A DNA stretch of 64,000 nt from an uncultured Acidobacteriota bacterium (GTDB taxonomy: Bacteria > Acidobacteriota > Thermoanaerobaculia > Gp7-AA8). The notes under the pieces were generated by a model, which made no database searches, had not been told where the DNA came from, and was given only the letters and a program-made list of their open reading frames with translations. Positions 1-64,000 of this stretch are shown here, piece by piece (positions within the stretch are counted from its first letter, which is position 1; every line of letters starts with the position of its first letter). The position numbers and the translations under genes were made by a program. The stretch covers positions 1,216,001 through 1,280,000 of the forward strand of contig CAWGHO010000002.1 in assembly GCA_963822445.1 (NCBI GenBank). The letters are read 5' to 3'.

Positions 1-1364
1 TACTGGTCTCCCAGTGGGCTGTCGCTCATGCGCTGAACCACGGCGCCTTCGACGACGAGCTGCCGCGTGATGACCCACAGCTTCTCCAGGCCCACTGCCA
101 CGCCGAAGGAATCGTGCGCGCGTCCGTCGAGCGTCGGATAGCCGGTCAGGCCGTCGGACTCGAAGTTGATGCCGGTGTTGTTCAGGACACCGCCCGTCCC
201 CGCGGCGCGCGCCAGCGACTGCGGGCTGTTGAAGCCGGCGAAGAAATTGGCGTACGGCACCAGGAATCCCGGGTCGCTCCTGTGGAACGAATTCTCGACC
301 AGGAGCAGGACTCCGTCGGCCGTCTTGACCGCCCCCGACTGGCCGAAGTTGCCGATCAGACGGACGCTGTTCGACAGGCCGATCGTGTCGGTTGGCCGGT
401 ACCGGCGCGTGAAGGCAGCGGTGACGTTGTGATAGCTCTGGTCGCTGTCGTCGGCGGCGACGTAGCCGTAGCCGTATTCGGCGTAGCCCTTCAGGAGGTC
501 GGCGAATCCGGCCATGCCGAACATCTTCGCGTTGTCGCCCGGCGCGGCGTCGGTCGTCACCTTGTCGAAGGCGGCGAAGAACGTGAAGTCCATGTTGCTG
601 ATGTCGAGTTTCGGATTGCTTCTCGCCGTGATGCCCATGGCGATGCCGTCGAAGGCATCGTTGAGCCAGATACCGTTCTGCGTGAAGAGCGGCACGCGGC
701 CGAAGGCGATGGGCAGGTCGAACGTAGTCCTCTTGTTCGTGATGCCCTCGCGGATGGCGTTGACGTCGCCTTCGAAGAACAGCGTTTCGAGCTTGAAATC
801 GAACTGGTCGATGAACTCGCTGTCACCGCCGCTGAACTGATAGCGCGTGAACGATGCGCCGTTGTCCAGCGGGCGCACGAAGGCGTGGATGCGCTCCGTG
901 GCGGTAATGGCGAAATCCATGTCCAGGTTCAGGCGTACGGCAAGCGCGCCTTGCTGGGTGTCTCCGCCGGGAGGAGCCGTACCGTTGTCGTAAAAGGCGC
1001 CGCCGATGCGGAGGTCGCCGTAAGCCATGAAGTGGGAGTTGATGGGGTTTCTCTGGCCGAGGAACGTCGGCCGCGGTGTATACGCACCGCGGTCATAGAG
1101 ACGAATGCCCAGTTCGACCGGCATCTTGGCCGTCTTGTTCATGTGCTTGCCGCCGTAAATAGCCAGCTGGGCCTCGGCGTCGTAGGGCTCGTTCTCGAGG
1201 TTGGGATTGGGTCCGAACCACTCCTTCGGAGGTTCCCCCGGGAGCAGTTTTGCCTCGGGTGACATCTCCGGGGGGTGCTTGTCGTCAGCCACAGCATGCG
1301 GTGCCGCAGCGAACAAGAGCAGTCCGGCGAGCAGAAGATTCACGGTGCAGGCTTTCGCGTTCAT
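1..1364 (-). CDS. Secreted, probable outer-membrane beta-barrel/porin-like protein (3' end runs off the window)
   Basis: Absent from the ORF track because its stop lies outside the window. Manual translation from ATG 1364 gives MNAKACTVNLLLAGLLLFAAAPHAVA (signal peptide), then an open frame rich in Gly/Asn/Asp/aromatic alternating strands (AVRLNLDMDFAIT, YAEYGYGYV, NMDFTFFAAFD). It starts 14 bp after the cytochrome stop. Confidence 0.6.
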   Translation of the reverse strand, partial: MNAKACTVNLLLAGLLLFAAAPHAVADDKHPPEMSPEAKLLPGEPPKEWFGPNPNLENEPYDAEAQLAIYGGKHMNKTAKMPVELGIRLYDRGAYTPRPTFLGQRNPINSHFMAYGDLRIGGAFYDNGTAPPGGDTQQGALAVRLNLDMDFAITATERIHAFVRPLDNGASFTRYQFSGGDSEFIDQFDFKLETLFFEGDVNAIREGITNKRTTFDLPIAFGRVPLFTQNGIWLNDAFDGIAMGITARSNPKLDISNMDFTFFAAFDKVTTDAAPGDNAKMFGMAGFADLLKGYAEYGYGYVAADDSDQSYHNVTAAFTRRYRPTDTIGLSNSVRLIGNFGQSGAVKTADGVLLLVENSFHRSDPGFLVPYANFFAGFNSPQSLARAAGTGGVLNNTGINFESDGLTGYPTLDGRAHDSFGVAVGLEKLWVITRQLVVEGAVVQRMSDSPLGDQ

Positions 1365-1378
1365 GCTCGTCCTCTCTC

Positions 1379-3181
1379 TCACCGAACCTCGAACTCGACG
1401 GCGTAGACATGCGTGTCATCGGCCCATTCGTTCTCGGACCGGATCATGTCGCGCGTGGCTTCGACGAACTGCATGAAGTAAATGGGCTCGGTCCTCGCGC
1501 GCACGCGGATGGCCAGCTTGTACGTGCCGGGTTTCGTCATCAGCTTTGCCGGCACTTTGTAGGGAGCGACGCGGGTACCGAGAGGCGGGATACTTCGTTT
1601 CTCCATCCGCGCGAGGGGAGGGTGATTGAGCAGCGAGGTCGGTGTGCCGCCGGGACGGATGAACGGCCGCTGATCGACATCCAGGTTGATCGGCAGATAC
1701 ATCTCCCGATCCGTTCCCTTCACGTTCGTGGTGATGAACTTCGCCTGCATGTTCACGAGCTGGTCGTCGTGAGGGATCTTGCCGGCGCGGACGTCGAGCG
1801 ACTGCAGGTCAGCCATGTCGCCGTGACTGTCGACGTAGCCCGATTCCCAGATCCGCTTGCCGTCAGGATCGATGAGGGCCACGTTGATCCACAGTTCGGG
1901 CTGTGCGCCGAGGGAGCCCGAGGGGAGGTTGTGACCCTTATTGAGATTGGTGAGCTTGTACTTGAAGGACAAGGCCTTGCCGACCGACGGGCTTCCATCG
2001 AAGAACGGCCCATCGAGCCTGGAGGCTCCCTCCAGGAGTTTCAGGCGCTGCTCCTTCCGCTCGTACCATCTCTTGATGTTCTCCGACACGATCTTCCAGG
2101 CCATCTTCCGTTTGGCGGGGTCCTGCCATTCGGGTGGGAAGGTTGCCGCGGCCGCACCGCTGCTCTCGAAGGCGTCGTCCCCCCACTTGTCGCGGTAGTT
2201 GAACGTCAGCCACTGCTGCGGCGTGAACGGTGAGTCCTCCATCCGGAAGGGGAAGAGACCGGGATGGCTGATGGGGTAGCCCGGACCGACGAACGTGTGG
2301 TCGGTCAGCGGCCGCTGGTCGTTGACGTAGTGTCCCTCGGCGCAGGTGAACTTTCCGTCGGAGCCGAGCTTCACGCCGTTGACGCACGCTGCCCACCCCT
2401 TGTCGTACCCGGCGTTCTTGCCCGGGTCGACGCTCATGTGGCACTGCTGGCAGGTGATGTTTTCCTTGCGCGCGGGAGAGGCCCGGTACTCTTCCCAGAC
2501 CGTCTCGAGCTTGATGCCGGGATGGACTGCGACCTGGTGGCAGGTCACGCAGAACTCCGACGCCCGGAGCAGGTCGGACTGGACGGCCGCCTGGTGCATC
2601 CGGATCCATTTCTTGCCGTCGGCCTCCGCCGGCCGGTCGGGCTGGTCGGGGCTGACCAGAATCCCCAGCCGCATCGCTTCGCTGATGGCCTTGATGCCGC
2701 CGGTGGTGTCGAAGGGGCCGAAGACGGCTTCGTGGATGCTGCCCGGCGTGATCCTGCGCGCCCCGTTGACCTTGCCGTAACCCTCACCGGCACGGTGGCA
2801 GGTCACGCAGGTGATGCCTTCGCGCGAGGCCGGGCTGCGGTCCCACCAGGCGATGTCGCGTCTCTCGCCCAGGGACGTTCCGACGCTGGCGTGGCAGCGC
2901 ACGCAGAACGAGCCGATGGTGCCCGACGCCAGGTCGTTGATCTTCTGCTCGAACTTGTTGAACATCGGCGAGACGCTGGCGTACGCGTGCGATGAGTTGC
3001 TCCACTGCTTGTACTGATTGGGATGACACTCGCCGCACATCCGCGCCGACGGATATTGCTCGTTCGCTGTCGCCCAGGCGTGCGGGTTGTTCTCCGGCAG
3101 CGGGTTGGGAAGCTGCTGGCCCGTGGCAGGGCTCAGCATCGTCAGCAGAAGGACGGCGACCACCAATCCGGCTCTACGCAT
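1379..3181 (-). CDS. Periplasmic pentaheme cytochrome c (c554/c-prime-like N-terminal module)
   Basis: Signal peptide MRRAGLVVAVLLLTMLSPATG; five CxxCH motifs (CGECH, CVRCH, CVTCH, CVTCH, CQQCH); YxQWxxSxHA motif; GHNLPSG in the C-terminal half. Confidence 0.88.
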   Translation of the reverse strand: MRRAGLVVAVLLLTMLSPATGQQLPNPLPENNPHAWATANEQYPSARMCGECHPNQYKQWSNSSHAYASVSPMFNKFEQKINDLASGTIGSFCVRCHASVGTSLGERRDIAWWDRSPASREGITCVTCHRAGEGYGKVNGARRITPGSIHEAVFGPFDTTGGIKAISEAMRLGILVSPDQPDRPAEADGKKWIRMHQAAVQSDLLRASEFCVTCHQVAVHPGIKLETVWEEYRASPARKENITCQQCHMSVDPGKNAGYDKGWAACVNGVKLGSDGKFTCAEGHYVNDQRPLTDHTFVGPGYPISHPGLFPFRMEDSPFTPQQWLTFNYRDKWGDDAFESSGAAAATFPPEWQDPAKRKMAWKIVSENIKRWYERKEQRLKLLEGASRLDGPFFDGSPSVGKALSFKYKLTNLNKGHNLPSGSLGAQPELWINVALIDPDGKRIWESGYVDSHGDMADLQSLDVRAGKIPHDDQLVNMQAKFITTNVKGTDREMYLPINLDVDQRPFIRPGGTPTSLLNHPPLARMEKRSIPPLGTRVAPYKVPAKLMTKPGTYKLAIRVRARTEPIYFMQFVEATRDMIRSENEWADDTHVYAVEFEVR

Positions 3182-3351
3182 AAGGCTCCCTCTCGTCATG
3201 CAGCCCAATGGTCAGTCACAGCTAACGGCCATACAGCTTTTCGGCCGCACCGCATTAAGAATTCTTGTGATTGTTTAAGGAACTTTATCACTACTGGCCG
3301 TGACTCTTCCCATCAGTTAGTGCGCACGTCGTCTCGTTCGTTACAGATTTA

Positions 3352-5169
3352 TCAGGCGACCATCGCCGCCGGCGTCTTCTTCGCGTCGGCGAGGATCACG
3401 TCGGCCGCTTTCTCGGCAATCATGTAGATCGGTGTGACGATGAAAAATCCGGGGATGCGCGGAAATACCGACGCGTCGACGACGCGCAGGTTCTCCACGC
3501 CGATGACGCGAAAGTTGCTGTCCACCACGGCGTTCGGATCGCTGGCCCTGCCCATCGGATTCGAGCAGGAGGCGTGATGCCCCCAGGCGTTGTCGCGGAC
3601 GAACTCGCGGACCTGATCATCGCTTGCCTTCTCGGATCCTGGGATGACCTCTTTTTTGATGGCCGTGTTGTGCTTTGAGATCCTTCGGACGAACCGGACG
3701 CCTTCCACGACGGCGTCAAGATCGCGTTTGGCAGTGACCGGCTCGTCGAAATACCTGAAGTTGATCTCCGGCCGCTGCCGCGGATCGGATGACGCGAGCC
3801 GCACGTAGCCGGTGTTTTCCGTGTGGGCCTTCAACACCAGCCAGGTGAGGAAGTTCTTCGTGCGCTCGGTCTCTTTGGAGTAGCCGCGGAAATAGCCGTG
3901 GAACTTGCCGGCCACCGCAAACATGAACAGATCGGGATCGGAACGGTCCGGCGATGATTTCTTGATTACCGCCAGCAACGCTCCGTTGGTCGTGTAGACG
4001 CCCCTTCCGTTCTGCCAGTCGACGTAACAGGGATCGCCGGCCTGATTGGGCAGCGGCGGCGCGAAGGTGGCGTTCTTCAGGATCTTCCAGTCCTGCTTCA
4101 TCTCGCTGACGACGCCGATTTCGTAGCGGTCCTGGAGGTTCGTGCCCACGCCGGGACGATCGGCAATCACCGGAATTCCGAATTGCTGGAGATGCGCGGC
4201 CGCTCCAATTCCCGACAGCATCAGCAGCTGCGGTGAGTTGAACGCGCCACCGGCGAGGATGACCTCGCGCGAGCAGTAGTACTTCCTGATCTCGTACGTG
4301 TTCGTGCTCGATGCTTTCGGGTCGGCGTCGTAGAGGTGCTGGCCTTCCCAGCACTCGACGCCGATCGCGCGCTTCCTTTCGTCGAACAGAATCTTCGCGG
4401 CCAGATTGCTTTGCCGGATGACGAGCTTCTGCGGCCACTTCGCACGAACGCTGTTGATCAACTCCCGCGTGCCGGCGCGGCGCCCTTTGAGCGTGGCCAG
4501 CGGCGCGAAGGCCACCCCTTCGAATTTCGGGTGACGCCAATCGTTCGGATCCTGCGGAAGCCTGGGAAGAACGCCACCGACGCCCTCCTTCCACGCGGCC
4601 AGGATCGCGTCGAAAACGGTTTGCACGACGGCGGGATCGCCGAGGCCGAGGGTGAGATCGAAGCCGGTGGTGGTGAGCCAGCCCTTGCTGCCGTGGCGGG
4701 AAGCGGCCTGTTGGACCGGATCGGTGACGTACTCGCAGCGCTCGATGTCCTCGAAGTACTTCCGCATCTTGTCCGGCGCCCAGGACGCGTCGCCGGTGAG
4801 ATCGGCGATGAACTGCCAATCGCTGTTGTGCGGAACCACGGTGATCATGGCGTGGTGCTGGGTGCAGCCGCCCAGCGTGCCCGCACGCGGATAGAACACA
4901 CCGCCCTTGTCCGGGTCGTACTTGGGGTCGCGTTTGGAGCGCTGCTCGTCTCCGTAGTGTCTGGGGAAGAACTCCCAGGAGATGTCGGGATGCTCACTCG
5001 CGAACGCATGGAAGACCGGCACGTTGTACCAGTCCTGTTCCGGCGCCTGTCCGGCCTCTATCAGCCCGACCTTGTATCCCGCTTCGGCGAGGCGGGCCGC
5101 AACAGGCCCGCCTCCCGCACCGGACCCGATCACGATGTAATCGAAATCGGGGTTCTGCGGAGATCCCAT
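3352..5169 (-). CDS. GMC-family FAD oxidoreductase (choline dehydrogenase-like)
   Basis: DYIVIGSGAGG Rossmann motif, PRAGTLGGC, GGAFNSPQLLMLSGIG, GVGTNLQD, HHASC, LRVVDASVFP. Confidence 0.93.
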   Translation of the reverse strand: MGSPQNPDFDYIVIGSGAGGGPVAARLAEAGYKVGLIEAGQAPEQDWYNVPVFHAFASEHPDISWEFFPRHYGDEQRSKRDPKYDPDKGGVFYPRAGTLGGCTQHHAMITVVPHNSDWQFIADLTGDASWAPDKMRKYFEDIERCEYVTDPVQQAASRHGSKGWLTTTGFDLTLGLGDPAVVQTVFDAILAAWKEGVGGVLPRLPQDPNDWRHPKFEGVAFAPLATLKGRRAGTRELINSVRAKWPQKLVIRQSNLAAKILFDERKRAIGVECWEGQHLYDADPKASSTNTYEIRKYYCSREVILAGGAFNSPQLLMLSGIGAAAHLQQFGIPVIADRPGVGTNLQDRYEIGVVSEMKQDWKILKNATFAPPLPNQAGDPCYVDWQNGRGVYTTNGALLAVIKKSSPDRSDPDLFMFAVAGKFHGYFRGYSKETERTKNFLTWLVLKAHTENTGYVRLASSDPRQRPEINFRYFDEPVTAKRDLDAVVEGVRFVRRISKHNTAIKKEVIPGSEKASDDQVREFVRDNAWGHHASCSNPMGRASDPNAVVDSNFRVIGVENLRVVDASVFPRIPGFFIVTPIYMIAEKAADVILADAKKTPAAMVA

Positions 5170-5182
5170 GCATCTCCTCGAT

Positions 5183-7421
5183 TCAGAACGTCTTGATGTA
5201 CTCGATCAGCGCGCGCTTGTCGGCGTCGGGCAGATCGGTGCCGAAGTAATGGCCTTTGTCCTCGATGAAGTCGGGGCAGGAGTTCAGGCCGTAGAGCTCC
5301 TTCACGACGGGCGACTCCAGCCAGCGTTTCGTAGCCGCGTCTCCGGTCAGCCCTTCGCTCTTGATGGCCTTCATCACCTTGACCGTGTCGAGGAGCAGGT
5401 GGGCCAGATCGCCTGCCTTGCGCACGCCGCCGAGCTCGAGGTTCGTGTTCGCCAGCAGGTTCACCGGCGTTCCTTTCGGGATCGGTCCGAACGCGAAGTA
5501 CTTCGCACCGGTGACCGGATCGGTTTCCATGTTTTTCCGCAGCAGACGCCGCAACGGTGGCGATGGAGGTACGAGTCCGGCACCTTCAGCCAGCTCTCCT
5601 CGGTGGTCAGCCACAGAGACGTCGATTGCCCTTCCGCGCCATCCCTGTTGCCCGCCGCGCCGGAGCGCTTCTCCGGCCAGAGCATCTTGGTGATGCCGTC
5701 GTTGAAAGCTTCCATCCGTTCATCGACGGAGACGCCGTGCACGTGCTTGCCGACGACGTTGTGATGCAGGTAGGGCGCGGTAGCCCAGATGCTGACGAGC
5801 GTGGGCGGACGGTAGTAACCGCGGCCGCCGCCGGGGACTGTCCATTTGCTGTTGGTCTTGGTGATCGGATCCCACACGTCGATCGCGCCGACGGGCGGAA
5901 GGGTCTTGTAGGTCTCGGACGAGAAGTTGTCCCAGATCTGTCCTCTCATTCCGTTGGTCGCCACCGCGCGCTGGGCATTGGTTTTGACTTCAGTCACGGG
6001 GATGCGCTCTTCGCTGCCGAGGTGGTTGCCGGTCGAGGAAGTCGGAATCCATGACCGATTTCTCGAAGAAGGCGACTCCCGCGGCGGAGTTCGGATCGAC
6101 GCCTTGGGGCGGGCGCTTGCTCGAGTGGCAGCGGGCGCAGTTGCGCGCGAACGTGAGCTTGCCGCGATCGAGCAGCGCCTGATCGGTGCTGATGTACTTG
6201 CGGCCACCGGTCGCATCCGCAAGCTTGTGCGGCTGGGCGAACTTGACGAGGTAGCCCGCGAGGTCGGGCGCGGCGCGCTCGCTCCAGTTCCAGGCCGGCG
6301 AGTTCTTCTGCGCGATCTTCACCTGAATGGGGGTCTGCTTCTTGATGCCGATGAGCGGCTTGAAGTTCGTCGTCCAGTGCTCCCAGTACTCGCCGATGTT
6401 GAGGTACACGCGCGAGAGCGCACCGTGGAAGCCGACCGAGTCCGCGCCCTCTTTGAGAACGCGCGGCGCGAGCACGGTGTCCGGTTGCCCGGCCACCAGC
6501 TCGAGATTCTTCAGGTCGAGTGCGCCGCCGGTGAGCTTCTCCGGAACGGCCACAGCCGATGCGCCCGGGAGGGGCGAGGTTGTAGACCGCATTCATCGTT
6601 CCGGGGTTGTTCAGGTAGTCCGTGGCGATGAACGCCGTGTCCAGCGAGCCGGCCGGATTCGACAGCAGCAGCTGCTTGACGAAGTTCTTCGAGTCCAGCT
6701 CGTGGCCGAACACATTCCAGATCTTCAGGTAGTGCTGGCCCACGTAGTCGGAGAAGTTGGCGAAGTCGGCGGGCTCGTTCGGATCGGCCGGCGGATTCAC
6801 CGGATCGGGCCCGACGTGGCAGAACGAGCAGGCCATTCCGACCATGTAGGGGCGCTCGAGTTCCTTGTTCGTGTAGTAGTTCGGATCGTTCCAGTAGCGG
6901 TTCGCATCCCACTTCGCGGGATCGAATTTCGGGTTCTTGAACAGGCGCAGGCCCATGACGCCGCTGGAGATGCCGTACGTCGGGATGTCGAGGCGCTTGT
7001 CGATGTCGAACTTCGAGCCGGGCTCGCGCGGCACGTCGATGTGCAGGCCGTACTCGTTCGGCTGCGACGGCTGCATGTAGCCGGGCTGGTTGAAGATGCC
7101 GTAGGTCTGGAAGCGCCGGTTCCTCGGCGAAGCGATCATCTTCAGCAGATCGCCGGTGCCGAAGCCGTACTTGGCGAGCCAGTTCCAGAACCCGGCGTTG
7201 TCGCCCGACCAGAGGTTCCAGATCACCCGGCCGTTGATGTCCGACTGGGTGAGGGGGACGGGCCGTCCCTGAACGTTCATCCCCGGGAACGGGTCGAAGT
7301 CGACGTACTTGTAGTCGACCACCCAGGTCTGCTTCACCTGCTGGCTCGCGCAGCCGGCCAGAGAGGCGATCAGAATCGGGACGAGAAATCCGACGAGTGT
7401 GCGATGACGGAATCTCCGCAT
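5183..7421 (-). pseudogene. Di-heme cytochrome c lipoprotein (RoxA/MauG/bCcP-like superfamily), interrupted by three frameshifts (pseudogene or assembly errors)
   Basis: GGAGG RBS then ATG 7421; lipobox SLAGC; CSFCH and CARCH heme motifs; YYRPPTLVSIWATAPYLH motif; C-terminal KGHYFG...KRALIEYIKTF. The coding frame switches near 6555, 6030 and 5565 across four ORF-track fragments. Confidence 0.75.
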
Positions 7422-7587
7422 AGGGCCTCCGATGAAGCTGAATTGTTTTACCGAGTTACTAGAGGAGAGCCACAAGGGAGGAAATCCCTACCCTCGCTCT
7501 TTCCTGATAGGTAGTGACGATCCCGGCCTCAGCGTTTCATGGCCAATGGAATACTGCTTACCCCGACCCTGTATGAAACTCGGCCGT

Positions 7588-8343
7588 ATGCCCAACGATC
7601 TCAGTGACATCCGCGCACTTCTACCCCAGGCCGCGAAACTGGCGAAGCCGCCGATCTCGAACTTCCATGTCGGCGCGGTCTGCCGCGGAACGACGACCGG
7701 CAATGTCTACCTCGGCGCGAACGTCGAGTTCGCCGGCGAGGCGCTGAGCTTCACCGTGCACGCCGAGCAGGCCGCCATCACGAACGCCTGGATCAACGGC
7801 GAGGCCGGCATCGACCTCCTCGCGGTGACCGCCGCGCCATGCGGCTACTGCCGTCAGTTCCTCAACGAGCTGTCCACCGCCGCGACGATGCAGATCTCGA
7901 TCGGCGACGAGGACACCCATCCTCTGTCGTACTTTCTCCCGCAATCGTTCGGCCCGAGCGATCTCGGCGTGACCGGCGGGTTGATGACGCCCGCGAACAA
8001 CGAGCTGACCATCGCCGAGACCGATGACCTCGCGCAAGCCGCCCTGCGCGCGGCGAACATGAGCTACGCGCCGTACTCGAAGTCCTTCGCCGGCATCGCC
8101 CTGCGCACCTCCGGCGGCCGCATGTTCCTCGGCCCGTACGGCGAGAACGCGGCATTCAATCCCAGCATCTCGCCGCTCGAAGTCGCGCTGTCCGCACTCA
8201 ACGTGAACGGCGGCGACTGGAGCCAGATCGAAGAGGTGGTCCTCGTGCACACCGAGCCGTCGCTGCACGCGAGCGCCACCCGCACCGTCCTTGCCGCAAT
8301 CTCGAGCGCGCCGTTGCGCACCATCATCGCGCGCCCCGCCTGA
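7588..8343 (+). CDS. cdd: Cytidine deaminase (two-domain, E. coli Cdd-like)
   Basis: PISNFHVGA, HAEQ and PCGYCRQ zinc motifs; second domain SYAPYS...ENAAFNPSISP. Start could be 7573 or 7588. Confidence 0.92.
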   Translation: MPNDLSDIRALLPQAAKLAKPPISNFHVGAVCRGTTTGNVYLGANVEFAGEALSFTVHAEQAAITNAWINGEAGIDLLAVTAAPCGYCRQFLNELSTAATMQISIGDEDTHPLSYFLPQSFGPSDLGVTGGLMTPANNELTIAETDDLAQAALRAANMSYAPYSKSFAGIALRTSGGRMFLGPYGENAAFNPSISPLEVALSALNVNGGDWSQIEEVVLVHTEPSLHASATRTVLAAISSAPLRTIIARPA

Positions 8344-8354
8344 AGGAGTCTTGA

Positions 8355-8651
8355 ATGGAAAACCAGCCGCAGCAGACCATCCGCATCCTCATCGACGATC
8401 AAGTCGCGCAGGGCGAGTACGTGAACTTCGCCAACATCATCCACTCCCAGAGCGAGTTCATCATCGACCTCGGCCGCGTCGTCCCCGGCCGCACGGACGT
8501 GAAGATCTACAGCCGGGTGATCCTCACGCCGCTCCACACCAAGCAGCTCCTCGAAGCGCTTTCGCACAACCTCGCGCTTTACGAGCAGAAGTTCGGCGAG
8601 ATCCGCCCCGATCCCGCGTCGCAGTTTTCGTCGAACGAGCCGTCGAACTGA
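8355..8651 (+). CDS. DUF3467 family protein
   Basis: AQGEYVNFANIIHSQSEFIIDL...SRVILTPLHTKQLLEALSHNLALYEQKFGEI signature. Confidence 0.85.
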   Translation: MENQPQQTIRILIDDQVAQGEYVNFANIIHSQSEFIIDLGRVVPGRTDVKIYSRVILTPLHTKQLLEALSHNLALYEQKFGEIRPDPASQFSSNEPSN

Positions 8652-8817
8652 TGTCACGGGAAGACCGACGGGGGGCCTCCGGCGGGCCGGCCACGGGCCG
8701 GCAGGCGCTGGTTGTGCCTTCTGCCGCGCTCGCGGTAGCTAGCTCGAATCGTGTTCACGCGAACATCAGCGCTGCCGGCCGTGCCGGCCCGCCGGAGGCC
8801 CCCCGGTCGGTCCCCGC

Positions 8818-8823
<6 letters not shown>
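8652..8823. repeat. ~170-bp palindromic intergenic repeat (MITE/REP-like), intact copy
   Basis: Long imperfect terminal inverted arms (gaccgacggggggcctccggcgggccggccacgggccggcaggcgctg ... cagcgctgccggccgtgccggcccgccggaggccccccggtcggtc). Its reverse complement aligns along its length with 43461-43602 joined to 45144-45172. Confidence 0.9.
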
Positions 8824-10120
<1,297 letters not shown>

Positions 10121-10137
<17 letters not shown>

Positions 10138-11446
10138 ACTTCTCGTAAAGCAGCGTGTGACGTGAGTCCGTCGGGATCTCTTCACCATTGATGAACACGC
10201 GGCGCACGTTCGTGCGGATCTCCAGCGGGTCGCCGTCGGTCACGATCACGTTCGCGCCTTTTCCAACTTCCAGCGAGCCGAGCTTGTCGGCCACGCCCCA
10301 GATCTCGGCGGGGTAAATCGTGATCGCCTTCAGCGCGGCATCCTTCGGCAGGCCGAATGCGGCCGCGGCGGCGGCGTTGTACGGAAGGTTGCGTGCGTTG
10401 TGCGCGTCCTGCGTCTGAATCGCGAAGCGGATGCCGTTGTCGTGCAGGACCTTCGCGTTGGTGAAGAGAACGTCGTACGGATCGTCCTCGCGCTGCGGCA
10501 GCGATAGCGTCGGGCCGAGGATCACCGGGATGTTGCGCGATTTGAGGTCGGTGACGACGCGGGCCACGTCGTTCGCGCCGGAGAGAATCATCTTCAGCTT
10601 CATCTCGTCGGCGAACTCGATCGCCGCTTTGATGTCGCGCGCCTGACTGGCGTGCATGACCACGGGAACGCGTCCTTCCACCACCGGCACGAGCGCTTCG
10701 AGCATGAGATCGCGATCGAAACGCTTCACGTTCCTGTCGGTTGCACGAGCCTTCGCGGCCTTGCCGTACGCGGCTGCGTCGCGCAGCACGTCGCGCAGCT
10801 TGTCGAGCTCTTTCGTGTAGTTCTTGCGAAGGTCCTTCTCCGCTTCCTCGTCCTGCGGCACTTCGACGAGCGGCGCACCGCGCAGGCGGGGAAAGCGGAT
10901 GTGCATCGCCAGCGGCGCCTTCACGGTCATCTCCCGCGGCGTCCATCCGGCGAGCTGCACCAGCGCGCTCTGCCCGCTGATCACGCCACCATCCGGAACG
11001 ACGACGACGTGCGTAATGCCGTTCACGCGCGTGACTGGAATGACCTCTGTGTGCGGGTTGATGGCCACCGCGGTCATGGCGTTCGGATTGAAGTCGCCGA
11101 TTTCTGTGGTGTCGACCGTGCCGGGAACCGCGTCGATCTCCGTGAGGCCGACGTTCGTGCCAGAGTCGATGAGACCGGGGTAAACCGACAGTCCCGTTCC
11201 GTCGATGACCGTCGCGTTCGCGGGAACGCTCACGTTCGCGCCGACGGCGGTGATCAGGCCGTTCGAGAAAACGATCGTGCCGTTGGCGATCGGCGCCGAC
11301 GTGACTGGGTAGATCGTCGCGTTGCGGATCGCGTAGGTTCCGCGGTTTCCGGTGCTGTTGACGATCGTCGACTGCGCGAATGCGCTTGCGGCGAAGAGCA
11401 GAGCGCCTGCGGCAAACAGAACATGGACCAGCGCTGCCTTACGCAT
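10121..11446 (-). CDS. Secreted amidohydrolase-family protein lacking the HxH metal motif
   Basis: Signal peptide; amidohydrolase beta-sandwich ends (IRNATI..., [19 protein letters not shown]); PGLIDSGT replaces PGxIDxHxH. Confidence 0.85.
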
Positions 11447-12782
11447 TCGGCTTCTCCTTCTTGTCGCCGGCCGTCTTCTTCTTCGCGTCGGCATCGTCCT
11501 TCTTCAGGCGATCCTCCTTCTCCTTGCGCAAGGCCTCGCGCTGGGCGAGATCGCGCTCGCGATCGAAGTAGATCTCCCCTTCGATGAACGTCGTGTCGAC
11601 GCGCGAGTAAGTGGACAGCGGATGACCGTTCCAGATCGCGAGATCGGCGTCCTTGCCGACCTCGATCGAGCCGATGCGGTGATCGAGGCGCAGCTGTTTC
11701 GCAGGATTGATGGTGCAGAGCTGCAGCGCTTCTTCTTCGGTGAGGCCGCCGTACTTCATGGCCTTGGCGGCGTCGAGGTTGAGATGCCGCGCGAGCTCGT
11801 CGGAATCGGAGTTGACGCTGGTGAGCACGCCGTTCCGCACCATCAGGGCGACGTTGTACGGCGTCGCGTCATACGCCTCGGCCTTGTAGCCCCACCAGTC
11901 GATGAACGTGCCCGCGCCGGCGCCGTGCTCGCGGATCTCCTTCGCGACTTTGTAGCCCTCGAGCACGTGCTGCAGCTCGCGGACCTTGAAGCCCATCTCG
12001 TCGGCGAGGTCGAGGAGCATCACGATCTCGTCGGAGCGGTAGCTGTGCGCATGGATGTCAATTTTGCCGCGCAGGATGTCGGCCATCGTGTCCATGAGGA
12101 TGTCTTTGCGCGGCGGGATCGGCGACTCGCCTTTCTTGCGGCGGGCCTCGTAGTCGTCCCACTCGGCCATGTAATCGCGCGCGTCGGTGAAGGACTTGCG
12201 GATCACTTCCTCGACGCCCATGCGCGTGGCCGGGTACTGCCGCGGCACACCCTCGGGCGGCCGGAAGTTCGAGGATTTTGGATTCTCGCCGAGGGCGAAT
12301 TTGATGGTGCGGGGGGCGTCGGCGACGATCCAGTCCGACGCGGGACGGCCCCACTTCCATTTCACGATCTGGCTCTGACCGCCGATCGCATTCGCCGAGC
12401 CGTGAAGGATCAGCGCGGCGGTCGTGCCGCCGGCGAGCTGGCGATAAGCGGAGACGTCATTCGGATCGAGGACGTCGCTGATGCGCACCATGCCGCTGTT
12501 CGGCACCGTGCCTTCGTTGACCTGTCCTTCCACGCCGGCGTGCGAGTGCGTGTCGATGATGCCCGGCAGCACGAACTTGCCCGTGCCGTCGATGACCGTC
12601 GCGTTTGCGGGCGCGCTGACGTTGCGGCCGACCGCGGCGATCTTCGAGCCGCGGATGAGGACCGAGCCGTTCTCGATGGTTCCTTTGGTGACGGTGAGAA
12701 TGGTGGCGTTGCGGATGAGGGTGACGCGCTCCTGGGCGAGGAGGGGAAAGGTGATGGCGATTGCCAGCAGCGTGCGTTTCAT
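11439..12782 (-). CDS. Secreted amidohydrolase with intact metal ligands
   Basis: Signal peptide [16 protein letters not shown]; [43 protein letters not shown]. Confidence 0.9.
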
Positions 12783-14389
12783 TCTGATTTGCTCCCGCTG
12801 AAGCTGAACGTGCCGATGGTCGTGTTGACGTTGCCTTCCATCGTGTTGCCGGTCACGGTGCCGGTGAATGCCCAGTCGCTCGCTTCGGACTCGTTCTGCG
12901 CGTTCGTGGTGATGGTGAAGTCGAACGTCGGATCGGTGAACGAGCCGCTGCGGATGTCGCCGGAGCCGCGGTCGCCGGAGAACGTGCCGGTCAGACCGCC
13001 ATCCTCCACCTTCAGCGTCACCTGGATCGAGACGTTGCCCTCCGGCGCGCGCACGATGAGGCTCCACGTGCCGTCGATCGGCGTCGCCGCCGCCGTAGCG
13101 GCACCTTCACGTCCGGCCTTGTCGTCGGCGGGCAGGCGGATCTCGCGGCCGTCGACGAACACGCGGGTTACTTTCGATTTCTCTTCGAACAGCGGCTTGT
13201 CGCTGACGACGATGTTCGCGATCTTGCCGCGCTCGAGCGATCCGAGCTGCCGGTCGATGCCGAGGATCCGCGCCGGGGCGAGAGTCGTCGCGCGCAGGGC
13301 ATCCGCGGCGGAGAGGCCGTTCTCGATGGCCTTGCGAACGCCGGGATGGAAATCGCCGGTCTTTCCGGGACCGCTCACCAGCGCGAACTGCACGCCGGCC
13401 TTGGCCAGCACCGACGGGGTAGTCGGCGCGAGCTGCCGATCGCGAATCACGCGCAGCGGCTGGTCTTCGCGATCCTGTTTGTCCGTCGGCGCGGCCGGCC
13501 ACTTCACCGACACCAGGACCGGCACGTTCTTCAGATCGTTCGCAACCGCGTACGCCTGGCGTCCGCCGGAGATCATGTAGCGGAGATTGAATTCTTTGGC
13601 GATGGCCTGCACGCGGCGAATGGCCAGCTCGCTGTCGGCCATGAACACGACCGGGAGCTCGCGGCGGATCACCGGACGCATGGCCTCGAGGCTCGGGTTG
13701 TCCGCGGGACGCTGCAGGCCCGTCGGATTCTTCTCGTAGATCGCCCGCGCGCTCTGATGCTGATCGGCATCCATGAACGTCTGCCGGATGTGGGCGATGA
13801 CGCCCATCAGGCTGTTCGGGAACGCGGTGAAGAAACCGGGTCGCGGCGTGAAGGAGATCTGCATCGTCGCCGGACTCTTGATGACGCGCGACTCGATCGG
13901 GCCTTCGCCGAGGTTCACCACGACTGATTGGCCGTTGAACACGCCGGCCGTCGGCGCTGTGAGAACGGTCGTCACGCCGATCGCGCGGCGCGCACTCGCG
14001 TCGTCGTCGCTGATCTTCGCGTTGCGGATGGCGATCGAGTCCGGCGTCGGCTCGGGAGCCTGTTCCGTTCGCGCCGCCGCGCCGCCTCCGCCTCCGCCGC
14101 CGGTTCTGCGCGGCGGCGCGGCGAATCCGAGGGACGTCTGGGCGTCGATGAGACCGGGGTAGACGTGTGCGCCGGCGACGTCGATGGTCGTGGCGTCGGC
14201 AGGAATGGCCACGTTGGCGCCGACTGCCTCGATCAGGCCCTCGCGGATGACGACCACGCCATTCGGAATGGCAGGACCCGAGACGGGATGCACCGTGCCG
14301 CCCGTGATCGCGTAGACGCCGGGGGCGTCGGCGAAGGCAGCGGATGCCGTGAGAAGTACGAGAAGGGCGACGAATCGCCGAAGACCCAT
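12779..14389 (-). CDS. Secreted amidohydrolase-family protein lacking HxH, with an extra C-terminal beta domain
   Basis: GGAGG RBS, ATG 14389; signal peptide; PGLIDAQT; [13 protein letters not shown]; C-terminal IDGTWSL... domain. Confidence 0.85.
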
Positions 14390-14464
14390 GCCCACCTCCG
14401 AAGAACGGGCGGCATGATACAGAGAGCGTTCAAATTTGTTACCCTCCCTTTTCTCGGAGTCCGA

Positions 14465-15619
14465 ATGGTCCTCTTCAACTACGCCACGAAAGAGATCACC
14501 GCGAAGATCGTCTATTACGGGCCCGGTCTCTGCGGCAAGACCACGAACCTGCAGTTCGTTTACGACTCTCTGCCGTCGAACAACAAGAGCAAGATGCTCT
14601 CGCTGGCGACGAAGACGGACCGCACTCTCTTCTTCGACTTCCTCCCGCTCGACCTCGGCAAGATCCGCGGCATGCGCACCAAGCTGCAGCTCTACACCGT
14701 GCCCGGGCAGGTCTACTACAACTCCACGCGCCAGCTCGTACTGAAAGGCGCGGACGGAATCGTGTTCGTGGCGGACAGCCAGGACTTCGCGCTCGACGCG
14801 AATCAGGAGTCGCTGCAGAACCTCGAGGACAACCTCAAGCGCCAGGGCGTACGTCTGCGCGAGATGCCGCTGGTGCTGCAGTACAACAAGCGCGATCTGC
14901 CGAACGCGCTGCCGGTTGCGGAGCTCAACGCGGAGCTGAACAAGCAGAACGTGCCGAACTTCGAGTCCGTGGCCACGACCGGACTCGGCGTCGAAGAGAC
15001 GCTGAAGGGCATCACCCAGCTGGTGCTCGCCCACCTGGTCAAGAAATACGGGCTGGAAGGGGCGGAGCCGCTGGAGAAGGAAATTCAGATTCTCAACGCG
15101 CCGTCGCAACGTCCCGCCACGACCGATTCATTGTGGGACGAGGACGATGAGGATCCGTTCGGAAGCGCGCCCGCGCCGGCACCCGCGCGAGCGGCCGCCG
15201 CGGCGGTTTCGGCAGCACCTGCGGGCGAAGCGGAGTTCGATCTCGACGATGCAGGCGACGAGAACATCCCCCTGGTCGCGACGGAGCTGCTGCCGTCGTC
15301 GGTCGGACAGTCGGTGACGATGAACAATCCATTCGAAGACGTGACGGACTACTTCAGCACTCCCGGTCCCGGTGCCGCGCCGGCGTCGCTCGACATCCCG
15401 ACGATGTCCGTGGAGATCCCGCTTCCCGCGGGGATTCTCGATTCGCTTCCGGTGCTCGGCGAAGACGCACCGCGACTCTCGTCGTCACAGCCCGAGCGCC
15501 GCGCGAACGACGGCCTGGTGAAAGAGGTCAGCATCCCCCTGAACCTCTCCCTGGATGAACTTCGCCAGCATCGGCGTTTGAGGCTGAAGATCACGCTCGA
15601 TGTGAATTTGCTGCCGTGA
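14465..15619 (+). CDS. mglA: MglA-like small GTPase with a ~190-aa acidic/Pro-rich C-terminal extension
   Basis: MVLFNYATKEITAKIVYYGPGLCGKTTNL, DRTLFFDFLP, LYTVPGQVYY, NKRDLP. Confidence 0.88.
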   Translation: MVLFNYATKEITAKIVYYGPGLCGKTTNLQFVYDSLPSNNKSKMLSLATKTDRTLFFDFLPLDLGKIRGMRTKLQLYTVPGQVYYNSTRQLVLKGADGIVFVADSQDFALDANQESLQNLEDNLKRQGVRLREMPLVLQYNKRDLPNALPVAELNAELNKQNVPNFESVATTGLGVEETLKGITQLVLAHLVKKYGLEGAEPLEKEIQILNAPSQRPATTDSLWDEDDEDPFGSAPAPAPARAAAAAVSAAPAGEAEFDLDDAGDENIPLVATELLPSSVGQSVTMNNPFEDVTDYFSTPGPGAAPASLDIPTMSVEIPLPAGILDSLPVLGEDAPRLSSSQPERRANDGLVKEVSIPLNLSLDELRQHRRLRLKITLDVNLLP

Positions 15620-15623
15620 TTCC

Positions 15624-15713
15624 GGAGGGGTGGCCGAGTGGTTTAAGGCAGCGGTCTTGAAAACCGCCGTACGGGTAACCGTACCGTGGGTTCGAATCCC
15701 ACCTCCTCCGCCA
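15624..15713 (+). tRNA. tRNA-Ser(TGA)
   Basis: Acceptor GGAGGGG/CTCCTCC, anticodon arm gcggt-cTTGAaa-accgc, long variable arm, GGTTCGAATCC, encoded CCA. Confidence 0.96.
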
Positions 15714-15739
15714 ACCTTCACCTCGTGCACCGCCCAAAA

Positions 15740-15765
15740 GGTAGGCCGGAGGCCCACACTACACG
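15740..15765. repeat. GTAG-type REP-like repeat, single copy
   Basis: gtaggccggaggcccacactacac is identical to the unit at 27775-27798. Confidence 0.85.
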
Positions 15766-15876
15766 CCAGTTTTTTCCTAGCCGGACTCAGGCACGAATCT
15801 TCCTATAAGTGCGCTTGCGCTCGCCATCAGTGAGTGAGCGCCCACTGACAAAGATCGATTCGTTCGCGGGAGTACG

Positions 15877-17391
15877 ATGGCTGGCGCTTCTGACCTGAAA
15901 GGCAGTCCCCCAATGTCCGCATCCCCCGATGTCGCGGCCACCGGCATCAAAGGCCTCGACCACATTCTCCTTGGCGGCTTTCCCCGCAACCGCGTTTACC
16001 TCGTGCAAGGCGATCCCGGCGTCGGCAAGACCACGATGGGATTGCAGTTCCTCATCGAAGGGGTTCGCCGCGGCGAGCGCTGTCTCTACATCACCCTCTC
16101 CGAATCGCGCGACGAGCTTCACGCGGTCGCTCAATCGCACGGCTGGAATCTCGACGGCATCGAGATCTACCAGCAGCTCGTCGGCGAAGAAGCGCTGACC
16201 GAGGAAGACACTACAGTCTTCTATCCGGCGGAGGTCGAGCTCGGAGAAACGATCCGCTCCATGCTGGTCGAAGTCGACCGCGTGAAACCGCAGCGGGTCG
16301 TGCTCGACTCGCTCAGCGAGATCCGCCTGCTCGCGCAGAGCAGCCTTCGCTACCGGAAGCAGATCCTCGCTCTCAAGCAGTTCTTCGCCCCTCGCAACGT
16401 CACCGTTCTCTGCCTCGACGACCGCACGTCGGACGTCAGCGATCTCCAGTTGCAGAGCGTTCCGCACGGCGTCGTGGAACTGGAGCGCTTCACGCCGCTG
16501 TACGGCGCCGCGCGCAGGCGTCTGCAGCTGGTGAAGGTTCGCGGTCTCAATTTCAAAGACGGCTATCACGACTTCAACATCCTCACCGGCGGCATCGTGG
16601 TCTATCCGCGCCTCGTCGCCGCAGAGCATCGAACGACGTCGCCGCGCGAACAGGTGCCCAGTGGTGTCGGCGCGCTCGACGACATGCTCGGCGCGGGCAT
16701 CGATCGCGGCACCAGCACGGTGATCATGGGGCCCGCCGGCGCCGGCAAATCGGCGTTGACGACGCAATACGTCGTCGCCGCGGCCCGGCGCGGCGAGAAG
16801 TCCGCCATGTTCCTGTTCGAGGAGAGCATGGCCAGCCTGCTCAATCGAGCGGCCTCGCTGGGCCTGCCGATGGAGGAATTCGTCGACAAAGGCCTGATCA
16901 ACGTCCGCCAGGTCGATCCCGCGCAACTTCAGCCTGGGGAGTTTGCGCATCTCGTCAGCGAGGCCGTCGAAGAAGACGGCATCCGCCTGCTCGTGATCGA
17001 CAGCCTCAATGGCTATCTGAACGCGGTGCCCGAGGAGCGGTTCCTGCTGCTTCACCTGCACGAGCTGCTCAGCTACCTCGGCCAGCACGGCGTGGCCACC
17101 ATCCTCGTCTTCGCACAGCACGGACTGATCGGATCGATGCAGAGCAGCGTCGACGTCAGCTATCTCGCCGACTGCGTGGTGCTCCTCCGCTACTACGAAG
17201 CGGAAGGGCGCATTCACAAAGCCATCTCCGTCGTGAAGAAGCGTAGCGGCCCGCATGAGACGGCGATCCGCGCGTTCACGATGGGCGCGAACGGCATCGA
17301 AGTCGGCCCTCCTCTCTCCACCTATCACGGCGTGCTTTCCGGCATTCCGAACTACGACCGAACGCTTCACGCGAGGATCGGCGCAGAGTGA
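15877..17391 (+). CDS. KaiC-like double RecA-domain ATPase
   Basis: Two Walker A motifs (GDPGVGKT, GPAGAGKS); VLDSL and VIDSL; VKVRG and VKKRSG; DVSYLAD at the KaiC phosphosite position. Start 15877 or 15913. Confidence 0.9.
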   Translation: MAGASDLKGSPPMSASPDVAATGIKGLDHILLGGFPRNRVYLVQGDPGVGKTTMGLQFLIEGVRRGERCLYITLSESRDELHAVAQSHGWNLDGIEIYQQLVGEEALTEEDTTVFYPAEVELGETIRSMLVEVDRVKPQRVVLDSLSEIRLLAQSSLRYRKQILALKQFFAPRNVTVLCLDDRTSDVSDLQLQSVPHGVVELERFTPLYGAARRRLQLVKVRGLNFKDGYHDFNILTGGIVVYPRLVAAEHRTTSPREQVPSGVGALDDMLGAGIDRGTSTVIMGPAGAGKSALTTQYVVAAARRGEKSAMFLFEESMASLLNRAASLGLPMEEFVDKGLINVRQVDPAQLQPGEFAHLVSEAVEEDGIRLLVIDSLNGYLNAVPEERFLLLHLHELLSYLGQHGVATILVFAQHGLIGSMQSSVDVSYLADCVVLLRYYEAEGRIHKAISVVKKRSGPHETAIRAFTMGANGIEVGPPLSTYHGVLSGIPNYDRTLHARIGAE

Positions 17392-18953
17392 ACAGCGAGC
17401 GTCCCGACATGGTGCTCATCGCGGCGCCGATCGGGCGCGACGCGGAGCTCATGTGCGCGCAGCTGCGAGCGGCCGGTCTGCGCTGCGAGACCTGTTCGGA
17501 CGTCGCCGATCTCTGCCGGCACATCGCCAGCGGCGTCGCCGCGATCATCGCCACGGAAGAAGCGCTTCCGCCAGACCGGATTCACGAGCTCGCGAAAGTC
17601 GTCGCCGACGAACCGCCCTGGTCGGAGATCCCGCTGATCATCCTGACCTCGGCGCCGTCACTCGAACAGAAGACCCGCTCCTTCGACCTGCTGGCGCGAC
17701 GCACGAACGTCACGCTGATCGATCGCCCGGTTCGCATCAAGAGTCTGATCAGCGCCGCGCGATCGGCGATTCGCGCGCGGCAACGACAGTACGACGTGCG
17801 CGATCTGATGCAGCAGCTCCAGGACCGCATTCACGAGCGAGACCGCTTCCTGGCCGTCCTCGGACACGAGCTGCGCAATCCCCTCGGCGCGATTCTGCTC
17901 GCGGCGCAGATGACGGACGCGGACGGCCGGCTCGACGGCGAGCATGCGCATCTCATCGAGCGGCAGTCGCGGCATCTCACCCGGCTGGTCAACGATCTTC
18001 TCGACCTGTCGCGCGTCGCCGCCGGCAAGATCACGCTGAAACGCAACATCACCGATCTGCGCGAGATCGCCTCGCAGTCGATCGAAGTGGTGCGGCCCGC
18101 GGCGGAACGGCAGGGCGTCTCGCTCGAAGTTCTCCATTGCGAGAAACCGCTGCTCGTGGATGCCGATGGAATCCGCGTCGATCAGATCCTGACCAACATC
18201 CTCACCAACGCGATCAAGTACACGCCCGAGGGTGGACATGTAACGCTCGCGCTGAAGCCTGAGGATGGTGCGGGCGTGCTGGAAGTCGTGGACAACGGCG
18301 TGGGAATCGCGCCGGACCGCATCGGCAACATCTTCGAGCTCTTCGCGCAGGCCGAGAACGCGATCGGCCGGGCGCAGGGCGGGATGGGCATCGGCCTGGC
18401 CCTGGTTCGCAATCTCGTCGAGCTGCACGGCGGTACCGTGCACGCGGCCAGCGACGGCATCGGCAAAGGGAGCCGGTTCACGGTGCGCCTGCCGCTGGCC
18501 ACGGCGGCGCAGAAAGCCGACGCGCCGGAGGCTCTTCCCGGCGTGGTGGTCGCGGTCGAGGATGTCACGCGACGCATCGTGATCGTCGAAGACAACAAGG
18601 ACGTTCGCGATCTGCTTCGCCTGCGGCTGAAAAAGCTCGGCCATGACGTGCTCGACGCGCCCGACGGCGTGGAAGGCCTCCGCGTGGTCCTGCAGGAGAA
18701 ACCCGATCTGGCACTGGTCGACCTCGGATTGCCGGGAATCGACGGGTTCGAGGTCGCGAAAGGCATTCGCGCTGAGCTCGGCCAAGACGTCGTGCTCGTT
18801 GCCGTAAGCGGTTTCGGACAGCCCGAGGACAAACGTCGGGCGATCGAGGCCGGCTTCGACGAGCACATCACCAAGCCTGCCGACGTGAAGGACATCGAAA
18901 GCATCCTCAAACGCTTCCCGCCGCGGAATTCGACCGTGGCGGGCGGCGTCTAG
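17388..18953 (+). CDS. Hybrid sensor histidine kinase / response regulator
   Basis: LGHELRNPL H-box, NILTNAIKYT N-box, DNGVGI, GMGIGL, C-terminal receiver (VEDN, VDLGLP, KP). GTGA overlap with the KaiC-like gene. Confidence 0.93.
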   Translation: MNSERPDMVLIAAPIGRDAELMCAQLRAAGLRCETCSDVADLCRHIASGVAAIIATEEALPPDRIHELAKVVADEPPWSEIPLIILTSAPSLEQKTRSFDLLARRTNVTLIDRPVRIKSLISAARSAIRARQRQYDVRDLMQQLQDRIHERDRFLAVLGHELRNPLGAILLAAQMTDADGRLDGEHAHLIERQSRHLTRLVNDLLDLSRVAAGKITLKRNITDLREIASQSIEVVRPAAERQGVSLEVLHCEKPLLVDADGIRVDQILTNILTNAIKYTPEGGHVTLALKPEDGAGVLEVVDNGVGIAPDRIGNIFELFAQAENAIGRAQGGMGIGLALVRNLVELHGGTVHAASDGIGKGSRFTVRLPLATAAQKADAPEALPGVVVAVEDVTRRIVIVEDNKDVRDLLRLRLKKLGHDVLDAPDGVEGLRVVLQEKPDLALVDLGLPGIDGFEVAKGIRAELGQDVVLVAVSGFGQPEDKRRAIEAGFDEHITKPADVKDIESILKRFPPRNSTVAGGV

Positions 18954-18983
18954 TTAGTCATCGTCCAACCCGGCCCCAGGTTC

Positions 18984-19325
18984 ATGGTTCAAAAAGTTCT
19001 CGTAGTCGAAAACTACGCCGATCTGAATGCGGCGATCACTTCCGCCCTGCCGGACGATTGCAACTGCACGTCGGTGCGAACTTCGGAAGAGGCCATCGTG
19101 CGGCTGCGCGAGGAGCACTACGAGGTGATCCTGCTCGCGCCGCGGCTTCCAATCCAGGACGACCCGGTCATGCACTTCCTGCACGAGAACCAGCCGGACG
19201 AGATCGCGAAGGTGATCCTGATGACCGATCCCGGCGACGCGGACGGCTCCGGCGAGGACTGCCGGGTGCTGGTCAAGCCGTTCAACCGGGAGGAGCTGGT
19301 GGCGAAGGTGACGGGCGGGGAGTAG
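18984..19325 (+). CDS. Single-domain receiver protein, atypical (no phosphoacceptor Asp)
   Basis: KVLVVENY...VILLAPRLP...VILMT...LVKPF. Ala occupies the usual Asp position. Confidence 0.72.
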   Translation: MVQKVLVVENYADLNAAITSALPDDCNCTSVRTSEEAIVRLREEHYEVILLAPRLPIQDDPVMHFLHENQPDEIAKVILMTDPGDADGSGEDCRVLVKPFNREELVAKVTGGE

Positions 19326-19328
19326 CGC

Positions 19329-19421
19329 TGGCGGAGAGAGAGGGATTCGAACCCTCGGTAGAGGTTTACCCCCTACGGCGGTTTAGCAAACCGCTGGTTT
19401 CAGCCACTCACCCATCTCTCC
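19329..19421 (-). tRNA. tRNA-Ser(GCT)
   Basis: Reverse complement reads GGAGAGATGGGTGAGTGGCTGAAACCAGCGGTTTGCTAAACCGC...GGTTCGAATCCCTCTCTCTCCGCCA. Confidence 0.96.
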
Positions 19422-19472
19422 GTGCTGAAGCGCACGACGCACAATAGCCGATTGTCGCTCACAATTCCCAAC

Positions 19473-20978
19473 TCAGGAACCGACGTCCACCTTCTCCAGC
19501 GGATGCCGCGCCGGCCCGTTCAGCACCTCGCCCTCCGTCGTGAATCGTGAGCCGTGACAGGGGCAGTCCCACGTCCGCTCTGCGGGGTTCCAGGCCACGT
19601 CGCATTTCATGTGCGTGCAGACCGGCGAGACGCAGTGCAGCGAGCCTTTGTCATCGCGGTAGGCGGCGATCTTCTTTCCGTCGACCTTGATGATCTTTCC
19701 TTCGCCGATCCCCACTTCCTCCGTCGTTTTCGCCTCGACGCCCATCGAGGTCAGGCGATCGGCGGCGAGATGCGCGGGGAAGTGCAGGTTCTCGGTCAGG
19801 AACTCGCGCGCGGTCATGTGCGGGCGCTTGCGGTCGATGTCGAAGACCCCCGCCCACTTGTTGTCGACGCCGGTGATGAGGTCCGTGACGATCATCGCCC
19901 CGACGGTTCCGAAGGTCATGCCCTGGCCGGAGTAGCCGGTGGAGATGTAGACGTTTTTCTTCCCGCCGATCAGCGGCAGACCGCCGTGCGGCTCGATGAT
20001 CTGGCCGGACCAGCGATAGCGCACGGGATGCGATCCGAAATGCTCGCGCGTGTAATCGACGAGCCGCTGGAAACAGGCCTCGGTGTCTTCTTCCTCGCCG
20101 ACGCGATGATCCTCGCCGCCGACGATCATGAACGTTCCTTCGTCCGTGTCCTGCCAGCGGGTGTAGTGATACGGATCGGCGGTATCCCAAAACAGTCCCT
20201 CCGGATGCTCGCCTTCGACGCGGAAGGCGATGGCGTACGTGCGATACGCCGCGGCCAGCGTGTGAATCGGGGTGAAGCCGGCGATGGGAACGTTCGTGGC
20301 CATGAAGACCGCTTTCGCGGTCACGCGTCCGCGCTCGGTCTGTACTTCGCAGGGATCGCCGTTCTTCACATCGGTGACCTGCGTTCTGGTGAAGATGCGG
20401 CAGCCGTCGCCGGAGATCTTTCCCGCGAGGGCATGGAGATATTCACCGGGATGGAACTGCGCCTGGTTCTCGAACAGCGCCGCGCCGCGCGTCGGAAACG
20501 GGAGAGGAACGGAGTCGATGAACTTCACGTCCAGGCCCGCTTCGCGCGCCGCGACGGCCTCGTTCTTCACCTCGGCGACGTACTTCCGTTTCTCGGTATA
20601 GAGGTAGCCGGGGATGCGGCGGAAGCGGCAGGAGATGGAGTAGCGGTCGATGAGATCGGTGATCTTCAGAATCGACTCGCGGCTCGCTTCGGCGACGAGC
20701 TTCGCATCCTGTTCGCTGTATTTGCGGCGGATGTAATGGTAGCGGGCGTCGACGGCCTCTGTGAGATGGGCGGTGGTGTTTCCGCTCTCGCCCGCGGCGA
20801 TCGTTTCCTTCTCCAGAACGATCACGCTGCGGCCCCGCTCCTTCAAAAGGGCGGCGGCGGTGAGTCCCGTTATTCCCGCGCCGATAATGACCACATCGGC
20901 CGTCTGATCGCCTTCGAGGGGGGTGTATTCCGGAGCGTGACTGGTGCCCTCCCAGAGTGATGTGGAGTGCTGTTTCAT
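19473..20978 (-). CDS. FAD-dependent oxidoreductase with C-terminal Rieske domain (YhfW-like)
   Basis: VIIGAGITGLT, GESGNTTAHLT, AQFHP, CTHMKC and WDCPCHGSRF. Confidence 0.92.
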   Translation of the reverse strand: MKQHSTSLWEGTSHAPEYTPLEGDQTADVVIIGAGITGLTAAALLKERGRSVIVLEKETIAAGESGNTTAHLTEAVDARYHYIRRKYSEQDAKLVAEASRESILKITDLIDRYSISCRFRRIPGYLYTEKRKYVAEVKNEAVAAREAGLDVKFIDSVPLPFPTRGAALFENQAQFHPGEYLHALAGKISGDGCRIFTRTQVTDVKNGDPCEVQTERGRVTAKAVFMATNVPIAGFTPIHTLAAAYRTYAIAFRVEGEHPEGLFWDTADPYHYTRWQDTDEGTFMIVGGEDHRVGEEEDTEACFQRLVDYTREHFGSHPVRYRWSGQIIEPHGGLPLIGGKKNVYISTGYSGQGMTFGTVGAMIVTDLITGVDNKWAGVFDIDRKRPHMTAREFLTENLHFPAHLAADRLTSMGVEAKTTEEVGIGEGKIIKVDGKKIAAYRDDKGSLHCVSPVCTHMKCDVAWNPAERTWDCPCHGSRFTTEGEVLNGPARHPLEKVDVGS

Positions 20979-20998
20979 GGCTTTACGGCACGCGCAAA

Positions 20999-21014
20999 CG
21001 CAAGAAACGAACCG
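20999..21014 (-). promoter_or_regulatory. Putative sigma54 -24/-12 promoter (YhfW-like gene)
   Basis: Minus strand cGGttcgtttcTTGCg, GG-N10-GC, ending about 20 bp before the ATG. Confidence 0.45.
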
Positions 21015-21022
21015 TACCCAAC

Positions 21023-21038
21023 GGGCACGCTTCGTGCT
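21023..21038 (+). promoter_or_regulatory. Putative sigma54 -24/-12 promoter (KGG gene)
   Basis: gGGCACGcttcgTGCT matches the TGGCACG-N4-TTGCW consensus closely. Confidence 0.55.
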
Positions 21039-21111
21039 CGACAATAAGTTGCCTTACGCGGTGCGCGGTAGCTCAACACCGTGGACATTCCAAACCCGAA
21101 GGAGACCGAAA

Positions 21112-21594
21112 ATGGCAACGAGTAAGCGCGGTTTTGCGTCGATGGATGCGGCTAAGCAGCGCGAGATTGCAAGTAAAGGTGGGCGCGCGGCACATGCGAA
21201 GGGCACCGCCCATGAGTTCACTTCTGACGAGGCCCGAGTCGCCGGCCGCAAGGGCGGCGAGGCTGTCAGCCGCGATCGTGCGCACATGGCCGCGATCGGA
21301 CGCGAAGGTGGTCACAGCCGCGGAGCGCGTGCGCGCGCTGCCGGTACGACGGGAAACGTCGCGGCACCGAACGTGACCAGCCCCCGTTCCGACAACGAGG
21401 TCCGCACGGACTTTTCGCAGGGCACCGGCTCGCAGCCGTTCGTCCGTCAGGTCAACGACGAGCGCAGTGGCTTCGAGAACCCGTCCGGACGTGGCTCGGC
21501 CAGCGGCGGCTACGGCTCCCAGGAGCGCTCCCGCCAGGATCGCGATCGCGAGAACGCAACCGACTCGCCGATCTCGAATCGCGACCGGTTCTAG
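21112..21594 (+). CDS. KGG-repeat stress-induced protein
   Basis: RGFASMDAAKQREIASKGG...AHEFTSDEARVAGRKGG...MAAIGREGG; GGAG RBS. Confidence 0.92.
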   Translation: MATSKRGFASMDAAKQREIASKGGRAAHAKGTAHEFTSDEARVAGRKGGEAVSRDRAHMAAIGREGGHSRGARARAAGTTGNVAAPNVTSPRSDNEVRTDFSQGTGSQPFVRQVNDERSGFENPSGRGSASGGYGSQERSRQDRDRENATDSPISNRDRF

Positions 21595-21600
21595 AACCCC

Positions 21601-21630
21601 GTGTGGTGCGGGCTCCGGCCCGCACTACAC
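21601..21630. repeat. REP-related hairpin between convergent genes (possible terminator)
   Basis: gtgtggtgcgggc-tccg-gcccgcactacac; shares the cactacac end with the GTAG REP family and overlaps the DUF2231 stop. Confidence 0.7.
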
Positions 21631-22050
21631 CTCTTCCATTCGATCCGCCAGCTCGCTGCCGAGCAGGCCGGTGATCACCGACAGCAACACGCCCGTTCCC
21701 GAGATCGCGATCGCAATGGCACTCGGATGCGCCGGCGCATCACGTCGCAGGAACCAGCTCACCGCGAACAGCATGGCCACGATGAGGTTCCCGCCGCCGT
21801 GCCATGCGCCGAGGATCCAGGCGCGTGTTCCGCGGGGAATGGCCAGCCAGTCGATCAACCCGAACACCGATGCGGCCACGCCGCCGATGACGCCGGCGAA
21901 GATCAGCCACGACGCGACGATTGCCAGCTCACCGCGGCCTCGCGCCAGATAAGCGAGGTCGAAGAAGAACGACGTCGCCAGAAGGCCCAGCGGAAAAACG
22001 ATCAGCATGTGGTGCACGGGGTGACCCGCGATCCGCAGCTTCGCCTTCAC
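21625..22050 (-). CDS. DUF2231 family membrane protein
   Basis: GHPVHHMLIVFPLGL, FGLIDW, HGGGN, four hydrophobic segments, GLLGSEL. Confidence 0.85.
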   Translation of the reverse strand: MKAKLRIAGHPVHHMLIVFPLGLLATSFFFDLAYLARGRGELAIVASWLIFAGVIGGVAASVFGLIDWLAIPRGTRAWILGAWHGGGNLIVAMLFAVSWFLRRDAPAHPSAIAIAISGTGVLLSVITGLLGSELADRMEEV

Positions 22051-24983
22051 TGATTGCTGCCCTCCGGGCCGTCAGTCATCCTCAACACATCCGCGAGATG
22101 GCAGGTCGTCCGGCCGGTGGCCTGCTCGATCTGCTCGCGGCAGCTGAAACCGTTGGCGACGATCAGCGTGTCCGGATGGGCATCGCGCACCAGCGGCAGA
22201 ATCACCCGCTCCCCGATCTTCATCGACAGATCGTAATTGTGCGCGTCGAAACCGAACGCGCCGGCCATGCCGCAGCAACCGGAATCGGGATGTTGGAGAT
22301 CGAGGCCGATCTTGCGGAGGATGGCCTCTTCCGCGTCGAATTTCATCACCGCCTTGTGATGACAGTGCGCCTGGACGATGGCCTTCTTCCGGATTGTCGG
22401 CAACGCAACGTTTTCGCGCAGCAGAAACTCGCTCAGGGTCATCGTCGACGCGGCGAGCTTCTTCGCCCGCTCGTCATCGGGGTAGAGGCCGAGGAGCTCG
22501 TCGCGGAAGACCGAGACACAGCTTGGCTCGAGGCCGATGACAGGCAGGCCCTCGTCGAGCTCTGACGCCAGTCCGCTGAGCGTTTCGCGCAGGACCTTTT
22601 TCGCCAGCCCGAGAAATCCCCAGTCATACAGCGGACGCCCGCAACACAGCCGCTTGCGTGGAATCACGACCTCGTAGCCGGCCTGCTCCAGCACTTCCGC
22701 GGCGTTGAGCGCCGTTTCGGGAGTGAAGTGATTGTTGAACGTGTCCGGCCAGAGGACGACGCGGCGTCCGCCGTTCTTTCGTGGCTTGTACAGCTCGCGG
22801 AAGGTCTTCCGCGCGAACCGCGGCATGCGCCGTTGCGAAGCGACGCGGCTGAAGGGCTTCATCAGCGGCATGATCGCGTTCGTGAGCCGCGGCAGTTTCG
22901 AGCCGATGCCCGCCCACCAGTAGATCAGTCCCATCGTGTACGCCGGCATCGGCCGCAATCGCCGCGCGTAGTAGTGCGACATGAACTCGGCCTTCCACGT
23001 GGCCATGTCCACCTGCGTCGGGCAATCGCCCTTACAGCCTTTGCAGGCCAGGCAGAGATCGAGCGCCTCGCGAACCGCCTCGTTCTTCCAAGACGACGGC
23101 GTAATCTCCCCTTCGAACATCTCGAAGAGCAGCCGCGCGCGTCCGCGTGTCGAGTGCTCTTCCTCCCGCGTAACCTGGTAGCTCGGGCACATCGTCCCGC
23201 CGTCGAGCCGCCGGCACCGGCCTACGCCGACGCAGCGCAGCACGGCGTGATTCATCCGCCCGTGATCTTCGGTGAATTGGAAATGGGTCTTGGGATTCCA
23301 CGGCGCGTAATCGGCGCCGAGGCGGAGGTTTTCGTCGAGCTTGTAGGGGGAGATCACCTTCCCCGGGTTCATCCGCCACTCCGGATCCCAGAGCGATTTG
23401 AACTCGCGGAAGGCCTGCATCAGCTCCGGCCCGAACATCTTCTCCAGCAGCTCGCCGCGCGCCTGCCCGTCGCCATGCTCGCCGGAGAACGAGCCACCGT
23501 ACGACGACACGAGATCCGCGGCCTCGTAGATGAAGGAGCGAAACTTGGCGATCCCCGCGGTCGACGTGAGCTCGAAGTTCGTGCGCGTGTGCACGCATCC
23601 GTCGCCGAAGTGTCCGTACAGATCGCCGCCGTATTCGTAGCGGTCGAGGAGAGTCCGGAGATCGCGCAGATAGGCGCCCAGTTTTTCCGGCGCGACCGCG
23701 GCGTCCTCCCACCCTTCCCACATCAGCGGCTTGCCCGGCACATGTCCGGTCGCGCCGAGCCCGGATTCGCGCACGGCCCAGACGAATCGAGCTTCGGCAG
23801 AGCTGTTGTTGAAGATTCGCGTTCGCGTTCCGTCGAGCGAGGTCGCGCACTTTTCGGCCTTCGCCAGCGCTTCGTCGATCGTAGCCGCGCCGAATTCGAC
23901 GAGCAGCCACCCGCCGCCCGGCGGCAACAGCGCGATGCCGTGCGGATTCATCTTCTTGTGTTTCTGATCGCGCACCAGCAGATCGTCGAAGCCTTCCAGG
24001 CCGATCGGGCCGAAGCCGAGCACGCGCGGCACGTCGTCCGCCGCGTCGTAGACCGTCGGGTAGGCGACGACGAGCAGGGCGCGCGCCGGCGGGCTGTAGA
24101 CCAGCTTTGTTTTCGCCTCGAGCACGAGCACGCACGTCGATTCCGATCCGACCAGCGCGCGCGCGACGTTGAAACCGTTCTCGGGAAGCAGATCGTCGAG
24201 GTTGTAGCCGGAGACGCGCCGCGGAATCTTCGGGAAGCGCGAACGAATCAGGTCCGCGTACTTCGTGCGGATTGCGTTCAGCCCCGCGTAAATCTCGCCG
24301 CGCCGTCCGCCGCCGTCGATGATGCGCGTGAGCTCTTCGTCCGAAGTCGCGCCGACGCGCATCCGCACGCCGTCGTAGGTCAGGATCTCCAGCTCCTCGA
24401 TGTTGTCGACGGTCTTGCCGGACATGATCGAGTGCACGCCGCAGGAGTTGTTGCCGATCATGCCGCCGAGGGTGCATTGGGCGTGGGTGGCGGGATCGGG
24501 GCCGAAGGTGAGCGTGTGCAGCTCGGCCTGCGCGCGCAGGTCATCGAGCACGATGCCCGGCTCGACGCGCGCGAACTTCTCGACCGGGTTCATCTCCACG
24601 ACGTGGTGCATGTACTTCGAGAAATCGAGGACGACCGCGACGTTGCAGCATTGCCCGGCCAGGCTCGTTCCCGCGCCGCGGCCGAGGATCGGTGCGCCAT
24701 GGCGGCGGGCCAGCTCGACGGCGGTGACGACGTCGTGCGCGTCGCGGGGCATGACCACGCCGATCGGGACCTGGCGGTAGTTCGACGCGTCGGTCGCGTA
24801 CAGCGCGCGCGAGCCATCGTCGAACCGCACCTCGCCGCGAATGGCCCGCTTGAGCGCCTCGGCCAGCGCGGCGGCGTCGACGTTCAGCGATTGAATGCGA
24901 TCGCTGTGCTCGACACGTTCCGCCACGCTCCGGTCTTCATGACGAAACGGGACCGGCGCGTAACGGTTGATCTCGAGGCTCAC
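22047..24983 (-). CDS. FAD-binding and Fe-S-binding oxidoreductase (GlcD/GlcF fusion, YdiJ-like)
   Basis: RGAGTSLAGQ, TLGGMIGNNSCG, SGEHGDG, CVGVGRC...MCPS, CLACKGCKGDCP, CCGRP and CCGMAG. Confidence 0.93.
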   Translation of the reverse strand: MSLEINRYAPVPFRHEDRSVAERVEHSDRIQSLNVDAAALAEALKRAIRGEVRFDDGSRALYATDASNYRQVPIGVVMPRDAHDVVTAVELARRHGAPILGRGAGTSLAGQCCNVAVVLDFSKYMHHVVEMNPVEKFARVEPGIVLDDLRAQAELHTLTFGPDPATHAQCTLGGMIGNNSCGVHSIMSGKTVDNIEELEILTYDGVRMRVGATSDEELTRIIDGGGRRGEIYAGLNAIRTKYADLIRSRFPKIPRRVSGYNLDDLLPENGFNVARALVGSESTCVLVLEAKTKLVYSPPARALLVVAYPTVYDAADDVPRVLGFGPIGLEGFDDLLVRDQKHKKMNPHGIALLPPGGGWLLVEFGAATIDEALAKAEKCATSLDGTRTRIFNNSSAEARFVWAVRESGLGATGHVPGKPLMWEGWEDAAVAPEKLGAYLRDLRTLLDRYEYGGDLYGHFGDGCVHTRTNFELTSTAGIAKFRSFIYEAADLVSSYGGSFSGEHGDGQARGELLEKMFGPELMQAFREFKSLWDPEWRMNPGKVISPYKLDENLRLGADYAPWNPKTHFQFTEDHGRMNHAVLRCVGVGRCRRLDGGTMCPSYQVTREEEHSTRGRARLLFEMFEGEITPSSWKNEAVREALDLCLACKGCKGDCPTQVDMATWKAEFMSHYYARRLRPMPAYTMGLIYWWAGIGSKLPRLTNAIMPLMKPFSRVASQRRMPRFARKTFRELYKPRKNGGRRVVLWPDTFNNHFTPETALNAAEVLEQAGYEVVIPRKRLCCGRPLYDWGFLGLAKKVLRETLSGLASELDEGLPVIGLEPSCVSVFRDELLGLYPDDERAKKLAASTMTLSEFLLRENVALPTIRKKAIVQAHCHHKAVMKFDAEEAILRKIGLDLQHPDSGCCGMAGAFGFDAHNYDLSMKIGERVILPLVRDAHPDTLIVANGFSCREQIEQATGRTTCHLADVLRMTDGPEGSNQ

Positions 24984-24995
24984 GGGTTAGGGAGC

Positions 24996-25415
24996 TTACT
25001 TCTTCTTCGCGGCGGATTTCCTTGCGCTCGACTTCTTCGAAGAAGAGGATTTTTTCGCGCTGGACGCCTTCTTCGAGCTCGCCTTCTTCGCCGGCGCCTT
25101 CGTCGCGCTCGACTTCTTCGCGCTCGACTTCTTCGCGCTCGACTTCACGCTGCTCCGGTCGACCAGCTTGTTGAACCGGTTCCCGCGCTCGTTGGAGAGC
25201 AGCACCGCGAGCTTGTTCTTGTCGAACCACTCGAAGAACTCGTCCCACTCGATCGTCTCGAGCGTGTCCTCGCCGGAAAATCCGGGGAAGTCGATGCGGA
25301 GGATTCCCGGGTCCGCGCCGCGGCCCGTAGCCTTCACGCGCGCCGGCCGGCCCTTGCGCGCTTCAACCCACTTGCGAATGGTGTCGTGATCGGTAGTCGG
25401 TTTTGCTGTTGCCAT
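24996..25415 (-). CDS. Small conserved protein with a Lys/Ser/Ala histone-like tail
   Basis: TTDHDTIRKWVEARKGRPARV...ILRIDFPG...WDEFFEWFD domain, followed by KKSSA repeats. Confidence 0.8.
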   Translation of the reverse strand: MATAKPTTDHDTIRKWVEARKGRPARVKATGRGADPGILRIDFPGFSGEDTLETIEWDEFFEWFDKNKLAVLLSNERGNRFNKLVDRSSVKSSAKKSSAKKSSATKAPAKKASSKKASSAKKSSSSKKSSARKSAAKKK

Positions 25416-25428
25416 GGGTTTGCACTCG

Positions 25429-25444
25429 TGCAGAAAGCGTTCCG
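25429..25444 (-). promoter_or_regulatory. Putative sigma54 -24/-12 promoter
   Basis: Minus strand cGGAACGctttcTGCA, 13 bp upstream of ATG 25415. Confidence 0.5.
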
Positions 25445-25456
25445 TACAATCACGTC

Positions 25457-26839
25457 ATGCGAAATGGGTGGCTCGCTCGCGCTGGGATGCGCATCGCCGA
25501 CGTCTGCGAGAGGTGGTTTCCCGATGCCTTCGTGTTCGCGCTCGCGGCGATCGTGATCGTTTTCTGCGGCGGCCTGTCCATCGGCGTTCCCGCCTCGAAA
25601 CTGGCCGCGGAGTTCGGCGGCGGATTCTGGTCGCTGGTGAACTTCACCATGCAGATGGCGATCATCATCGTCGGCGGGTTCGTGGTCGCCAGCTCGCCTG
25701 CCGTCGCCCGCGTCACGACGCGGCTCGCGGCGATCCCGAAAACGGCGCGCGGTGCGGTCGCCTTCGTGGCGACGTTCGCCATCCTCTCCGCGCTCATCTC
25801 GTGGGGCCTGTCGCTGATCTTCACCGGCCTGCTGGTCCGCGAAGTCGCGCGCAGAATCGATAAGGTCGACTACCGAGCTCTCGGTGCCGCCGCGTATCTC
25901 GGCCTGGGCACGGTCTGGGCGCTCGGCCTGTCCTCGTCCGCGGCGTTGCTGCAGGCCACACCATCCGCGATCCCGCCGTCGCTCCTGCCGATCACCGGCG
26001 TGATTCCGCTAACGCAGACGATCTTCCTCTGGCAGAGCATGGCCATGGCCGCGATCCTCGGCGGCGTGGCGATCGCCATCGCCTACTTCTCCGCGCCGCG
26101 CGAGCAGGACGCGCGAACGTTCGCGCAGGCCGGCGTGACGTTCGAGCCGTTCATGCCCGAAGTGCCCGCGGTTCGCACGCCGGCGGATCGTCTGGAGAAC
26201 AGCCCGATCCTCAGCGTGTTGTGCGCGGGCCTGATGCTGTGGTTTCTCGCGCAGCAGCTCCGGGCACGCGGCGGCCTGGCGGCGGTCGATCTCAACAACT
26301 TCAACTTCGCCTTCCTAGCCCTCGGCCTGCTGCTCCACTGGCGCCCGCGATCGTTTCTGCGAGCCGTCGCGCAGTCCGTTCCGGCGATCGCCGGCGTGGT
26401 CATTCAGTTCCCGTTTTACGGCGGCATCTTCGGGATGATCTCCAAAACGCCGCTATCGGAACGGCTCGCGGATCTCTTCATTCAATTCAGCACGAAAGAG
26501 ACGTTTCCAGTGGTCGTCGCCGTCTACTCCGCCGTTCTCGACCTCTTCCTGCCGTCGGGCGGCGGCAAATGGGTGGTAGAAGCTCCGTACGTGATGAAGG
26601 CCGCGAACGAGCTCGGAGTGCACCTCGGCTGGACGATCCAGGTCTACAACGTCTCCGAGACCGTGCCCAACCTGATCAACCCCTTCTGGATGCTGCCGCT
26701 GATGGGCATCCTCAACGTCAAGGCCCGGGATCTCGCCGGCTACTCGATCCTGCAGCTGCTTTTCCTGATGCCGATCACGCTACTGCTGTGCTGGCTATTT
26801 GCTCAGACTTTGCCCTATCTGCCGCCGGTGGCGCCGTGA
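25457..26839 (+). CDS. atoE: Short-chain fatty acid transporter AtoE family
   Basis: ERWFPDAFVFA, GFWSLVNFTMQM, GLSSSAALL, QFPFYGGIFG, PSGGGKW, NLINPFW; many TM segments. Confidence 0.9.
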   Translation: MRNGWLARAGMRIADVCERWFPDAFVFALAAIVIVFCGGLSIGVPASKLAAEFGGGFWSLVNFTMQMAIIIVGGFVVASSPAVARVTTRLAAIPKTARGAVAFVATFAILSALISWGLSLIFTGLLVREVARRIDKVDYRALGAAAYLGLGTVWALGLSSSAALLQATPSAIPPSLLPITGVIPLTQTIFLWQSMAMAAILGGVAIAIAYFSAPREQDARTFAQAGVTFEPFMPEVPAVRTPADRLENSPILSVLCAGLMLWFLAQQLRARGGLAAVDLNNFNFAFLALGLLLHWRPRSFLRAVAQSVPAIAGVVIQFPFYGGIFGMISKTPLSERLADLFIQFSTKETFPVVVAVYSAVLDLFLPSGGGKWVVEAPYVMKAANELGVHLGWTIQVYNVSETVPNLINPFWMLPLMGILNVKARDLAGYSILQLLFLMPITLLLCWLFAQTLPYLPPVAP

Positions 26840-26845
26840 CGGCCG

Positions 26846-26871
26846 CGAAACCTAACCGAAGCACGTTCGTA
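26846..26871 (+). promoter_or_regulatory. Putative ECF sigma (SigW-like) promoter
   Basis: cGAAAC-N16-CGTA; the same motif lies upstream of the second DUF4097 gene. Confidence 0.55.
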
Positions 26872-26886
26872 ACCGTATTAGTACTC

Positions 26887-27729
26887 ATGCGGCGCTTTGC
26901 CCTAGTTGTGCTCACGCTCCTCATCGGTTTTCCGATGGCGGCGAAGACCGAGCGCCAGATCATCGGCGTGGAGCAGGACCATTCCATCGCCCAGGTCGGC
27001 GACTGCGACGACTTCTTCAAGACCGTCTTCACGACCTTCCCCGCTTCGGCCGACGAGCGCGAGCAGCGCGACCTGCCCATGACCGGCGTGGCCAAGCTCC
27101 GCGTCACGGCGACACAGGAAGGCGGCGTCTCGGTGCGAGGCTGGACGCGGCCTTTCGCGCGGATGATCACCTGCCGCGCCGCGGTTGCGCAGACGCAGAC
27201 ACACGCGCGCCGCGTGCTCGACGCGATCAAGGTCGACTATCGCGAAGGAGAGATCTCCGCGTACGGCCCGGCCACGAATGCCACGCAGGCCTGGTGGGTG
27301 AACTTCATCCTTTACGTTCCGCGCCGCGCCGCGGTCGATGTCCGCGCGGCGAGCGGCGGCGTCGCCATCCGCAACATGGACGGCAACGTGACCGCGCATG
27401 CGACCAGCGGCGGCATCTCCGTCGCCCAGGGCGCGGGCAGTTTCAAGATCTCGACGGACAGCGGCGGCATCACGCTTGATCGCCTTTCCGGCAGCGTCGA
27501 TGCGGCGTCGCGCGAAGGTGCGATCGCGCTCAAGATCGCCCACGACGATTCGCCGACGCTCGAGGCGCGCACCGAAGAAGCGGGGCAGATCCGCTGTCAT
27601 CTGCTGCGATGCGAGACCGGTCTCGGCAGTTGGACGGCGGACCGCAAGCAACTCCGCATCGGTCCTTCGCCCCCCTCGATCCGGCTTTCGACGACCGGCG
27701 CGGCGATCATCATCGACGCCGTTCGCTAG
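26887..27729 (+). CDS. Secreted DUF4097/adhesin-like beta-strand repeat protein
   Basis: Signal peptide MRRFALVVLTLLIGFPMAA; repeated xxSGGI/V strands (ASGGVAI, TSGGISV, DSGGITL). Confidence 0.75.
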   Translation: MRRFALVVLTLLIGFPMAAKTERQIIGVEQDHSIAQVGDCDDFFKTVFTTFPASADEREQRDLPMTGVAKLRVTATQEGGVSVRGWTRPFARMITCRAAVAQTQTHARRVLDAIKVDYREGEISAYGPATNATQAWWVNFILYVPRRAAVDVRAASGGVAIRNMDGNVTAHATSGGISVAQGAGSFKISTDSGGITLDRLSGSVDAASREGAIALKIAHDDSPTLEARTEEAGQIRCHLLRCETGLGSWTADRKQLRIGPSPPSIRLSTTGAAIIIDAVR

Positions 27730-27731
27730 CG

Positions 27732-27798
27732 GTGTAGTGTGGGCCTCCGGCCTACTTTCGTCCCCCCGCCCGTGGTAGGCCGGAGGCCCACACTACAC
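27732..27798. repeat. REP doublet (REPIN-like): two inverted 24-bp GTAG REPs
   Basis: gtgtagtgtgggcctccggcctac (27732-27755) and its exact reverse complement (27775-27798), separated by 19 bp. Confidence 0.9.
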
Positions 27799-27818
27799 GG
27801 GCGTCCTAGCGGCTGGAA

Positions 27819-27834
27819 GGGCACAGAACCTGCT
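27819..27834 (+). promoter_or_regulatory. Putative sigma54 -24/-12 promoter
   Basis: gGGCACagaaccTGCT, 12 bp upstream of ATG 27847. Confidence 0.55.
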
Positions 27835-27846
27835 CTTTAGCGGGCC

Positions 27847-28650
27847 ATGGCAGCCACTCAACCGCTCCTCGGCGAGAAGAGCATCGGCTTCTACCGGCAT
27901 GCGCTCTCCATCCTCACCGACGCAGGCATCCCCCATCTCGTCGGCGGCGCGTACGCGTATGCCCGCTACACCGGGATCGAGCGTCACACCAAGGACTTCG
28001 ACGTTTTCATCCGTCGCGAGGACTTCCGCCGCGCGGCCTGGGCATTCAAGAAAGCCGGCTATCGCACCGAGCTGACCTTTCCGCACTGGATCGGCAAGGC
28101 CTACTCGGGCGAGGACTTCGTCGATCTGATCTTCAGCGCCGGCAACGGCGTGGCCAGTGTCGACGAACGTTGGTTCGACAAGGCCGTGAAGGAACAGGTT
28201 TTCGGCGTGGACGTGCTGCTCATTCCGCCCGAAGAGATGATCTGGTCGAAGGGCCTGATCATGGAGCGGGAGCGTTTCGACGGCGCGGACGTCGCGCATG
28301 TGATCCGCGCGACGGGCGACAAGCTCGACTGGCGGCATCTCATCGATCGCTACGGTCCATTCTGGCGCGCCCTGTTCGCGCATCTCGTCCTGTACGGCTT
28401 CATCTACCCCTCCGATCGCTCGAAGGTTCCCGCGTGGGTCATGGACGAGTTGACCCAGAAGGTGCAGGACGAAACCCGAGCCGGTGATTCCGACGACAAG
28501 GTCTGCTACGGCACGGTCATCTCCCGCCAGCAGTACCTCAAGGACATCACCGAATGGGGCTACGAGGACGCGCGGCTGACCCATGAGCTGATGGACCAGA
28601 AAGAGATCGACGACTGGACCGCTGGCATCGAGATCGACGGAGCGAAATGA
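27847..28650 (+). CDS. Nucleotidyltransferase family protein
   Basis: LVGGAYA...RHTKDFDVF (GG + DxD), VDLIF, ERERFDGADV. Confidence 0.85.
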   Translation: MAATQPLLGEKSIGFYRHALSILTDAGIPHLVGGAYAYARYTGIERHTKDFDVFIRREDFRRAAWAFKKAGYRTELTFPHWIGKAYSGEDFVDLIFSAGNGVASVDERWFDKAVKEQVFGVDVLLIPPEEMIWSKGLIMERERFDGADVAHVIRATGDKLDWRHLIDRYGPFWRALFAHLVLYGFIYPSDRSKVPAWVMDELTQKVQDETRAGDSDDKVCYGTVISRQQYLKDITEWGYEDARLTHELMDQKEIDDWTAGIEIDGAK

Positions 28651-28651
28651 C

Positions 28652-29407
28652 GTGGGCGAACGGGACACGCTGAGAATCGCCGCGGTTGCCGACATCCATG
28701 TGAAGAAGACTTCGCAGGGAGCGTTTCAACCGCTCTTCTCGAAAATCACCGAGAGCGCGGACGTGCTGCTGCTCTGCGGCGATCTGACCGACTACGGAAC
28801 GCCGGAAGAGGGGAAGATTCTCGCGAAAGAGATCACCTCCGCGCTCCGCATTCCGGCGATCGCGGTTCTCGGCAATCACGACTACGAGTCGGGCCACGAG
28901 AAAGAGTTGACGGCGATCCTCGCCGATGCCGGCGTGACCGTGCTCGATGGCGATTCGTACGAGCTGCACGGCGTCGGATTCGCGGGCGTCAAAGGCTTCG
29001 CCGGCGGCTTCGGCCGCCGCTCCCTCGGCGCCTGGGGCGAGCAGATCATCAAGAGCTTCGTCCACGAGACGATCAACGAAGCGCTGAAGCTCGAGGCCGC
29101 GCTGGCGAGGTTGCGCACGCCGCAGAAGATCGCCCTGCTGCATTACTCGCCGATCCAGGCGACGGTCAACGGCGAGCCGCCGGAGATCATCGCCTTCCTC
29201 GGCTCGAGCCGGCTCGAGGAGCCGCTCGATCGCTATCGCGTGAACGCCGTCTTCCACGGTCACGCGCATCGGGGCAGCCCCGAGGGGCGGACGAAGGGAA
29301 ATGCGCCGGTCTACAACGTGGCCATGCACGTGCTGGCGAACTCGTATCCCAATGAGCCACCGTTTCGCGTGATCGAAGTCCCGGTCGGCGAGGAAGCGAT
29401 CGCCTGA
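28652..29407 (+). CDS. Calcineurin-like metallophosphoesterase
   Basis: ADIH, GDLTD, GNHD, LHYSP, HGHAH. Confidence 0.92.
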   Translation: MGERDTLRIAAVADIHVKKTSQGAFQPLFSKITESADVLLLCGDLTDYGTPEEGKILAKEITSALRIPAIAVLGNHDYESGHEKELTAILADAGVTVLDGDSYELHGVGFAGVKGFAGGFGRRSLGAWGEQIIKSFVHETINEALKLEAALARLRTPQKIALLHYSPIQATVNGEPPEIIAFLGSSRLEEPLDRYRVNAVFHGHAHRGSPEGRTKGNAPVYNVAMHVLANSYPNEPPFRVIEVPVGEEAIA

Positions 29408-29408
29408 T

Positions 29409-31403
29409 TCAGTCCGGGCTCACGAAAACGCCGGAAGGCGCGCGCACGGGTCGTCCCTTCACCGAAATGTCGAGAGCTCGCCATTCCTCGCCCGCGGTGC
29501 CGGTGCGATAAATCACCAGCGACTGCCGGCGCAGGTCCGCGCCGATCTCGTTCCAGTGCGCGCCCAGGGCTTCGAGCGACTTCATCTCGAAGGCCTTTCC
29601 GCCGGTCCGCTTGCTGAGTGCCATCAGCGGCTTCGTTGCTTCTTCCGGCGCAAAAGCGAGCACGTAAATCGGCACGCCCGCCCGCCGCGCAACCTCGGCC
29701 ACGTCTGCCGACGAGAAGTCGCTGTCGCCATCCAGTCCGTCGCTGAAGACGATCATCGCTTTGCGCGAGCCGGTCGACTGCAACTGCAGCAGCGCGTTGA
29801 TCATCGCGTCGTACAACGCCGTGCCTCCGCGCGGCTGAATGGCGAGGATCGATCGCACGGCCGCGGCGCGATCGCTGGACGGCCGAAGCAGGACGCGAAC
29901 GTTGCTGGAGAACGCGACGATCATCGTGCGATCGCGCGGCTCGATGTTCTCCTCGATGAATCGCACCGCTGCTTCCTGCACGTCGAGCATGTGCGGGGTC
30001 ATGCTCGATGAGGAATCGATGAGGAGGCCGATGAGAAGCGGCGCGTCGGCGGGCTGGACGATGCGCTCGACGGGGCGCTGAATCCCGGCCTCGCGCACGA
30101 TCACGTCCGCTGTCGGTGCACCCACCTCGAAATACGCGGGCACTTCGACGAGATGCGCTCCCGCTTCGAAGAGCACCGGTGTGTTGGCCATGACAACGTC
30201 TTCGACCTCGGAACCGTCATCGAGCCGCAGCACGGCACGGAGCAGACCCTGTTCGGCGTTACCGACGTCGACGCGCGTCCGGTACGGCGGCGCGGTGAAG
30301 CGCGCGACCTGCTTCCCGTTCCATTCGATGGTGACCTGCTCGGCCGCGCGTCCGCGCGGAACGCGCGCGGATACGAGAACGTCGACGACACCGGTGAGGT
30401 AACTCTGGCGCGGCTCGATGAAGTCGACGTCGAAGGCCTCGCTGCGCTCGTTCACGACCACGATCGCGCGGTCCGTGACCTTGCCGCCGCGGTCGAGCGC
30501 AATCAGCTCGAGCACCTGCCGCTCCGGGATGCGCCCGAAGTGAATCGCGGCCGCGAATGGCGCACGGCGCGCGGTCGCCACGCGTTTTCCATCGAGCTTG
30601 AACTCGACCATCGCTGTGTTTTTCGCGACCGTTCGCGGCTGAATCGAGCGGCGGCCGGCGACAACCGTTCCCGGCGCGCCGAGGCCGATGACTGGCGAGA
30701 GGAGATCGGCGGCTTGTTGACGCGCGGCGAGTGCGTTCTGTCGCGCGAACTTTCCCTCGGCCAGGCTGACCGCGCGATCGTAAGCTTCGATCGCATCCTC
30801 GTAGCGTCCCTGCACGACGCGGATGTCGCCGAGGGCCATCCAGGCTTCGAACTTCACCCGGGCCGTCGAGCCTTCCCGCGCGTGTTGCGCAAACACCTCG
30901 TCGCGCATCGCGTTCAGCCGCTCCAGCCAGATCGCGGCGAGCTCGCGATTCTCCACCGAGTCCGAGGTGCGCATGGTTTCAAGGCGTGCGCGGCCTCCGG
31001 CCTTGTCGCCGAACGCGAGAGCCATGAGTGCGCGCTCGCGCTCCCCGCGATTCGCTCCGATCAGGTACGGCGCTGCATGCTCGATGAGCACGAGAATCTC
31101 GGAGAGCGTCAGCCAGTCGGGCATGTGATTCCAGCGCATGACTTCGAGGCCCGCCGGATCCCTGACCGCGATCGAAGCTCGTTCTCCCGCGGCCGCGATC
31201 TCCGTTTCGAACTTCACCGCGGCAAGACGCCGCTGCATGGCCGGATGGCGGACCGCTTGCTCGAAGGCTTCGCACGGGCTCGCGCAATCGGCGGGTCGGG
31301 AGAAGACGACCACTGGTTTTTGAGCGAAGGCTGGGACCGCGATGAAAAGTAGAATCGCCGCGATGCGGCACCAGGCATTCGACGGCGAGGTCACGCGGGA
31401 CAT
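29409..31403 (-). CDS. Secreted VWA-domain protein with TPR and Ig-like segments
   Basis: Signal-like IAAILLFIAVPAFA; MIDAS LIDSSSSM, GGTALYDA, FSDGLD, TGG. Start uncertain (ATG 31403 or GTG 31394). Confidence 0.8.
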   Translation of the reverse strand: MSRVTSPSNAWCRIAAILLFIAVPAFAQKPVVVFSRPADCASPCEAFEQAVRHPAMQRRLAAVKFETEIAAAGERASIAVRDPAGLEVMRWNHMPDWLTLSEILVLIEHAAPYLIGANRGERERALMALAFGDKAGGRARLETMRTSDSVENRELAAIWLERLNAMRDEVFAQHAREGSTARVKFEAWMALGDIRVVQGRYEDAIEAYDRAVSLAEGKFARQNALAARQQAADLLSPVIGLGAPGTVVAGRRSIQPRTVAKNTAMVEFKLDGKRVATARRAPFAAAIHFGRIPERQVLELIALDRGGKVTDRAIVVVNERSEAFDVDFIEPRQSYLTGVVDVLVSARVPRGRAAEQVTIEWNGKQVARFTAPPYRTRVDVGNAEQGLLRAVLRLDDGSEVEDVVMANTPVLFEAGAHLVEVPAYFEVGAPTADVIVREAGIQRPVERIVQPADAPLLIGLLIDSSSSMTPHMLDVQEAAVRFIEENIEPRDRTMIVAFSSNVRVLLRPSSDRAAAVRSILAIQPRGGTALYDAMINALLQLQSTGSRKAMIVFSDGLDGDSDFSSADVAEVARRAGVPIYVLAFAPEEATKPLMALSKRTGGKAFEMKSLEALGAHWNEIGADLRRQSLVIYRTGTAGEEWRALDISVKGRPVRAPSGVFVSPD

Positions 31404-32532
31404 TCTCGTGGATTGGTATCGCCGCGCGCGAGCTCGGACGCGCGAACTTTTCTCGCTCATCACCGAGGACGCGTACTACGACCGGCCGATCCGGTTGCGC
31501 AACCCGATCGTTTTCTACGAGGGACACCTGCCCGCGTTCGCCGTGAACACGCTGATCAAGCTCACGCTGAAGCGGCGGGGAATCGATGACGAGCTCGAGA
31601 CGCTCTTCGCGCGCGGCATCGATCCCGAGGATGAGGCCGCGGCGAAACCGCCGACCGATGTGTGGCCGTCACGCGCGGAAGTGCAGGCGTACGGCGCCGC
31701 GGCGGAGAGGTTGGTCGAGGAGAACCTCGAGAACAGCGAGGCGGCGTTCACGGTCATCGAGCACGAGCTGATGCATCAGGAGACGCTGATGTATCTGATT
31801 CACGCGTTGCCGTATGAGAGGAAGAGGGGCAGCGGCTTTGCCGCTGCAGGTAAGAGCGGCAGCTTTGCTGCCGCAGTCCAGAAGATCCCGGCCGGGAAGA
31901 TTGTCCTTGGCCAGTCCGAAGGCTTTTTCGGCTGGGACAACGAGCTCCCGGCGACCGCGGTCGACGTCGCCGACTTCGAGATCGACGCGTTCAACGTCAC
32001 GAACGGCCAGTACATCGAGTTCGTCGAAGCCACCGGAGCAAACGCGCCGCACTTTCTGCAGCGCCAGGATGGCCGCTGGTTTCGCAAGGGCATGTTCGCG
32101 CTCGAGCCGGTGCCGGAGAACGCCGCGGTCTACGTCACGCATGAAGAAGCGGTGGCGTATGCGTCGTGGAAGGGCATGCGGCTGCCGACCGAGGCGGAGT
32201 GGCATCGGGCGGCGGCTGGCGCGTTGGACGGGAACTACGATTTCAAGTCCTGGGATCCGGTCGACGTCGGCCTGTCCGCGCCGAGCGTCTTCGGCGTGTA
32301 CGACCTCGCCGGCAACGGCTGGGAGTGGACGGCATCCGTCTTCGCTCCCTTTCCCGGCTTCGAGCCGATGCCCTCGTATCTTCAGTACTCCGCCGACTTC
32401 TTCGACGACGCTCACTACATTCTCAAAGGCGCCTCGCCGGTCACACCGCGCGAGCTCGTCCGCCCCAGTTTCCGCAACTGGTTCCGGCCGAATTACCCGT
32501 GGGTCTTCGCGACCTTCCGCTGCGCGCGCTGA
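31363..32532 (+). CDS. SUMF1/EgtB/OvoA-family non-heme iron sulfoxide-synthase-like enzyme
   Basis: DinB-like RNPIVFYEGH and EHELMHQE (HxxxHxE); FGE domain RLPTEAEW, GNGWEW, RPSFRNWF. Confidence 0.85.
   Translation: MRHQAFDGEVTRDILVDWYRRARARTRELFSLITEDAYYDRPIRLRNPIVFYEGHLPAFAVNTLIKLTLKRRGIDDELETLFARGIDPEDEAAAKPPTDVWPSRAEVQAYGAAAERLVEENLENSEAAFTVIEHELMHQETLMYLIHALPYERKRGSGFAAAGKSGSFAAAVQKIPAGKIVLGQSEGFFGWDNELPATAVDVADFEIDAFNVTNGQYIEFVEATGANAPHFLQRQDGRWFRKGMFALEPVPENAAVYVTHEEAVAYASWKGMRLPTEAEWHRAAAGALDGNYDFKSWDPVDVGLSAPSVFGVYDLAGNGWEWTASVFAPFPGFEPMPSYLQYSADFFDDAHYILKGASPVTPRELVRPSFRNWFRPNYPWVFATFRCAR
31829..31880. repeat. REP-like palindromes in-frame inside the EgtB-like gene
   Basis: gcagcggc-ttt-gccgctgc and aagagcggcagc-ttt-gctgccgcagtcca; the second is 22/29 identical to the reverse complement of 51650-51678. 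Confidence 0.65.
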
Positions 32533-32551
32533 TCTTGCAGGGCAGTTCCGC

Positions 32552-33178
32552 ATGGAACTGAAGTCTTACAAGCCCAAGACCTTCAATCTGTCCGGACTGA
32601 CCGGGATCTCCGACAAGACGCTGGAGATGCACTTCAAGCTCTACGAGGGTTACGTGACCAACACGAACACCCTCACCGAGAAAATCGCCACGATCCTCTT
32701 CGACGGTAAGGTCGACAAGGAGGAAATGCCCGCGTACTCCGAGCTCACCCGCCGTCTCGGCTTCGAGTACAACGGCATGGTCCTGCACGAGTACTACTTC
32801 GGAAACATGAAGGCCCAGGGCGGCGACGAAGCGCCGCGCGGCGCGTTCCGCACCGCGGTCGAGCGCAGCTACCCGAACTACGACATCTGGAAGACGGACT
32901 TCGTCGGCGTCGGCAAGATGCGCGGCGTGGGCTGGGCGATCTGCTACCTCGATCCGGCCACCGGCGGTGTCTCCAACCACTGGATCACCCTGCACGAGAC
33001 CGGCAACATCACCGGCTTCGTTCCTCTGCTGGTGATGGACGTCTGGGAGCACGCCTTCCTGCTCGACTACGCGCCGTCGGACCGCCCCAAATACATCGAA
33101 GCCTTCCTCGGCAACATCGATTGGGAGGCGGTGGAGAAGCGGATCGGGGCGGTGCAAGTGACGGCTAGCGCCCGCTAG
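32552..33178 (+). CDS. Fe/Mn superoxide dismutase family protein
   Basis: MHFKLYEGYV, LHEYYF, GVGWA, MDVWEHAF. Confidence 0.9.
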   Translation: MELKSYKPKTFNLSGLTGISDKTLEMHFKLYEGYVTNTNTLTEKIATILFDGKVDKEEMPAYSELTRRLGFEYNGMVLHEYYFGNMKAQGGDEAPRGAFRTAVERSYPNYDIWKTDFVGVGKMRGVGWAICYLDPATGGVSNHWITLHETGNITGFVPLLVMDVWEHAFLLDYAPSDRPKYIEAFLGNIDWEAVEKRIGAVQVTASAR

Positions 33179-33309
33179 CCGTCGAGGCAGGCCAGAGGCG
33201 TACACCACACCGAAGCACATGTTCACTGGACCGGGCTTCTACTTTGCAGTATAAAGTGCTCGACATGACACACCGGCTCCGATCTGTCGCCCTCAGAGGA
33301 ACGCACCGA

Positions 33310-33362
33310 GCGGCAGCCGCACGTGCATCAGCGAAGCAATCAGCGCCGCCGGCCGTGCCGGC
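33310..33362. repeat. 53-bp dispersed repeat (partial relative of the palindromic element)
   Basis: Reverse complement matches 59001-59053 at 51/53; contains the GCCGGCACGGCCGGCRGCGCTG core of the 8652/43461 elements. Confidence 0.85.
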
Positions 33363-33404
33363 CTGCCCGCAACCTTTCCACCACCTGAGACGTATCTTGA
33401 CCCC

Positions 33405-34358
33405 ATGACCGCGATCATTGAGGTCTCCGGCCTCCGCAAACAGTACAAGTCGTCGTTCCGGAAGCCGCCCATCACGGCCCTCGACGGTATCGATTTCACC
33501 GTCGGTGAAGGCGAGCTCTTCGGCCTCCTCGGCCCGAACGGCGCCGGCAAAACCACCACCGTCAAGATCCTGCTCGACCTCACCCGCGCCACGGCCGGGG
33601 CCGCCACCATCGGCGGGCTGCCGGTCAGCGATCCGGAATCCCGCCGCCGTGTCGGCTACCTGCCCGAGGGGCACAAGATCCCGAACTACCTGACGGCTCG
33701 TCAGGCTCTGCGGATCTTCGGGCGCATGTCGGGCATGTCCTCGGCCGAAATCGAGACCCGCATCCCGATGCTGCTGGACAAGGTGCGCATGGGGCAGTGG
33801 GCGGACGTCCGGATCAAGAAGTTCTCGAAGGGCATGACCCAGCGCCTGGGCCTGGCCTGCGCCATGATCCACGCGCCGAAAGTCCTCCTCCTCGACGAGC
33901 CGACCGACGGCGTCGATCCGGTCGGCCGCCGCGAGATTCGCGACCTGCTCGTCGACGAGGCCCGTCAGAACGGCACGACCATCCTCCTCAACTCCCATCT
34001 CCTTTCCGAGATCGAGCTGACCTGCGACCGCGTGGCTGTGCTGCGCAATGGAAAAGTAGCGGCGTTCGGAACGGTCGAAGAGCTGACCCGCACCACGGCG
34101 ACTTACAAGATGGTTGCGACGCCGATCGACGACAACCTCATCGCCGCGTTCCGCCACACCGGCGCGGACGTGCAGCGCGTCAACGGTCATATGGTTCTGT
34201 CGGTCAACGACGTCGAGCATCTCAACGCGCTCGTCGATCAGTTGCGCGCGCGCGGCGGCATGCTCAACGAGCTCACGCCCGTCCGCTCGACGCTCGAGGA
34301 CGTATTCGTCGATCTCATTCGTGCCGATGAGCACTCATCGGTTGGAGCGCACTCATGA
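33405..34358 (+). CDS. ABC transporter ATP-binding protein
   Basis: GPNGAGKTT, FSKGM, LLLDEPT, NSH. Confidence 0.95.
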   Translation: MTAIIEVSGLRKQYKSSFRKPPITALDGIDFTVGEGELFGLLGPNGAGKTTTVKILLDLTRATAGAATIGGLPVSDPESRRRVGYLPEGHKIPNYLTARQALRIFGRMSGMSSAEIETRIPMLLDKVRMGQWADVRIKKFSKGMTQRLGLACAMIHAPKVLLLDEPTDGVDPVGRREIRDLLVDEARQNGTTILLNSHLLSEIELTCDRVAVLRNGKVAAFGTVEELTRTTATYKMVATPIDDNLIAAFRHTGADVQRVNGHMVLSVNDVEHLNALVDQLRARGGMLNELTPVRSTLEDVFVDLIRADEHSSVGAHS

Positions 34359-35218
34359 AAGCCCTCGCCGCAAACATCGAAGACGTCTTCCGCGAGGCTG
34401 CCGCGCGCTGGACGCTGCTCGCGTACTTTTTCCTCTCCACGATCTTCATTGTCATCTTCGCCTTCGCCATCAACCTCGACATCGTCGACGGCGCGCTGGC
34501 CGGCGCAAAGCTCTTCGGAAAAGAAGTGGACATGGACGGCGGCAAGGAAATCTCCATCGAGCAGCTGGTCCTCGGATTCGAGACCGGCTTCTCCGGCTTC
34601 CTCTATCTGCTGTGCACGTTCCTGGCGATCTTCGCCACAGCGCATCTCGTGCCGCGCATGCAGGAGAAGGGGACCATCGATCTCTATCTCTCGAGGCCCG
34701 TTGCGCGGGTGAAACTGCTGCTGTCGCGCTATCTCGCGGGACTGCTCCTCGCGGCCAGCAACGTCGTCTACCTGATGGTCTCGGTGTGGGCCATCGTCGC
34801 CTACAAGACCGGCGTGATGAACGCCCGTTTCCTGATCGCCGGCTCGATCATCATGCTGGTCATCGCCACGCTGCTGGCGACGGCCTTTCTGATCGGCGTG
34901 ATCACCTCGTCCACGGCTGTCTCGATCATGACCACGTACGGCATCTTCATCTTCAGCGCCGCACTGGTCGGACATGAGAACTTCGCCGCGGCCGTGTCGA
35001 AAGAGTGGCAGGCCCATCTGATCAACGGCCTGTACTGGATTTTCCCGAAGACCGCCGAGCTTGCACAGGCCGTGGTCGCCTTCGTCGGCGGCCAGGAAAT
35101 GAGCATGCCCGAGCGGATGACCAGCGTTCTCACCCCTGCACCGTTTCTTACCACCGCTGCCTTCGGCATCGGATGTCTCGCGCTCGCCTCATGGCTTTTC
35201 ACTCGAAAGGAGTTTTGA
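34355..35218 (+). CDS. ABC-2 type transporter permease
   Basis: About six TM helices, EKGTIDLYLSRPV motif, ATGA overlap with the ATPase. Confidence 0.88.
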   Translation: MKALAANIEDVFREAAARWTLLAYFFLSTIFIVIFAFAINLDIVDGALAGAKLFGKEVDMDGGKEISIEQLVLGFETGFSGFLYLLCTFLAIFATAHLVPRMQEKGTIDLYLSRPVARVKLLLSRYLAGLLLAASNVVYLMVSVWAIVAYKTGVMNARFLIAGSIIMLVIATLLATAFLIGVITSSTAVSIMTTYGIFIFSAALVGHENFAAAVSKEWQAHLINGLYWIFPKTAELAQAVVAFVGGQEMSMPERMTSVLTPAPFLTTAAFGIGCLALASWLFTRKEF

Positions 35219-35220
35219 CG

Positions 35221-36204
35221 ATGAACCGCTCCCTGTTTCGTCTTTCCCTCGCACTCACGTTCGTGGCCGCGCTCGCGCTGCCGGTCTTTGCCGCCGATGA
35301 CGCCCTCTCGCTCGTTCCGGCCAATGCCGCGACGGTCGGCATGGTCAAGCTCGGCGAAATGCGCACCAGCCCTCTTTCGGCAGTTCTGTTCGAGCACACG
35401 GACAAAATGTCGAGCGACGGCGAGGCGCTGAAATTCATCACCGAGACCGGGCTCAATCCATTCAAGGACATCGACGTTCTGGTCGTGGCCACCGCTCCGC
35501 GCACCGCGCTCGGCTCTGAAGCCGACGTTCTGGTGATCGCCGAAGGCCGCTTCAACAAAGAGAAGCTGACCGCGGCTCTGACCGCGCGCGGCGCCGTGAA
35601 GAAGGGCGCTTACCTGCTCCTGCCGGAAGAAGACAACGGCAACGACGGCGATCATGACGCCGCGGTCGCCTTCCCGAGCGCATCGCTCGTGATCGCCGGC
35701 AATGAGCGCTCGGTCGCGGCGGCTCTTACCGCGCGCACCAGCGGCGGAACGAGCTTCCGCACCGCCAGCGGACTCGGACTCGACCTGGCCCGTGTCGATC
35801 GCAATGCGACGGCCTGGGCACTCGTCGACGTGACCCGCGCGGCGCGTCTGACCAAGGGCGGCACGATCCACACCGGCAAAGGCCACTCCGGCGACGCCCT
35901 CGGCGCCGCGATCAAGAGCGTTTCCTCGATCGCGGTCTGGGCCACCGACACCGGCGACGCGCTGAAGCTCAACGCGCTCGGCGTCTCGGGTGATGCAGAG
36001 ACCCTTCAGCTGCTCGAAGACACCGTGAAGGGCGCGCTTTCCGCGCTCCGCCTCGCGGTAAAGGACAAGGCGCCGGAGATGGTTTCGGTGCTGCGCACCT
36101 TCGACGTCTCCCGCAAGGATGACCTGATCCGCATCGAAGGCACCATCCCGGCCAGCACGCTTCGCGACCTGATGGCGAAGAAGCGCGCCAGCGTTCAGAA
36201 GTAA
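35221..36204 (+). CDS. Secreted hypothetical protein
   Basis: AAGGAG RBS, signal peptide ending PVFA, strong codon bias, co-oriented with the ABC genes. Confidence 0.75.
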   Translation: MNRSLFRLSLALTFVAALALPVFAADDALSLVPANAATVGMVKLGEMRTSPLSAVLFEHTDKMSSDGEALKFITETGLNPFKDIDVLVVATAPRTALGSEADVLVIAEGRFNKEKLTAALTARGAVKKGAYLLLPEEDNGNDGDHDAAVAFPSASLVIAGNERSVAAALTARTSGGTSFRTASGLGLDLARVDRNATAWALVDVTRAARLTKGGTIHTGKGHSGDALGAAIKSVSSIAVWATDTGDALKLNALGVSGDAETLQLLEDTVKGALSALRLAVKDKAPEMVSVLRTFDVSRKDDLIRIEGTIPASTLRDLMAKKRASVQK

Positions 36205-36213
36205 CTAGACCCT

Positions 36214-39200
36214 CTATCTCACGGACCGTCGTCGCGGTGGCGCGGCGACGGTCCCGTTCGAGAACGCCGGCGATTGCGTCCACGTCGCCCGATTCCCTGC
36301 AGCGTCCTCCAGATCGATCCGCAAATCGAAGAGCGCATTCGGCGCCGTTGCAGCGCTGGACAGATCCGCGCGATACAAATCACCGGACGGCGTGTGCCGC
36401 ATCGTGTTGAGGTTGCCCGTCTCCGAGCCTTCGGACACCAGCGACAAAGGACGCCAATCGAGCGTGCCGGTCTGCCGCACCCACGCGCGTGTCGCCTCGG
36501 GCTTCCACACTTTCGTCTCCATCGCTTTCCGATAATCGAAGTCAGCCGCGGAGAAACGGAGCGTCGTCTGGTCGACGATGCGCAGCGAGGTGAGCGTCGG
36601 CGGCTCGAGATCATCGGCATTCGATCCGAACGAGACTTCCAGCACACCGCGTGAAGGATGGCCGGCCGCGACGAGGCCTTCGCGAGTTACGACAAAGGTC
36701 GAGCCATTCGAGACCCAGGTGTTGCCGGGCACGCGCATGTCATCGAGCGCGCCGAAGAATCCTGGCGACGGATGGAATGTGGTCATGCCGCCGGTCGTCC
36801 CCGGAATCGCGTACGGGTACACAGGCCCGGCAGCAATTGTCGCTGTGCCGCCGTTGGGAATGCGCATCGCCGCGGCGGACGGCGTCGCGTTCCAGGTCGC
36901 GACGATGTCTCCCTCGTACACGCGCAAGGCCGGCGTGATCACGTGACCGGTCTGGATCTGAATTCCGGACACGACCAGCGGCTCGACATCCTCGGTCGCA
37001 AAGTAGTCGAGCGTTCCCGACGGCCGCTCGCGCCGCTCGACGCACGGGCCGCGCCTGAAGCTCGATCCGAGCAGGCGCAGATCGCCGGACACCGTGCAGA
37101 CGGCCAGCGAAGTGCCGACCGGCTCGAGCGCGAACCGCGCGTGGGTCATCGACGACGCGTCCCGACGCAACGTCTTCGCCTCGCTGAATCCGCGCAACGT
37201 CTCATGCTGAACGATGTAGGCGTCCATCTCCTCGAGATCGATCAGCGTTTCCAGCGCGGTCAGCGTGAAACGCGTTGATGCGGGCGAGACGAACATGCCG
37301 CCCAGAGTCTCGAAGCTGAACTCGTTCTCATCGACGCGGCCGGCGGACTCGCGCTTCCAGTTCACGGCGGTCCTGCGCAACACGTACGGACCGCGCGGCC
37401 GCGACGCGAGAGGGATGCCGCTCGCGTCGCGACCGTCGAAGTGGATGCGCAGCGGTGCATCCGCCGGGCTGATGGTGATCGATTCGTCGCCGCTCACCGA
37501 GCGATCCTCGAGGAACGTCATCCGAATCACCTCGGCGTTGTCCACGAGATCGAACGACGTGACCGCCAGATCCCATTTGCTGCCCGGTTTGACGAAGAGC
37601 TCCGCCTGCTCCAGCCTGTACATCCGCAGGATGCGGTGGAAAGGCTCCCCCTCGCGGTACGCCTTGACGATCCCGAGAGCCGTGGCGGAGCGGACCGCGA
37701 TCCGGGCGCTGCGGACGATGCCCCAGGGGATCGCGACCGGTGTCGAGCCGGTGAACGCGATCGCGCCGCCGAGGAGACGCTGATGCTGGTCGTCGGCGAA
37801 GGGCACGACCACGTTGTCGAGGACGAGACGAACCTCGACGCTCCGCGACTCTCCCGGCGGCACCGTGAACGTCGCCGGCGTCACGGTAAGCGTGATTCCG
37901 TTCGGAACGGACGGCGCAACGAGCTCGAAGGCCTGCTCCGCGGTCGAGCGATTCTCGATTCTGAACGTACGCGTCGCCTCGAGCGTGCCGGTGCTCGAGG
38001 GCGCGAGACCGAAACTCAGTCCCGCCCCGCGGACGAAAATCTTCGCCTCGTGTGCGCGCTGCGCATCAACGCGCCCCGCGCCACGCACGAACGCGGTGGC
38101 GTCGACCGGCAGCGCCGTCGAAACGAGCGCCGCTTTCACGTCCGCGGGCGTCCAGTCCGGATGCAGCGACCGCAGAAGCGCGCAGATTCCCGCGACATGC
38201 GGCGTCGCCATCGACGTCCCGCCAAACGCGATCAGCCCTCCGCCATGTTTCGCGGAGAAGATTCCCACGCCCGGCGCGACGACGTCTGGCTTGAACGTCA
38301 ACAGGCCGGGCGTCGGACCGCGCGAGCTGAAGTCCGCGACCACGCCATCGGCATCATGCGCACCGACGGTGATCGCGTCGCGAGCAGTTCCCGGCGTTCC
38401 GATGGAGACGATCGAGCCGCCCTCGTTGCCCGCACCTGCGACGACGATGACGCCCGCCGCGCTGGCGTTGTCCACGGCGCGCGAAAGCGGGTCGTCGGCC
38501 ATGCCGGGTGCGCCGAGGCTGAGGTTGGCGACGTCGTGGTGATCGGAGAAGTCGCCGTCGCCATTCGGATCCGCGCTCCGCTCGATCGCCGCCAGAACGG
38601 TGGCCTCCGAACCACCGCCACCCGCCGAGAGCGACTTGTAGGCGATGAGCGTCGCATCCGGCGCGACTCCGAGCAGCTCCGGCCCGTTCGCCGCGGCGAT
38701 GCCGGCGACGTGTGTGCCGTGTCCATGGTCATCCATCGGGTCGGCGTCGCCGTTCACGAAGTCGTACCCGCCGGCGACTTTGAATCCCGGACCGAATCCG
38801 CGGCCGAGGTCGGCGTGCATGTAGTCGATGCCGGTGTCGATGATGGCGATGGTGATGTCTTTGCCGCGCGTCGGCAGGTTGACGGCGTTCACGCGCGTGC
38901 GGGCGTCGATCACCTGAGTGGCGCTGCCGAGCGTCCGGACCTCGCGATCGCGATGCACGGCGCACACGTACGGCAGCTCGCGGATTCGCGCGATGTCCGC
39001 GGGCTCGAGATCGACCGCGGCACCGAAGAACACGACCGAATACTCGTGGCGGATCTGCGGCCGCGGCGCGGCGCTGTTCGACTGCGAGACGATCGCGCGG
39101 CGGAGATCGCGACGGAACCGTTCATGCGTCTCGCGTTGCGCCGCGGCTATGCGCGGGCCGGCAATCGCGGCCGGCGCACCGTGAAACTCGACGATGACGC

Positions 39201-39261
39201 GCGTGGCCGCCTCCGCACTCGCGAGCGGTACCGCAATCAGCAGGAGGAGCAGCTTTTTCAC
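36214..39261 (-). CDS. Secreted S8 (subtilisin-like) serine peptidase with a long C-terminal region
   Basis: Signal peptide, I9-like prodomain, triad IIDTGID / HGTHVAG / GTSMATPHV; ends PPRRRSVR. Confidence 0.93.
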   Translation of the reverse strand: MKKLLLLLIAVPLASAEAATRVIVEFHGAPAAIAGPRIAAAQRETHERFRRDLRRAIVSQSNSAAPRPQIRHEYSVVFFGAAVDLEPADIARIRELPYVCAVHRDREVRTLGSATQVIDARTRVNAVNLPTRGKDITIAIIDTGIDYMHADLGRGFGPGFKVAGGYDFVNGDADPMDDHGHGTHVAGIAAANGPELLGVAPDATLIAYKSLSAGGGGSEATVLAAIERSADPNGDGDFSDHHDVANLSLGAPGMADDPLSRAVDNASAAGVIVVAGAGNEGGSIVSIGTPGTARDAITVGAHDADGVVADFSSRGPTPGLLTFKPDVVAPGVGIFSAKHGGGLIAFGGTSMATPHVAGICALLRSLHPDWTPADVKAALVSTALPVDATAFVRGAGRVDAQRAHEAKIFVRGAGLSFGLAPSSTGTLEATRTFRIENRSTAEQAFELVAPSVPNGITLTVTPATFTVPPGESRSVEVRLVLDNVVVPFADDQHQRLLGGAIAFTGSTPVAIPWGIVRSARIAVRSATALGIVKAYREGEPFHRILRMYRLEQAELFVKPGSKWDLAVTSFDLVDNAEVIRMTFLEDRSVSGDESITISPADAPLRIHFDGRDASGIPLASRPRGPYVLRRTAVNWKRESAGRVDENEFSFETLGGMFVSPASTRFTLTALETLIDLEEMDAYIVQHETLRGFSEAKTLRRDASSMTHARFALEPVGTSLAVCTVSGDLRLLGSSFRRGPCVERRERPSGTLDYFATEDVEPLVVSGIQIQTGHVITPALRVYEGDIVATWNATPSAAAMRIPNGGTATIAAGPVYPYAIPGTTGGMTTFHPSPGFFGALDDMRVPGNTWVSNGSTFVVTREGLVAAGHPSRGVLEVSFGSNADDLEPPTLTSLRIVDQTTLRFSAADFDYRKAMETKVWKPEATRAWVRQTGTLDWRPLSLVSEGSETGNLNTMRHTPSGDLYRADLSSAATAPNALFDLRIDLEDAAGNRATWTQSPAFSNGTVAAPPRRRSVR

Positions 39262-39265
39262 GAGC

Positions 39266-39973
39266 TCAGAGGAAACGGCGGAGATGTTCGCGCCACCACG
39301 GCCAGTCGTGTCCGAAGACGCCCGGCCAGGACTCGAAGTGGTTGCCCACCCCTTTCGACCAGAGCAGCGCCGAGAACTCGCCGTTCTCGCGAATCAGCGA
39401 GTCGTATTCGCCGGTGGCAATCACCCACTGCACGCGCGACAGCTTGCCCGCCCATTCTGCGTCCATGTTCGGGATGTACGACACCGGGCAGTGGAAGTAG
39501 CAGTTCTCGTCCCAGTAGCCGTCGGTGAAGGAATGGATGTCGTACACGCCGGAGAAGCAGATGGCGCGGCTGACGACGTCCGGGTAACGCGCGGCGAAGT
39601 TCGAAGCGTGATACGCGCCGAAGCTCGCGCCGTACACGACCAGATCGCCGCGCTGGGCGCGGTTGTAGATGTAGGGAACGAGCTCGTGGCGGAGGTACGA
39701 GTCGTACTGCGCGTGCCGAGCGGCGCGCACGGCGGGGTGAATGGTCTTGTTGTACCAGCTCTCTTCGTTGACGGTGTCGACGAGGATCAGCTGGATCTCG
39801 CCGGCGTCGACCTTGTCCGCGACGGAGCTGGCCAGGTGGAAGTCCTCGTTCTCGTAGTAGCGGCCGGCCGAGGTGGGGAAGAGGATGACCGGGCGGCCGA
39901 ACTTCCCGAACCACAGGAACTCCATGTCCTTGCCCAGCGATGGTGAATACCATCTAACATGTTCACGATACAT
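39266..39973 (-). CDS. Alpha/beta-hydrolase (putative esterase)
   Basis: WYSPSLGKDM, FPTSAG, GASFGAYHA nucleophile elbow, HDWPWW. Confidence 0.88.
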   Translation of the reverse strand: MYREHVRWYSPSLGKDMEFLWFGKFGRPVILFPTSAGRYYENEDFHLASSVADKVDAGEIQLILVDTVNEESWYNKTIHPAVRAARHAQYDSYLRHELVPYIYNRAQRGDLVVYGASFGAYHASNFAARYPDVVSRAICFSGVYDIHSFTDGYWDENCYFHCPVSYIPNMDAEWAGKLSRVQWVIATGEYDSLIRENGEFSALLWSKGVGNHFESWPGVFGHDWPWWREHLRRFL

Positions 39974-40048
39974 TTTCGTGCTCGATTTCCGTACACATTG
40001 CTGCGACGGGCGGCGATTCTATACGATGCCGCCCCTCACGGAGGCGGC

Positions 40049-41014
40049 ATGGCTAAAAAACGCATCGGCATCATCTTCGGCATGGAAGACACCTTCCCCT
40101 GGGCCCTGATCGACGCCATCAATCAGCGCGGGGGCACCGACGTCGAGGCCGGTCCCGCGGAGATCTCGTACCTCAAGGACGACGGCGTCTTCCCCTACGA
40201 TCTGCTCCTCGACCGCATCAGCCACGAGGTGCCGTTCTACCGGACCTACCTCAAGTGCGCCGCGGCCTCGGGCGTCCGCATCGTCAACAACCCCATCTGG
40301 TGGTCGGCCGACGACAAGTTCTTCGACAACCTCGTCGCCAAAGCCGCGGATGTCGCCGTTCCGAAGACGGTGCTGCTGCCGCACAAGCAGTACCCGCCCA
40401 ACACCGAGGCGAAGTCGTTCCGCAACATGAAGTGGGTGAACTGGGACGAGGTCTTCAACTACCTCGGCTGGCCGATCTTCATGAAACCAGCCTACGGCGG
40501 CGGCTGGAAGGACGTGTACAAGTGCGACAACCCCGAGGAGTTTTTCAGCGCGTATGACCAGACCCGCGACCTGACCATGATGGCCCAGGAAGCGATCGAG
40601 TTCGAGCTCTACTACCGCTGCTACGTCCTCGGCCGCAAGCGCGTGCGGATCATGGCCTACGATCCTAAGGCGCCGTTCCACGAGCGTTACGTGAAGAACC
40701 CGCCGCCGATGGAGCCCGCGTTCGAAGCGCGGATCGTTCGCGACGCTCTCGCCCTCTGCGATGGACTCGGCTACGACATGAACACGGTGGAGTTCGCGGT
40801 GCGCGATGGGATCCCGTACGCGATCGACTTCATGAACTGCGCGCCGGATGCGGACCTCAATTCCGTCGGCCGGGAGAACTTCGACTGGATGGTCGAGAAC
40901 ATGGCCGACACGCTGATCGAGATGGTGCGCGGCGAGAAGAAATTCGAGCTCACCGGCAACTGGCCCACGGTCATGGACGTCACGAAGGACGTCAGTAAGC
41001 CCGTCGCGTCGTAA
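40049..41014 (+). CDS. ATP-grasp (RimK-like) ligase
   Basis: DRISH, NNPIWWSADDKFF, VPKT, FMKPAYGGGWKDV, QEAI, EFAV...IDFMN. Confidence 0.88.
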   Translation: MAKKRIGIIFGMEDTFPWALIDAINQRGGTDVEAGPAEISYLKDDGVFPYDLLLDRISHEVPFYRTYLKCAAASGVRIVNNPIWWSADDKFFDNLVAKAADVAVPKTVLLPHKQYPPNTEAKSFRNMKWVNWDEVFNYLGWPIFMKPAYGGGWKDVYKCDNPEEFFSAYDQTRDLTMMAQEAIEFELYYRCYVLGRKRVRIMAYDPKAPFHERYVKNPPPMEPAFEARIVRDALALCDGLGYDMNTVEFAVRDGIPYAIDFMNCAPDADLNSVGRENFDWMVENMADTLIEMVRGEKKFELTGNWPTVMDVTKDVSKPVAS

Positions 41015-41023
41015 ACTGCGCGC

Positions 41024-42130
41024 ATGGCCCATCCAACCTTCACGCTCGGGATCGAAGAAGAGTTTCAGGTCGTCGATCCCGAGACGCGCGAGCTGAAGTC
41101 GCACATCCAGGAGATGTTCGCGGAGGGGGAGAAGCGGCTCAAGGACGAGATCAAGCGGGAGATGCACGACCCGGTGATCGAGGTCGGAACGCCCATCTGC
41201 ACCGACATCAAGCACGCGCGGCGCGAGATCACCAGACTGCGGAAGGACATCTGCACGCTCGTGCGCGAGAACGGATTGCGCATCGCCGCCGCGGGCACTC
41301 ATCCGATCTCGCACTGGGCCAGCGTGCCGATCACCTCGAACGAGCGGTACGACAAGATCGTGTACGAGCTGCAGATGCTCGCCCGTGCGAATCTGATCTT
41401 CGGTCTGCACGTGCACGTCGCGGTCGAAGACAACGAGACGCGCATCCAGATCATGAACGCGGCGCGCTACTTCCTGCCGCACGTGTTCGCGCTGTCGGTG
41501 AACTCGCCGTTCTGGTGCGCGCAGAACACGGGCTGGAAGAGCTACCGCTCGAAGGTGTTCGAGCGCTTCCCGCGCACCGGCCTGCCCGACTACTTCCGCG
41601 CCTGGGGCGACTACGAGGAGTACGTCGGCATCCTGGTGAAGACGAACTGCATCGACAACCCGAAGAAGATCTGGTGGGACGTCCGCCCGCATCCGTTCTT
41701 CCCGACGCTTGAGTACCGCATCTGCGACGTGCCGATGCGCGTGGACGAGACGATCTGCTTCGCCGCGCTCTTCCAGGCCATCACCGTGAAGCTCTACAAG
41801 CTCTACAAACAGAACATGGGCTGGCGTCTGTACCGGAAGTCGTGGCTGAACGAGAACAAGCAGCGCGCGGCGCGCTTCGGCGTCGGCGGGAAGCTGATCG
41901 ACTTCGGGAAACGCGCCGAGGTCCCGTTCGGCGAGCTGCTGGACGAGCTGCTGGAGTTCGTGGATGACGTCGTGGACGAGCTCGGCTCACGCGAGGAGGT
42001 CTACTACGCCCGCGAGATCCTCAAGAACGGCACCGGCGCCGACCGCCAACTGGCAGCGTACGCGCAAAGAAACGACCTCCGTGACGTCGTGGACTACATC
42101 GTTAAGGAGACTGAGCACGGGGTGATGTAG
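41024..42130 (+). CDS. ybdK: Carboxylate-amine ligase (glutamate--cysteine ligase GCS2, YbdK-like)
   Basis: FTLGIEEEFQVVD, GTHP, FGLHVHV, NSPFW, FPRTG, WWDVRPHP, EYRICD. Confidence 0.93.
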   Translation: MAHPTFTLGIEEEFQVVDPETRELKSHIQEMFAEGEKRLKDEIKREMHDPVIEVGTPICTDIKHARREITRLRKDICTLVRENGLRIAAAGTHPISHWASVPITSNERYDKIVYELQMLARANLIFGLHVHVAVEDNETRIQIMNAARYFLPHVFALSVNSPFWCAQNTGWKSYRSKVFERFPRTGLPDYFRAWGDYEEYVGILVKTNCIDNPKKIWWDVRPHPFFPTLEYRICDVPMRVDETICFAALFQAITVKLYKLYKQNMGWRLYRKSWLNENKQRAARFGVGGKLIDFGKRAEVPFGELLDELLEFVDDVVDELGSREEVYYAREILKNGTGADRQLAAYAQRNDLRDVVDYIVKETEHGVM

Positions 42131-42135
42131 AGGCG

Positions 42136-42172
42136 CCAAGGCTCAAAGTCGCAAAGGCTCAAAGTCTCAAAG
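42136..42172. repeat. Octamer tandem repeat (CAAAGTCK-like, about 4.5 units)
   Basis: caaggct caaagtcg caaaggct caaagtct caaag; same unit at 50193-50277. Confidence 0.8.
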
Positions 42173-42265
42173 CGAACCGCCGTCGACGGCAACCGCACCT
42201 TCAGTTTGCACCGTTTAAGAAAGCGGCTCACCATCAACAGGCGCTTGCGTGAACGCTAGGAACCA

Positions 42266-42487
42266 ATGACCGATTACCAAATCAACATCTTCCACGGCGA
42301 GGAGGATGGCGGTTATATCGCCGACATTCCTGATCTCGACGCTTGCTCTGCGTTCGGTGCAACTCCGGACCAGGCTCTCGCCGAGGTAGAACGCGACAAA
42401 TCGGCCTGGCTCGCAGCGGCGCGCGACGGCGGCAAGCCAATCCCGGAACCTCGATACAGGCCCGTTATTTACCAGGTCCGAAGCTGA
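42266..42487 (+). CDS. hicB: HicB-family antitoxin (short form), no adjacent HicA
   Basis: YQINIF.GEEDGGYIADIPDLDACSAFGATPDQALAE...W...ARDGGKPIPEP. Confidence 0.85.
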   Translation: MTDYQINIFHGEEDGGYIADIPDLDACSAFGATPDQALAEVERDKSAWLAAARDGGKPIPEPRYRPVIYQVRS

Positions 42488-43461
42488 TGCACAGTTCCCC
42501 CATCCCCGAATCCCACCCCTGCTTCGAGTACATCCGCCTCACGGACTCCGTGCCCGCCTCGCAACGCGACTGCATCGACATCGCGCTGCTGGACATGAAT
42601 CACTCCTGGCCGAATGTCGGGCACCACGCGCTGGTGCACGCGGTTCAGAAGACGGCCCAGGAGCTGCGCGAGGAGCTGGGGAAGATCAACGCGAAGGTTC
42701 GCGTGCTGTCGTACGACGTGCGCCGGCAGAACCTGATCCCGGAATCGCCGAACGGCCGCTTTCAGATTTACATCGGCACGGGCGGGCCGGGGCATCTCGA
42801 CCCGCGCCTGAACGACGGCATCAGCGAGACCAGTCAGGGCGTCGACGAAACGGATGCGTGGGAGAAGCCGCTGTTCCGCCTGTTCGACGACATCCTCGCC
42901 TCACGCACCGCGGCGATGCTCGCGATCTGCCACTCGTTCGGACTGGTATGCCGCTGGTCCGAGATCGCCCGCCCTGAGTTACGCCCCGAGAAGAGCTCGG
43001 GGATGCCGCTCAATCGCCTGTCACGCGAAGCACTGAATCATCCCTGGTTCGAGCAGTTCGCGCGCGAGCTTCCCGATCATCAGCATTTCCGCGTGGTGGA
43101 CAATCGTCTGTTCGATCTGATGCTGGAAAGCCCCGGCAAGAGCGCGCCGATCGCGTTCGAAGCCGCGGGCAGCACGGCGTTGACGATGGTGGAACTGGCC
43201 CGCGACCCGGAAGGCACGATGCCCCGGTTTCTCGGCGTGAATCATCATCCGGAGATCATCGACCGCGATCACATCATGCAGGTCCTCGACGCGAAACGCG
43301 CCCAGGGCGAGGTGAGCGATCAGTGGTACGAGGAACGCGCGGTGACGATGCGCGATCTGTTTCACGGGGAGCCGGAACGCCAGAGCCGCCTGACGTCGCA
43401 GTTCACGCTGCTGGCGCCTTTGCGCTTCCATCTCGAACGCGTGATTCGCGAGCGTTCCTAG
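42487..43461 (+). CDS. Class I glutamine amidotransferase-like protein
   Basis: IALLDMN, GTGGPG, AICHSFG (Cys nucleophile), GVNHHPE; TGATG coupling to hicB. Confidence 0.75.
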   Translation: MHSSPIPESHPCFEYIRLTDSVPASQRDCIDIALLDMNHSWPNVGHHALVHAVQKTAQELREELGKINAKVRVLSYDVRRQNLIPESPNGRFQIYIGTGGPGHLDPRLNDGISETSQGVDETDAWEKPLFRLFDDILASRTAAMLAICHSFGLVCRWSEIARPELRPEKSSGMPLNRLSREALNHPWFEQFARELPDHQHFRVVDNRLFDLMLESPGKSAPIAFEAAGSTALTMVELARDPEGTMPRFLGVNHHPEIIDRDHIMQVLDAKRAQGEVSDQWYEERAVTMRDLFHGEPERQSRLTSQFTLLAPLRFHLERVIRERS

Positions 43462-43602
43462 TTGCAACAGGGAACGACCGGGAGGCCTCCGGCGGGCCGG
43501 CACGGCCGGCAGCGCTGATGTTTGCGTAAACGCGATTCGCGCTAGATACCGTGAGCACGGCAGAAGGGACAACCAGCGCTGCCGGCCCGTGGCCGGCCCG
43601 CC
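43461..43602. repeat. Left part of the palindromic repeat interrupted by IS110
   Basis: Aligns with the reverse complement of 8652-8823 up to ...gccggcccgCC. Confidence 0.9.
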
Positions 43603-43611
43603 TATAGCTTG

Positions 43612-43860
43612 TCCGGCCGTCTCTCCGCTTCTCCCTCAGCCCTCAGAGAAGTACCCGTTGGGTGGCAATCGGGAGAATCGGGTTCAGGCGGCGCGATACT
43701 GAGAAGAAGGGTTCGTCCCGCTACGAATTCCGCCCGTGTTCGGATCGACGAATCCCTCCGGACTTTCGAGCGGGACGAAGTGCTTTGGCCCGAAACGCAT
43801 TCTCAGATGCTGTCGGAGCACGACTCGACTATAGGCCTTGCGCGCGGCCAAAGCCAACCC
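43612..43860 (+). ncRNA. Predicted IS110 bridge RNA (5' stem-loop, target-binding loop, donor-binding loop); ends approximate
   Basis: Stem ttcgtcccgct/agcgggacgaa (43712-43779) encloses ccgcccg and cctccgg, which match the target. Stem gctttggcc/ggccaaagc (43782-43854) encloses ctcagatg and ctatagg, which match the IS ends. Confidence 0.85.
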
Positions 43861-43874
43861 GAAGGGAGGGTGTG

Positions 43875-45119
43875 ATGAGCGAGTTCGAGTTTGGGGCGTT
43901 GGTGGGACTGGATTGGGGTGACACATCGCACGAGGTGGCTCTTTGGGACGAGCAGCAGCAGACGTGCACGAACGAGCGCATCGAGCACACGCCTGCGGCT
44001 CTGCGCGCATGGATCGAAGCGCTGCAGGCGCGCTTCGGCGGGGCACCGATCGCCGTGGCCATCGAGCAGTCCCGCGGCGCGGTCTTCGACGCGCTCAGCG
44101 GCTATCCGTTCGTCACGTTGTATCCGATCAACCCACGCAGTGCAGCCCGGTATCGTGAGGCGTTTCATCCGAGCCTTTCGAAAGACGATCCGACCGACGC
44201 GGCGTCCTTGCTCGACCTGCTCCGTAAGCACCGCAACGAGCTGCGCCCGTTCATCGCCGACGACGCTTCTACGCGGCTGCTGCGGCTTCTGACCGAGGAT
44301 CGGCGGGAGCTCGTCGATCAGAGGACGCAACACGTCCAACGCATGACCGATCGGCTCAAGACGTACTACCCGCAGGCGCTCCGGTGGGCCGGCGCGTTGA
44401 TTACGGCCCAGGCCTGTGACTTCCTCGAACGCTGGCCGACGCTCGAGGCCATCCAAAGGGCTCGGCCGTCCGCGATACGGAGGTTCTATGCGGGTCATCA
44501 TCACGCGGCCGCGTGGATCGACCAGAGGCTCGCCGAGATCCGTTCAGAGGTCGCGTTCCACGACGACCAGGTCACCACTGACGCTGCCGTGCTGCTGATC
44601 GGAAGCGAGGTTGCGCAGATCCGGGCCCTCAACACGAGCATCGCCACGTACGACCAGAAGATCTCGGCGGCGTTCGCCGCCCACCAGGACGCGTCGATCT
44701 TCGCGAGCTTCCCTGGCGCCGGCCAACAGCTCGCGCCGCGGCTCGCCGCCGCCTTCGGGACCGATCGCAAGCGCTTCGGCAGCGCCGTCAACGTCGCCAC
44801 CCGAAGCGGCATCGCCCCGGTTCTCCGCCGGAGCGGCAAAACGGCGGTCGTGCACATGCGCTGGGCCTGTCCGAAGTTCCTGCGTCAGACGTTCCATGAG
44901 TACGCCCGCGTGTCGATCGGTCAGTCCGAATGGGCTCGAGCCTTCTACAAGCAGCAACGCGCGCGCGGACACAGCCACCACGAGGCTATCCGCACGCTCG
45001 CTTACCGCTGGATCCGCGTCCTTTACGCCTGCTGGAACAATCGCACCGTCTACGACGAAGCTCTCTATCTGCGGCAGCTCGCCACCCGAGGCTCAACCCT
45101 CGCCACAGCTGCTCCCTGA
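43875..45119 (+). CDS. IS110-family DEDD transposase/recombinase (414 aa)
   Basis: GGAGG RBS; VGLDWG (D), AIEQS (E), SKDDPTDA (D,D); C-terminal FPGAG and SGIAPVLRRSG. Confidence 0.95.
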   Translation: MSEFEFGALVGLDWGDTSHEVALWDEQQQTCTNERIEHTPAALRAWIEALQARFGGAPIAVAIEQSRGAVFDALSGYPFVTLYPINPRSAARYREAFHPSLSKDDPTDAASLLDLLRKHRNELRPFIADDASTRLLRLLTEDRRELVDQRTQHVQRMTDRLKTYYPQALRWAGALITAQACDFLERWPTLEAIQRARPSAIRRFYAGHHHAAAWIDQRLAEIRSEVAFHDDQVTTDAAVLLIGSEVAQIRALNTSIATYDQKISAAFAAHQDASIFASFPGAGQQLAPRLAAAFGTDRKRFGSAVNVATRSGIAPVLRRSGKTAVVHMRWACPKFLRQTFHEYARVSIGQSEWARAFYKQQRARGHSHHEAIRTLAYRWIRVLYACWNNRTVYDEALYLRQLATRGSTLATAAP

Positions 45120-45120
45120 C

Positions 45121-45126
45121 TTGACA
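45121..45126 (+). promoter_or_regulatory. -35 hexamer of the predicted circle-junction promoter
   Basis: TTGACA lies 17 bp before the junction with TATAGC (43603-43608) in the excised circle. Confidence 0.8.
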
Positions 45127-45143
45127 GGAAGGCTCAGATGTCC

Positions 45144-45172
45144 GGAGGCCTCCCGTCGGTCCCTGTCGCAAC
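45144..45172. repeat. Right part of the interrupted palindromic repeat
   Basis: ggaggcctcccgtcggtccctgtcgcaac is the inverted partner of 43461-43490. Confidence 0.9.
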
Positions 45173-45209
45173 CAGGAACAATCAGCAACGACACGCGTCA
45201 ATTGGACAT

Positions 45210-46376
45210 ATGCGCAGATGGACACTGGCACTTCTCCTTCTCGTCGCTTGCGCCTCCGGCACGACCCAGCCGGCGACGACCACCGCTGACATCGTCGGAA
45301 CGCGTGTCCACATCCCTGTCTCCGTCAATGGCGCCGCGCCGGCGACGTTCATCCTCGATACCGGTGCGGTCAAATCGCCCGTCGATCCGAAGTACGCCGA
45401 AACGTTGGGCATCAAGTCGCGCGGGAGCGTGACGGCGCAGGGCGCCGGCGGATCGGTGAAAGTCGGTCTCGCTTCTGACCTGCGGATGTCCTTCGCCGGC
45501 CTCAACGCCAAGGTCGAAAAGAGCCCGATGACGCCTCTTGGTGCGATCAGCCTTCGCATCGGCCAGCCCGTCCATGGCGTTCTCGGCTACGACGTCATGC
45601 GCAAGTACGTCACCGAGATCGACTACGCGAACGAGCGCGTCACCTTCCATCCGCCGTCCTTCAGGCCGCCGGCCGAGGCCGTGCGTCTGCCGATCAGGTT
45701 CGATGGACATCTGCCGCTCGTCGACGCGCGCATCACCCTGCCCGATGGCCGCGAATTACATCCGCGGCTTCTCATCGATACCGGCGCGGGCAACGGGTTG
45801 ATCCTCACACGCGCTTACGTTGCGAAGTCGAAGATCGAGATCGAGCCGACCCTCGAGATCACCGGCGGTCTTGGGGTGGGGGGCGAGACCCGCACCCGCC
45901 TCGGGCGCATCGGCAGCCTTCAACTGGCCGGGTTCACGTTCGACAACCCGCTCGCTTCCATGTCGCGCGACACACGCGGCGTGCTCGCGAGCTCAGACTT
46001 CGATGGTCTGATCGGTGGTCCGATCCTGCGGCGATTCACGCTCTACGTCGACTACCCGCGCAAAGAATTCGCGTTCCTTCCCAATGCCGCGTTCCATACG
46101 CCGATCGAAGCCGACGGCAGCGGACTCGGACTCGCGTCGCGCGACCACAAGTTCGACACGGTGGTGATCCGCGAAGTGCTTTCGAACACGCCTGCGTCCG
46201 AGGCGGATCTGCGCGTGGGAGATGAGGTCGTTGCGGTCGATGGCAAAGCGGCCGTTCCGAAGGACCTCGACGAGATCCGCGAAGCATTCAGGGAGCACGG
46301 TCGGAGCTTCAGCCTCACCATCCGCCGCGACGGATCGCAATCGACGGTGACGCTCGTCACCCGCCGGCTCATCTGA
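45210..46376 (+). CDS. Retropepsin-like aspartyl protease (two domains) with C-terminal PDZ, probable lipoprotein
   Basis: LLLVAC lipobox-like; FILDTGA and LLIDTGA; GVLG and GLIG; PDZ-like TPASEADLRVGDEVVAVDG. Confidence 0.88.
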   Translation: MRRWTLALLLLVACASGTTQPATTTADIVGTRVHIPVSVNGAAPATFILDTGAVKSPVDPKYAETLGIKSRGSVTAQGAGGSVKVGLASDLRMSFAGLNAKVEKSPMTPLGAISLRIGQPVHGVLGYDVMRKYVTEIDYANERVTFHPPSFRPPAEAVRLPIRFDGHLPLVDARITLPDGRELHPRLLIDTGAGNGLILTRAYVAKSKIEIEPTLEITGGLGVGGETRTRLGRIGSLQLAGFTFDNPLASMSRDTRGVLASSDFDGLIGGPILRRFTLYVDYPRKEFAFLPNAAFHTPIEADGSGLGLASRDHKFDTVVIREVLSNTPASEADLRVGDEVVAVDGKAAVPKDLDEIREAFREHGRSFSLTIRRDGSQSTVTLVTRRLI

Positions 46377-46400
46377 CGGCGCGGATAGAATCCGCCGCGA

Positions 46401-47450
46401 ATGCCCTCTCGCGGCCTGAACATCGTCGCCATCGGCGGCGGCACCGGACTGTCGACGCTCCTGCGCGGCCTCAAGCGCTACGTCGACGCCGAGGACGGCG
46501 CGTGGAACATCGCCAACCTCGGCGCAATCGTCACCGTCACCGACGAAGGAGGCAGCTCGGGCGTTCTGCGCAACGAGTTCGCGATGCTGCCGCCGGGCGA
46601 CATCCGCAATTGCATCGTTGCGCTGGCCGAGGAAGAGCAGCTTCTCTCGAAGCTCTTCTCGTATCGCTTCGACACCGACTCCGCCCTCAAAGGCCACTCC
46701 CTCGGCAACATCCTGCTGACGGCGATGACCCACATCACCGGCAGCTTCGACAACGCCATTCTTGCGGCGGCGGAAGTTCTGGCGATCCGCGGGGAGATCT
46801 ATCCGTCGACGCTATCGGATGTTCGCATCCGCGCGACGCTCGAAGACGGGACGGAGCTCGTGGGCGAGGTGGCGATCAGCGGATCCCACATCGGCGAGCA
46901 GCCGCGGACGACCATCCGCCACTCGCGCATCACGAGGCTGGCCATCGAGCCGGCCGATGCGCGACCGACCGATCGCGCGCTGGAAGCGCTCGCGTCCGCG
47001 GACCTGATCATCATCGGCCCGGGATCGCTCTACACCTCGGTGCTGCCGAATCTCGTCATTCAGCCGCTTGCCGAAGCGTTACGCCAGGCGAAGGCGTTGC
47101 GCGTGTACATCTGCAACGTGATGACCCAGCCGAACGAGACCGACTATTACGCGGCCGAGGATCACCTGGAGGCGATCGTGGAGCACGCCGGGCTCGCGGT
47201 CGACGTCATGGTCATCAACGGGCGGCGGCCGTCGGACACGATCCTGCAGACCTACGCGGCGATGAACCAGCAACCGGTGCAGTTCGATCTCGAGAAAATC
47301 CGCGATCTCGGCGTCACCCCGTTCTTCGGCGACATCATTGCAGAGGGCGACTTCGTGCGGCACGACCCGACGGCGCTCGCGCAGACGGTGTTCCGGCTGT
47401 ACGACCGCTACGGGCGCGGGCTCGAGCGCATGAGGAGGAGTGAAGGGTGA
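46401..47450 (+). CDS. yvcK: YvcK/GlmR (UPF0052) UDP-GlcNAc-binding protein
   Basis: IVAIGGGTGLSTLLRGLK, VTVTDEGGSSG, PPGDIRN, GHSLGN, GPGSLYTS, NVMTQPNET. Confidence 0.93.
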   Translation: MPSRGLNIVAIGGGTGLSTLLRGLKRYVDAEDGAWNIANLGAIVTVTDEGGSSGVLRNEFAMLPPGDIRNCIVALAEEEQLLSKLFSYRFDTDSALKGHSLGNILLTAMTHITGSFDNAILAAAEVLAIRGEIYPSTLSDVRIRATLEDGTELVGEVAISGSHIGEQPRTTIRHSRITRLAIEPADARPTDRALEALASADLIIIGPGSLYTSVLPNLVIQPLAEALRQAKALRVYICNVMTQPNETDYYAAEDHLEAIVEHAGLAVDVMVINGRRPSDTILQTYAAMNQQPVQFDLEKIRDLGVTPFFGDIIAEGDFVRHDPTALAQTVFRLYDRYGRGLERMRRSEG

Positions 47451-48841
47451 ACGACAACCTCGAAGTGATCATCCTGGCCGCGGGCCTCGGCACGCGCATG
47501 AAGTCAGCGACCATCAAGATCCTTCATCGCGCCGCCGGCCGGCCGATCATCGATTACGTCCTCGATCTCGCCGGCGATCTGAGCGCGGTTCCGCCGGTGA
47601 TGGTGATCGGCCATCAGCGCGAGGCCGTCCAAGGCGTGGTCGGCGATCGCGCGCGTTTCGCGGTTCAGGAAGAGCAACTCGGAACGGGACACGCGGTGTT
47701 ACAGGCCGCTTCGGTACTCGAAGCATCAGGGATCGCAGGAAAACGCATTCTCATTCTGTCCGGCGATGTCCCGCTGACGCGACCGGAGACACTGCGCCGC
47801 CTTCTCGACGAGCACGAGAGCGGCGGCAACGCGCTGACGCTTCTGACCATGCGCCTTTCCGAGCCGGCGATGTATGGGCGCATCATTCGCGACGCGAACG
47901 GCACCGTGCTGCGCATCGTCGAGGCGAAAGACGCGAATGACGACGAGAAACGAATCGACGAAGTGAACGCCGGCATTTACGTCTTCAACGGCGAGCACCT
48001 CTTCGACAACCTCCGAAACCTCGGCAATCAGAACGCGCAGGGCGAGTACTACCTCACCGATCTTCTGGCTGTTCTGCGCGAGGGCGGTCATCGCGTCGGC
48101 GCTGTGATCGCGGACGATCCCGTCGAAGCGCTGGGCGTGAACTCGCGAGCAGATCTCGCCGAAGTCGACAACGAGATTCAGCGGCGCGTCGTGCAGAAAC
48201 TGATGCGCGAGGGAGTCACGTTTCGCAATCCCTCGACCGTGGTCATCGACTCGACGGTGAAGATCGCCGCGGACACGGTGGTCTATCCGTTCGTCACGCT
48301 CGAAGGAGCGACGGAGATCGGCAAGGACTGCGTGATCGAGCCCGGCTCGCATCTCGTGAACGTTCGCATCGGCAACGGTGTACATGTGAAGACGGGCACC
48401 GTGGCCGAGGACGCGATCATCGAAGACGAGGCGAGCGTCGGACCGTATGCGCACCTGCGGCCGGGGACGCAGCTCGGGCGGAAAGTGAAGGTCGGCAATT
48501 TCGTCGAGACGAAGAAAGCGGTGTTCGGCGCGGGTGCGAAGGCATCGCATCTGTCGTACATCGGCGACGCTGAAGTCGGCGCGGACGTGAACATCGGCGC
48601 GGGCACGATCACCTGCAACTACGACGGCAAGAAGAAGTACAAGACCGTGCTCGAGGACGGCGTGTTCATCGGATCGGACACGCAGCTCGTGGCGCCGGTG
48701 CGCGTGGGCAAAGGCGCGTATGTCGGTGCGGGGTCGACGATCACCAAGGATGTGCCGGCGGGATCGCTCGCGCTGAGCAGAACGCCGCAGCGGGTGGTGG
48801 AGGGCTGGGTGGCGCGGAAGAACGAGAAGGACAAGAAGTAA
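47447..48841 (+). CDS. glmU: Bifunctional UDP-GlcNAc pyrophosphorylase / glucosamine-1-phosphate acetyltransferase
   Basis: ILAAGLGTRMKS, QLGTGHAV, GNFVETK, HLSYIGDA, GAGTITCNYDG hexapeptide domain. Confidence 0.97.
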   Translation: MNDNLEVIILAAGLGTRMKSATIKILHRAAGRPIIDYVLDLAGDLSAVPPVMVIGHQREAVQGVVGDRARFAVQEEQLGTGHAVLQAASVLEASGIAGKRILILSGDVPLTRPETLRRLLDEHESGGNALTLLTMRLSEPAMYGRIIRDANGTVLRIVEAKDANDDEKRIDEVNAGIYVFNGEHLFDNLRNLGNQNAQGEYYLTDLLAVLREGGHRVGAVIADDPVEALGVNSRADLAEVDNEIQRRVVQKLMREGVTFRNPSTVVIDSTVKIAADTVVYPFVTLEGATEIGKDCVIEPGSHLVNVRIGNGVHVKTGTVAEDAIIEDEASVGPYAHLRPGTQLGRKVKVGNFVETKKAVFGAGAKASHLSYIGDAEVGADVNIGAGTITCNYDGKKKYKTVLEDGVFIGSDTQLVAPVRVGKGAYVGAGSTITKDVPAGSLALSRTPQRVVEGWVARKNEKDKK

Positions 48842-48848
48842 AACGCGC

Positions 48849-50156
48849 CTACCGGCGCTCGAGCTCCACGGTCATCTTCCCGAAGTCGATCACCACGTTG
48901 AAGTTCTTGAGGAAGTTCTGGCCGATGATGCCGACGGCGTACTCCTTGTCGGCGGACGAATACATCGGCAACGTCTTGAACTTCCCGCCCCAGCGGGCGA
49001 TGCCCACTTCGATGTTCTCGATCTTCGCGCCGCGCTTCATCGTGCCGCCGAGACCCTGCAGCATGGCGTTGTGCGCACCGTAGTCGGGTTGAATCGGCAG
49101 CATGCGCAGCCGCGCTTCGTTGAGGAAGGTGATCTCCGATCCGGTGTCGAGCACGAACAGATACCAGGCCTTGCGATTCACGGCACCGTGCACGTACGGG
49201 CGGAAGTTGTAGAAGAACATGTTCTGGTCGGCGACGGGCTGGCGATCGGCTGCAGCGAGCACCTTGAAGGTCGCGCGATGTCTGTCGAAGTTGAGCTCGA
49301 GACGGAACTCCTTGAGCAGGTTCGAGCCGAGGAGGAAGTCCATGTGGAACTCGCGGCCGTCGCGCTTGCTGATCAGGAAGCGCATTTTCTCGTCGGGCAT
49401 GATCGCCACCGGCACGTTGGCGATGTGGATGCCGCCGATCTGCACCGTGTCCAGCATGCCGAAGCGGACCGGAATGGGCTCGCCCAGCAGGCCGAGAAAC
49501 GTCCCCTCGAATTTTCCGAGCGAACGGACGCGCAGCGATGAGGCGAGGCGCTCGGAGAGGATCGAAAGAACCGCGCCGGAATCGATGATCGCGTCGACGT
49601 CGTGCACGCCATTGAGCTTCACGCCGACGCGGGGAACGTCGGGGCGGCCGAAACGGAACGGAACGCGCGCGGACGTCTCTCCGCTGAATTCGTACGCGCG
49701 CGTCTGCTGCAGCGCTTCGAGGTAATTGAGATGCCAGGGGCGGATGACCAGGTCGTGCTCCCGCGCGATCTTCGCCCAGTCGAAGGCCGCTTCGAAGTTG
49801 TTGGCCATGTACTCGACCTGCGAAAGGTCCCAGGCGATCTGCGCGTACGCCGCCCGTGACCTTTCGATGTCGAGGGCCGCGCGCAGCCTCGTCCGCGCGT
49901 CGTCGAAACGCCCGGCGGCGAGATACGCTGCGCCGAGGGCGGCCAGATCGGTGGCGCTCTTGCGTTCGCGGCTGTCGACCGTCGCGGCCATTTCCATCGC
50001 CCGCAGGAAGTCGGCCTTGCGGACCATCGACGGGAGGTCGGTACCCCGATCGACGTTTGAGGGAAGGATCCGAAGCGGCGTGACGTCGACGTCGCTGTAC
50101 AGCGTGCACCCGGTCAGCGCCAGAAGCGCCGCCGCAACAGCGATCGTTTTGAGCAT
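48849..50156 (-). CDS. TPR plus double retropepsin-like aspartyl protease lipoprotein
   Basis: ALTGC lipobox; TPR-like helices; IIDSGA and VLDTGS; FLLGSNLL and GIIGQNFL. Confidence 0.85.
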   Translation of the reverse strand: MLKTIAVAAALLALTGCTLYSDVDVTPLRILPSNVDRGTDLPSMVRKADFLRAMEMAATVDSRERKSATDLAALGAAYLAAGRFDDARTRLRAALDIERSRAAYAQIAWDLSQVEYMANNFEAAFDWAKIAREHDLVIRPWHLNYLEALQQTRAYEFSGETSARVPFRFGRPDVPRVGVKLNGVHDVDAIIDSGAVLSILSERLASSLRVRSLGKFEGTFLGLLGEPIPVRFGMLDTVQIGGIHIANVPVAIMPDEKMRFLISKRDGREFHMDFLLGSNLLKEFRLELNFDRHRATFKVLAAADRQPVADQNMFFYNFRPYVHGAVNRKAWYLFVLDTGSEITFLNEARLRMLPIQPDYGAHNAMLQGLGGTMKRGAKIENIEVGIARWGGKFKTLPMYSSADKEYAVGIIGQNFLKNFNVVIDFGKMTVELERR

Positions 50157-50192
50157 GACTGTCGCGGATTCTATGGGCGCCCCGAAGGGCCG

Positions 50193-50277
50193 GAAGTCGC
50201 AAAGTCGCAAAGTCTCAGAGTCTCAAAGGTGTCGAACGGCACTGCTTTGAGACTTTGAGACTCTGCGACTCTGAGAC
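50193..50277. repeat. Two inverted arrays of octamer tandem repeats
   Basis: gaagtcgc aaagtcgc aaagtctc agagtctc aaag, a 16-bp spacer, then ctttgaga ctttgaga ctctgcga ctctgaga c. Confidence 0.85.
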
Positions 50278-53200
50278 CTCCCAACCATGATCCCCAGCTC
50301 GCGAATCTGGTACGAGAGGGCCTGGCGGGAGATCTTCAGCATGGCCGCGGCGCGGTTCTGGTTGCCGTTCACCTGCACCAGCGAGCGCTCGATGAGGTCG
50401 CGGCGGAAGCGGACGACCGCGTCCTGATACGACCCGGCGGTGGTCCGTGCGGGACTGACGTTGCGGAGCCGTTCCGGCAAGTGCTCCAGGTCGATTTCCT
50501 TCGACTCGCCGGCCATGGCGTGCGCGGCGCGGATCGTGTTCTGCAGCTCGCGGACGTTCCCTGGCCAGTTGTACGCACTGAAGATGGCCTCGACGTCGTG
50601 GGAGAGTTTCGCGGGACCGGAGCGGTGGCGGTCGCGCTCCGCGATCAGGAAGTGATTCGCAAGCAGCGCGATGTCGCCCGCTCGCTCGCGCAGCGCCGGC
50701 AGCAGGACTTCGACGCCGCGAATCCGGTAGTAGAGATCTTCGCGGAAGCGTCCTTCCTCGACGGCCGTCTCGAGCTTGCGATTGGTGGCGCTGACGATAC
50801 GCACGTCCGCGGAGCGGTTGACGGTGTCGCCGACGCGGCGGAACTCGCCCTCCTGCAGAAAGCGCAGAAGTTTCGCTTGCGCCCCGAGTGGCATCTCGCC
50901 GATCTCGTCGAGGAAGAGCGTGCCGCCGTCGGTGGTCTCGATCAGGCCGGCGCGATCGCGATCCGCACCGGTGAATGCGCCGCGAACGTGTCCGAACAGC
51001 TCACTTTCGATGAGTGTTTCGGGCAGCGCCGCACAGTTGAGTGGCGTGAAGATTTTCTGGCGGCGCGGCGACTGGCGATGAATGGCGCGGGCCACGAGCT
51101 CTTTGCCGGTGCCCGATTCGCCGAGGATGCAGACCGGGACGTCGCGGCGGGCTATGCGGGGGATGAGCGCGTAGGTCTCGCACATGGCCGGCGACTCGCC
51201 GACGATCCCTTCGACCATACCCGGCTTCGACGAATGGACCTGTTCCTCCTGCTCGACGATCCGCTTGAGGCGTTGATTCTCGGCGCGCAAGCGGAAGACG
51301 GCGGCGATGGCCTCGCGCCCTTCCGTGCTCCAGCGCGAAGAGCCTTCGAAGAACAGCAGCTCCCGCTCGCTACAGGCGATGGCGTCGGGATTCTCCGCTT
51401 CGATCGGTCGTGGACCGATCGAGTGCCAGTGGCCGAGGCGGTTGCGGGTGGCGAAGGACCAGGCCAGGTCGAAGTCCGTGTCGGCGTAAGGAAAGTCGCG
51501 AATGGCGGCAGTGCGCAGGACGCGCTGCTCGACGTCGGCCGGCGCGGGCGCGGCGTCGAAGACGAGATCGAATTTCGCCGCGAGCTCGCGGGCCGTGGCG
51601 TGGTCGCCTGTCGCGATCGCGGTGCGGAATGCGAAGAGTTGGTCTGGGATGGAGTGCGGCGGCTCTGCCGCCGCTTTTGAGGCCAACCGCTGATGCCTCC
51701 TCGTCAGCTCGACGTTTCCCGATTTCCCCGTCGACCGCAGCTTCGTCTTCTTCCCCTCCACGCGATCGGTCTCATCGAGGATCAGCGCGGCCGCCTCCTT
51801 GATCTGTCCTCCGGCAGACTCAAGAACTACCGAGGCCGCGCGGCGGGCGTCGGCGAAGCGTCCGCGAGAGAAATCGAGATGGGCGGAGAGCAGCTGCAAC
51901 TCGCCAAGGCGAAGGCCGTCGCCGGTGCCGGCGTAGTAATGCTTCAGACGGGCGATGCGGTGCGCGGCCTGCGCCCACTGCGCCTGATCGGCCGACAGGT
52001 AAGCGAGCGTGAAGAGGATGCCGCCGGCGGCGCGATCGCCTTGTGTTTCTTCCACCTCCTGGAGGGCCTGCACGCCGCACAGTCTGGCTTCGTCCCAATC
52101 GCCGGCGGTGAAGGCTGCGAAGACGCCGTCGAGTGATGCATCGATCCGTTCGGCGGTACAACGCGCGCGGTCGTGCGCTTCGCGGGCATGTCTCGATGCG
52201 GCCGCGTAATCGCCGCGATCGAGTGCAACGTAGGTCGCGAAGCGCGAGGCGAGGTAGTGCGGCTGCATCCAGGACTCGTCGACCTTGCCGTGCGCGTCGA
52301 AGGCGAGAATGGCCCGCTCGTAGGCGACGGTGAGGTCGTCGCCGCACGCATCGAGCACGCGCGCGGCCTCGTCGTAACGCTGAAGCACGCGCAGGATCTC
52401 CGCGTGCAGCACGTGCGGCTCGTTCATCCGCTCGAGGCGCGCCAGCGCCGTGGCGTAGTCGCCGGTGCGGCGCTCGGCGCGGGCCAGCACGAGCTCGTCG
52501 CTCGAGACGTCGCGCGCGTCGCGGTACCGGCCGCAGTCGATGAGGGCGTGCGCGTAGCGGAGCGTCAACGCCGGCGAGAGCGCCGGCACGCGACGCAATG
52601 CGGCCACCGTTTCTTCCGCGGTCGCCCATTCGGTCTTCTCGAGCACCGCCTCCGCGTGCTTCGACGCGAGTGTCGCGATCGCCGCGCGCGAGCCTTCGGG
52701 AATCAGACGCGCGGCTTCATCGCGAACGGCATCGCTGGCGAACGTGAAGTGGCGGTCATCGAGCGTCGTCACCGATTCGAAGACGAGGTCGTCGAGCGGT
52801 GCCGTGTAGTGAAACTCGCCGAGGAACTCCGTGGCCAGCTCGCGCGGAATGCGCGTTCCGAGATGCGCGAGCGCGCCGATGTACGAACGCGCCGGCTCGA
52901 GAAGCGTAGGCAACAGCGCGGGCGGCGGCGGAACGTCGCCGTGCTTCAGATACGCGCGGAATGACGGCGACTCGACGAACTGCTCGAGCCACGCGCGTGA
53001 CGCGATGCGCGACTCCAGCTCCCGCCGCGCGGCAAGCCGCGGTGCAACAAGGAACGGACGCCAATCCGGCAATGGATCGCCATCGTGCGGAAACAGCCAT
53101 GCGCCATGCCGCGCGCCGGCGACGATCTCCACCACCTGCCGCGATCCCTCGTCGAATGCGTCCCAGTCCGCCACGGCGAAGATCCCCGGCGGCATGGCCA

Positions 53201-53849
53201 GGATCCGTTCGGCCGCGGCGGTGACGCTCAGTTTCGGATCGGCGCCGATCGCGGAATAGCGCGCCAGCGGCGACACGCCGCGGAACACCGTCACGTTCGC
53301 GAATCGCTGCACCGCTTCGAGGTCCGCACAGGCGAACCGTCCATGCTCGACGGTGAGCATGTGCAGGCCTTCCGGCGCCGGCGCCGCAATCTCGCCGCAA
53401 GCCGCGGCGCGGGTCCAACGCAAATCGGCAACCGCACCATCGACCAGCCGCTCGAACGCCTCGGCATACACCGCATCCGCGCGAGCCCAGGAATGCTTCA
53501 GGATCGCCAGCTCCGCGCCGATGACCTCCGCGAACTGTTGCGCGAGCGTCAGTGCCGGAGGCGCGACCGCCGGATCCGCGGCGCGTGCGCCAACGCGAAT
53601 CAGCCGCACGTCGCAACCGCGCTTCGACACGACCATCCACTCGGCCGGATCGAGCTCTCCGTCCGCGACACCGGCGAAATGCAGCAGTGCCTGATGCGCC
53701 GCGAACTGCGCGAGCAGCGAGATCTGATCGCGGCTGCCGAGTCCGCGGGCCAGCGGCGCGGCGGCGAAGGACTCGTTCCAGGGGAGCGTGGAGTGGCGGA
53801 TGGTCGCGATGAGCGCGCGATCCCAGTCGAAGGCCGTGGACGACACCAT
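50223..53849 (-). CDS. Large sigma54-dependent transcriptional activator with TPR-like N-terminal region (~1200 aa)
   Basis: [45 protein letters not shown], Fis-type HTH. Start 53849 or 53882; the upstream part of the listed ORF overlaps suhB antisense. Confidence 0.9.
51650..51678. repeat. GGAG-type REP-like palindrome in-frame in the activator gene
   Basis: tGGAGtgcggcggc-tct-gccgccgctttt, translated as KAAAEPPHS. Confidence 0.65.
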
Positions 53850-53987
53850 CGTCGTCTCACGACCCGGCCGGCTGCGCCGCATAGTCATAACGAGGGAGGA
53901 AAAGAGTAACGGAAAGGCGTCTTTGGTGGCAACCGTTCGTGCACGGAGAGATCCCCGCGTCTTCGCGCGGGGATAGACTGAAATCGC

Positions 53988-54818
53988 ATGCACGACCTGG
54001 AAATCGCCACCGAAGCCGCCCGCCGCGGCGCGGCCATCCTCCTTCGCTACTGGGAACAGCTCGGGAAGGACGACGCCGACCTGAAGGCGCGCAACGACTG
54101 GGTCTCGACCGCCGATCGCGAGAGCGAGGCGGCAATCGTCGAAGCCATCCGCCAGCACAAACCAGCCGACGCATTCCTCGGCGAGGAAAGCGGCATGAGC
54201 ACCGACGGATCGAGCGCCGATCGCATCTGGATCATCGACCCGCTCGACGGCACGTCGAACTACCTGCAGCACTTCCCGTTCTGGTCGGTCTCCATCGCTC
54301 TGCGCGAAAAAGGGGAGATGGTCTGCGGCCTGATTTACGAGCCGTTGCGCGATCTCTTCTTCACCGCCGAGCGCGGGTCCGGCGCGTTTCGCGACGGGCA
54401 GCGCATGCGCGTCTCGACACAGGACCGCGTCGAAGGCTCCTTCCTCGCGACCGGCTTTCCGTTCCGCGCGCAGGAGTACGTCGCGCCGTACGTGGGGATC
54501 TTCACCGACGTGATCCGCACGTCGAAAGGCGTCCGCCGCGCGGGCTCGGCGGCGCTCGATCTCGCCTACACGGCCGCGGGTATCTTCGACGGTTTCTTCG
54601 AGATGCACCTCGCCGCGTGGGACGTGGCCGCGGGCTCACTGCTCGTCACGGAAGCGGGCGGCGTGGTCACCGATTTCTCCGGCGGACAGCGCTGGCTCGA
54701 CCGCGGCAACATCGTCGGCGCCTCTCCCGGCGTGCACGGGGAACTGCTGGAGATCATCGGACGACACGTCACGGAGGACGCGCTCGATCACCGCAAGGGC
54801 GCGCGGCTTTTCGCGTGA
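53988..54818 (+). CDS. suhB: Inositol monophosphatase family protein
   Basis: FLGEE, WIIDPLDGTSNY, ATGFP, RRAGSAALDL, WDVAAG. Confidence 0.93.
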   Translation: MHDLEIATEAARRGAAILLRYWEQLGKDDADLKARNDWVSTADRESEAAIVEAIRQHKPADAFLGEESGMSTDGSSADRIWIIDPLDGTSNYLQHFPFWSVSIALREKGEMVCGLIYEPLRDLFFTAERGSGAFRDGQRMRVSTQDRVEGSFLATGFPFRAQEYVAPYVGIFTDVIRTSKGVRRAGSAALDLAYTAAGIFDGFFEMHLAAWDVAAGSLLVTEAGGVVTDFSGGQRWLDRGNIVGASPGVHGELLEIIGRHVTEDALDHRKGARLFA

Positions 54819-55423
54819 AGAAGCTTCCCCGCAAGTTCTACTTCCACGACACCATCACCGTCGCCCGCGCCCTCCTCGGATGTGTGCTGTGGCGCCGTCT
54901 GGACGATGGAGAGCTGCTCGCGGCGCGCATCGTCGAATGCGAGGCGTACCTCGGCGCGAATGACATGGCCAGCCACGCCCGTCGCGGATTGCGATCGCCG
55001 CGCAACGAGTCGATGTACCTCGAGGGCGGCCACGCCTACGTCTACTTCACCTACGGAATGCACTGGTGCATGAACGTCGTGACGCAGGAGGAAGGACTCG
55101 CCGAAGCCGTGCTGCTGCGCGGCGCGGAGCCGCTGCGCGGAATCGAGTCGATGCGCGAGCGGCGTCCGAAAGCGAAACGCGACTTCGAGCTGATGAACGG
55201 CCCGGGCAAGATCTGTCAGGCCCTCGACATCGACAAGCGGCTCGACGGCGAGAGCTTGTCCGGCGACACGCTCTGGCTCACCGGCCGCGACGTCAAAGTC
55301 AGCAATGCGGACATCGCCGTCAGTCCGCGCATCGGTGTCGACAACGCGGGCGAGGCCGCGAGCTGGCCGCTCCGCTTTTTCCTGCGCGGCAACCGCAACG
55401 TGTCCGCGTACAGAAATGTCTGA
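54815..55423 (+). CDS. mpg: DNA-3-methyladenine glycosylase (AAG/Mpg family)
   Basis: RIVECEAY, AYVYFTYGMHWCMNVV, AVLLRG, NGPGKICQAL, PRIGV; GTGA overlap. Confidence 0.93.
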   Translation: MKKLPRKFYFHDTITVARALLGCVLWRRLDDGELLAARIVECEAYLGANDMASHARRGLRSPRNESMYLEGGHAYVYFTYGMHWCMNVVTQEEGLAEAVLLRGAEPLRGIESMRERRPKAKRDFELMNGPGKICQALDIDKRLDGESLSGDTLWLTGRDVKVSNADIAVSPRIGVDNAGEAASWPLRFFLRGNRNVSAYRNV

Positions 55424-56006
55424 TCACTTCCGCACGCTCGCCGAGCGGGTCGAGTTCCGCCACAAGATCGAGCGCTCCGAGTTCCTCGGCATCGCCATTC
55501 CGATCACCACCGACGAAGAGTTCTTCGCCGAGCTCACGAGCGCGCAGAAACGCCATTTCGACGCAACCCATCACTGCTGGGCTTTTCGCTTGTTTGCGGA
55601 GTCGCGGTCGCGAAGCTCCGACGCGGGTGAGCCATCCGGCACGGCGGGCAAACCGATCCTCGCCGCGATCGAGGGCGCACAGTTTCACGACATCGGCGTG
55701 ATCGTCGTGCGCTGGTACGGCGGCGTGAAGCTCGGCACCGGCGGGCTGTCGCGCGCGTATCGCGACACCGCCGCAGAGACGCTGAAGATGGCGAAGCCGC
55801 TCGATCGTTACGTGTACACGCGCTTTCGCGTGCTGGTTCCGTTCGAAGCGCTCAATCAGGTCTATCGACTGATCGATCCGCCGAACGTGTTGCTGGCCGA
55901 GGAGCGGTTCGGCGAGCAGAACGAGTTCCTGTTCGACGTGCGCATGTCGGCGGCGGAGTTGTTCGCGGCGCGGCTGCGCGAGCTCAGGCTCGCTACTCTT
56001 CCGTGA
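55416..56006 (+). CDS. yigZ: YigZ/IMPACT family protein
   Basis: KIERSEF, ATHHCWA, SDAGEPSGTAG, RWYGGVKLGTGGL. Confidence 0.92.
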   Translation: MSDHFRTLAERVEFRHKIERSEFLGIAIPITTDEEFFAELTSAQKRHFDATHHCWAFRLFAESRSRSSDAGEPSGTAGKPILAAIEGAQFHDIGVIVVRWYGGVKLGTGGLSRAYRDTAAETLKMAKPLDRYVYTRFRVLVPFEALNQVYRLIDPPNVLLAEERFGEQNEFLFDVRMSAAELFAARLRELRLATLP

Positions 56007-56394
56007 CGTACGTCCGGGCGATGCGATCGCCGGTGCGCGGTTTGCCGGCCAGCACGAGGAGCACTTCCAGCAGATTCCAGACGGGCAGGATCAGCGGAAT
56101 GTTGCGAACCAGCGATCGGCCGTAGCCGCAACCGTCGCCCCGAGGGGTCACCAGACGCAGGCCGAGGAGCTGCTTGCCGATGGAACGGCCTCGAAAGCCG
56201 TCGCGAAACAGCATGGCGATCACCAGGATGCCCAAGGCGATCCACCAGACCAGCTGGATGGCCCGCGGCTGGGAAGCCCAGGTCATGCCGTAACTTACGG
56301 CCGACGCGGGCAGAACCAGGACGATGGAAATCGAAAGCGCGTCGACGAGAAAAGCCGCCACGCGCAGCAGTTTGGTCTGGGAGGTATCGCTCAT
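55993..56394 (-). CDS. RDD family membrane protein
   Basis: RVAAFLVD, GRSIGKQLLGLRLV, RTGDRIART. Confidence 0.88.
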   Translation of the reverse strand: MSDTSQTKLLRVAAFLVDALSISIVLVLPASAVSYGMTWASQPRAIQLVWWIALGILVIAMLFRDGFRGRSIGKQLLGLRLVTPRGDGCGYGRSLVRNIPLILPVWNLLEVLLVLAGKPRTGDRIARTYVTEE

Positions 56395-56419
56395 GAAACC
56401 GTACCGGTGGATTGTCGTA
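56394..56419 (+). promoter_or_regulatory. Putative ECF sigma (SigW-like) promoter
   Basis: TGAAAC-N16-CGTA, 22 bp upstream of ATG 56442. Confidence 0.6.
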
Positions 56420-56441
56420 CAACCTTTGAGCAGGTGTCGTC

Positions 56442-57260
56442 ATGAAGAACACGTTCGCAACGCTTTGTTTGCTCTCCGGGCTTCTGATCAGCTCGGCGTG
56501 CGACCACTCCCACGCGAGAGTCGCGAAGTCGAAAAACGAAAAGAGCGTCACGGTCAACCGGACGTGGCCGGCGGCCGAGATCCAGCACCTGCGCATCTTC
56601 GAGATCGACGGCAGCATCGACATCGAAGCGGCGGACACGAACGAAATCACCCTCGTCGCGGTAGCCACGGGCAGCGATCTGCAGCTCAAGGCGGAGAAGG
56701 AAAATCAGGGTCTTTTCGAGACCGCAGTCGACGGCAACACGCTCCGCATCGGCCGGAAGGAAGACAACCGCCGCAGGAAGTTCCGCATCAGAATGCTCTG
56801 GGGCGGCGATCGCCTGCGCATCGCGTACACGCTGAAAGTGCCGCGCACGATGGAGCTGGACATGACCACCGTGAACGGCAAGATCGCCACGCGCGGTATC
56901 GATGGCGAAACCGAAGCCACCACGGTGAACGGCTCCATCGACGTGGAAGTGACCGGCGCGAACGAGCTCGAAGCGGAGTCGGTGAACGGCCGGGTGAAGG
57001 CGAAGTTCCTGACCTCGTTCCAGGGCGCGAAGTTCAGCACCGTGAATGGCGGCGTGGAAGCGATCCTGCCTCAGAACGCATCGTTCAGCGTCGACCTGGC
57101 GCAGGTGAACGGCGACTTCGAGGCTTCGTTCCCGCTGAGCATCAACTCCAATCCCGGACGCCGTCGCGTGTCGGGTGAGGTGAACGGCGGGCAGCACGAG
57201 CTGAAGATCACCACCGTGAACGGCGACGTGGAATTGGCGCGGTTGGGCGAGCCAAGGTAG
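56442..57260 (+). CDS. DUF4097 beta-strand repeat lipoprotein
   Basis: SSAC lipobox-like; six (T/S/Q)VNG repeats. Confidence 0.85.
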   Translation: MKNTFATLCLLSGLLISSACDHSHARVAKSKNEKSVTVNRTWPAAEIQHLRIFEIDGSIDIEAADTNEITLVAVATGSDLQLKAEKENQGLFETAVDGNTLRIGRKEDNRRRKFRIRMLWGGDRLRIAYTLKVPRTMELDMTTVNGKIATRGIDGETEATTVNGSIDVEVTGANELEAESVNGRVKAKFLTSFQGAKFSTVNGGVEAILPQNASFSVDLAQVNGDFEASFPLSINSNPGRRRVSGEVNGGQHELKITTVNGDVELARLGEPR

Positions 57261-57276
57261 CGACTATCATCCGCGC

Positions 57277-58656
57277 GTGACGAAGTCGCGGCTGATCCCC
57301 GTCCTCCTCTTCGTCATTCTTTCGCTCGCCGCGATCGCGCCGATTCGCAGCTACGACCTGTTCTGGCACCTCGCCACCGGACGTTGGATCGTCGAGCATC
57401 GCGCCATTCCTCTCAATGATCCCTTCGCGGTCGGCAGCGATCGCGAATCGTGGATCAATGGCTCCTGGCTCATCGACGTCTTCGCGTACGGCCTTCATGA
57501 GCTGGTCGGACTCGTTGGCCTGTCGGTCATTCGCGGTCTCGGCGCGGGACTGTTGTTCACGCTCGTGTATTTCCTGGCCGCGCGTGAATCGCGGCCCCAC
57601 ATTGCGCTCGCTCTTGCCGCACTCGGGTTCGCGGGGGCGATGCCGTTGCTCGACGTTCGTCCGTCGTCAGTGGCGGCGCTGTTCGTGGTGCTGGCCATCA
57701 CGTTTCGGAAGACGATCGCGCACGCGGTGCTTGCGGCGATCTGGATCAATGTGCATCCGTCGGCGCTTCTCGCACCGATCATCGCCGCGTTCTCGACGCG
57801 TCGCGCGCTGCCTGTCATTGCCAGCGCGCTTGCGTTGCTGCTCAATCCGTACGGCTACAAGGCGATCACCGCGCCGGTCGCGCTGATGTCGTACGTCAGC
57901 GGCGGTGCATTCGTGAATGCGGAATGGCTTCCCAGCTCACCGGCCGTGTTTCCGCTGCTGTACATCGCGCTCACTGTCGCTGTGATCGTGTTCATTGCCG
58001 CGGAAGACCATCGCGAGCATTGGTGGCGCGTCGCGTTGTTCGTGATGTTCGCGTATCTGGCGATTCGTCACGCGCGACACCAGTCCTTGTTCTTTGCGTC
58101 GTTTCCGTTGCTGGTCGCGCCGGCGGTGCGTCGTGCGCACGAGAGGCTCGCGTATGTGCTCGCCGCGGCGTGCATCGTCTTCGCCATTGCAACGAATGAA
58201 CATGGCATTGGTCTGATGCGCGATCGTTTTCCCGTCGATGCTGTGGCGCGGCTGAAGGCGAGCGGCCTGCGCGGAAACATCTACAACGCCGATCAATTCG
58301 GCGGCTACGCGATGTGGATGTTCTATCCGGAGCGGCGCGTCTTGAGCGACGGCCGCAATGAGCTGTACCACCAGCTCATTCCCGAAGAAATCAAAGCACG
58401 CGGCGACCAGCGCGCGTGGCGGGCGTTGCTGCGCAGGTACAGGATCGATCTCGCGCTGGATGAATATCGTCCGCCGCTGAACGTAATCGACGCCGTGACG
58501 GGCAAGCAGACGAAGATGCCGGCCTCACTCGCTTACTGGCCGCGTCGCGACTGGGCGCTCATCGCCTATGACGACGTGGCCATGGTCTACGCGCGACGCA
58601 AGGCGTATCCGGCGGACGTCATCCGCAGGCTGGAGATTCGACGGGTCGTGGATTAG
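57277..58656 (+). CDS. Polytopic membrane protein (possibly GT-C glycosyltransferase-like)
   Basis: DLFWHLATGRWI, WINVH, LLNPYG, AEW, FGGY, DGR; about 10 TM segments. Confidence 0.65.
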   Translation: MTKSRLIPVLLFVILSLAAIAPIRSYDLFWHLATGRWIVEHRAIPLNDPFAVGSDRESWINGSWLIDVFAYGLHELVGLVGLSVIRGLGAGLLFTLVYFLAARESRPHIALALAALGFAGAMPLLDVRPSSVAALFVVLAITFRKTIAHAVLAAIWINVHPSALLAPIIAAFSTRRALPVIASALALLLNPYGYKAITAPVALMSYVSGGAFVNAEWLPSSPAVFPLLYIALTVAVIVFIAAEDHREHWWRVALFVMFAYLAIRHARHQSLFFASFPLLVAPAVRRAHERLAYVLAAACIVFAIATNEHGIGLMRDRFPVDAVARLKASGLRGNIYNADQFGGYAMWMFYPERRVLSDGRNELYHQLIPEEIKARGDQRAWRALLRRYRIDLALDEYRPPLNVIDAVTGKQTKMPASLAYWPRRDWALIAYDDVAMVYARRKAYPADVIRRLEIRRVVD

Positions 58657-58955
58657 TTGACGAGTTCGTGAGGACTCGTATAGCGGATCTCTTCATCCGG
58701 CCAGCGCTGCTGCAACACGCGCTGAAAGTGCGGCTGCACGATCCGCTCGTAACGCATCTCGAATCCGGGGAAGAGCTCGAGGATGGCCTTGCGCGCGCAC
58801 TCGACGAGGCAGCGGGCCTCGCGATGGGAGACCGTGCGGTCACTGCTGATGAGATTCAGCGTGAGCTCGACGATCATCCGGACACGACGGAGCCGCCTGC
58901 GCTCGAAGAATGCGGAGTTGTCCTCCGTCTGCGGCTCGTATTCGAATTTCGGCAT
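58653..58955 (-). CDS. Conserved hypothetical protein (100 aa)
   Basis: ERRRLRRVRMIVELT...EARCLVE.ARKAILELFPG...YERI..P.FQR. Confidence 0.7.
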   Translation of the reverse strand: MPKFEYEPQTEDNSAFFERRRLRRVRMIVELTLNLISSDRTVSHREARCLVECARKAILELFPGFEMRYERIVQPHFQRVLQQRWPDEEIRYTSPHELVN

Positions 58956-59000
58956 CGTGTTGTCACCGGCGCAAACCGGCCTCGATAGACCGGCATTCCA

Positions 59001-59053
59001 GCCGGCACGGCCGGCAGCGCTGGTTGCTTCGCTGATGCACGTGCGGCTGCCGC
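59001..59053. repeat. 53-bp dispersed repeat
   Basis: Inverted copy of 33310-33362 (51/53). Confidence 0.85.
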
Positions 59054-59064
59054 ACTGCTTCGTC

Positions 59065-59095
59065 CTGCCTACTGCCCACTGCCCACTGCCTACTG
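59065..59095. repeat. Heptamer tandem repeat (CTGCCYA x4.4)
   Basis: ctgccta ctgccca ctgccca ctgccta ctg. Confidence 0.8.
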
Positions 59096-59097
59096 TT

Positions 59098-59679
59098 TCA
59101 GGCGTGTTCCCGGTCGCCCTCGCTCCAGATCTCGTCGGCCAGCGACGGATCGATGCGCGACTCGTAATACCGAATGGCTGTTCGGGCAACGGCCTGCACG
59201 GAAACGTAATTGAGCGCGCCGCCGGAGAATGCGCCGACGAACGGAATCATGCGCGCGGTGCGCTCTTTCATCAGTGCGGCAATGCCCTGTTTCCCCGCAC
59301 CGACGCCGCCGATGAAGGCCAGGCAGGACATGGCTTCGGTGAAACGCTCGCGGCCCGAGGGCTCGTGGCCGTAGATCGTGGCGATGGCCAGGACCAGGCG
59401 GAACTGCTGGTGCATCAGATAGGCGAGGTCGGCGCCGATCGTGGCGATCGCGGCGATACCCAGCGGCAATCCCGTAACCGCACCGGCAGCCGCGCAACGG
59501 ATGGCCGTGCGGCGCGCGACGACGCGCGCGTGATCGTGCTGGCTGTAGTCGGGCGCCTTGCTGCGAAGCTCGTCGATTTCCTTCTTGAGCTTCTCCGTGT
59601 CGATCTCTTCGAAGAGCGCGCGGAAGACATCCTCGAGCACCGAATCAGCGCGTCGCTTGAGGTCTTTCGCTCTGGCCAT
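59098..59679 (-). CDS. EcsC-family protein
   Basis: AAAGAVTGLP, ADLAYL...LAIATIYGHE, RMIPFVGAFSGGALNY. Confidence 0.75.
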   Translation of the reverse strand: MARAKDLKRRADSVLEDVFRALFEEIDTEKLKKEIDELRSKAPDYSQHDHARVVARRTAIRCAAAGAVTGLPLGIAAIATIGADLAYLMHQQFRLVLAIATIYGHEPSGRERFTEAMSCLAFIGGVGAGKQGIAALMKERTARMIPFVGAFSGGALNYVSVQAVARTAIRYYESRIDPSLADEIWSEGDREHA

Positions 59680-59687
59680 GGGAAGGT

Positions 59688-59987
59688 TCACTCGCTGGTC
59701 TTCGCTTCGCTTTTCGTTTCGGCTTTGGTCTCGCTCTTGGTTTCCGTCTTCGTGTCGGAAGCCGACTCCGTTTTCGTTTCCGAGCTCGTCGACGACGACG
59801 CTGCCGGCTTGGCCGCGTAATCCGTCTTGTACCAACCCGAACCCTTGAACTGGATCGCGGGCGCGGACATGAGCTTCTTCATCTCCCCGCCGCAATTCGC
59901 GCATTCGGTATGAGGAGGATCGGACAGGCGCTGGATGATCTCCACACGCTCGCCGCACTGCACGCACTGATATTCGTAGAGGGGCAT
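59688..59987 (-). CDS. FmdB-family zinc-ribbon protein
   Basis: MPLYEYQCVQCG...CANCGG...FKGSGWYKTDY plus a low-complexity tail. Confidence 0.92.
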   Translation of the reverse strand: MPLYEYQCVQCGERVEIIQRLSDPPHTECANCGGEMKKLMSAPAIQFKGSGWYKTDYAAKPAASSSTSSETKTESASDTKTETKSETKAETKSEAKTSE

Positions 59988-60027
59988 AAGTGTCGGGAAC
60001 TCTAACGCGGGCCGGCTGAGGCCGATT

Positions 60028-60651
60028 TCACGATCCGAGCCTGCCGTGCAACGCATTCGATGCTTCTTCAGCGGCGAACACTTTTCCGCGGCGGAAGTAG
60101 ACCGCGGCGATGCCGCCGCTGCGGGTGCGGTAGTACCAGGCTTCGATGGTCGCCTCGCGCCGGCGCTTCTCGGCGGTCCAGCCGGGAACGGGCTTGCCGA
60201 GGATGTTCGCCACTTCGCGATGGGACATCCCTTTTTCGATGCTGAGCAGTTTCTCGCGCGTCACGGCGAGCCGGTCCGCGGCGAGCGCCAGACCGCGACG
60301 CGCCTCTTCGTTCTGCGCGTCGTGAGTGAGCACCGCGCGGTAGATGCGGATCGCATCCTGATGGCGCCCCAGCTCGGCGAGCTCCCCAGCGAACTCGAGC
60401 TGCATCCGCTGCCAGACCTCGCGGGCGCGGCCGTGGTTGGGGTGCTTGATGACGAAGGCGCGGACCGAGTCGGCGTAGACCTGCTTCTGCTCCGCGGGCG
60501 CGTTCGGGGCGGCGGCAGCCTGTTTCTGTTCGAGGACACCCCGCCACTCGGCCTGGTGATCGTCGGCTTGGACCTCGCGCTCGCGGCAGCCGCTCGCGGA
60601 TATGAATAGCGGCAGGACGATCACCATCGAAACAAGCGCGAAAACTCGCAT
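60028..60651 (-). CDS. Hypothetical lipoprotein (TPR-like plus BamE/SmpA-like domain)
   Basis: ASGC lipobox; IEKGMSHREVANILGKP...EAWYY. Confidence 0.65.
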   Translation of the reverse strand: MRVFALVSMVIVLPLFISASGCREREVQADDHQAEWRGVLEQKQAAAAPNAPAEQKQVYADSVRAFVIKHPNHGRAREVWQRMQLEFAGELAELGRHQDAIRIYRAVLTHDAQNEEARRGLALAADRLAVTREKLLSIEKGMSHREVANILGKPVPGWTAEKRRREATIEAWYYRTRSGGIAAVYFRRGKVFAAEEASNALHGRLGS

Positions 60652-60681
60652 TTCACACAACTTAGCACGACGCCCGCTTCC

Positions 60682-60711
60682 TTGACAGCATGAGAGAGCG
60701 GGACTGATAAT
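60682..60711 (+). promoter_or_regulatory. Putative sigma70 promoter
   Basis: TTGACA-N18-GATAAT upstream of the GGAGG RBS and ATG 60780. Confidence 0.55.
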
Positions 60712-60779
60712 CGCCCAGTTTTCCGCAGCCCGGCCGCTTCCCGGTCAGGGCAGGTCAACTCACAGAGACCGGAGGCTTT

Positions 60780-62246
60780 ATGGCCGTGAGGGGCGAGGAA
60801 GTCGCGAGCTCGATCGATGCCCGCGTGCGGGAGTCCGTCGAGAAGATGGTGGATGAGATCCGTTCGTCCATCGAGGACGTTCGCGCAGCCGTCGACTCAC
60901 AGCTGAAGGCCGCCCTCCAGAGCGTTCAGGCCGACGTCAACTCGATTCAGTTCCTGCCGCACATCCAGAAATCGATCGCCGAGCTGCACGAATCGATGGA
61001 CGCGGGCAAGCCCGCCGCCGCGGCGTCCACGGGCGCCGGATCCACCCGGGTCAAAGCAGCCATCCAGAACATCGAGAGCGGCCGTTCGCAGGTCGACGTG
61101 CTCAACGCGCTGCTGGAGCAGGCCGTAACCTTCGGCTCGCGCGCGGCGCTGATGATCCTCCGCGGCGAGACCTTCGGCGGCTGGAAGGGTGTCGGCTTCT
61201 CCGCGCACGGCGGCGATGACGAGAAGGTCAAGCGCTTCAACGCCGCGCCCGGTTTGATCCCCGAGTTCGACCGCCTGCTGAAAAACGAGCAGGTCGTGAT
61301 CTGGGACGGCGCCAACCTGGCCACCCGCCTCGGCGTCGCCGCAGGTGAACGGGCCATCCTCGTTCCGATGGTGATCAAGGACAAGGTCGCCGCGGCCGTC
61401 TTCGTCGATGTCCTCCCCGCCGACTCCGCGAAGTTCGATGTCGCCGCCCTGGAGCTCCTGGTCTTCACCACCGGGCTTCTGGTCGACACGCTGGCCATCC
61501 GCCGCAAGATCCCTTCGCCGAGCCTTCAGGAAGAGGGAGACGCGTCCGCCGGCTCGAACGTTTTCGCAGCGCCGCCCGTGGCCGCGCCGGCTCCTCGGCC
61601 CGCAGCACCTCCGGCTGCTCCCGCCGCCCCTCCGCGCCCTGTCGCGGCCGCTCCGGCACCAGCGCCCGCTCCGAAACCGGCACCGGCCGCACCCGCCGCA
61701 CCGCCGGCTCCATCGCCGACGCGCACCGAATCGGGCACCGTGGCCATCAACGCCCAGCAACTGCGCGAGATGATGGCCGCGCAACGGCCGTCCTTCAACG
61801 TTCCCGGCGCCGAGGAGTTCAGCGGTGCCACGGCGAAGGTCCCGGCGATCGAGTCGAAACCGGCCGCCGCCCCGCCGCCCGCTGCACCGGCCTCTCCAAT
61901 CACCGGCGGCGACGACAAACCGTCCACGCAATACATCCCGCCGGCGAACATCGCCCGCGGCGGCGTTCTCGCGGGAGGCGCTCAGCCCGAGGACACGAAG
62001 AAACACGATGAAGCCCGCCGCTTCGCGCGTCTGCTGGTCTCCGAGATCAAGCTCTACAACGAGTCGAAGGTCGAGCAGGGCCGCAAGAATCACGACCTCT
62101 ACGAGCGCCTGAAGGAAGACATCGACCGCAGCCGCCAGATGTACGACGAGCGCATCGCCGACGACGTGCGCAAGGTCTCGAACTACTTCTACGACGAGCT
62201 CGTGCGCATCCTGGCCGACGGCAAGGCCGAGTCGCTGGGGCTGTAA
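60780..62246 (+). CDS. Hypothetical protein: coiled coil, GAF-like domain, Pro/Ala linker, conserved C-terminal helical domain
   Basis: LVPMVIKDKVAAAVFVD (GAF-like); HDEARRFARLLVSEIKLYNE...DIDRSRQMY...YFYDELVRILA. Confidence 0.75.
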   Translation: MAVRGEEVASSIDARVRESVEKMVDEIRSSIEDVRAAVDSQLKAALQSVQADVNSIQFLPHIQKSIAELHESMDAGKPAAAASTGAGSTRVKAAIQNIESGRSQVDVLNALLEQAVTFGSRAALMILRGETFGGWKGVGFSAHGGDDEKVKRFNAAPGLIPEFDRLLKNEQVVIWDGANLATRLGVAAGERAILVPMVIKDKVAAAVFVDVLPADSAKFDVAALELLVFTTGLLVDTLAIRRKIPSPSLQEEGDASAGSNVFAAPPVAAPAPRPAAPPAAPAAPPRPVAAAPAPAPAPKPAPAAPAAPPAPSPTRTESGTVAINAQQLREMMAAQRPSFNVPGAEEFSGATAKVPAIESKPAAAPPPAAPASPITGGDDKPSTQYIPPANIARGGVLAGGAQPEDTKKHDEARRFARLLVSEIKLYNESKVEQGRKNHDLYERLKEDIDRSRQMYDERIADDVRKVSNYFYDELVRILADGKAESLGL

Positions 62247-62284
62247 ATCCCTTTCTGGCAACTGTCTAGCAGTTGTCCACCCGC

Positions 62285-64000
62285 GTGTTGCAGTGGTTGC
62301 GTAAGCGGTGGTGGGTGGTTGCGGTCGTCGCGGTGCTCGTCAGCGCCGCGATTGTCGTGGTTACGTTCCGCGATCGCATCCTGCCCGGTTCCGAGACCGA
62401 CGTCGAACCGGACGTTCCGCTCAAGGCCGAGGCTCCTCCCGATCTGCAGAAGTACCGGGAGGCCTACGTCGCCGCAACGTCGGCCCTGGCCCGCGACGAT
62501 GCCGCGGAGGCGGTGAAGCAACTCTCGTCCTTCTCCTTCGGCCCGCGCGCCGTGGAGGAGTACCGCCTCTACTACCTCGCCAAAGCCTACGAGAAGGCCG
62601 GAAACGCTCGCGGCGCGCAGCTGACGCTGGCCAGGCTCTGGCGGCGCAAACCGCAACTGGTCCACGCCTCCGAAGCCTCGAACACGCTCGGCACCCTGTA
62701 CACGAAAGCCGGCGATTGGGAACGCGCGGCGGAGGTCTTCGCGTCGACGTCGCATCAGTGGAGCACAGTCAACGCGCGTCTGTACGCGGGCGACATTCCC
62801 GCGGCGCTCTTCGCCGCGCGATCGATCGTCATTCACAACCCGGCGTCGAAGGAAGCCGACGACGCGATCGCATTCGTGCGGGCGGTGACCGGCCTCGCGG
62901 AGACAGCCGCGCTTCCGTTGACGCCGAGCGAACGGCTCGAGCGCGCCACGGCCCTCATCGCCGCAGGCTCCGGCCAGAAAGCGTTGGATGAATTGACGGC
63001 TCTCGAGCGCGCCGCGCCGGCGTCGATGAAGCCGGCCATTCAACTGCAGCGCGGCCTCGCTCTCCATCAACTGAAGCGATTCGAAGACTCGAACAAGGTG
63101 CTCGAGCCTCTGACCTCCGGCTATCTCAAATACGCGGTGCCGGCGCTGCGCACGACGTCGAAGAACTACGCGATCGTGTCGGCATCCATCGATCCGACGG
63201 TCTACAAGACCGTCAAGGAGAAGAAGCAAACCGGCACGAAGAAAGTACGCGTAGGCAAGGGCAAGAAGCGGCGCACGGTGAAGAGGCCTGTGTACAAGAC
63301 CGTCTCGCGCCAGGTGAAGCTCATCGATCTGGCGAAGAAGAACAAGAAGGACGAATACGCGCGTTTGTCGAGCGAACGGCTCAAGGACCTGCTGCTCCTG
63401 GAGCTCGACGCCGATACGCGCTACGAGGTTCTGAACGCGCTGATCGCGCGCGCAACGGCGAAGAATCAGGACGCGTACGTCCAGGAGCTGGTCGCGGAAG
63501 TGGTCAAGCTCGAGCCGGCGGCCGATCCCGCGCTGCAGCATTTCTGGGACAAGGGCTGGGCCGCGTACGCGCGAGGCGATCTCGCGGGCGCACGGACGCT
63601 GTTCCGCTTCATCGCCGACACGTACTCGCATCCGAATGTGAAACGGCAATCGGAGTACTGGTACGCGCGCACGATCCAGCGTCTGGGGCAGAAAGAGGAG
63701 GCCGCGGCGATCTATCAGAAGCTGGCCTCCGCGCCGTACGCGGATATTTACGCGCTGCATTCGGTGTCCCGAGGGGCAAAGCGGCAGGAGAACAAGACCA
63801 ATCCGCTGAAGAAGCAGGCCGCGGACTGGGCGGAGATCGCCGAAAAATCGATGCCGCGGGAGTTGCAGCTCGCCTACGAACTGACCGCGCTGTCGGCGAT
63901 GCGCGACGCGTTCAACGAAGTGCGCAAGAACATGCGCCGCGGGAACGCGCGCTTCGCCGAGGCGCTGCTTGCCGATGTGTACAACGCGCAGGGTGCCAAG
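62285..64000 (+). CDS. Membrane-anchored TPR-rich protein, probably an Slt-type lytic transglycosylase (runs off the window)
   Basis: Absent from the ORF track (no stop in the window). Frame from GTG 62285 or TTG 62297: RKRWWVVAVVAVLV TM, EYRLYYLAKA, WDKGWAAY, EYWYART, DIYALHS. The catalytic domain is not visible. Confidence 0.6.
   Translation, partial: MLQWLRKRWWVVAVVAVLVSAAIVVVTFRDRILPGSETDVEPDVPLKAEAPPDLQKYREAYVAATSALARDDAAEAVKQLSSFSFGPRAVEEYRLYYLAKAYEKAGNARGAQLTLARLWRRKPQLVHASEASNTLGTLYTKAGDWERAAEVFASTSHQWSTVNARLYAGDIPAALFAARSIVIHNPASKEADDAIAFVRAVTGLAETAALPLTPSERLERATALIAAGSGQKALDELTALERAAPASMKPAIQLQRGLALHQLKRFEDSNKVLEPLTSGYLKYAVPALRTTSKNYAIVSASIDPTVYKTVKEKKQTGTKKVRVGKGKKRRTVKRPVYKTVSRQVKLIDLAKKNKKDEYARLSSERLKDLLLLELDADTRYEVLNALIARATAKNQDAYVQELVAEVVKLEPAADPALQHFWDKGWAAYARGDLAGARTLFRFIADTYSHPNVKRQSEYWYARTIQRLGQKEEAAAIYQKLASAPYADIYALHSVSRGAKRQENKTNPLKKQAADWAEIAEKSMPRELQLAYELTALSAMRDAFNEVRKNMRRGNARFAEALLADVYNAQGAK

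What the first reader, a model, noticed from the sequence alone, without database searches (positions are those of the whole stretch)
43461..45172. IS110 inserted precisely into a palindromic repeat: reconstructable empty site and CC core
Seen: deleting 43603-45143 rejoins ...gccggcccgCC|ggaggcctccc..., regenerating a full repeat collinear with the intact copy at 8652-8823. Only the dinucleotide CC is shared by both ends. Three unoccupied identical targets remain in the window (8676-8690, 8784-8798, 43486-43500). Known: IS621 targets E. coli REPs through a CT core. Inference: a parallel case of an RNA-guided element using a host repeat family as a safe harbour, with a different core.
Basis: partly seen in the sequence, partly recalled or inferred. 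Interest (0 to 1): 0.8.

Follow-up and report, generated by a model that had tools for sequence, protein, structure and literature searches.

The report
RNA-guided IS110 targeting a palindromic repeat
A 1.5-kb IS110-family jumping gene sits at one fixed position in a host palindromic repeat, and its own leader RNA carries short stretches that match that repeat and the element's ends; this is a well-supported but ordinary example of the known bridge-RNA mechanism, using a CC rather than a CT crossover.

Summary
Window 43603-45143 is a 1541-bp IS110-family element that splits one arm of a ~170-bp palindromic repeat. Only CC is shared between the flank and the element's end.

- **Copies:** all 10 full-length copies in the 6.0-Mb genome have the same termini and the same flanks. 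40 empty copies of the 14-nt target remain.
- **Guides:** the 272-nt left end has the IS621-type bridge-RNA layout, two stem-loops with internal loops. These carry a left target guide CCGCCCG, a right target guide CCUCCGG, a left donor guide CUCAGAUG and a right donor guide CUAUAGG. All four occurred together in 0 of 20,000 shuffles.
- **Covariation:** a metagenomic relative (65% identical protein) with a different target has both target guides switched to match it, on an unchanged scaffold. Across the clade the right target guide matches its own flank exactly in 37 of 49 cases, against 76 of 2222 mismatched pairings.
- **Core:** CC-core relatives carry ...GG right guides and CT-core relatives carry ...AG.

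IS110 elements that use REP sequences as targets are already known (IS621, ISPpu9, ISPpu10), so this is a new member of a known kind. Circle, excision and RNA expression could not be tested.

The parts
43461..43602 (.). Left part of the interrupted ~170-bp palindromic repeat. It comprises the unoccupied arm, the central region and the inner half of the occupied arm.
   Evidence: The rejoined flanks are 151/171 identical to the reverse complement of 8652-8823.
43486..43499 (-). Unoccupied copy of the 14-nt target (LT7-CC-RT5) in the partner arm.
   Evidence: regex on the window. It is also listed as C2 1259491 (-).
43574..43597 (+). Small DNA hairpin in the target arm: GCCGGCC / cgt / GGCCGGC (approximate span). 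Its 3' arm ends 5 nt before the end of the core.
   Evidence: The same geometry occurs in 16 of 24 distinct left flanks, with compensatory stem variants.
43594..43602 (+). Left target (CGGCCCG, 43594-43600) plus the left copy of the CC core (43601-43602).
43603..45143 (+). IS110-family insertion sequence, 1541 bp. The left non-coding end is 272 nt and the right non-coding end is 24 nt.
   Evidence: There are 9 collinear full-length copies at 96.4-100% identity, one further copy with an internal inversion, and 2 right-end fragments.
43603..43608 (+). -10-like hexamer TATAGC. It would lie 17 nt after the -35 in the right end only when the two ends are abutted in a circle.
   Evidence: coordinates. 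No expression data.
43712..43779 (+). Target-binding stem-loop of the predicted bridge RNA. Outer stem 43712-43727 / 43765-43779; inner hairpin 43738-43753.
   Evidence: The scaffold is invariant in 15 sequences. Inner-stem pair 33/44 changes U-A to C-G in 2 sequences.
43730..43737 (+). Left target guide CCGCCCG, followed by a U opposite the first core base (U.G wobble).
   Evidence: It matches 7/7 at 3 of 10 insertion sites and 6/7 at the other 7. It covaries with the target in relatives.
43755..43761 (+). Right target guide CCUCCGG, the reverse complement of CC+GGAGG (7/7).
43762..43763 (+). Handshake guide AC of the target loop. It is complementary to donor positions 6-7 (GT).
   Evidence: sequence. 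The rule is taken (Hiraizumi 2024 passages).
43780..43855 (+). Donor-binding stem-loop. Outer stem 43780-43792 / 43843-43855.
   Evidence: Pairs 81/143, 82/142 and 84/139 each show a compensatory change, in one sequence (probably L117).
43802..43811 (+). Left donor guide CUCAGAUG, identical to right-end bases 45133-45140. It is followed by C (mismatch at donor position 7) and U (wobble at core base 1).
43829..43837 (+). Right donor guide CUAUAGG, the reverse complement of CC+TATAG (7/7). It is followed by handshake guide CC, whose first C is complementary to target position 7 (G).
43875..45119 (+). Recombinase gene, 414 aa. RBS AAGGGAGG at 43862-43869. Putative catalytic residues are D13, E64, D105, D108 and S320.
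   Evidence: D105/D108 and S320 align to the DxxD and ESG motifs of ISCro4 (9t56). D13 and E64 are assigned by motif only.
45121..45126 (+). -35 hexamer TTGACA in the right end. It is followed by 17 nt to the element's end.
   Evidence: TTGAC is present in the right-end tails of many relatives.
45135..45143 (+). Left donor (CAGATGT) plus the right copy of the CC core.
45144..45172 (+). Outer half of the occupied repeat arm. The right target GGAGG is at 45144-45148.
8652..8823 (.). Intact copy of the repeat, with empty targets at 8676-8689 (-) and 8785-8798 (+). It folds as one long hairpin.
   Evidence: -80 kcal/mol as DNA, z = -10.4.

Best explanation
Window 43603-45143 is an active or recently active IS110-group insertion sequence that chooses its insertion site with a bridge RNA encoded in its own 272-nt left end.

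**The RNA (shown from sequence).** It has two stem-loops, each with an internal loop.
- In the first loop, CCGCCCG(U) has the same sense as the target's left side. It can therefore pair with the bottom strand.
- Also in the first loop, CCUCCGG is complementary to CC+GGAGG on the top strand.
- In the second loop, CUCAGAUG and CUAUAGG do the same for the element's abutted right and left ends.

**The target.** It is the foot of a small GC hairpin in each arm of a ~170-bp palindromic doublet repeat.

**Inferred by analogy with IS621.** The element excises as a circle. This joins a -35 (TTGACA, right end) to a -10 (TATAGC, left end) and boosts bridge-RNA and recombinase expression. The DEDD/Ser recombinase tetramer then exchanges strands at the shared CC dinucleotide. 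Handshake bases (AC after the right target guide, C after the right donor guide) help top-strand exchange.

**Consequence.** Insertions land in a non-coding repeat rather than in genes. Unlike IS621, the left guides of this clade do not pair with the second core base.
For: **(1) Termini and flanks.** All 10 full-length copies share the same termini and flanks, and 12 of 12 right ends are followed by GGAGGCC. The copies are 96.4-100% identical, and 3 of them, counting the window's own, are identical to each other. 9 of 10 reading frames are intact.

**(2) Family.** PF01548 and PF02371 match. NF033542 scores above its cut-off. D105/D108 and S320 align with catalytic motifs of ISCro4/IS621.

**(3) Guides.** The four guide words are present in the IS621 order: left target guide, hairpin, right target guide, then left donor guide, hairpin, right donor guide. 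In 20,000 dinucleotide shuffles each word appeared in 2403, 1133, 710 and 43 shuffles respectively. Two or more appeared in 234, and all four in 0.

**(4) Structure.** Consensus folding of 15 homologues gives two stem-loops with large internal loops. 5 pairs show compensatory change. Sequence variation is concentrated in the guide segments.

**(5) Covariation with the target.**
- L117 has target ...GAGTAACG-CC / GGCTACC. Its loop reads GAGTAACG... and UAGCCGG, on the same scaffold and with the same ends.
- Two Vicinamibacterales lineages with targets ACCTCCC or ACCTCGC carry the corresponding left guide.
- L107 and L109 (CCGCCCG), and L038, L114 and L115 (CGGCCCG), match their flanks 7/7.
- Clade-wide, 152 loci were examined, 53 had both ends defined, and these gave 49 distinct target-RNA combinations. 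The right target guide was exact in 37 of 49 cognate pairs, against 76 of 2222 non-cognate pairs. The left target matched at 6/7 or better in 27 of those 37.

**(6) Covariation with the core.** Right ends ending in CC go with CTATAGG in 16 of 16 cases. Right ends ending in CT go with CTATAAG in 23 of 25 cases (2 ambiguous).

**(7) Specificity.** 10 of 50 arms with the matching left target are occupied. 0 of 80 sites of a second repeat family are occupied, although they share CC+GGAGGCC and differ only in having AGGYAGG on the left (Fisher p = 3.9e-5).

**(8) Handshake positions.** These fit the published rule: AC against donor GT (2/2), and C against target G7 (1/2).
Against: - **No direct evidence of activity.** No contig showed the circle junction or an empty site at this locus. 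All four runs laid were assembled contigs.
- **No structure database hit.** Rfam 15 gave no bridge-RNA match.
- **Imperfect left target match.** The left target guide matches only 6/7 at 7 of 10 sites. Perfectly matching sites are not significantly preferred: 3 of 11 against 7 of 39, p = 0.67.
- **Left guides and the core.** They do not pair with the second core base, and pair with the first only by U.G wobble. Donor position 7 is mismatched.
- **Poor matches in G020.** Two loci carry both the flank and the loop on one contig, and their left targets match poorly: L039 2/7 and L045 4/7. 6 of 8 distinct G020 left flanks lack the hairpin.
- **Mismatched relatives.** L040, L114 and L115 carry CCCCCGG although their flank is GGAGG, a 1-base mismatch. 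L110 and L203 match their left target only 5/7.
- **Confounded control.** In the second repeat family the site lies inside a long stem. That control therefore cannot separate left-target sequence from DNA structure.
- **Distance from IS621.** The protein is very distant from IS621. Only the Tnp domain aligns, at E = 3e-4.
Confidence: 0.9

Rival explanations
1. Dual-match variant. The RNA guides supply only part of the specificity. The small DNA hairpin that ends 3 nt before the core is a second determinant that the recombinase reads as structure, as proposed for ISPpu10. This could explain why a left-target mismatch is tolerated.
For: 16 of 24 distinct left flanks, from several genomes, have a 5-8 bp stem with a 3-nt loop ending exactly 5 nt before the end of the core. 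The stems vary in a compensatory way: GCGGCC/GGCCGC, GCCGGT/ACCGGC, GCCGAC/GTCGGC and CCGGGGCC/GGCCCCGG. 7 of 10 insertions tolerate a left-target mismatch. The ISPpu10 preprint reports the same architecture, with tests.
Against: The flanks are copies of one repeat family and are not independent. Stem conservation may therefore reflect the repeat's own biology rather than selection by the IS. 6 of 8 G020 flanks lack the hairpin. L117 and the Vicinamibacterales lineage insert into non-repeat-like sequence.
Confidence: 0.35
2. Protein-only site recognition. The recombinase itself recognises the palindromic repeat, and the guide-like matches in the left end are incidental.
For: This was the pre-2024 view of IS110/REP targeting. 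The left-guide match is imperfect at most sites.
Against: All four guide words occurred together in 0 of 20,000 shuffles. Both target guides switch with the target in L117 while protein and scaffold stay homologous. Clade-wide, cognate pairs match in 37 of 49 cases against 76 of 2222 non-cognate pairs. Core and right-guide covariation is 16/16 and 23/25.
Confidence: 0.03
3. The palindromic repeat is part of, or derived from, the mobile element (an IS-borne or IS-derived MITE) rather than an independent host target.
For: The repeat has long inverted arms, like a MITE. No RAYT was found next to it.
Against: 40 empty target arms exist: 14 fully empty doublets, 9 partner arms of occupied doublets and 3 singles. 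They share nothing with the IS beyond CC. The IS ends have no similarity to the arms. The IS uses either arm: 5 insertions in one arm, 4 in the other, and 1 in a minimal hairpin copy.
Confidence: 0.02

Closest known systems
IS621 (E. coli; IS110 group) and its bridge RNA (Durrant 2024, PMC11208160; Hiraizumi 2024, PMC11208158; passages read)
   Same: DEDD+Ser recombinase, long left end and short right end. A left-end RNA with a target loop (left guide in the sense of the top strand, right guide antisense) and a donor loop. A 2-nt core shared by donor and target. Handshake bases 3' of the right guides. A -35 in the right end and a -10 in the left end. A palindromic host repeat as target.
   Different: The core is CC, not CT. 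The right target guide is 7 nt (IS621 wild type: 4). The left guides do not pair with the second core base. The protein has 414 aa against a 328-residue IS621 chain, and only the Tnp domain aligns (E = 3e-4). The host's closest relatives are MAGs labelled Thermoanaerobaculia (Acidobacteriota). Nothing here has been tested experimentally.
ISPpu10 of Pseudomonas putida (bioRxiv 10.64898/2026.03.19.712850; abstract and sections 6-7 read)
   Same: Multi-copy IS110 element whose insertions all lie in one REP-type repeat. The target has a GC-rich 5' stem-loop that overlaps the left target. A U.G wobble is tolerated at the left guide. Convergent target pairs lie less than 200 bp apart.
   Different: The ISPpu10 core is CT. 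Its target repeat is far more numerous. The role of its stem-loop was tested by mutagenesis; here it is only inferred from 16 of 24 flanks.
ISPpu9 (P. putida KT2440; PMC12288879, abstract seen in the listing) and the IS/REP associations of Tobes & Pareja 2006 (PMC1525189, abstract seen in the listing)
   Same: IS110-family copies inserted into REP sequences, at a handful of copies per genome.
   Different: Different host phylum and repeat. I did not read their target or core details.
CT-core and CC-core metagenomic relatives of the same clade (loci L117-L186 and L203-L254)
   Same: Homologous scaffold (…ACGAAU – left target guide – hairpin – right target guide – UUCGAG…; …CUCAGAUG… CUAUA[A/G]G…). 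The right end is …CTCAGATGTC[C/T], and the left end starts TATAG.
   Different: Most use CT: 28 CT against 17 CC among 80 loci, with 25 lacking a recognisable motif. They target other sequences. A Vicinamibacterales lineage with a CC core targets ACCTC[C/G]C-CC-ATGCC.

Membership tests
IS110 family, IS110 group (bridge-RNA-guided insertion sequences) | N-terminal DEDD RuvC-like domain (PF01548) | tested here: met
   E = 1.6e-28, profile positions 1-155 of 155. D105/D108 align to the DxxD of ISCro4. D13 and E64 are assigned by motif only.
IS110 family, IS110 group (bridge-RNA-guided insertion sequences) | C-terminal Tnp domain (PF02371) with the conserved serine | tested here: met
   E = 1.3e-11. 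S320 (RRSGK) aligns with the Ser of the ESG motif of ISCro4 and IS621.
IS110 family, IS110 group (bridge-RNA-guided insertion sequences) | Curated family model scores above its cut-off | tested here: met
   NF033542 'IS110 family RNA-guided transposase', 143.2 bits against a cut-off of 140.
IS110 family, IS110 group (bridge-RNA-guided insertion sequences) | Long left non-coding end, short right end, no long terminal inverted repeats | tested here: met
   The left end is 272 nt (43603-43874) and the right end 24 nt (45120-45143).
IS110 family, IS110 group (bridge-RNA-guided insertion sequences) | Short core shared by donor ends and target, present once on each side of the inserted element | tested here: met
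   CC flanks all 10 copies. The left and right cores agree in 52 of 53 relatives that have both ends.
IS110 family, IS110 group (bridge-RNA-guided insertion sequences) | Left-end RNA with two internal loops that match the target (left target guide / right target guide) and the donor (left donor guide / right donor guide) on opposite strands | tested here: met
   Covariation with the target is shown, and with the core.
IS110 family, IS110 group (bridge-RNA-guided insertion sequences) | Both left and right guides pair with the core dinucleotide | tested here: not met
   The right guides end in GG and pair with CC. The left guides carry U (wobble) at core base 1, and the next base lies in the inner stem. 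CT-core relatives of the clade also lack left-guide pairing with the core (L125 and L131). This is a clade trait, not a defect of this copy.
IS110 family, IS110 group (bridge-RNA-guided insertion sequences) | Handshake guides 3' of the right guides, complementary to the non-cognate position 7 (and 6) | tested here: met
   AC against donor G6-T7 (2/2). CC against target C6-G7 (position 7 only).
IS110 family, IS110 group (bridge-RNA-guided insertion sequences) | Promoter reconstituted across the circle junction | tested here: inconclusive
   TTGACA, then 17 nt to the end of the element, with TATAGC as the first 6 nt of the left end. This is sequence only. The -10 matches the consensus at 4 of 6 positions.
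IS110 family, IS110 group (bridge-RNA-guided insertion sequences) | Circular excised intermediate and scarless excision | not testable with these tools
   only assembled contigs were available, and none joined 45143 to 43603 or 43602 to 45144.
IS110 family, IS110 group (bridge-RNA-guided insertion sequences) | Bridge RNA is expressed and bound by the recombinase | not testable with these tools
   no RNA holder listed.
REP / REPIN-type host repeats | Short GC-rich palindromes, many copies, between genes | tested here: inconclusive
   50 arms carry the strict 14-nt motif: 40 empty and 10 occupied. This is far fewer than classical REPs. Only the two in-window elements were checked against ORFs. 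One ends next to a stop codon. The other overlaps the first bases of a 439-aa ORF (start at 8818).
REP / REPIN-type host repeats | Inverted doublets that form one long hairpin (REPIN architecture) | tested here: met
   14 empty and 9 half-occupied doublets, with cores 107-118 bp apart. The hairpin folds at -80 kcal/mol, z = -10.4.
REP / REPIN-type host repeats | Associated RAYT (Y1 transposase) flanked by the repeats | tested here: not met
   4 weak PF01797 hits (23.6-37.4 bits). No convincing repeat arm lies within about 1.5 kb of any of them.

The most novel reading that the evidence does not exclude
This Acidobacteriota clade is a natural CC-core lineage of bridge recombinases. Its left guides have given up pairing with the core, its right guides are 7 nt long, and a DNA hairpin ending exactly 3 nt before the core acts as a second, structural specificity gate. 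If so, the ISPpu10 'dual-match' logic extends to a distant phylum. It would also offer a recombinase that naturally accepts C at the second core position, which the IS621 core tests I read about (CT changed to AT, GT or TT) did not cover.
Probability: 0.3. Interest if true: 0.5.

Novelty: new member of a known kind. Interest (0 to 1): 0.33.

Why it matters
**What it shows.** The bridge-RNA mechanism, its handshake positions and the habit of parking in host palindromic repeats all hold in soil Acidobacteriota, far from the enterobacterial and Pseudomonas models.

**A natural data set.** The locus supplies 10 insertions, 40 empty targets, 80 non-target look-alike sites, and relatives with switched guides. 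From these, targeting rules can be read without experiments.

**A natural core variant.** CC replaces CT, with matching ...GG right guides. This may interest people widening the target range of bridge recombinases.

**For genome annotation.** The ~270 nt upstream of such transposase genes is a functional RNA gene that Rfam 15 does not recognise.

Tried and rejected
- **Rfam.** The scan of 43000-45600 gave only a chance hit at E = 0.87. The scan of the intact repeat gave only a far-sub-threshold plant miRNA hairpin model (32.9 bits against 268). Neither is informative.
- **Sequencing runs.** No RNA holder was listed. The best DNA holder has a 0.29 share of words.
- **Laying X1-X4.** All are assembled contigs. 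No contig joins across the element (empty site) or from right end to left end (circle). The single 'goes back' joint (45164 to 43468, one contig in X4) links the two palindromic arms and is not the circle junction. X1 has a 287-nt contig across the right junction, so the same insertion is present there. Variant letters in X2-X4 fall in the left guide and inner hairpin, as in the relatives.
- **Orthologous empty site in the genus.** The flanking gene is only 65-79% identical in other species. No usable orthologous intergenic region was found, so this was dropped.
- **RAYT link.** Not found.
- **Alternative register for the left guide.** GCCCGUG also matches the hairpin loop 11 nt upstream. I rejected this because relatives with other stems lose that match but keep the core-adjacent one.
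- **Idea that both left guides co-vary at core base 1.** Ours has U/U and G020 has C/C. Rejected, because L036 has C/A, L037 has C/U and L040 has U/A.
- **Preference for perfectly matched left targets.** Not significant: 3 of 11 against 7 of 39.
- **Literature on a CC core.** A search for 'CC core' with IS110 and bridge RNA found 0 occurrences of 'CC core' in the 15 listed of 51 papers. I therefore do not claim that CC cores are unreported.
- **Not used.** Structure prediction, complex prediction and the large protein searches would not have changed the reading.

Full report
**What is there.**
- The window (G000:C2:1216001-1280000) holds a 1541-bp element at 43603-45143.
- Its single long ORF (43875-45119, 414 aa) matches DEDD_Tnp_IS110 over the whole profile (1.6e-28) and Transposase_20 (1.3e-11).
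- It passes the curated NCBIfam model 'IS110 family RNA-guided transposase' at 143.2 bits against a cut-off of 140.
- Against solved structures only the C-terminal domain aligns: ISCro4 9t56 at 1.8e-5 and IS621 8wt6 at 3e-4. There, S320 falls on the serine of the ESG motif, and D105/D108 fall on the DxxD motif.
- The element has a 272-nt left non-coding end and a 24-nt right one. This is the IS110-group layout described in Durrant 2024 (passages).

**Checking the observation.**
- The left flank ends ...GGCCGGCCCG-CC. The element begins TATAGC and ends ...CAGATGT-CC. The right flank begins GGAGGCC.
- The rejoined flanks form a full copy of the repeat seen intact at 8652-8823. They match its reverse complement (151/171) better than the same strand (138/171). 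The two copies therefore lie in opposite orientation, a small correction to 'collinear'.
- The three unoccupied 15-mers are as stated.
- The genome (6.0 Mb, 3 contigs, 64.5% GC) has 9 collinear full-length copies at 96.4-100% identity. A tenth copy has bases ~412-579 inverted. There are also two right-end fragments.
- All 10 full-length copies share the termini and the flanks. 7 have ...CGGCCCG-CC on the left and 3 have ...CCGCCCG-CC. All 12 right ends are followed by GGAGGCC.

**The target repeat.**
- The strict 14-nt empty target C[C/G]GCCCG-CC-GGAGG occurs 40 times. The 19-nt word occurs 19 times against 0.003 expected.
- The arms come as inverted doublets with cores 107-118 bp apart. There are 14 fully empty doublets, 9 doublets with one arm occupied, and 3 single arms. 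None has both arms occupied.
- The intact copy folds as one long hairpin: -80 kcal/mol as DNA, z = -10.4. Rfam gives nothing meaningful for it.
- Each arm contains its own small hairpin (for example GCCGGCC-cgt-GGCCGGC) that ends 3 nt before the CC.
- The architecture is REPIN-like. However, I found no RAYT next to it, and the copy number is modest.
- Insertions use both arms: 5 in one, 4 in the other, and 1 in a minimal hairpin-only copy.

**The bridge RNA.**
- I followed the published IS621 rules. The left target guide has the sense of the top strand and pairs with the bottom strand. The right target guide pairs with the top strand. The donor loop works the same way, and the core is included.
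- The left end contains, in order:
  - CCGCCCG at 43730-43736
  - an inner hairpin at 43738-43753
  - CCUCCGG at 43755-43761, the reverse complement of CC+GGAGG
  - CUCAGAUG at 43802-43809, identical to the right-end bases just before ...TCC
  - a second inner hairpin
  - CUAUAGG at 43829-43835, the reverse complement of CC+TATAG
- In 20,000 dinucleotide-preserving shuffles of the left end, the four words appeared in 2403, 1133, 710 and 43 shuffles. Two or more appeared in 234, and all four in none.
- An alignment of 15 homologous left ends is 93% identical on average, with the variation concentrated in the guide segments.
- Its consensus fold is two stem-loops with large internal loops. Compensatory changes occur at 5 pairs.
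- The two bases after the right target guide (AC) are complementary to donor positions 6-7 (GT). The base after the right donor guide (C) is complementary to target position 7 (G). These are the handshake-guide positions described by Hiraizumi 2024.
- TTGACA at 45121-45126 lies 17 nt from the element's end, and the left end starts with TATAGC. A sigma-70-type promoter would therefore form only when the ends are joined, as reported for IS621 and ISPpu10. This step is inferred.
- All 10 copies have identical loops.

**Covariation, the strongest evidence.**
- Relatives occur in 9 of 35 genomes of the genus, counting this one.
- In five other species of the genus (G009, G020, G023, G045, G047) every recognisable left end starts TATAGC after CC.
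- 28 of 28 true right ends in three of them (G020, G023, G046) are followed by GGAGGC. Five chance hits of the short regex that lacked the right-end context were ignored.
- Left guides track their flanks:
  - CGGCCCG with CGGCCCG (L038, L114, L115)
  - CCGCCCG with CCGCCCG (L107, L109)
  - UGGCCCG with CGGCCCG through a U.G pair (L036, L037, L111, L113)
- The decisive case is L117 (65% protein identity). Its flanks are ...GAGTAACG-CC and GGCTACC.... Its loop reads GAGTAACG... and UAGCCGG, while scaffold, donor guides, ends and CC core are unchanged.
- A Vicinamibacterales lineage (52% identity, CC core) targets ACCTCCC- or ACCTCGC-CC-ATGCC, with the left guide following the C/G difference.
- Systematically, 152 loci were examined and 53 had both ends recognisable, giving 49 distinct target-RNA combinations. 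The exact 7-nt right target guide was present in 37 of 49 cognate cases against 76 of 2222 non-cognate pairings. In those 37, the left target matched 7/7 in 14, 6/7 in 13 and 4-5/7 in 10.

**The CC core.**
- Among the 80 metagenomic relatives, a simple right-end motif gave CC in 17, CT in 28, other endings in 10 and no motif in 25.
- CC always went with CTATAGG (16 of 16; one locus lacked the upstream region). CT went with CTATAAG (23 of 25; 2 ambiguous; 3 lacked the motif).
- CC is thus a derived state inside a mostly CT-core clade, accompanied by an A-to-G change in the core-pairing base of the right guides.
- The left guides of this clade do not pair with the second core base, and this holds in CT-core members too. 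This differs from IS621, where all four guides include the core.

**Specificity inside the genome.**
- Of 1284 CCGGAGG sites, 12 are the element's own right ends, 40 are empty targets, and 80 belong to a second palindromic family (AGGYAGG-CC-GGAGGCC; one copy at window 15739-15752).
- That family shares core plus right target and is never occupied: 0 of 80 against 10 of 50, p = 3.9e-5.
- The left side therefore matters. However, sequence and DNA structure are confounded in this control.

**What speaks against a simple picture.**
- 7 of 10 insertions have one mismatch at left-target position 2, or a 1-nt bulge, since the two target variants differ by one G. Perfectly matched sites are not significantly preferred (p = 0.67).
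- In G020, two contigs carry flank and loop together and match only 2/7 and 4/7. 6 of 8 distinct flanks there lack the hairpin.
- These could be insertions guided in trans by another copy's RNA, or right-half-only events of the kind named in the title of a 2026 preprint on half-match recombination (listing only). I could not test either.
- L040, L114 and L115 have a 1-base mismatch in the right target guide.

**Comparison with what is known.**
- IS110-family insertion into REP sequences is long known: Choi 2003 and Tobes & Pareja 2006 are cited, and ISPpu9 appears as an abstract.
- The RNA mechanism was shown for IS621 and for seekRNA elements.
- ISPpu10 was shown to need both base pairing and a 5' stem-loop in its REP target. 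Here 16 of 24 distinct flanks have that geometry, with compensatory stem variants.
- This element is therefore a new member of a known kind, in a phylum not represented among the models I read about. The closest genome relatives are MAGs labelled Thermoanaerobaculia.
- I found no text mention of a 'CC core', but supplements are closed.

**Not done or not possible.**
- No raw reads or RNA runs were available, so circle, excision and expression remain untested.
- Whether the repeats are intergenic was checked only for the two in-window copies.

Noticed in passing
window 15739-15752, and 80 sites genome-wide: A second palindromic repeat family: ...GGCCTCCGGCCTACC, about 16 nt, then AGGTAGGCCGGAGGCC.... 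It shares CC+GGAGGCC with the IS target but has AGGYAGG on the left. None of its 80 sites carries the IS.
   Followed up: partly
G000:C1:940357-941431 (outside the window): Two right-end fragments of the IS (bases 847-1541 and 1161-1541) are joined head-to-head in inverted orientation, and each is followed by GGAGGCCTCCCGGTG. This looks like the remnant of a repeat doublet that had an IS in both arms and then lost the middle of the resulting 1.5-kb palindrome.
   Followed up: partly
G000:C3:469301-470841 (outside the window): One IS copy has bases ~412-579 inverted in place. This puts 3 TGA stops in the recombinase frame, so the copy is dead.
   Followed up: no
G000:C1:330246, C3:254433, C3:745535 (outside the window): A second, unrelated IS110-family element of about 1.47 kb, present in 3 copies at more than 99.8% identity. 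It has TTGACA near its right end and different flanks; two of the three follow ...GACGCCGGC. A fourth weak PF01548 hit lies at C1:96099.
   Followed up: partly
window 45138-45209: The ATG inside the IS right end (…GATGTCC) opens a frame that runs in phase into the downstream aspartyl-protease/PDZ gene (ORF 45138-46376). The lipoprotein-like start MRRWTLALLLLVAC at 45210 is the more likely native start.
   Followed up: no
loci L206-L218 (Vicinamibacterales MAG contigs): A 52%-identical CC-core relative is present in at least 8 copies in one MAG. It always sits between ...ACCTC[C/G]C-CC and ATGCCGCC(T/C)TCGCCGA.... This target looks like a conserved, possibly coding, multi-copy sequence rather than a palindromic repeat.
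   Followed up: partly
window 43442-43512: The repeat arm alone recruits very high summed contig depth in one sediment metagenome (3417 in X4). Arm-like sequences therefore seem widespread there, although these are short matches at 90% or more from unknown organisms.
   Followed up: no
G020 contigs (L039, L058, L062, L074-L076): In one sister species the related IS sits at sites with no hairpin and a poor left-target match (2-5 of 7), while the right flank is still GGAGGCC. These may be relaxed or half-site insertions.
   Followed up: partly

What the first reader, a model, noticed from the sequence alone, without database searches (positions are those of the whole stretch)
43612..43860. Bispecific guide (bridge) RNA readable directly in the IS110 left end: an RNA-programmed recombinase
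Seen: after a 5' stem (cttctccctcag ~43628 / ctgagaagaag ~43699) come two similarly built stem-loops, each with an inner hairpin. Loop 1 (stem 43712-43722/43769-43779) holds CCGCCCG (43730-43736; 6/7 to target-left CGGCCCG) and CCTCCGG (43755-43761; exact reverse complement of core plus target-right CCGGAGG). Loop 2 (stem 43782-43790/43846-43854) holds CTCAGATG (43802-43809; identical to the IS right end at 45133-45140) and CTATAGG (43829-43835; exact reverse complement of core plus IS left end CCTATAG). In both loops the left guide is followed by TG opposite the CC core and then (T)TCGG. Known: IS110 recombinases such as IS621 use a bridge RNA with target- and donor-binding loops. Inference: this is a natural, probably intact and reprogrammable system. 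It differs from IS621 in its CC core, 7-nt right-hand matches and left guides that apparently stop short of the core; I cannot tell whether this particular family has been described.
Basis: partly seen in the sequence, partly recalled or inferred. Interest (0 to 1): 0.92.

Follow-up and report, generated by a model that had tools for sequence, protein, structure and literature searches.

The report
Bridge RNA of an IS110 element
The left end of a multi-copy IS110-family insertion sequence encodes a two-loop guide ("bridge") RNA whose loops match the element's own ends and its repeat-sequence target, a sound but expected example of a mechanism published in 2024.

Summary
The element is a 1541-bp IS110-family insertion sequence (43603-45143, core CC). 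It has 9 left and 12 right ends in its own genome, all in one REP-like target that reads CGGCCCG or CCGCCCG, then CC, then GGAGG. 46 sites are still empty.

The 272-nt left end folds into two stem-loops with inner hairpins. Loop 1 carries the target guides and loop 2 the donor guides, in the strand sense published for IS621.

Support from homologues:
- The stems covary in 30 homologues.
- The target loop covaries with each homologue's own flanks (0 of 100,000 permutations reach the observed score).
- The core-reading bases and the cross-loop "handshake" bases covary too.
- A TTGAC(A/T/G), 17-18 nt, TATAG promoter forms only across the circle junction in most of the 26 distinct junctions (window: TTGACA, 17 nt, TATAGC).

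This is therefore a genuine natural bridge RNA system, probably active. It is a new member of a known kind: Durrant et al. 2024 predicted bridge RNAs in 85.7% of IS110s. The recombinase (414 aa) is only remotely like IS621 and ISCro4. The left guides read the core poorly, with UG opposite CC. No expression data could be obtained.

The parts
43574..43600 (+). Left flank of the insertion, part of a REP-like repeat. A GC-rich hairpin (GCCGGCC/GGCCGGC) overlaps the 7-nt left target CGGCCCG (43594-43600).
   Evidence: The repeat recurs in the genome with and without the IS. DNA fold -12 kcal/mol, z -2.7.
43601..43602 (+). Left copy of the CC core.
   Evidence: Occupied versus empty sites.
43603..43874 (+). 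Non-coding left end (272 nt). It starts with TATAGC, which is the right donor and the -10-like box of the circle-junction promoter.
43612..43711 (+). 5' domain of the RNA.
43712..43779 (+). Target-binding stem-loop. Left target guide CCGCCCG 43730-36, with UG at the core positions 43737-38. Inner hairpin 43739-52. Right target guide CCUCC 43755-59. Core-reading GG 43760-61. Handshake AC 43762-63.
43782..43854 (+). Donor-binding stem-loop. Left donor guide CUCAGAUG 43802-09, then C 43810 (mismatch), then UG 43811-12 at the core positions. Inner hairpin 43812-24. Right donor guide CUAUA 43829-33. Core-reading GG 43834-35. Handshake CC 43836-37.
43875..45119 (+). IS110-family DEDD/Ser recombinase, 414 aa, with a GGGAGGG ribosome-binding site upstream.
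   Evidence: Pfam, NCBIfam NF033542, invariant D13, E64, D105, D108 and S320-G321.
45120..45141 (+). Right end (22 nt). TTGACA -35 box at 45121-26. Left donor CTCAGATGT at 45133-41.
45142..45143 (+). Right copy of the CC core.
45144..45148 (+). Right target GGAGG, the rest of the REP-like repeat.

Best explanation
43603-45143 is an active-looking IS110-group insertion sequence. Its left end is transcribed into a bridge RNA.

Proposed cycle (inferred by analogy with IS621):
1. Excision makes a circle.
2. In the circle the right-end TTGACA lies 17 nt upstream of the left-end TATAGC, and this junction promoter drives the RNA.
3. The RNA binds the 414-aa DEDD/Ser recombinase.
4. Loop 1 reads the REP-like target. 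[quoted passage not shown] 5. Loop 2 reads the circle junction. [quoted passage not shown] 6. After top-strand exchange, AC in loop 1 pairs with the donor's GT, and the first C after GG in loop 2 pairs with the target's last G (handshake).
7. Recombination at CC inserts the element.

Shown here: boundaries, core, guide matches, structure covariation, guide-target, core and handshake covariation, and the promoter geometry.
Inferred: transcription, RNA-protein binding and catalysis.
For: Boundaries and core:
- 9 left and 12 right junctions in the own genome and about 20 empty sites define them.
- 46 empty CCCG-CC-GGAGG sites remain.

Guide matches in the window:
- All four guide strings are present. 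0 of 20,000 shuffles have three or more of them.

Structure:
- 21 stem pairs were scored in 30 homologues.
- 93.0% of cells are paired, against 72.2% in shuffles.
- The covariation score is 0.555, against 0.183 in shuffles (0 of 500 reach it) and 0.09-0.14 when the partners are slid.
- About 29 G.U cells fit the + strand only.

Target loop against own flanks:
- 14 representatives score a mean of 13.14 of 15, against 7.90 when permuted (0 of 100,000).

Fine-scale cases:
- L042 has ACUUCGCCC and its flank has GCTTCGCCC. L041 has ACCUCGCCC and its flank has ACCTCGCCC.
- In L031-L033 the donor loop is all but invariant (one base varies, at column 103) while the target loop varies.

Core and handshake bases, 12 representatives:
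- Right-guide core bases pair with the core in 44 of 48 positions (0 of 100,000 permutations).
- Donor-loop handshake against the last target base: 11 of 12 (7 of 100,000).
- Target-loop handshake against the donor's last two bases: 19 of 24 (28 of 100,000).

Junction promoter:
- TTGAC(A/T/G), 17-18 nt, TATAG is present in most of the 26 distinct junctions.
- No + strand promoter-like site exists in the integrated element.

Copies and protein:
- Both loops are identical in all 9 copies, and 8 of the 9 ORFs were verified intact.
- DEDD and Ser-Gly are conserved.
Against: - There are no expression or biochemical data.
- Rfam 15 has no matching family.
- The window's left target guide matches the majority target only 6 of 7. 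32 empty sites read CGGCCCG and 8 read CCGCCCG. Exact-match sites are not significantly preferred: 3 of 9 occupied against 8 of 40 empty, Fisher p = 0.40.
- Both left guides carry UG opposite the CC core, a U.G wobble followed by a G.G mismatch. The donor left guide also mismatches the base next to the core. IS621 pairs the core in all four guides.
- Some homologues fit badly. L064 has a right-target score of 4 of 7. L049 and L061 have left-target scores of 5 of 8. In L049, L059, L060, L062 and L064 the two junctions show different cores under my rule.
- The representatives are related to one another, so the permutation counts overstate independence.
- The recombinase is only weakly similar to IS621 and ISCro4 (E = 3e-4 and 1.8e-5, C-terminal part only).
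Confidence: 0.9

Rival explanations
1. The same guide-bearing sequence acts only as the 5' leader of the recombinase mRNA and is not released as a small RNA. This variant does not exclude guiding.
For: No intrinsic terminator lies between the loops and the start codon. The second stem-loop ends 20 nt before the ATG.
Against: For IS621 a discrete RNA of about 177 nt was seen by small-RNA-seq (Durrant 2024, passage). The scan detects only canonical terminators.
Confidence: 0.15
2. The matches are DNA-level subterminal repeats bound by the recombinase, and no RNA is involved.
For: The donor ends are strongly conserved across the family (CTCAG..., TATAG). Short inverted repeats flank the donor in some homologues, for example CAACT/AGTTG in the L034 group (read from the output).
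Against: The stems keep pairing through compensatory changes and use G.U pairs, which fit one strand only. The target-matching strings lie inside the element and change with the flanks. A protein-binding repeat does not predict that.
Confidence: 0.04
3. The element is a decayed relic and the guide matches are historical or chance.
For: The left target guide is 6 of 7 to most sites. UG lies opposite the core. One rearranged and two truncated copies exist.
Against: There are 9 near-identical copies with identical loops, and 8 of the 9 ORFs were verified intact. Chance is excluded.
Confidence: 0.04

Closest known systems
IS621 bridge RNA and recombinase (Durrant et al. 2024, PMC11208160; Hiraizumi et al. 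2024, PMC11208158; passages read)
   Same: - The RNA is encoded in the left end.
- It has a target loop followed by a donor loop.
- The 5' guides pair with the bottom strand and the 3' guides with the top strand.
- It recombines at a 2-nt core and has 2-nt handshake guides.
- A promoter is rebuilt across the right-end/left-end junction.
- It inserts in REP-type targets.
- The target footprint is 7+2+5 = 14 bp.
   Different: - The core is CC, not CT.
- The left guides do not pair with the second core base, and pair with the first only by a U.G wobble.
- The donor left guide mismatches the base next to the core.
- The non-coding left end is 272 nt, against an RNA of about 177 nt in IS621.
- The recombinase is 414 aa against 328 aa for the 8wt6 chain, and is alignable by phmmer only over the C-terminal domain (E = 3e-4).
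ISCro4 / IS622 (Perry et al. 2025 preprint, passages; PDB 9t56)
   Same: It is a bridge recombinase with target loop, donor loop and handshake guides. It is the best PDB hit.
   Different: The similarity is weak (E = 1.8e-5). It has a CT core and an enterobacterial host.
ISPpu10 of Pseudomonas putida (2026 preprint, abstract read)
   Same: It is an IS110 element whose repeated intergenic target has a GC-rich stem-loop 5' of the RNA-matched site. Here a 7-bp GC hairpin overlaps the left target in 3 of 3 Thermoanaerobaculia hosts.
   Different: No test was made here of whether the hairpin matters. It is absent in 3 of 3 more distant homologues.
seekRNA of IS1111/IS110-type elements (Siddiquee et al. 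2024, PMC11187229; listing and abstract only)
   Same: The same concept under another name.
   Different: IS1111-group RNAs lie in the right end (Durrant 2024). Here the RNA lies in the left end.

Membership tests
IS110 family, IS110 group | DEDD RuvC-like domain plus C-terminal Tnp domain | tested here: met
   PF01548 at 1.6e-28 and PF02371 at 1.3e-11. NF033542 scores 143.2 bits against a cut-off of 140.
IS110 family, IS110 group | Catalytic D, E, D, D and Ser conserved | tested here: met
   D13, E64, D105 and D108 are invariant in 15 of 15 sequences. S320 is at 90% or more and G321 is invariant. Equating these with IS621 D11, E60, D102, D105 and S241 is an inference.
IS110 family, IS110 group | No terminal inverted repeats, and site-specific insertion around a short core present at both junctions | tested here: met
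   CC is at all 9 left and 12 right junctions and occurs once at empty sites.
IS110 family, IS110 group | Left end much longer than right end, with the RNA in the left end | tested here: met
   The left end is 272 nt and the right end 22 nt.
Bridge RNA | Two stem-closed internal loops, supported by covariation | tested here: met
   15 of 21 pairs show changes on both sides, and 0 of 500 shuffles reach the observed score.
Bridge RNA | Loop sequences match the target and donor in the published strand sense, and covary with them | tested here: met
   for the window. for 14 homologue groups (0 of 100,000). Donor covariation is limited because the donors are conserved.
Bridge RNA | Handshake guides pair with the non-cognate DNA | tested here: met
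   In the window, AC pairs with the donor's GT (2 of 2) and the first base of CC pairs with the target's last G (1 of 2). Family-wide the counts are 19 of 24 and 11 of 12.
Bridge RNA | Sigma-70-type promoter rebuilt across the circle junction | tested here: met
   Sequence level only: TTGACA, 17 nt, TATAGC, conserved in the family.
Bridge RNA | RNA is expressed, binds the recombinase and is required for recombination | not testable with these tools
IS621-type bridge RNA (close relatives of IS621) | Core dinucleotide paired by all four guides | tested here: not met
   The right guides pair with it. Both left guides carry UG opposite CC.
IS621-type bridge RNA (close relatives of IS621) | Close protein similarity to IS621 | tested here: not met
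   E = 3e-4, C-terminal domain only.

The most novel reading that the evidence does not exclude
This is a distinct, uncharacterised lineage of bridge recombinases, found in Acidobacteriota, Gemmatimonadota, Planctomycetota, Gammaproteobacteria and on enterobacterial plasmids. It would have its own rules.
- The donor is nearly fixed (CTCAG, 4-6 nt, core, TATAG), because it doubles as the spacer and -10 box of the circle-junction promoter.
- The core is free to vary (CC, CT, AT, AA, TT).
- The core is read almost only by the right guides.
- In the Thermoanaerobaculia branch a target hairpin adds a structural check.
Probability: 0.35. Interest if true: 0.45.

Novelty: new member of a known kind. 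Interest (0 to 1): 0.35.

Why it matters
It shows that a bridge RNA can be read straight from sequence and then confirmed by comparative evidence alone. It also gives a complete parts list: target, donor, core, guides, handshake bases and junction promoter. The recombinase is far from IS621 and ISCro4 and has a CC core. Such divergent natural systems are candidates for widening the set of programmable recombinases. The weak core reading by the left guides is a testable rule. For the host, the element marks a REP-like repeat family with 46 free landing sites.

Tried and rejected
Register-free test: I took the longest shared run between the last 200 nt of each left end and each target. It was uninformative. 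Background runs of 4-6 nt are common. Self exceeded every other target in only 7 of 18 elements, tied in 3 and was lower in 8. I replaced it with the fixed-register test.

Rows left out: L055, L060 and L072 were dropped because my regular expression could not delimit loop 1. L031 and L032 were left out as the same target family as the window. Near-duplicates were left out. That left 14 of the 30 elements with both junctions.

Junction rule: the rule 'TATAG after the core; CTCAG + 4 nt + core' fails for the gammaproteobacterial group. There the right end has 5-6 nt after CTCAG, and a TT or AA core shifted by one base fits better. I did not resolve this.

Other steps that led nowhere:
- Rfam 15 at E up to 10 gave only chance hits.
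- The 5'-domain consensus fold was spoiled by a wrong L009 range that I gave and was not repeated.
- Exact-match target sites are not significantly preferred (p = 0.40).
- I did not name the enterobacterial plasmid homologue.
- Supplementary files of the papers were not consulted. They may list this clade among the predicted bridge RNAs.

Full report
WHAT IS THERE. Window 43603-45143 is a 1541-bp insertion sequence. Its only long conserved ORF (43875-45119, 414 aa) has the two Pfam domains of IS110 transposases, PF01548 at 1.6e-28 and PF02371 at 1.3e-11. It just passes NCBIfam NF033542, 'IS110 family RNA-guided transposase', at 143.2 bits against a cut-off of 140. In an alignment of 15 homologues, D13, E64, D105 and D108 are invariant and S320-G321 nearly so. 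This is the DEDD plus serine pattern described for IS621 (Hiraizumi 2024, passage). Equating the residues one to one is my inference.

BOUNDARIES AND TARGET. The own genome (3 contigs, 6.0 Mb) holds 9 left ends and 12 right ends of the element. Every left junction reads ...CCCG-CC-TATAG and every right junction reads ...GATGT-CC-GGAGGC. The 43 bases to the left of the element belong to a REP-like repeat that also occurs without the element. About 20 such empty sites in the fetched loci read ...GGCCCG-CC-GGAGG. The core is therefore CC, present once in the target and at both junctions. Genome-wide there are 46 empty CCCG-CC-GGAGG sites. 32 have the left target CGGCCCG and 8 have CCGCCCG. In the window the element sits in one arm of an inverted pair of these repeats (inverted repeats I1 and I9). 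The non-coding left end is 272 nt and the right end is 22 nt.

All strings are at the stated coordinates. Both the MFE fold and the consensus fold give the two stem-loops, each with an inner hairpin. Now that the target and donor are known independently, the four matches are:
- CCGCCCG (43730-36) equals the left target. It is exact for the minority sites and 6 of 7 for the majority.
- CCTCCGG (43755-61) is the reverse complement of CC plus GGAGG.
- CTCAGATG (43802-09) equals the right end.
- CTATAGG (43829-35) is the reverse complement of CC plus TATAG.
This is the strand sense published for IS621: 5' guides pair with the bottom strand and 3' guides with the top strand (Durrant 2024, passage). 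None of 20,000 dinucleotide shuffles of 43612-43866 holds three or more of the four strings. I leave the 5' domain unresolved.

HOMOLOGUES. A protein-based scan gave 72 loci with 35-89% identity. They come from Thermoanaerobaculia, Vicinamibacterales, Blastocatellia, Gemmatimonadota, Planctomycetota, Gammaproteobacteria and other groups. Relatives at about 43% identity also lie on many enterobacterial plasmids. One that I read has the same RNA layout. 30 distinct left-end RNAs align. For 21 stem pairs, 93.0% of cells are paired against 72.2% in shuffles. The covariation score is 0.555 against 0.183 (0 of 500 shuffles), and 0.09-0.14 when the partners are slid. 15 pairs show changes on both sides. 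About 29 cells are G.U, which fits the + strand only. The inner hairpin of loop 1 shows a compensatory UUCG/CGAA to UCCG/CGGA change in L031.

GUIDES COVARY WITH TARGETS. In the three closest homologues the donor loop is all but invariant, with a single variable base, while the target loop varies. L032 reads GGCCCG-CC and its flank reads GGCCCG-CC. The Vicinamibacterales elements keep the same donor, CTCAGATGT-CC-TATAG, but carry a different loop 1. It reads ACCUCCC-C on the 5' side and GGCAUGG-AC on the 3' side. Their flanks read ACCTCCC-CC and CC-ATGCC. L041 and L042 differ by C or U in the guide, and by C or T in the flank. In a fixed-register test on 14 representatives, each loop 1 scored a mean of 13.14 of 15 against its own flanks and 7.90 after permutation (0 of 100,000). 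Left and right halves each gave 0 of 100,000. The weak cases are L064 (right 4 of 7) and L049 and L061 (left 5 of 8). The representatives are related, so these counts overstate independence.

CORE AND HANDSHAKE. The cores differ among homologues: CC, CT, AT, AA, TT and TG. The two core-reading bases of both right guides follow them in 44 of 48 positions among 12 representatives (0 of 100,000). The two bases 3' of the right target guide (AC, 43762-63) pair with the last two donor bases (GT, 45140-41) and not with the target's own CG. The first base 3' of the right donor guide (C43836) pairs with the last target base (G43600). Family-wide these cross-loop pairs hold in 19 of 24 and 11 of 12 cases (28 and 7 of 100,000 permutations). 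This is the handshake described for IS621 (Hiraizumi 2024, passages). It is hard to explain unless one RNA holds both DNAs.

DIFFERENCES FROM IS621. Both left guides of the window carry UG at the core positions opposite CC. That gives a possible U.G wobble followed by a G.G mismatch. The donor left guide also mismatches the base next to the core (C43810 against T45141). Homologues carry CC, CA or CG at the core positions of the left guides. In this lineage the second core base is therefore usually not read by the left guides. The recombinase is only remotely like the solved ones: ISCro4 at E = 1.8e-5 and IS621 at E = 3e-4, over the C-terminal part only. Rfam 15 has no matching family.

PROMOTER. 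In the circle the right-end TTGACA (45121-26) lies 17 nt upstream of the left-end TATAGC (43603-08). TTGAC(A/T/G), 17-18 nt, TATAG recurs in most of the 26 distinct junctions examined. It is weak in the L059, L060, L062 and L072 group and absent in the degraded L076. The integrated element has no + strand promoter-like site and no canonical terminator. This fits the rebuilt junction promoter reported for IS110s (Durrant 2024, passage). It may explain why the donor ends are so conserved.

STATE OF THE ELEMENT. Both loops are identical in all 9 copies. 8 of the 9 ORFs were verified intact, with 398-415 of 415 positions identical. The ninth was not found by my exact-match probe.

VERDICT. This is a genuine natural bridge RNA and recombinase pair, supported by comparative evidence but not by expression data. 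It is a new member of a known kind. Bridge RNAs were described in 2024 and predicted in 85.7% of IS110-group elements. I could not see the supplementary tables that may already list this clade.

Noticed in passing
window 43454-43602 and 45142-45179: The element lies in one arm of an inverted pair of REP-like repeats (28-nt arms, 86% complementary). The other arm (about 43479-43500) holds an unoccupied copy of the target on the minus strand.
   Followed up: partly
window 43574-43600; L031:900-928; L032:900-928: A GC-rich hairpin overlaps the left target in 3 of 3 Thermoanaerobaculia hosts, with different stem sequences. It is absent in 3 of 3 distant homologues. It recalls the target stem-loop 'gate' reported for ISPpu10.
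   Followed up: partly
G000:C3:469260-470863 (L010, L012, L014): This copy of the element has an inverted internal segment of 161 bp, equivalent to window 44017-44177 inside the recombinase gene. The breakpoints lie at a short CGAAG/CTTCG inverted repeat.
   Followed up: partly
G000:C1:940345-941443 (L011, L013): Two partial right-end fragments of the element are joined head to head. Each still abuts CC-GGAGG.
   Followed up: no
L059, L060, L062, L072, L064, L065, L068: In the gammaproteobacterial relatives the right end has 5-6 nt between CTCAG and the core. The junctions fit a TT or AA core shifted by one base. L049 and L064 have different dinucleotides at their two junctions.
   Followed up: partly
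window 43857-43828, minus strand: This is the only promoter-like match in the region (TTGGCT, 18 nt, TATAGT). It is built on the reverse complement of the right donor guide. It is possibly a by-product of the guide mirroring the -10-like left end.
   Followed up: no
L103 (E. coli plasmid NZ_CP069544.1, 27246-29857): An IS110-family element on enterobacterial plasmids has about 43% protein identity and hits in 1146 plasmid records. It has the same two-loop RNA layout and CTCAGGGCG...TATAG ends.
   Followed up: partly
window 43609-43875 and 43662-45119: Open frames of 88 aa and 485 aa overlap the RNA region. Homologues start at the ATG at 43875 behind GGGAGGG, so these frames are probably not genes.
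   Followed up: no
own genome: A second abundant repeat ends in AGG(T/C)AGG-CC-GGAGG, about 80 copies. It shares the core and right target but is never occupied by this element, as expected if the left guide matters.
   Followed up: no

What the first reader, a model, noticed from the sequence alone, without database searches (positions are those of the whole stretch)
45117..45143. Promoter assembled only on excision: TTGACA-N17-TATAGC across the circle junction
Seen: a perfect -35 TTGACA (45121-45126) one base after the transposase stop, exactly 17 bp to the end of the core, and TATAGC as the first bases of the left end (43603-43608). In the integrated state the -35 faces GC-rich repeat DNA. 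Known: junction promoters drive RNA and transposase expression in IS110 circles. Inference: expression of the guide RNA and recombinase is switched on by circularisation, which independently confirms the element boundaries.
Basis: partly seen in the sequence, partly recalled or inferred. Interest (0 to 1): 0.7.

Follow-up and report, generated by a model that had tools for sequence, protein, structure and literature searches.

The report
Split promoter of an IS110 element
The two promoter halves are really there, at opposite ends of a nine-copy IS110-family insertion sequence, and would join into one promoter when the element forms a circle, which is the ordinary, already described way this family switches on its guide RNA and recombinase.

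Summary
TTGACA lies at 45121-45126, one base after the transposase stop and 17 bp from the element's last base (45143). TATAGC forms the first six bases of the left end (43603-43608).

The boundaries rest on three independent lines:
- Nine full copies in the genome share identical ends.
- Many uninterrupted target sites exist.
- A bridge-RNA-like structure in the left end has 3'-side guides that are exact complements of CC+GGAGG (target) and CC+TATAG (circle junction).

The -35 is conserved in position. A 5-of-6 or better match to TTGACA lies 12-13 nt before the conserved CTCAG in 17 of 20 related lineages. Only 1 such match occurs at the 32 other offsets tested. TATAG starts the inferred left end in 18 of 20 lineages.

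In all nine integrated copies neither half has a partner in the flank.

Caveats:
- The -10 has C where T is usual at its last position.
- No reads, RNA or circles could be examined, so activity is inferred.

The mechanism is already published for IS621, its orthologues and ISPpu10. This is a new member of a known kind, of low interest.

The parts
43603..45143 (+). IS110-family insertion sequence, 1541 bp counted with one copy of the CC core
   Evidence: Nine full copies have the same ends, three of them 100% identical. Empty sites exist.
43601..43602 (.). Left copy of the CC core (target side)
   Evidence: CC precedes the left end in 9 of 9 copies, and the element itself ends in CC. The RTG and RDG both end in GG (sequence).
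45142..45143 (.). Right copy of the CC core, the last two bases of the element as counted here
45121..45126 (+). -35 hexamer TTGACA in the right end
   Evidence: It is identical in 9 of 9 copies. The position is conserved in 17 of 20 lineages.
45127..45143 (+). 17-bp spacer. It holds the left-donor sequence CTCAGATGT (45133-45141) and the core.
   Evidence: The LDG at 43802-43809 repeats CTCAGATG.
43603..43608 (+). -10-like hexamer TATAGC. Its first five bases are also the right-donor sequence read by the RDG.
   Evidence: TATAG starts the inferred left end in 18 of 20 lineages.
43615..43857 (+). Predicted bridge RNA. The transcription start near 43615-43616 is expected from the -10 position and is not mapped.
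   Evidence: Fold. Alignment of 22 left ends with 11 of 17 consensus pairs showing compensatory changes.
43709..43778 (+). Target-binding stem-loop. The LTG is at 43730-43738 (CCGCCCGUG) and the RTG at 43755-43761 (CCUCCGG).
   Evidence: The RTG is the exact reverse complement of CC+GGAGG, 7 of 7. The LTG matches GCCCG next to the core in this copy, and CCGCCCG in 3 of 9 copies. The guide layout follows.
43780..43855 (+). Donor-binding stem-loop. The LDG is at 43802-43809 (CUCAGAUG) and the RDG at 43829-43835 (CUAUAGG).
   Evidence: The LDG equals right-end bases 45133-45140. The RDG is the exact reverse complement of CC+TATAG, which only the circle junction provides.
43861..43869 (+). Shine-Dalgarno-like GAAGGGAGG before the transposase start
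43875..45119 (+). Transposase/recombinase gene, 414 aa
   Evidence: Pfam PF01548 at 1.6e-28 and PF02371 at 1.3e-11. NF033542 at 143.2 bits against a cut-off of 140. The frame is intact in 9 of 9 copies.
43461..43602 (.). Left part of the REP-like palindromic repeat that was the target
   Evidence: This stretch recurs without the IS at many places. The flanks of all copies belong to the same repeat family.
45144..45172 (.). Right arm of the same repeat, the right target starting with GGAGGCC

Best explanation
Window 43603-45143 is an active IS110-family (IS110-group) insertion sequence. It sits at a CC core inside a REP-like palindromic repeat.

Its right end carries a consensus -35 (TTGACA). 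Its left end starts with a -10-like TATAGC. When the recombinase and bridge RNA excise the element as a circle with a single CC between the ends, the two halves lie 17 bp apart and form a sigma-70-type junction promoter.

Transcription would then start near 43615. It would run through the roughly 240-nt bridge RNA (5' stem-loop, target-binding loop, donor-binding loop) into the recombinase gene 20 nt further on. This raises the expression of both just when a new target must be found. After insertion the halves are separated again by the whole element and face G+C-rich repeat DNA.

Shown here: the anatomy, the boundaries, the guide matches, the conservation of both halves, and the absence of partners in the integrated state.

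Inferred: the promoter activity, the start site, circle formation and the size of the switch.
For: 1. Sequence and boundaries. There are 9 of 9 copies with identical ends and 37 empty sites at 2 or fewer mismatches.

2. The element is active or recently active. Three copies are 100% identical over 1541 bp, and 9 of 9 have an intact 414-aa frame.

3. Family..

4. Bridge RNA. The fold shows two stem-loops with internal loops. 11 of 17 consensus pairs have compensatory changes in 22 left ends. RTG CCUCCGG is the complement of CC+GGAGG. RDG CUAUAGG is the complement of CC+TATAG. LDG CUCAGAUG equals right-end bases 45133-45140 (read, layout). The RDG needs CC directly before TATAG. That fixes one core copy in the junction and hence the 17-bp spacing.

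5. Conservation of the -35.
   - Of 20 lineages, 17 have a 5-of-6 or better match to TTGACA starting 12 or 13 nt before the conserved CTCAG. Only 1 such match occurs at the 32 other offsets.
   - By locus the figure is 35 of 45.
   - In several lineages the stop codon lies well upstream, so the hexamer is not a by-product of the stop.

6. Left end. TATAG starts the inferred left end in 18 of 20 lineages. The sixth base is T in 11, G in 4, A in 2 and C in 1. Where the dinucleotides at both ends agree (11 lineages) the spacing works out by hand as 17 bp in 9 and 18 bp in 2.

7. Integrated state. The best flank -35 is 3 of 6 or less and the best flank -10 is 1 of 6 in 9 of 9 copies. No + strand promoter-like site was found inside 43300-45400.

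8. The host uses this format. TTGACA-17-TAAGAT and TTGACA-17-CAATCT lie upstream of a 16S rRNA gene.

9. Literature. A junction promoter has been shown for IS621 and five orthologues and for ISPpu10 (passages).
Against: - The -10 is TATAGC. It has C at the position where T is among the best-conserved bases of sigma-70 -10 boxes (recalled knowledge). The scanner's own rule would reject it (header).
- Only 11 of 18 lineages have T there, so that position is not strongly held.
- TATAG is also the sequence paired by the RDG. Its conservation alone cannot separate promoter use from donor recognition.
- ISPpu9, another family member, forms circles without a junction promoter, so family membership does not guarantee one.
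- The left-end starts of single-copy relatives are inferred from motif and core agreement, not from empty sites.
Confidence: 0.8

Rival explanations
1. The two motifs are kept for recombination, not transcription. TATAG would be kept as the right donor read by the RDG, and TTGAC as a subterminal contact of the recombinase. The resemblance to a promoter would be incidental.
For: The RDG pairs exactly with CC+TATAG (sequence, layout). The sixth -10 base varies among lineages and is C here. ISPpu9 has no junction promoter.
Against: The -35 lies 8 or more nt outside the stretch matched by the LDG. It keeps both its sequence and its offset in 17 of 20 lineages. Its distance to TATAG is the promoter optimum of 17-18 bp. 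In IS621 a 22-bp donor without the -35 recombines once the RNA is supplied in trans, so that region is not needed for recombination there.
Confidence: 0.07
2. The junction promoter exists but is weak in this lineage. Expression would come mainly from read-through out of neighbouring genes, so circularisation would be a minor modulator and not the switch.
For: There is a C at the last -10 position in this element and in its closest relatives L013 and L015. IS621 is transcribed at a low level without the junction, and read-through suffices for excision. Here the upstream ORF (42343-43461) has the same orientation.
Against: The -35 is perfect and the spacing is 17 bp, as upstream of the host's own 16S rRNA gene. 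The REP-like hairpin lies between the upstream ORF and the left end. The nine copies sit in nine different contexts.
Confidence: 0.1
3. The TTGACA faces outward to build hybrid promoters with flanking DNA and switch on neighbouring genes.
For: Outward -35 boxes are known in other IS families (recalled). The hexamer points towards the downstream protease/PDZ gene.
Against: The right flank is fixed by the RNA guide to GGAGGCC. The best -10 at 16-18 bp is 1 of 6 in 9 of 9 copies.
Confidence: 0.02

Closest known systems
IS621 (E. coli) and its orthologues, the IS110 group with a bridge RNA
   Same: Both have a DEDD plus Tnp-domain recombinase. Both have a left-end RNA with a target-binding and a donor-binding loop whose 3'-side guides include the complement of the 2-nt core. 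Both have the -35 in the right end and the -10 across or after the core in the left end, so the promoter exists only in the circle.
   Different: The protein is only distantly related, with E 3e-4 to IS621 and 1.8e-5 to ISCro4, over the C-terminal domain only. It is 414 aa against 328 aa. The core is CC, not CT. The RNA is longer, about 240 nt against 177 nt. The -10 ends in C. The core positions of the LTG and LDG read UG, not a copy of the core.
ISPpu10 (Pseudomonas putida)
   Same: It is an IS110-family element that inserts in a repeated intergenic palindrome. Its circle has a strong hybrid promoter with the -35 from the right end and the -10 from the left end.
   Different: I did not compare sequences, because no ISPpu10 sequence was fetched. 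Its promoter was measured; the one here was not.
ISPpu9 (Pseudomonas putida)
   Same: It is in the IS110 family, targets REP sequences and forms circles.
   Different: ISPpu9 has an internal promoter and no junction promoter. Here no internal + strand promoter-like site was found and the split promoter is present.
Pjunc promoters of IS3, IS21, IS30 and IS1111 elements
   Same: The principle of a promoter assembled from the two ends in the circle is the same (introduction passage; titles on ISEc11 and IS492 in the reference passage).
   Different: Those elements have different transposases and different end structures. The IS1111 group carries its RNA downstream of the gene.

Membership tests
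IS110 family, IS110 group (bridge-RNA-guided) | N-terminal DEDD RuvC-like domain | tested here: met
   PF01548 at 1.6e-28, residues 10-166. The motifs GLDWG, AIEQS and KDDPTDA lie at residues 11, 62 and 103. Assigning them to the catalytic residues rests on recall.
IS110 family, IS110 group (bridge-RNA-guided) | C-terminal Tnp domain with the catalytic serine | tested here: met
   PF02371 at 1.3e-11, residues 274-359. The SG of RRSGK (S320) aligns with the SG of ISCro4. That this is the catalytic Ser is recalled, not tested.
IS110 family, IS110 group (bridge-RNA-guided) | Curated whole-protein model | tested here: met
   NF033542 'IS110 family RNA-guided transposase' at 143.2 bits against a cut-off of 140. 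The margin is narrow.
IS110 family, IS110 group (bridge-RNA-guided) | No terminal inverted repeats, and insertion at a short core that appears on both sides | tested here: met
   The ends TATAGC... and ...GATGTCC are not inverted repeats. CC is found on both sides in 9 of 9 copies, and the empty sites have one CC.
IS110 family, IS110 group (bridge-RNA-guided) | RNA in the left end with two internal loops whose guides match target and donor | tested here: met
   RTG 7 of 7, RDG 7 of 7, LDG 8 of 8 and LTG 5 to 7 contiguous matches (sequence against flanks). No Rfam family matched.
IS110 family, IS110 group (bridge-RNA-guided) | Circular intermediate with RE-core-LE junction | not testable with these tools
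   Only assembled contigs were on hand. No junction occurs in the genome assembly or in 8 of 8 metagenome contigs with this right end.
Junction (Pjunc) sigma-70 promoter | -35 close to TTGACA on one end | tested here: met
   6 of 6.
Junction (Pjunc) sigma-70 promoter | 16-18 bp between the hexamers once the ends are joined | tested here: met
   17 bp with one core copy. That one copy is present follows from the RDG match to CC+TATAG.
Junction (Pjunc) sigma-70 promoter | -10 with A at position 2 and T at position 6 | tested here: not met
   TATAGC has the A at position 2 but C at position 6. 11 of 18 related lineages have T.
Junction (Pjunc) sigma-70 promoter | Neither half has a partner in the integrated state | tested here: met
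   True of 9 of 9 copies.
Junction (Pjunc) sigma-70 promoter | Measured promoter activity of the junction | not testable with these tools
   No RNA run is listed.

The most novel reading that the evidence does not exclude
The RDG still carries the A that would pair with a T at the sixth base of the left end, as in the 11 lineages with TATAGT. The element and its two closest relatives have C there.

One base change would therefore weaken both the -10 box and the RDG-donor duplex, from 8 to 7 pairs. More generally, the same five bases serve both as -10 box and as right donor. That would explain why the donor side stays fixed across phyla while the target guides change freely.
Probability: 0.25. 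Interest if true: 0.3.

Novelty: new member of a known kind. Interest (0 to 1): 0.2.

Why it matters
The finding gives a fully annotated, apparently active IS110-type element from a poorly studied soil lineage. Its closest relatives are in Thermoanaerobaculia assemblies. The annotation covers the ends, core, guides, target repeat and split promoter.

It is useful for annotating the nine copies and for anyone collecting natural bridge-RNA systems. It does not change what is known about how the family is regulated.

Tried and rejected
- **Rfam scan of 43000-45600.** It gave only one chance-level hit (E 0.87) inside the coding region. No curated family covers this RNA.
- **Sequencing runs.** No RNA holder was listed, and all holders are kept as contigs.
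- **Laying four runs.** Only short contig pieces came back. The single joint (45164 back to 43468) lies in the two arms of the flanking palindrome, not at the element ends. Nothing can be said on circles or expression.
- **Search of the assembled genome for the joined ends, with or without the core, at 3 or fewer mismatches.** There were 0 hits, as expected for a transient form.
- **Metagenome scan with the 24-nt right end.** All 8 of 8 contigs show the integrated form.
- **Earlier notes of this scan.** Nothing was found.
- **Antisense promoter-like site TTGGCT-18-TATAGT at 43857-43828.** Its -35 reaches 4 of 6 in only 3 of 22 aligned left ends, so I treat it as chance.
- **An alternative -10, TAGCTT at 19 bp.** The corresponding bases are not kept in relatives (read).
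- **Outward hybrid promoter.** Rejected.
- **Rows dropped.**
  - Of the 73 related loci, I looked at the 49 with a near-full match and DNA past the stop.
  - Four of these (L044, L053, L056, L058) showed no CTCAG-type right end within 70 nt and were left out.
  - I picked the 20 lineages by eye, as distinct right-end sequences with one locus each.

Full report
**What is in the sequence**

- The 414-aa gene ends with TGA at 45117-45119.
- C follows at 45120 and TTGACA at 45121-45126.
- Seventeen bases later, at 45143, the repeated element ends in CC.
- TATAGC occupies 43603-43608, directly after a flank that also ends in CC.

The gene runs from ATG 43875, preceded by GAAGGGAGG. My first try was one base off (corrected). 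It matches Pfam DEDD_Tnp_IS110 (1.6e-28) and Transposase_20 (1.3e-11). It also matches the NCBIfam model 'IS110 family RNA-guided transposase' at 143.2 bits against a cut-off of 140. Among solved structures only the C-terminal domain matches, distantly: ISCro4 at 1.8e-5 and IS621 at 3e-4.

**Boundaries**

The window's genome is 6.0 Mb in three contigs with 64.5% G+C. It holds nine full copies and some fragments.
- All nine start with TATAGC after ...CCCGCC and end with ...CAGATGTCC before GGAGGC.
- Three copies are identical over all 1541 bases.
- All nine keep the 414-aa frame, so the element has moved recently.
- The uninterrupted site, with the left flank directly followed by the right flank, occurs 37 times at 2 or fewer mismatches over 21 nt.

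The target lies in the arm of a REP-like palindromic repeat. That repeat comes in a short form and a form of about 130 bp. The element ends in CC and the left flank ends in CC. The insertion therefore shares a 2-nt core, as in the IS110 family.

**Guide RNA**

The 272 bases before the gene fold into three parts:
- a 5' stem-loop, 43616-43692;
- a first stem-loop with an internal loop, 43709-43778;
- a second stem-loop with an internal loop, about 43780-43855.

In an alignment of 22 left ends from relatives, 11 of 17 consensus pairs carry compensatory changes. I used the layout given in passages of PMC11208160: 5'-side guides copy the top strand, and 3'-side guides are its complement, core included. 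Read that way, the matches are as follows.

| Guide | Window position | Sequence | Match |
|---|---|---|---|
| RTG | 43755-43761 | CCUCCGG | exact complement of CC+GGAGG |
| RDG | 43829-43835 | CUAUAGG | exact complement of CC+TATAG |
| LDG | 43802-43809 | CUCAGAUG | repeats right-end bases 45133-45140 |
| LTG | 43730-43738 | CCGCCCGUG | GCCCG next to the core in this copy; CCGCCCG in the three copies whose flank reads GGCCGCCCGCC |

The RDG match requires CC directly in front of TATAG. Only the circle junction offers that. It fixes one core copy in the junction and so a spacing of exactly 17 bp. No Rfam family covers this RNA.

**Is the promoter more than a look-alike?**

*Chance.* TTGACA occurs 402 times and TATANN 1430 times in 12.0 million strand positions. 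The contiguous pattern with 17 bp between them occurs once.

*Conservation.*
- Of 73 related loci I examined 49. I dropped four that had no recognisable right end.
- 35 of the remaining 45 have a 5-of-6 or better match to TTGACA starting 11-14 nt before the conserved CTCAG of the right end.
- With one locus for each of 20 distinct right ends, 17 have such a match at offset 12 or 13. Only one such match is seen at all 32 other offsets from 7 to 40.
- The three exceptions read TTGCGG, TTGCTG and TTGGAC.
- In several lineages the stop codon lies well upstream of the hexamer. The motif is therefore not a side effect of a TGA stop.

*Left end.* TATAG starts the inferred left end in 18 of 20 lineages. 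The sixth base is T in 11, G in 4, A in 2 and C in 1, the lineage of this window. Where the dinucleotides at both ends agree (11 lineages), the spacing works out by hand from the offsets as 17 bp in nine and 18 bp in two.

*Control.* An antisense promoter-like site found by the scanner is not conserved when scored the same way.

*Host promoters.* The host itself uses the same format. TTGACA-17-TAAGAT and TTGACA-17-CAATCT lie upstream of a 16S rRNA gene.

**Integrated state**

In all nine copies the best -35 that the left flank offers at 16-18 bp is 3 of 6 or less. The best -10 that the right flank offers is 1 of 6. No other + strand promoter-like site lies between 43300 and 45400. The two halves are therefore unpartnered until the ends meet.

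**Weak points**

- The -10 has C at its last position. The scanner's rule demands T there (header), and from recalled knowledge that T is one of the two most important -10 bases.
- TATAG doubles as the sequence read by the RDG. Its conservation alone does not prove promoter use. The case rests more on the -35, which lies outside the guide-matched stretch.
- In IS621 a 22-bp donor lacking the -35 still recombines when the RNA is given in trans. This argues that the -35 region serves transcription.
- ISPpu9 shows that a family member can lack a junction promoter.
- I had no reads. The run search listed contigs only and no RNA. Laying them showed nothing at the ends. Neither the assembly nor eight metagenome contigs with the same right end hold a junction.

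**Comparison with what is known**

Passages of PMC11208160 state that excision rebuilds a promoter across the core of the joined RE-LE and that a 177-nt RNA starts from it. Passages of PMC13626964 add that low read-through expression gets the first excision going and that the junction promoter then boosts expression. Passages of PMC12288879 report a strong hybrid promoter for ISPpu10, with the -35 from the right end and the -10 from the left end. I saw these papers only as search listings and found passages. I saw no figures and no supplements.

The present element works the same way. It meets the family's defining features that could be tested. It differs in:
- its core (CC);
- the size of its protein and RNA;
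- its distant sequence;
- the C at the end of its -10;
- the core positions of the two 5'-side guides, which read UG.

**Verdict**

This is a new member of a known kind, and the regulatory principle is already in print.

Noticed in passing
window 43461-43602 and 45144-45172; the same family across G000: The target is a REP-like nested palindrome. An outer stem containing GGAGGCCTCCGG and its partner encloses an inner inverted repeat and an interior of about 90 bp. That interior appears in both orientations relative to the IS. A short form without the interior also exists. At least 37 target-bearing sites are present.
   Followed up: partly
window 43481-43501, minus strand: The left arm of the same palindrome still holds an intact second target site, one mismatch from the commonest 21-mer. 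Each repeat therefore offers two sites in opposite orientations.
   Followed up: partly
window 43730-43738 and 43810-43812: Both 5'-side guides (LTG and LDG) read UG where a copy of the CC core would be expected. Close relatives read CC, CA or CG there. The LTG fits the flank variant GGCCGCCCGCC (3 of 9 occupied sites) better than the commoner GGCCGGCCCGCC.
   Followed up: partly
L087, L089, L091, L093 (metagenome contigs): Four contigs carry the identical 24-nt right end, -35 included. It is followed by GGCAGCCGAGCTGCC, not GGAGGCC. These look like relatives retargeted to another repeat. Their left ends were not fetched.
   Followed up: no
G000 C3:469301-470841 and C1:940357-941431: One copy has an internal segment of about 168 bp (element positions 412-579) inverted. 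At another place two partial right halves lie head to head.
   Followed up: no
window 43857-43828, minus strand: An antisense promoter-like site TTGGCT-18-TATAGT overlaps the donor-binding loop. Its -10 comes from the palindromic CTATAG of the RDG. Its -35 is not conserved (3 of 22).
   Followed up: yes
window 45138-46376: The listed ORF of the aspartyl-protease/PDZ protein starts at an ATG inside the IS right end. The real start is more likely the ATG near 45211, before a signal-peptide-like stretch.
   Followed up: no
L094 1163-1191 and about 200 nt before the 16S rRNA gene: Two sites with a perfect TTGACA and 17-bp spacing lie upstream of a 16S rRNA gene. They are likely rRNA promoters of this organism.
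   Followed up: partly
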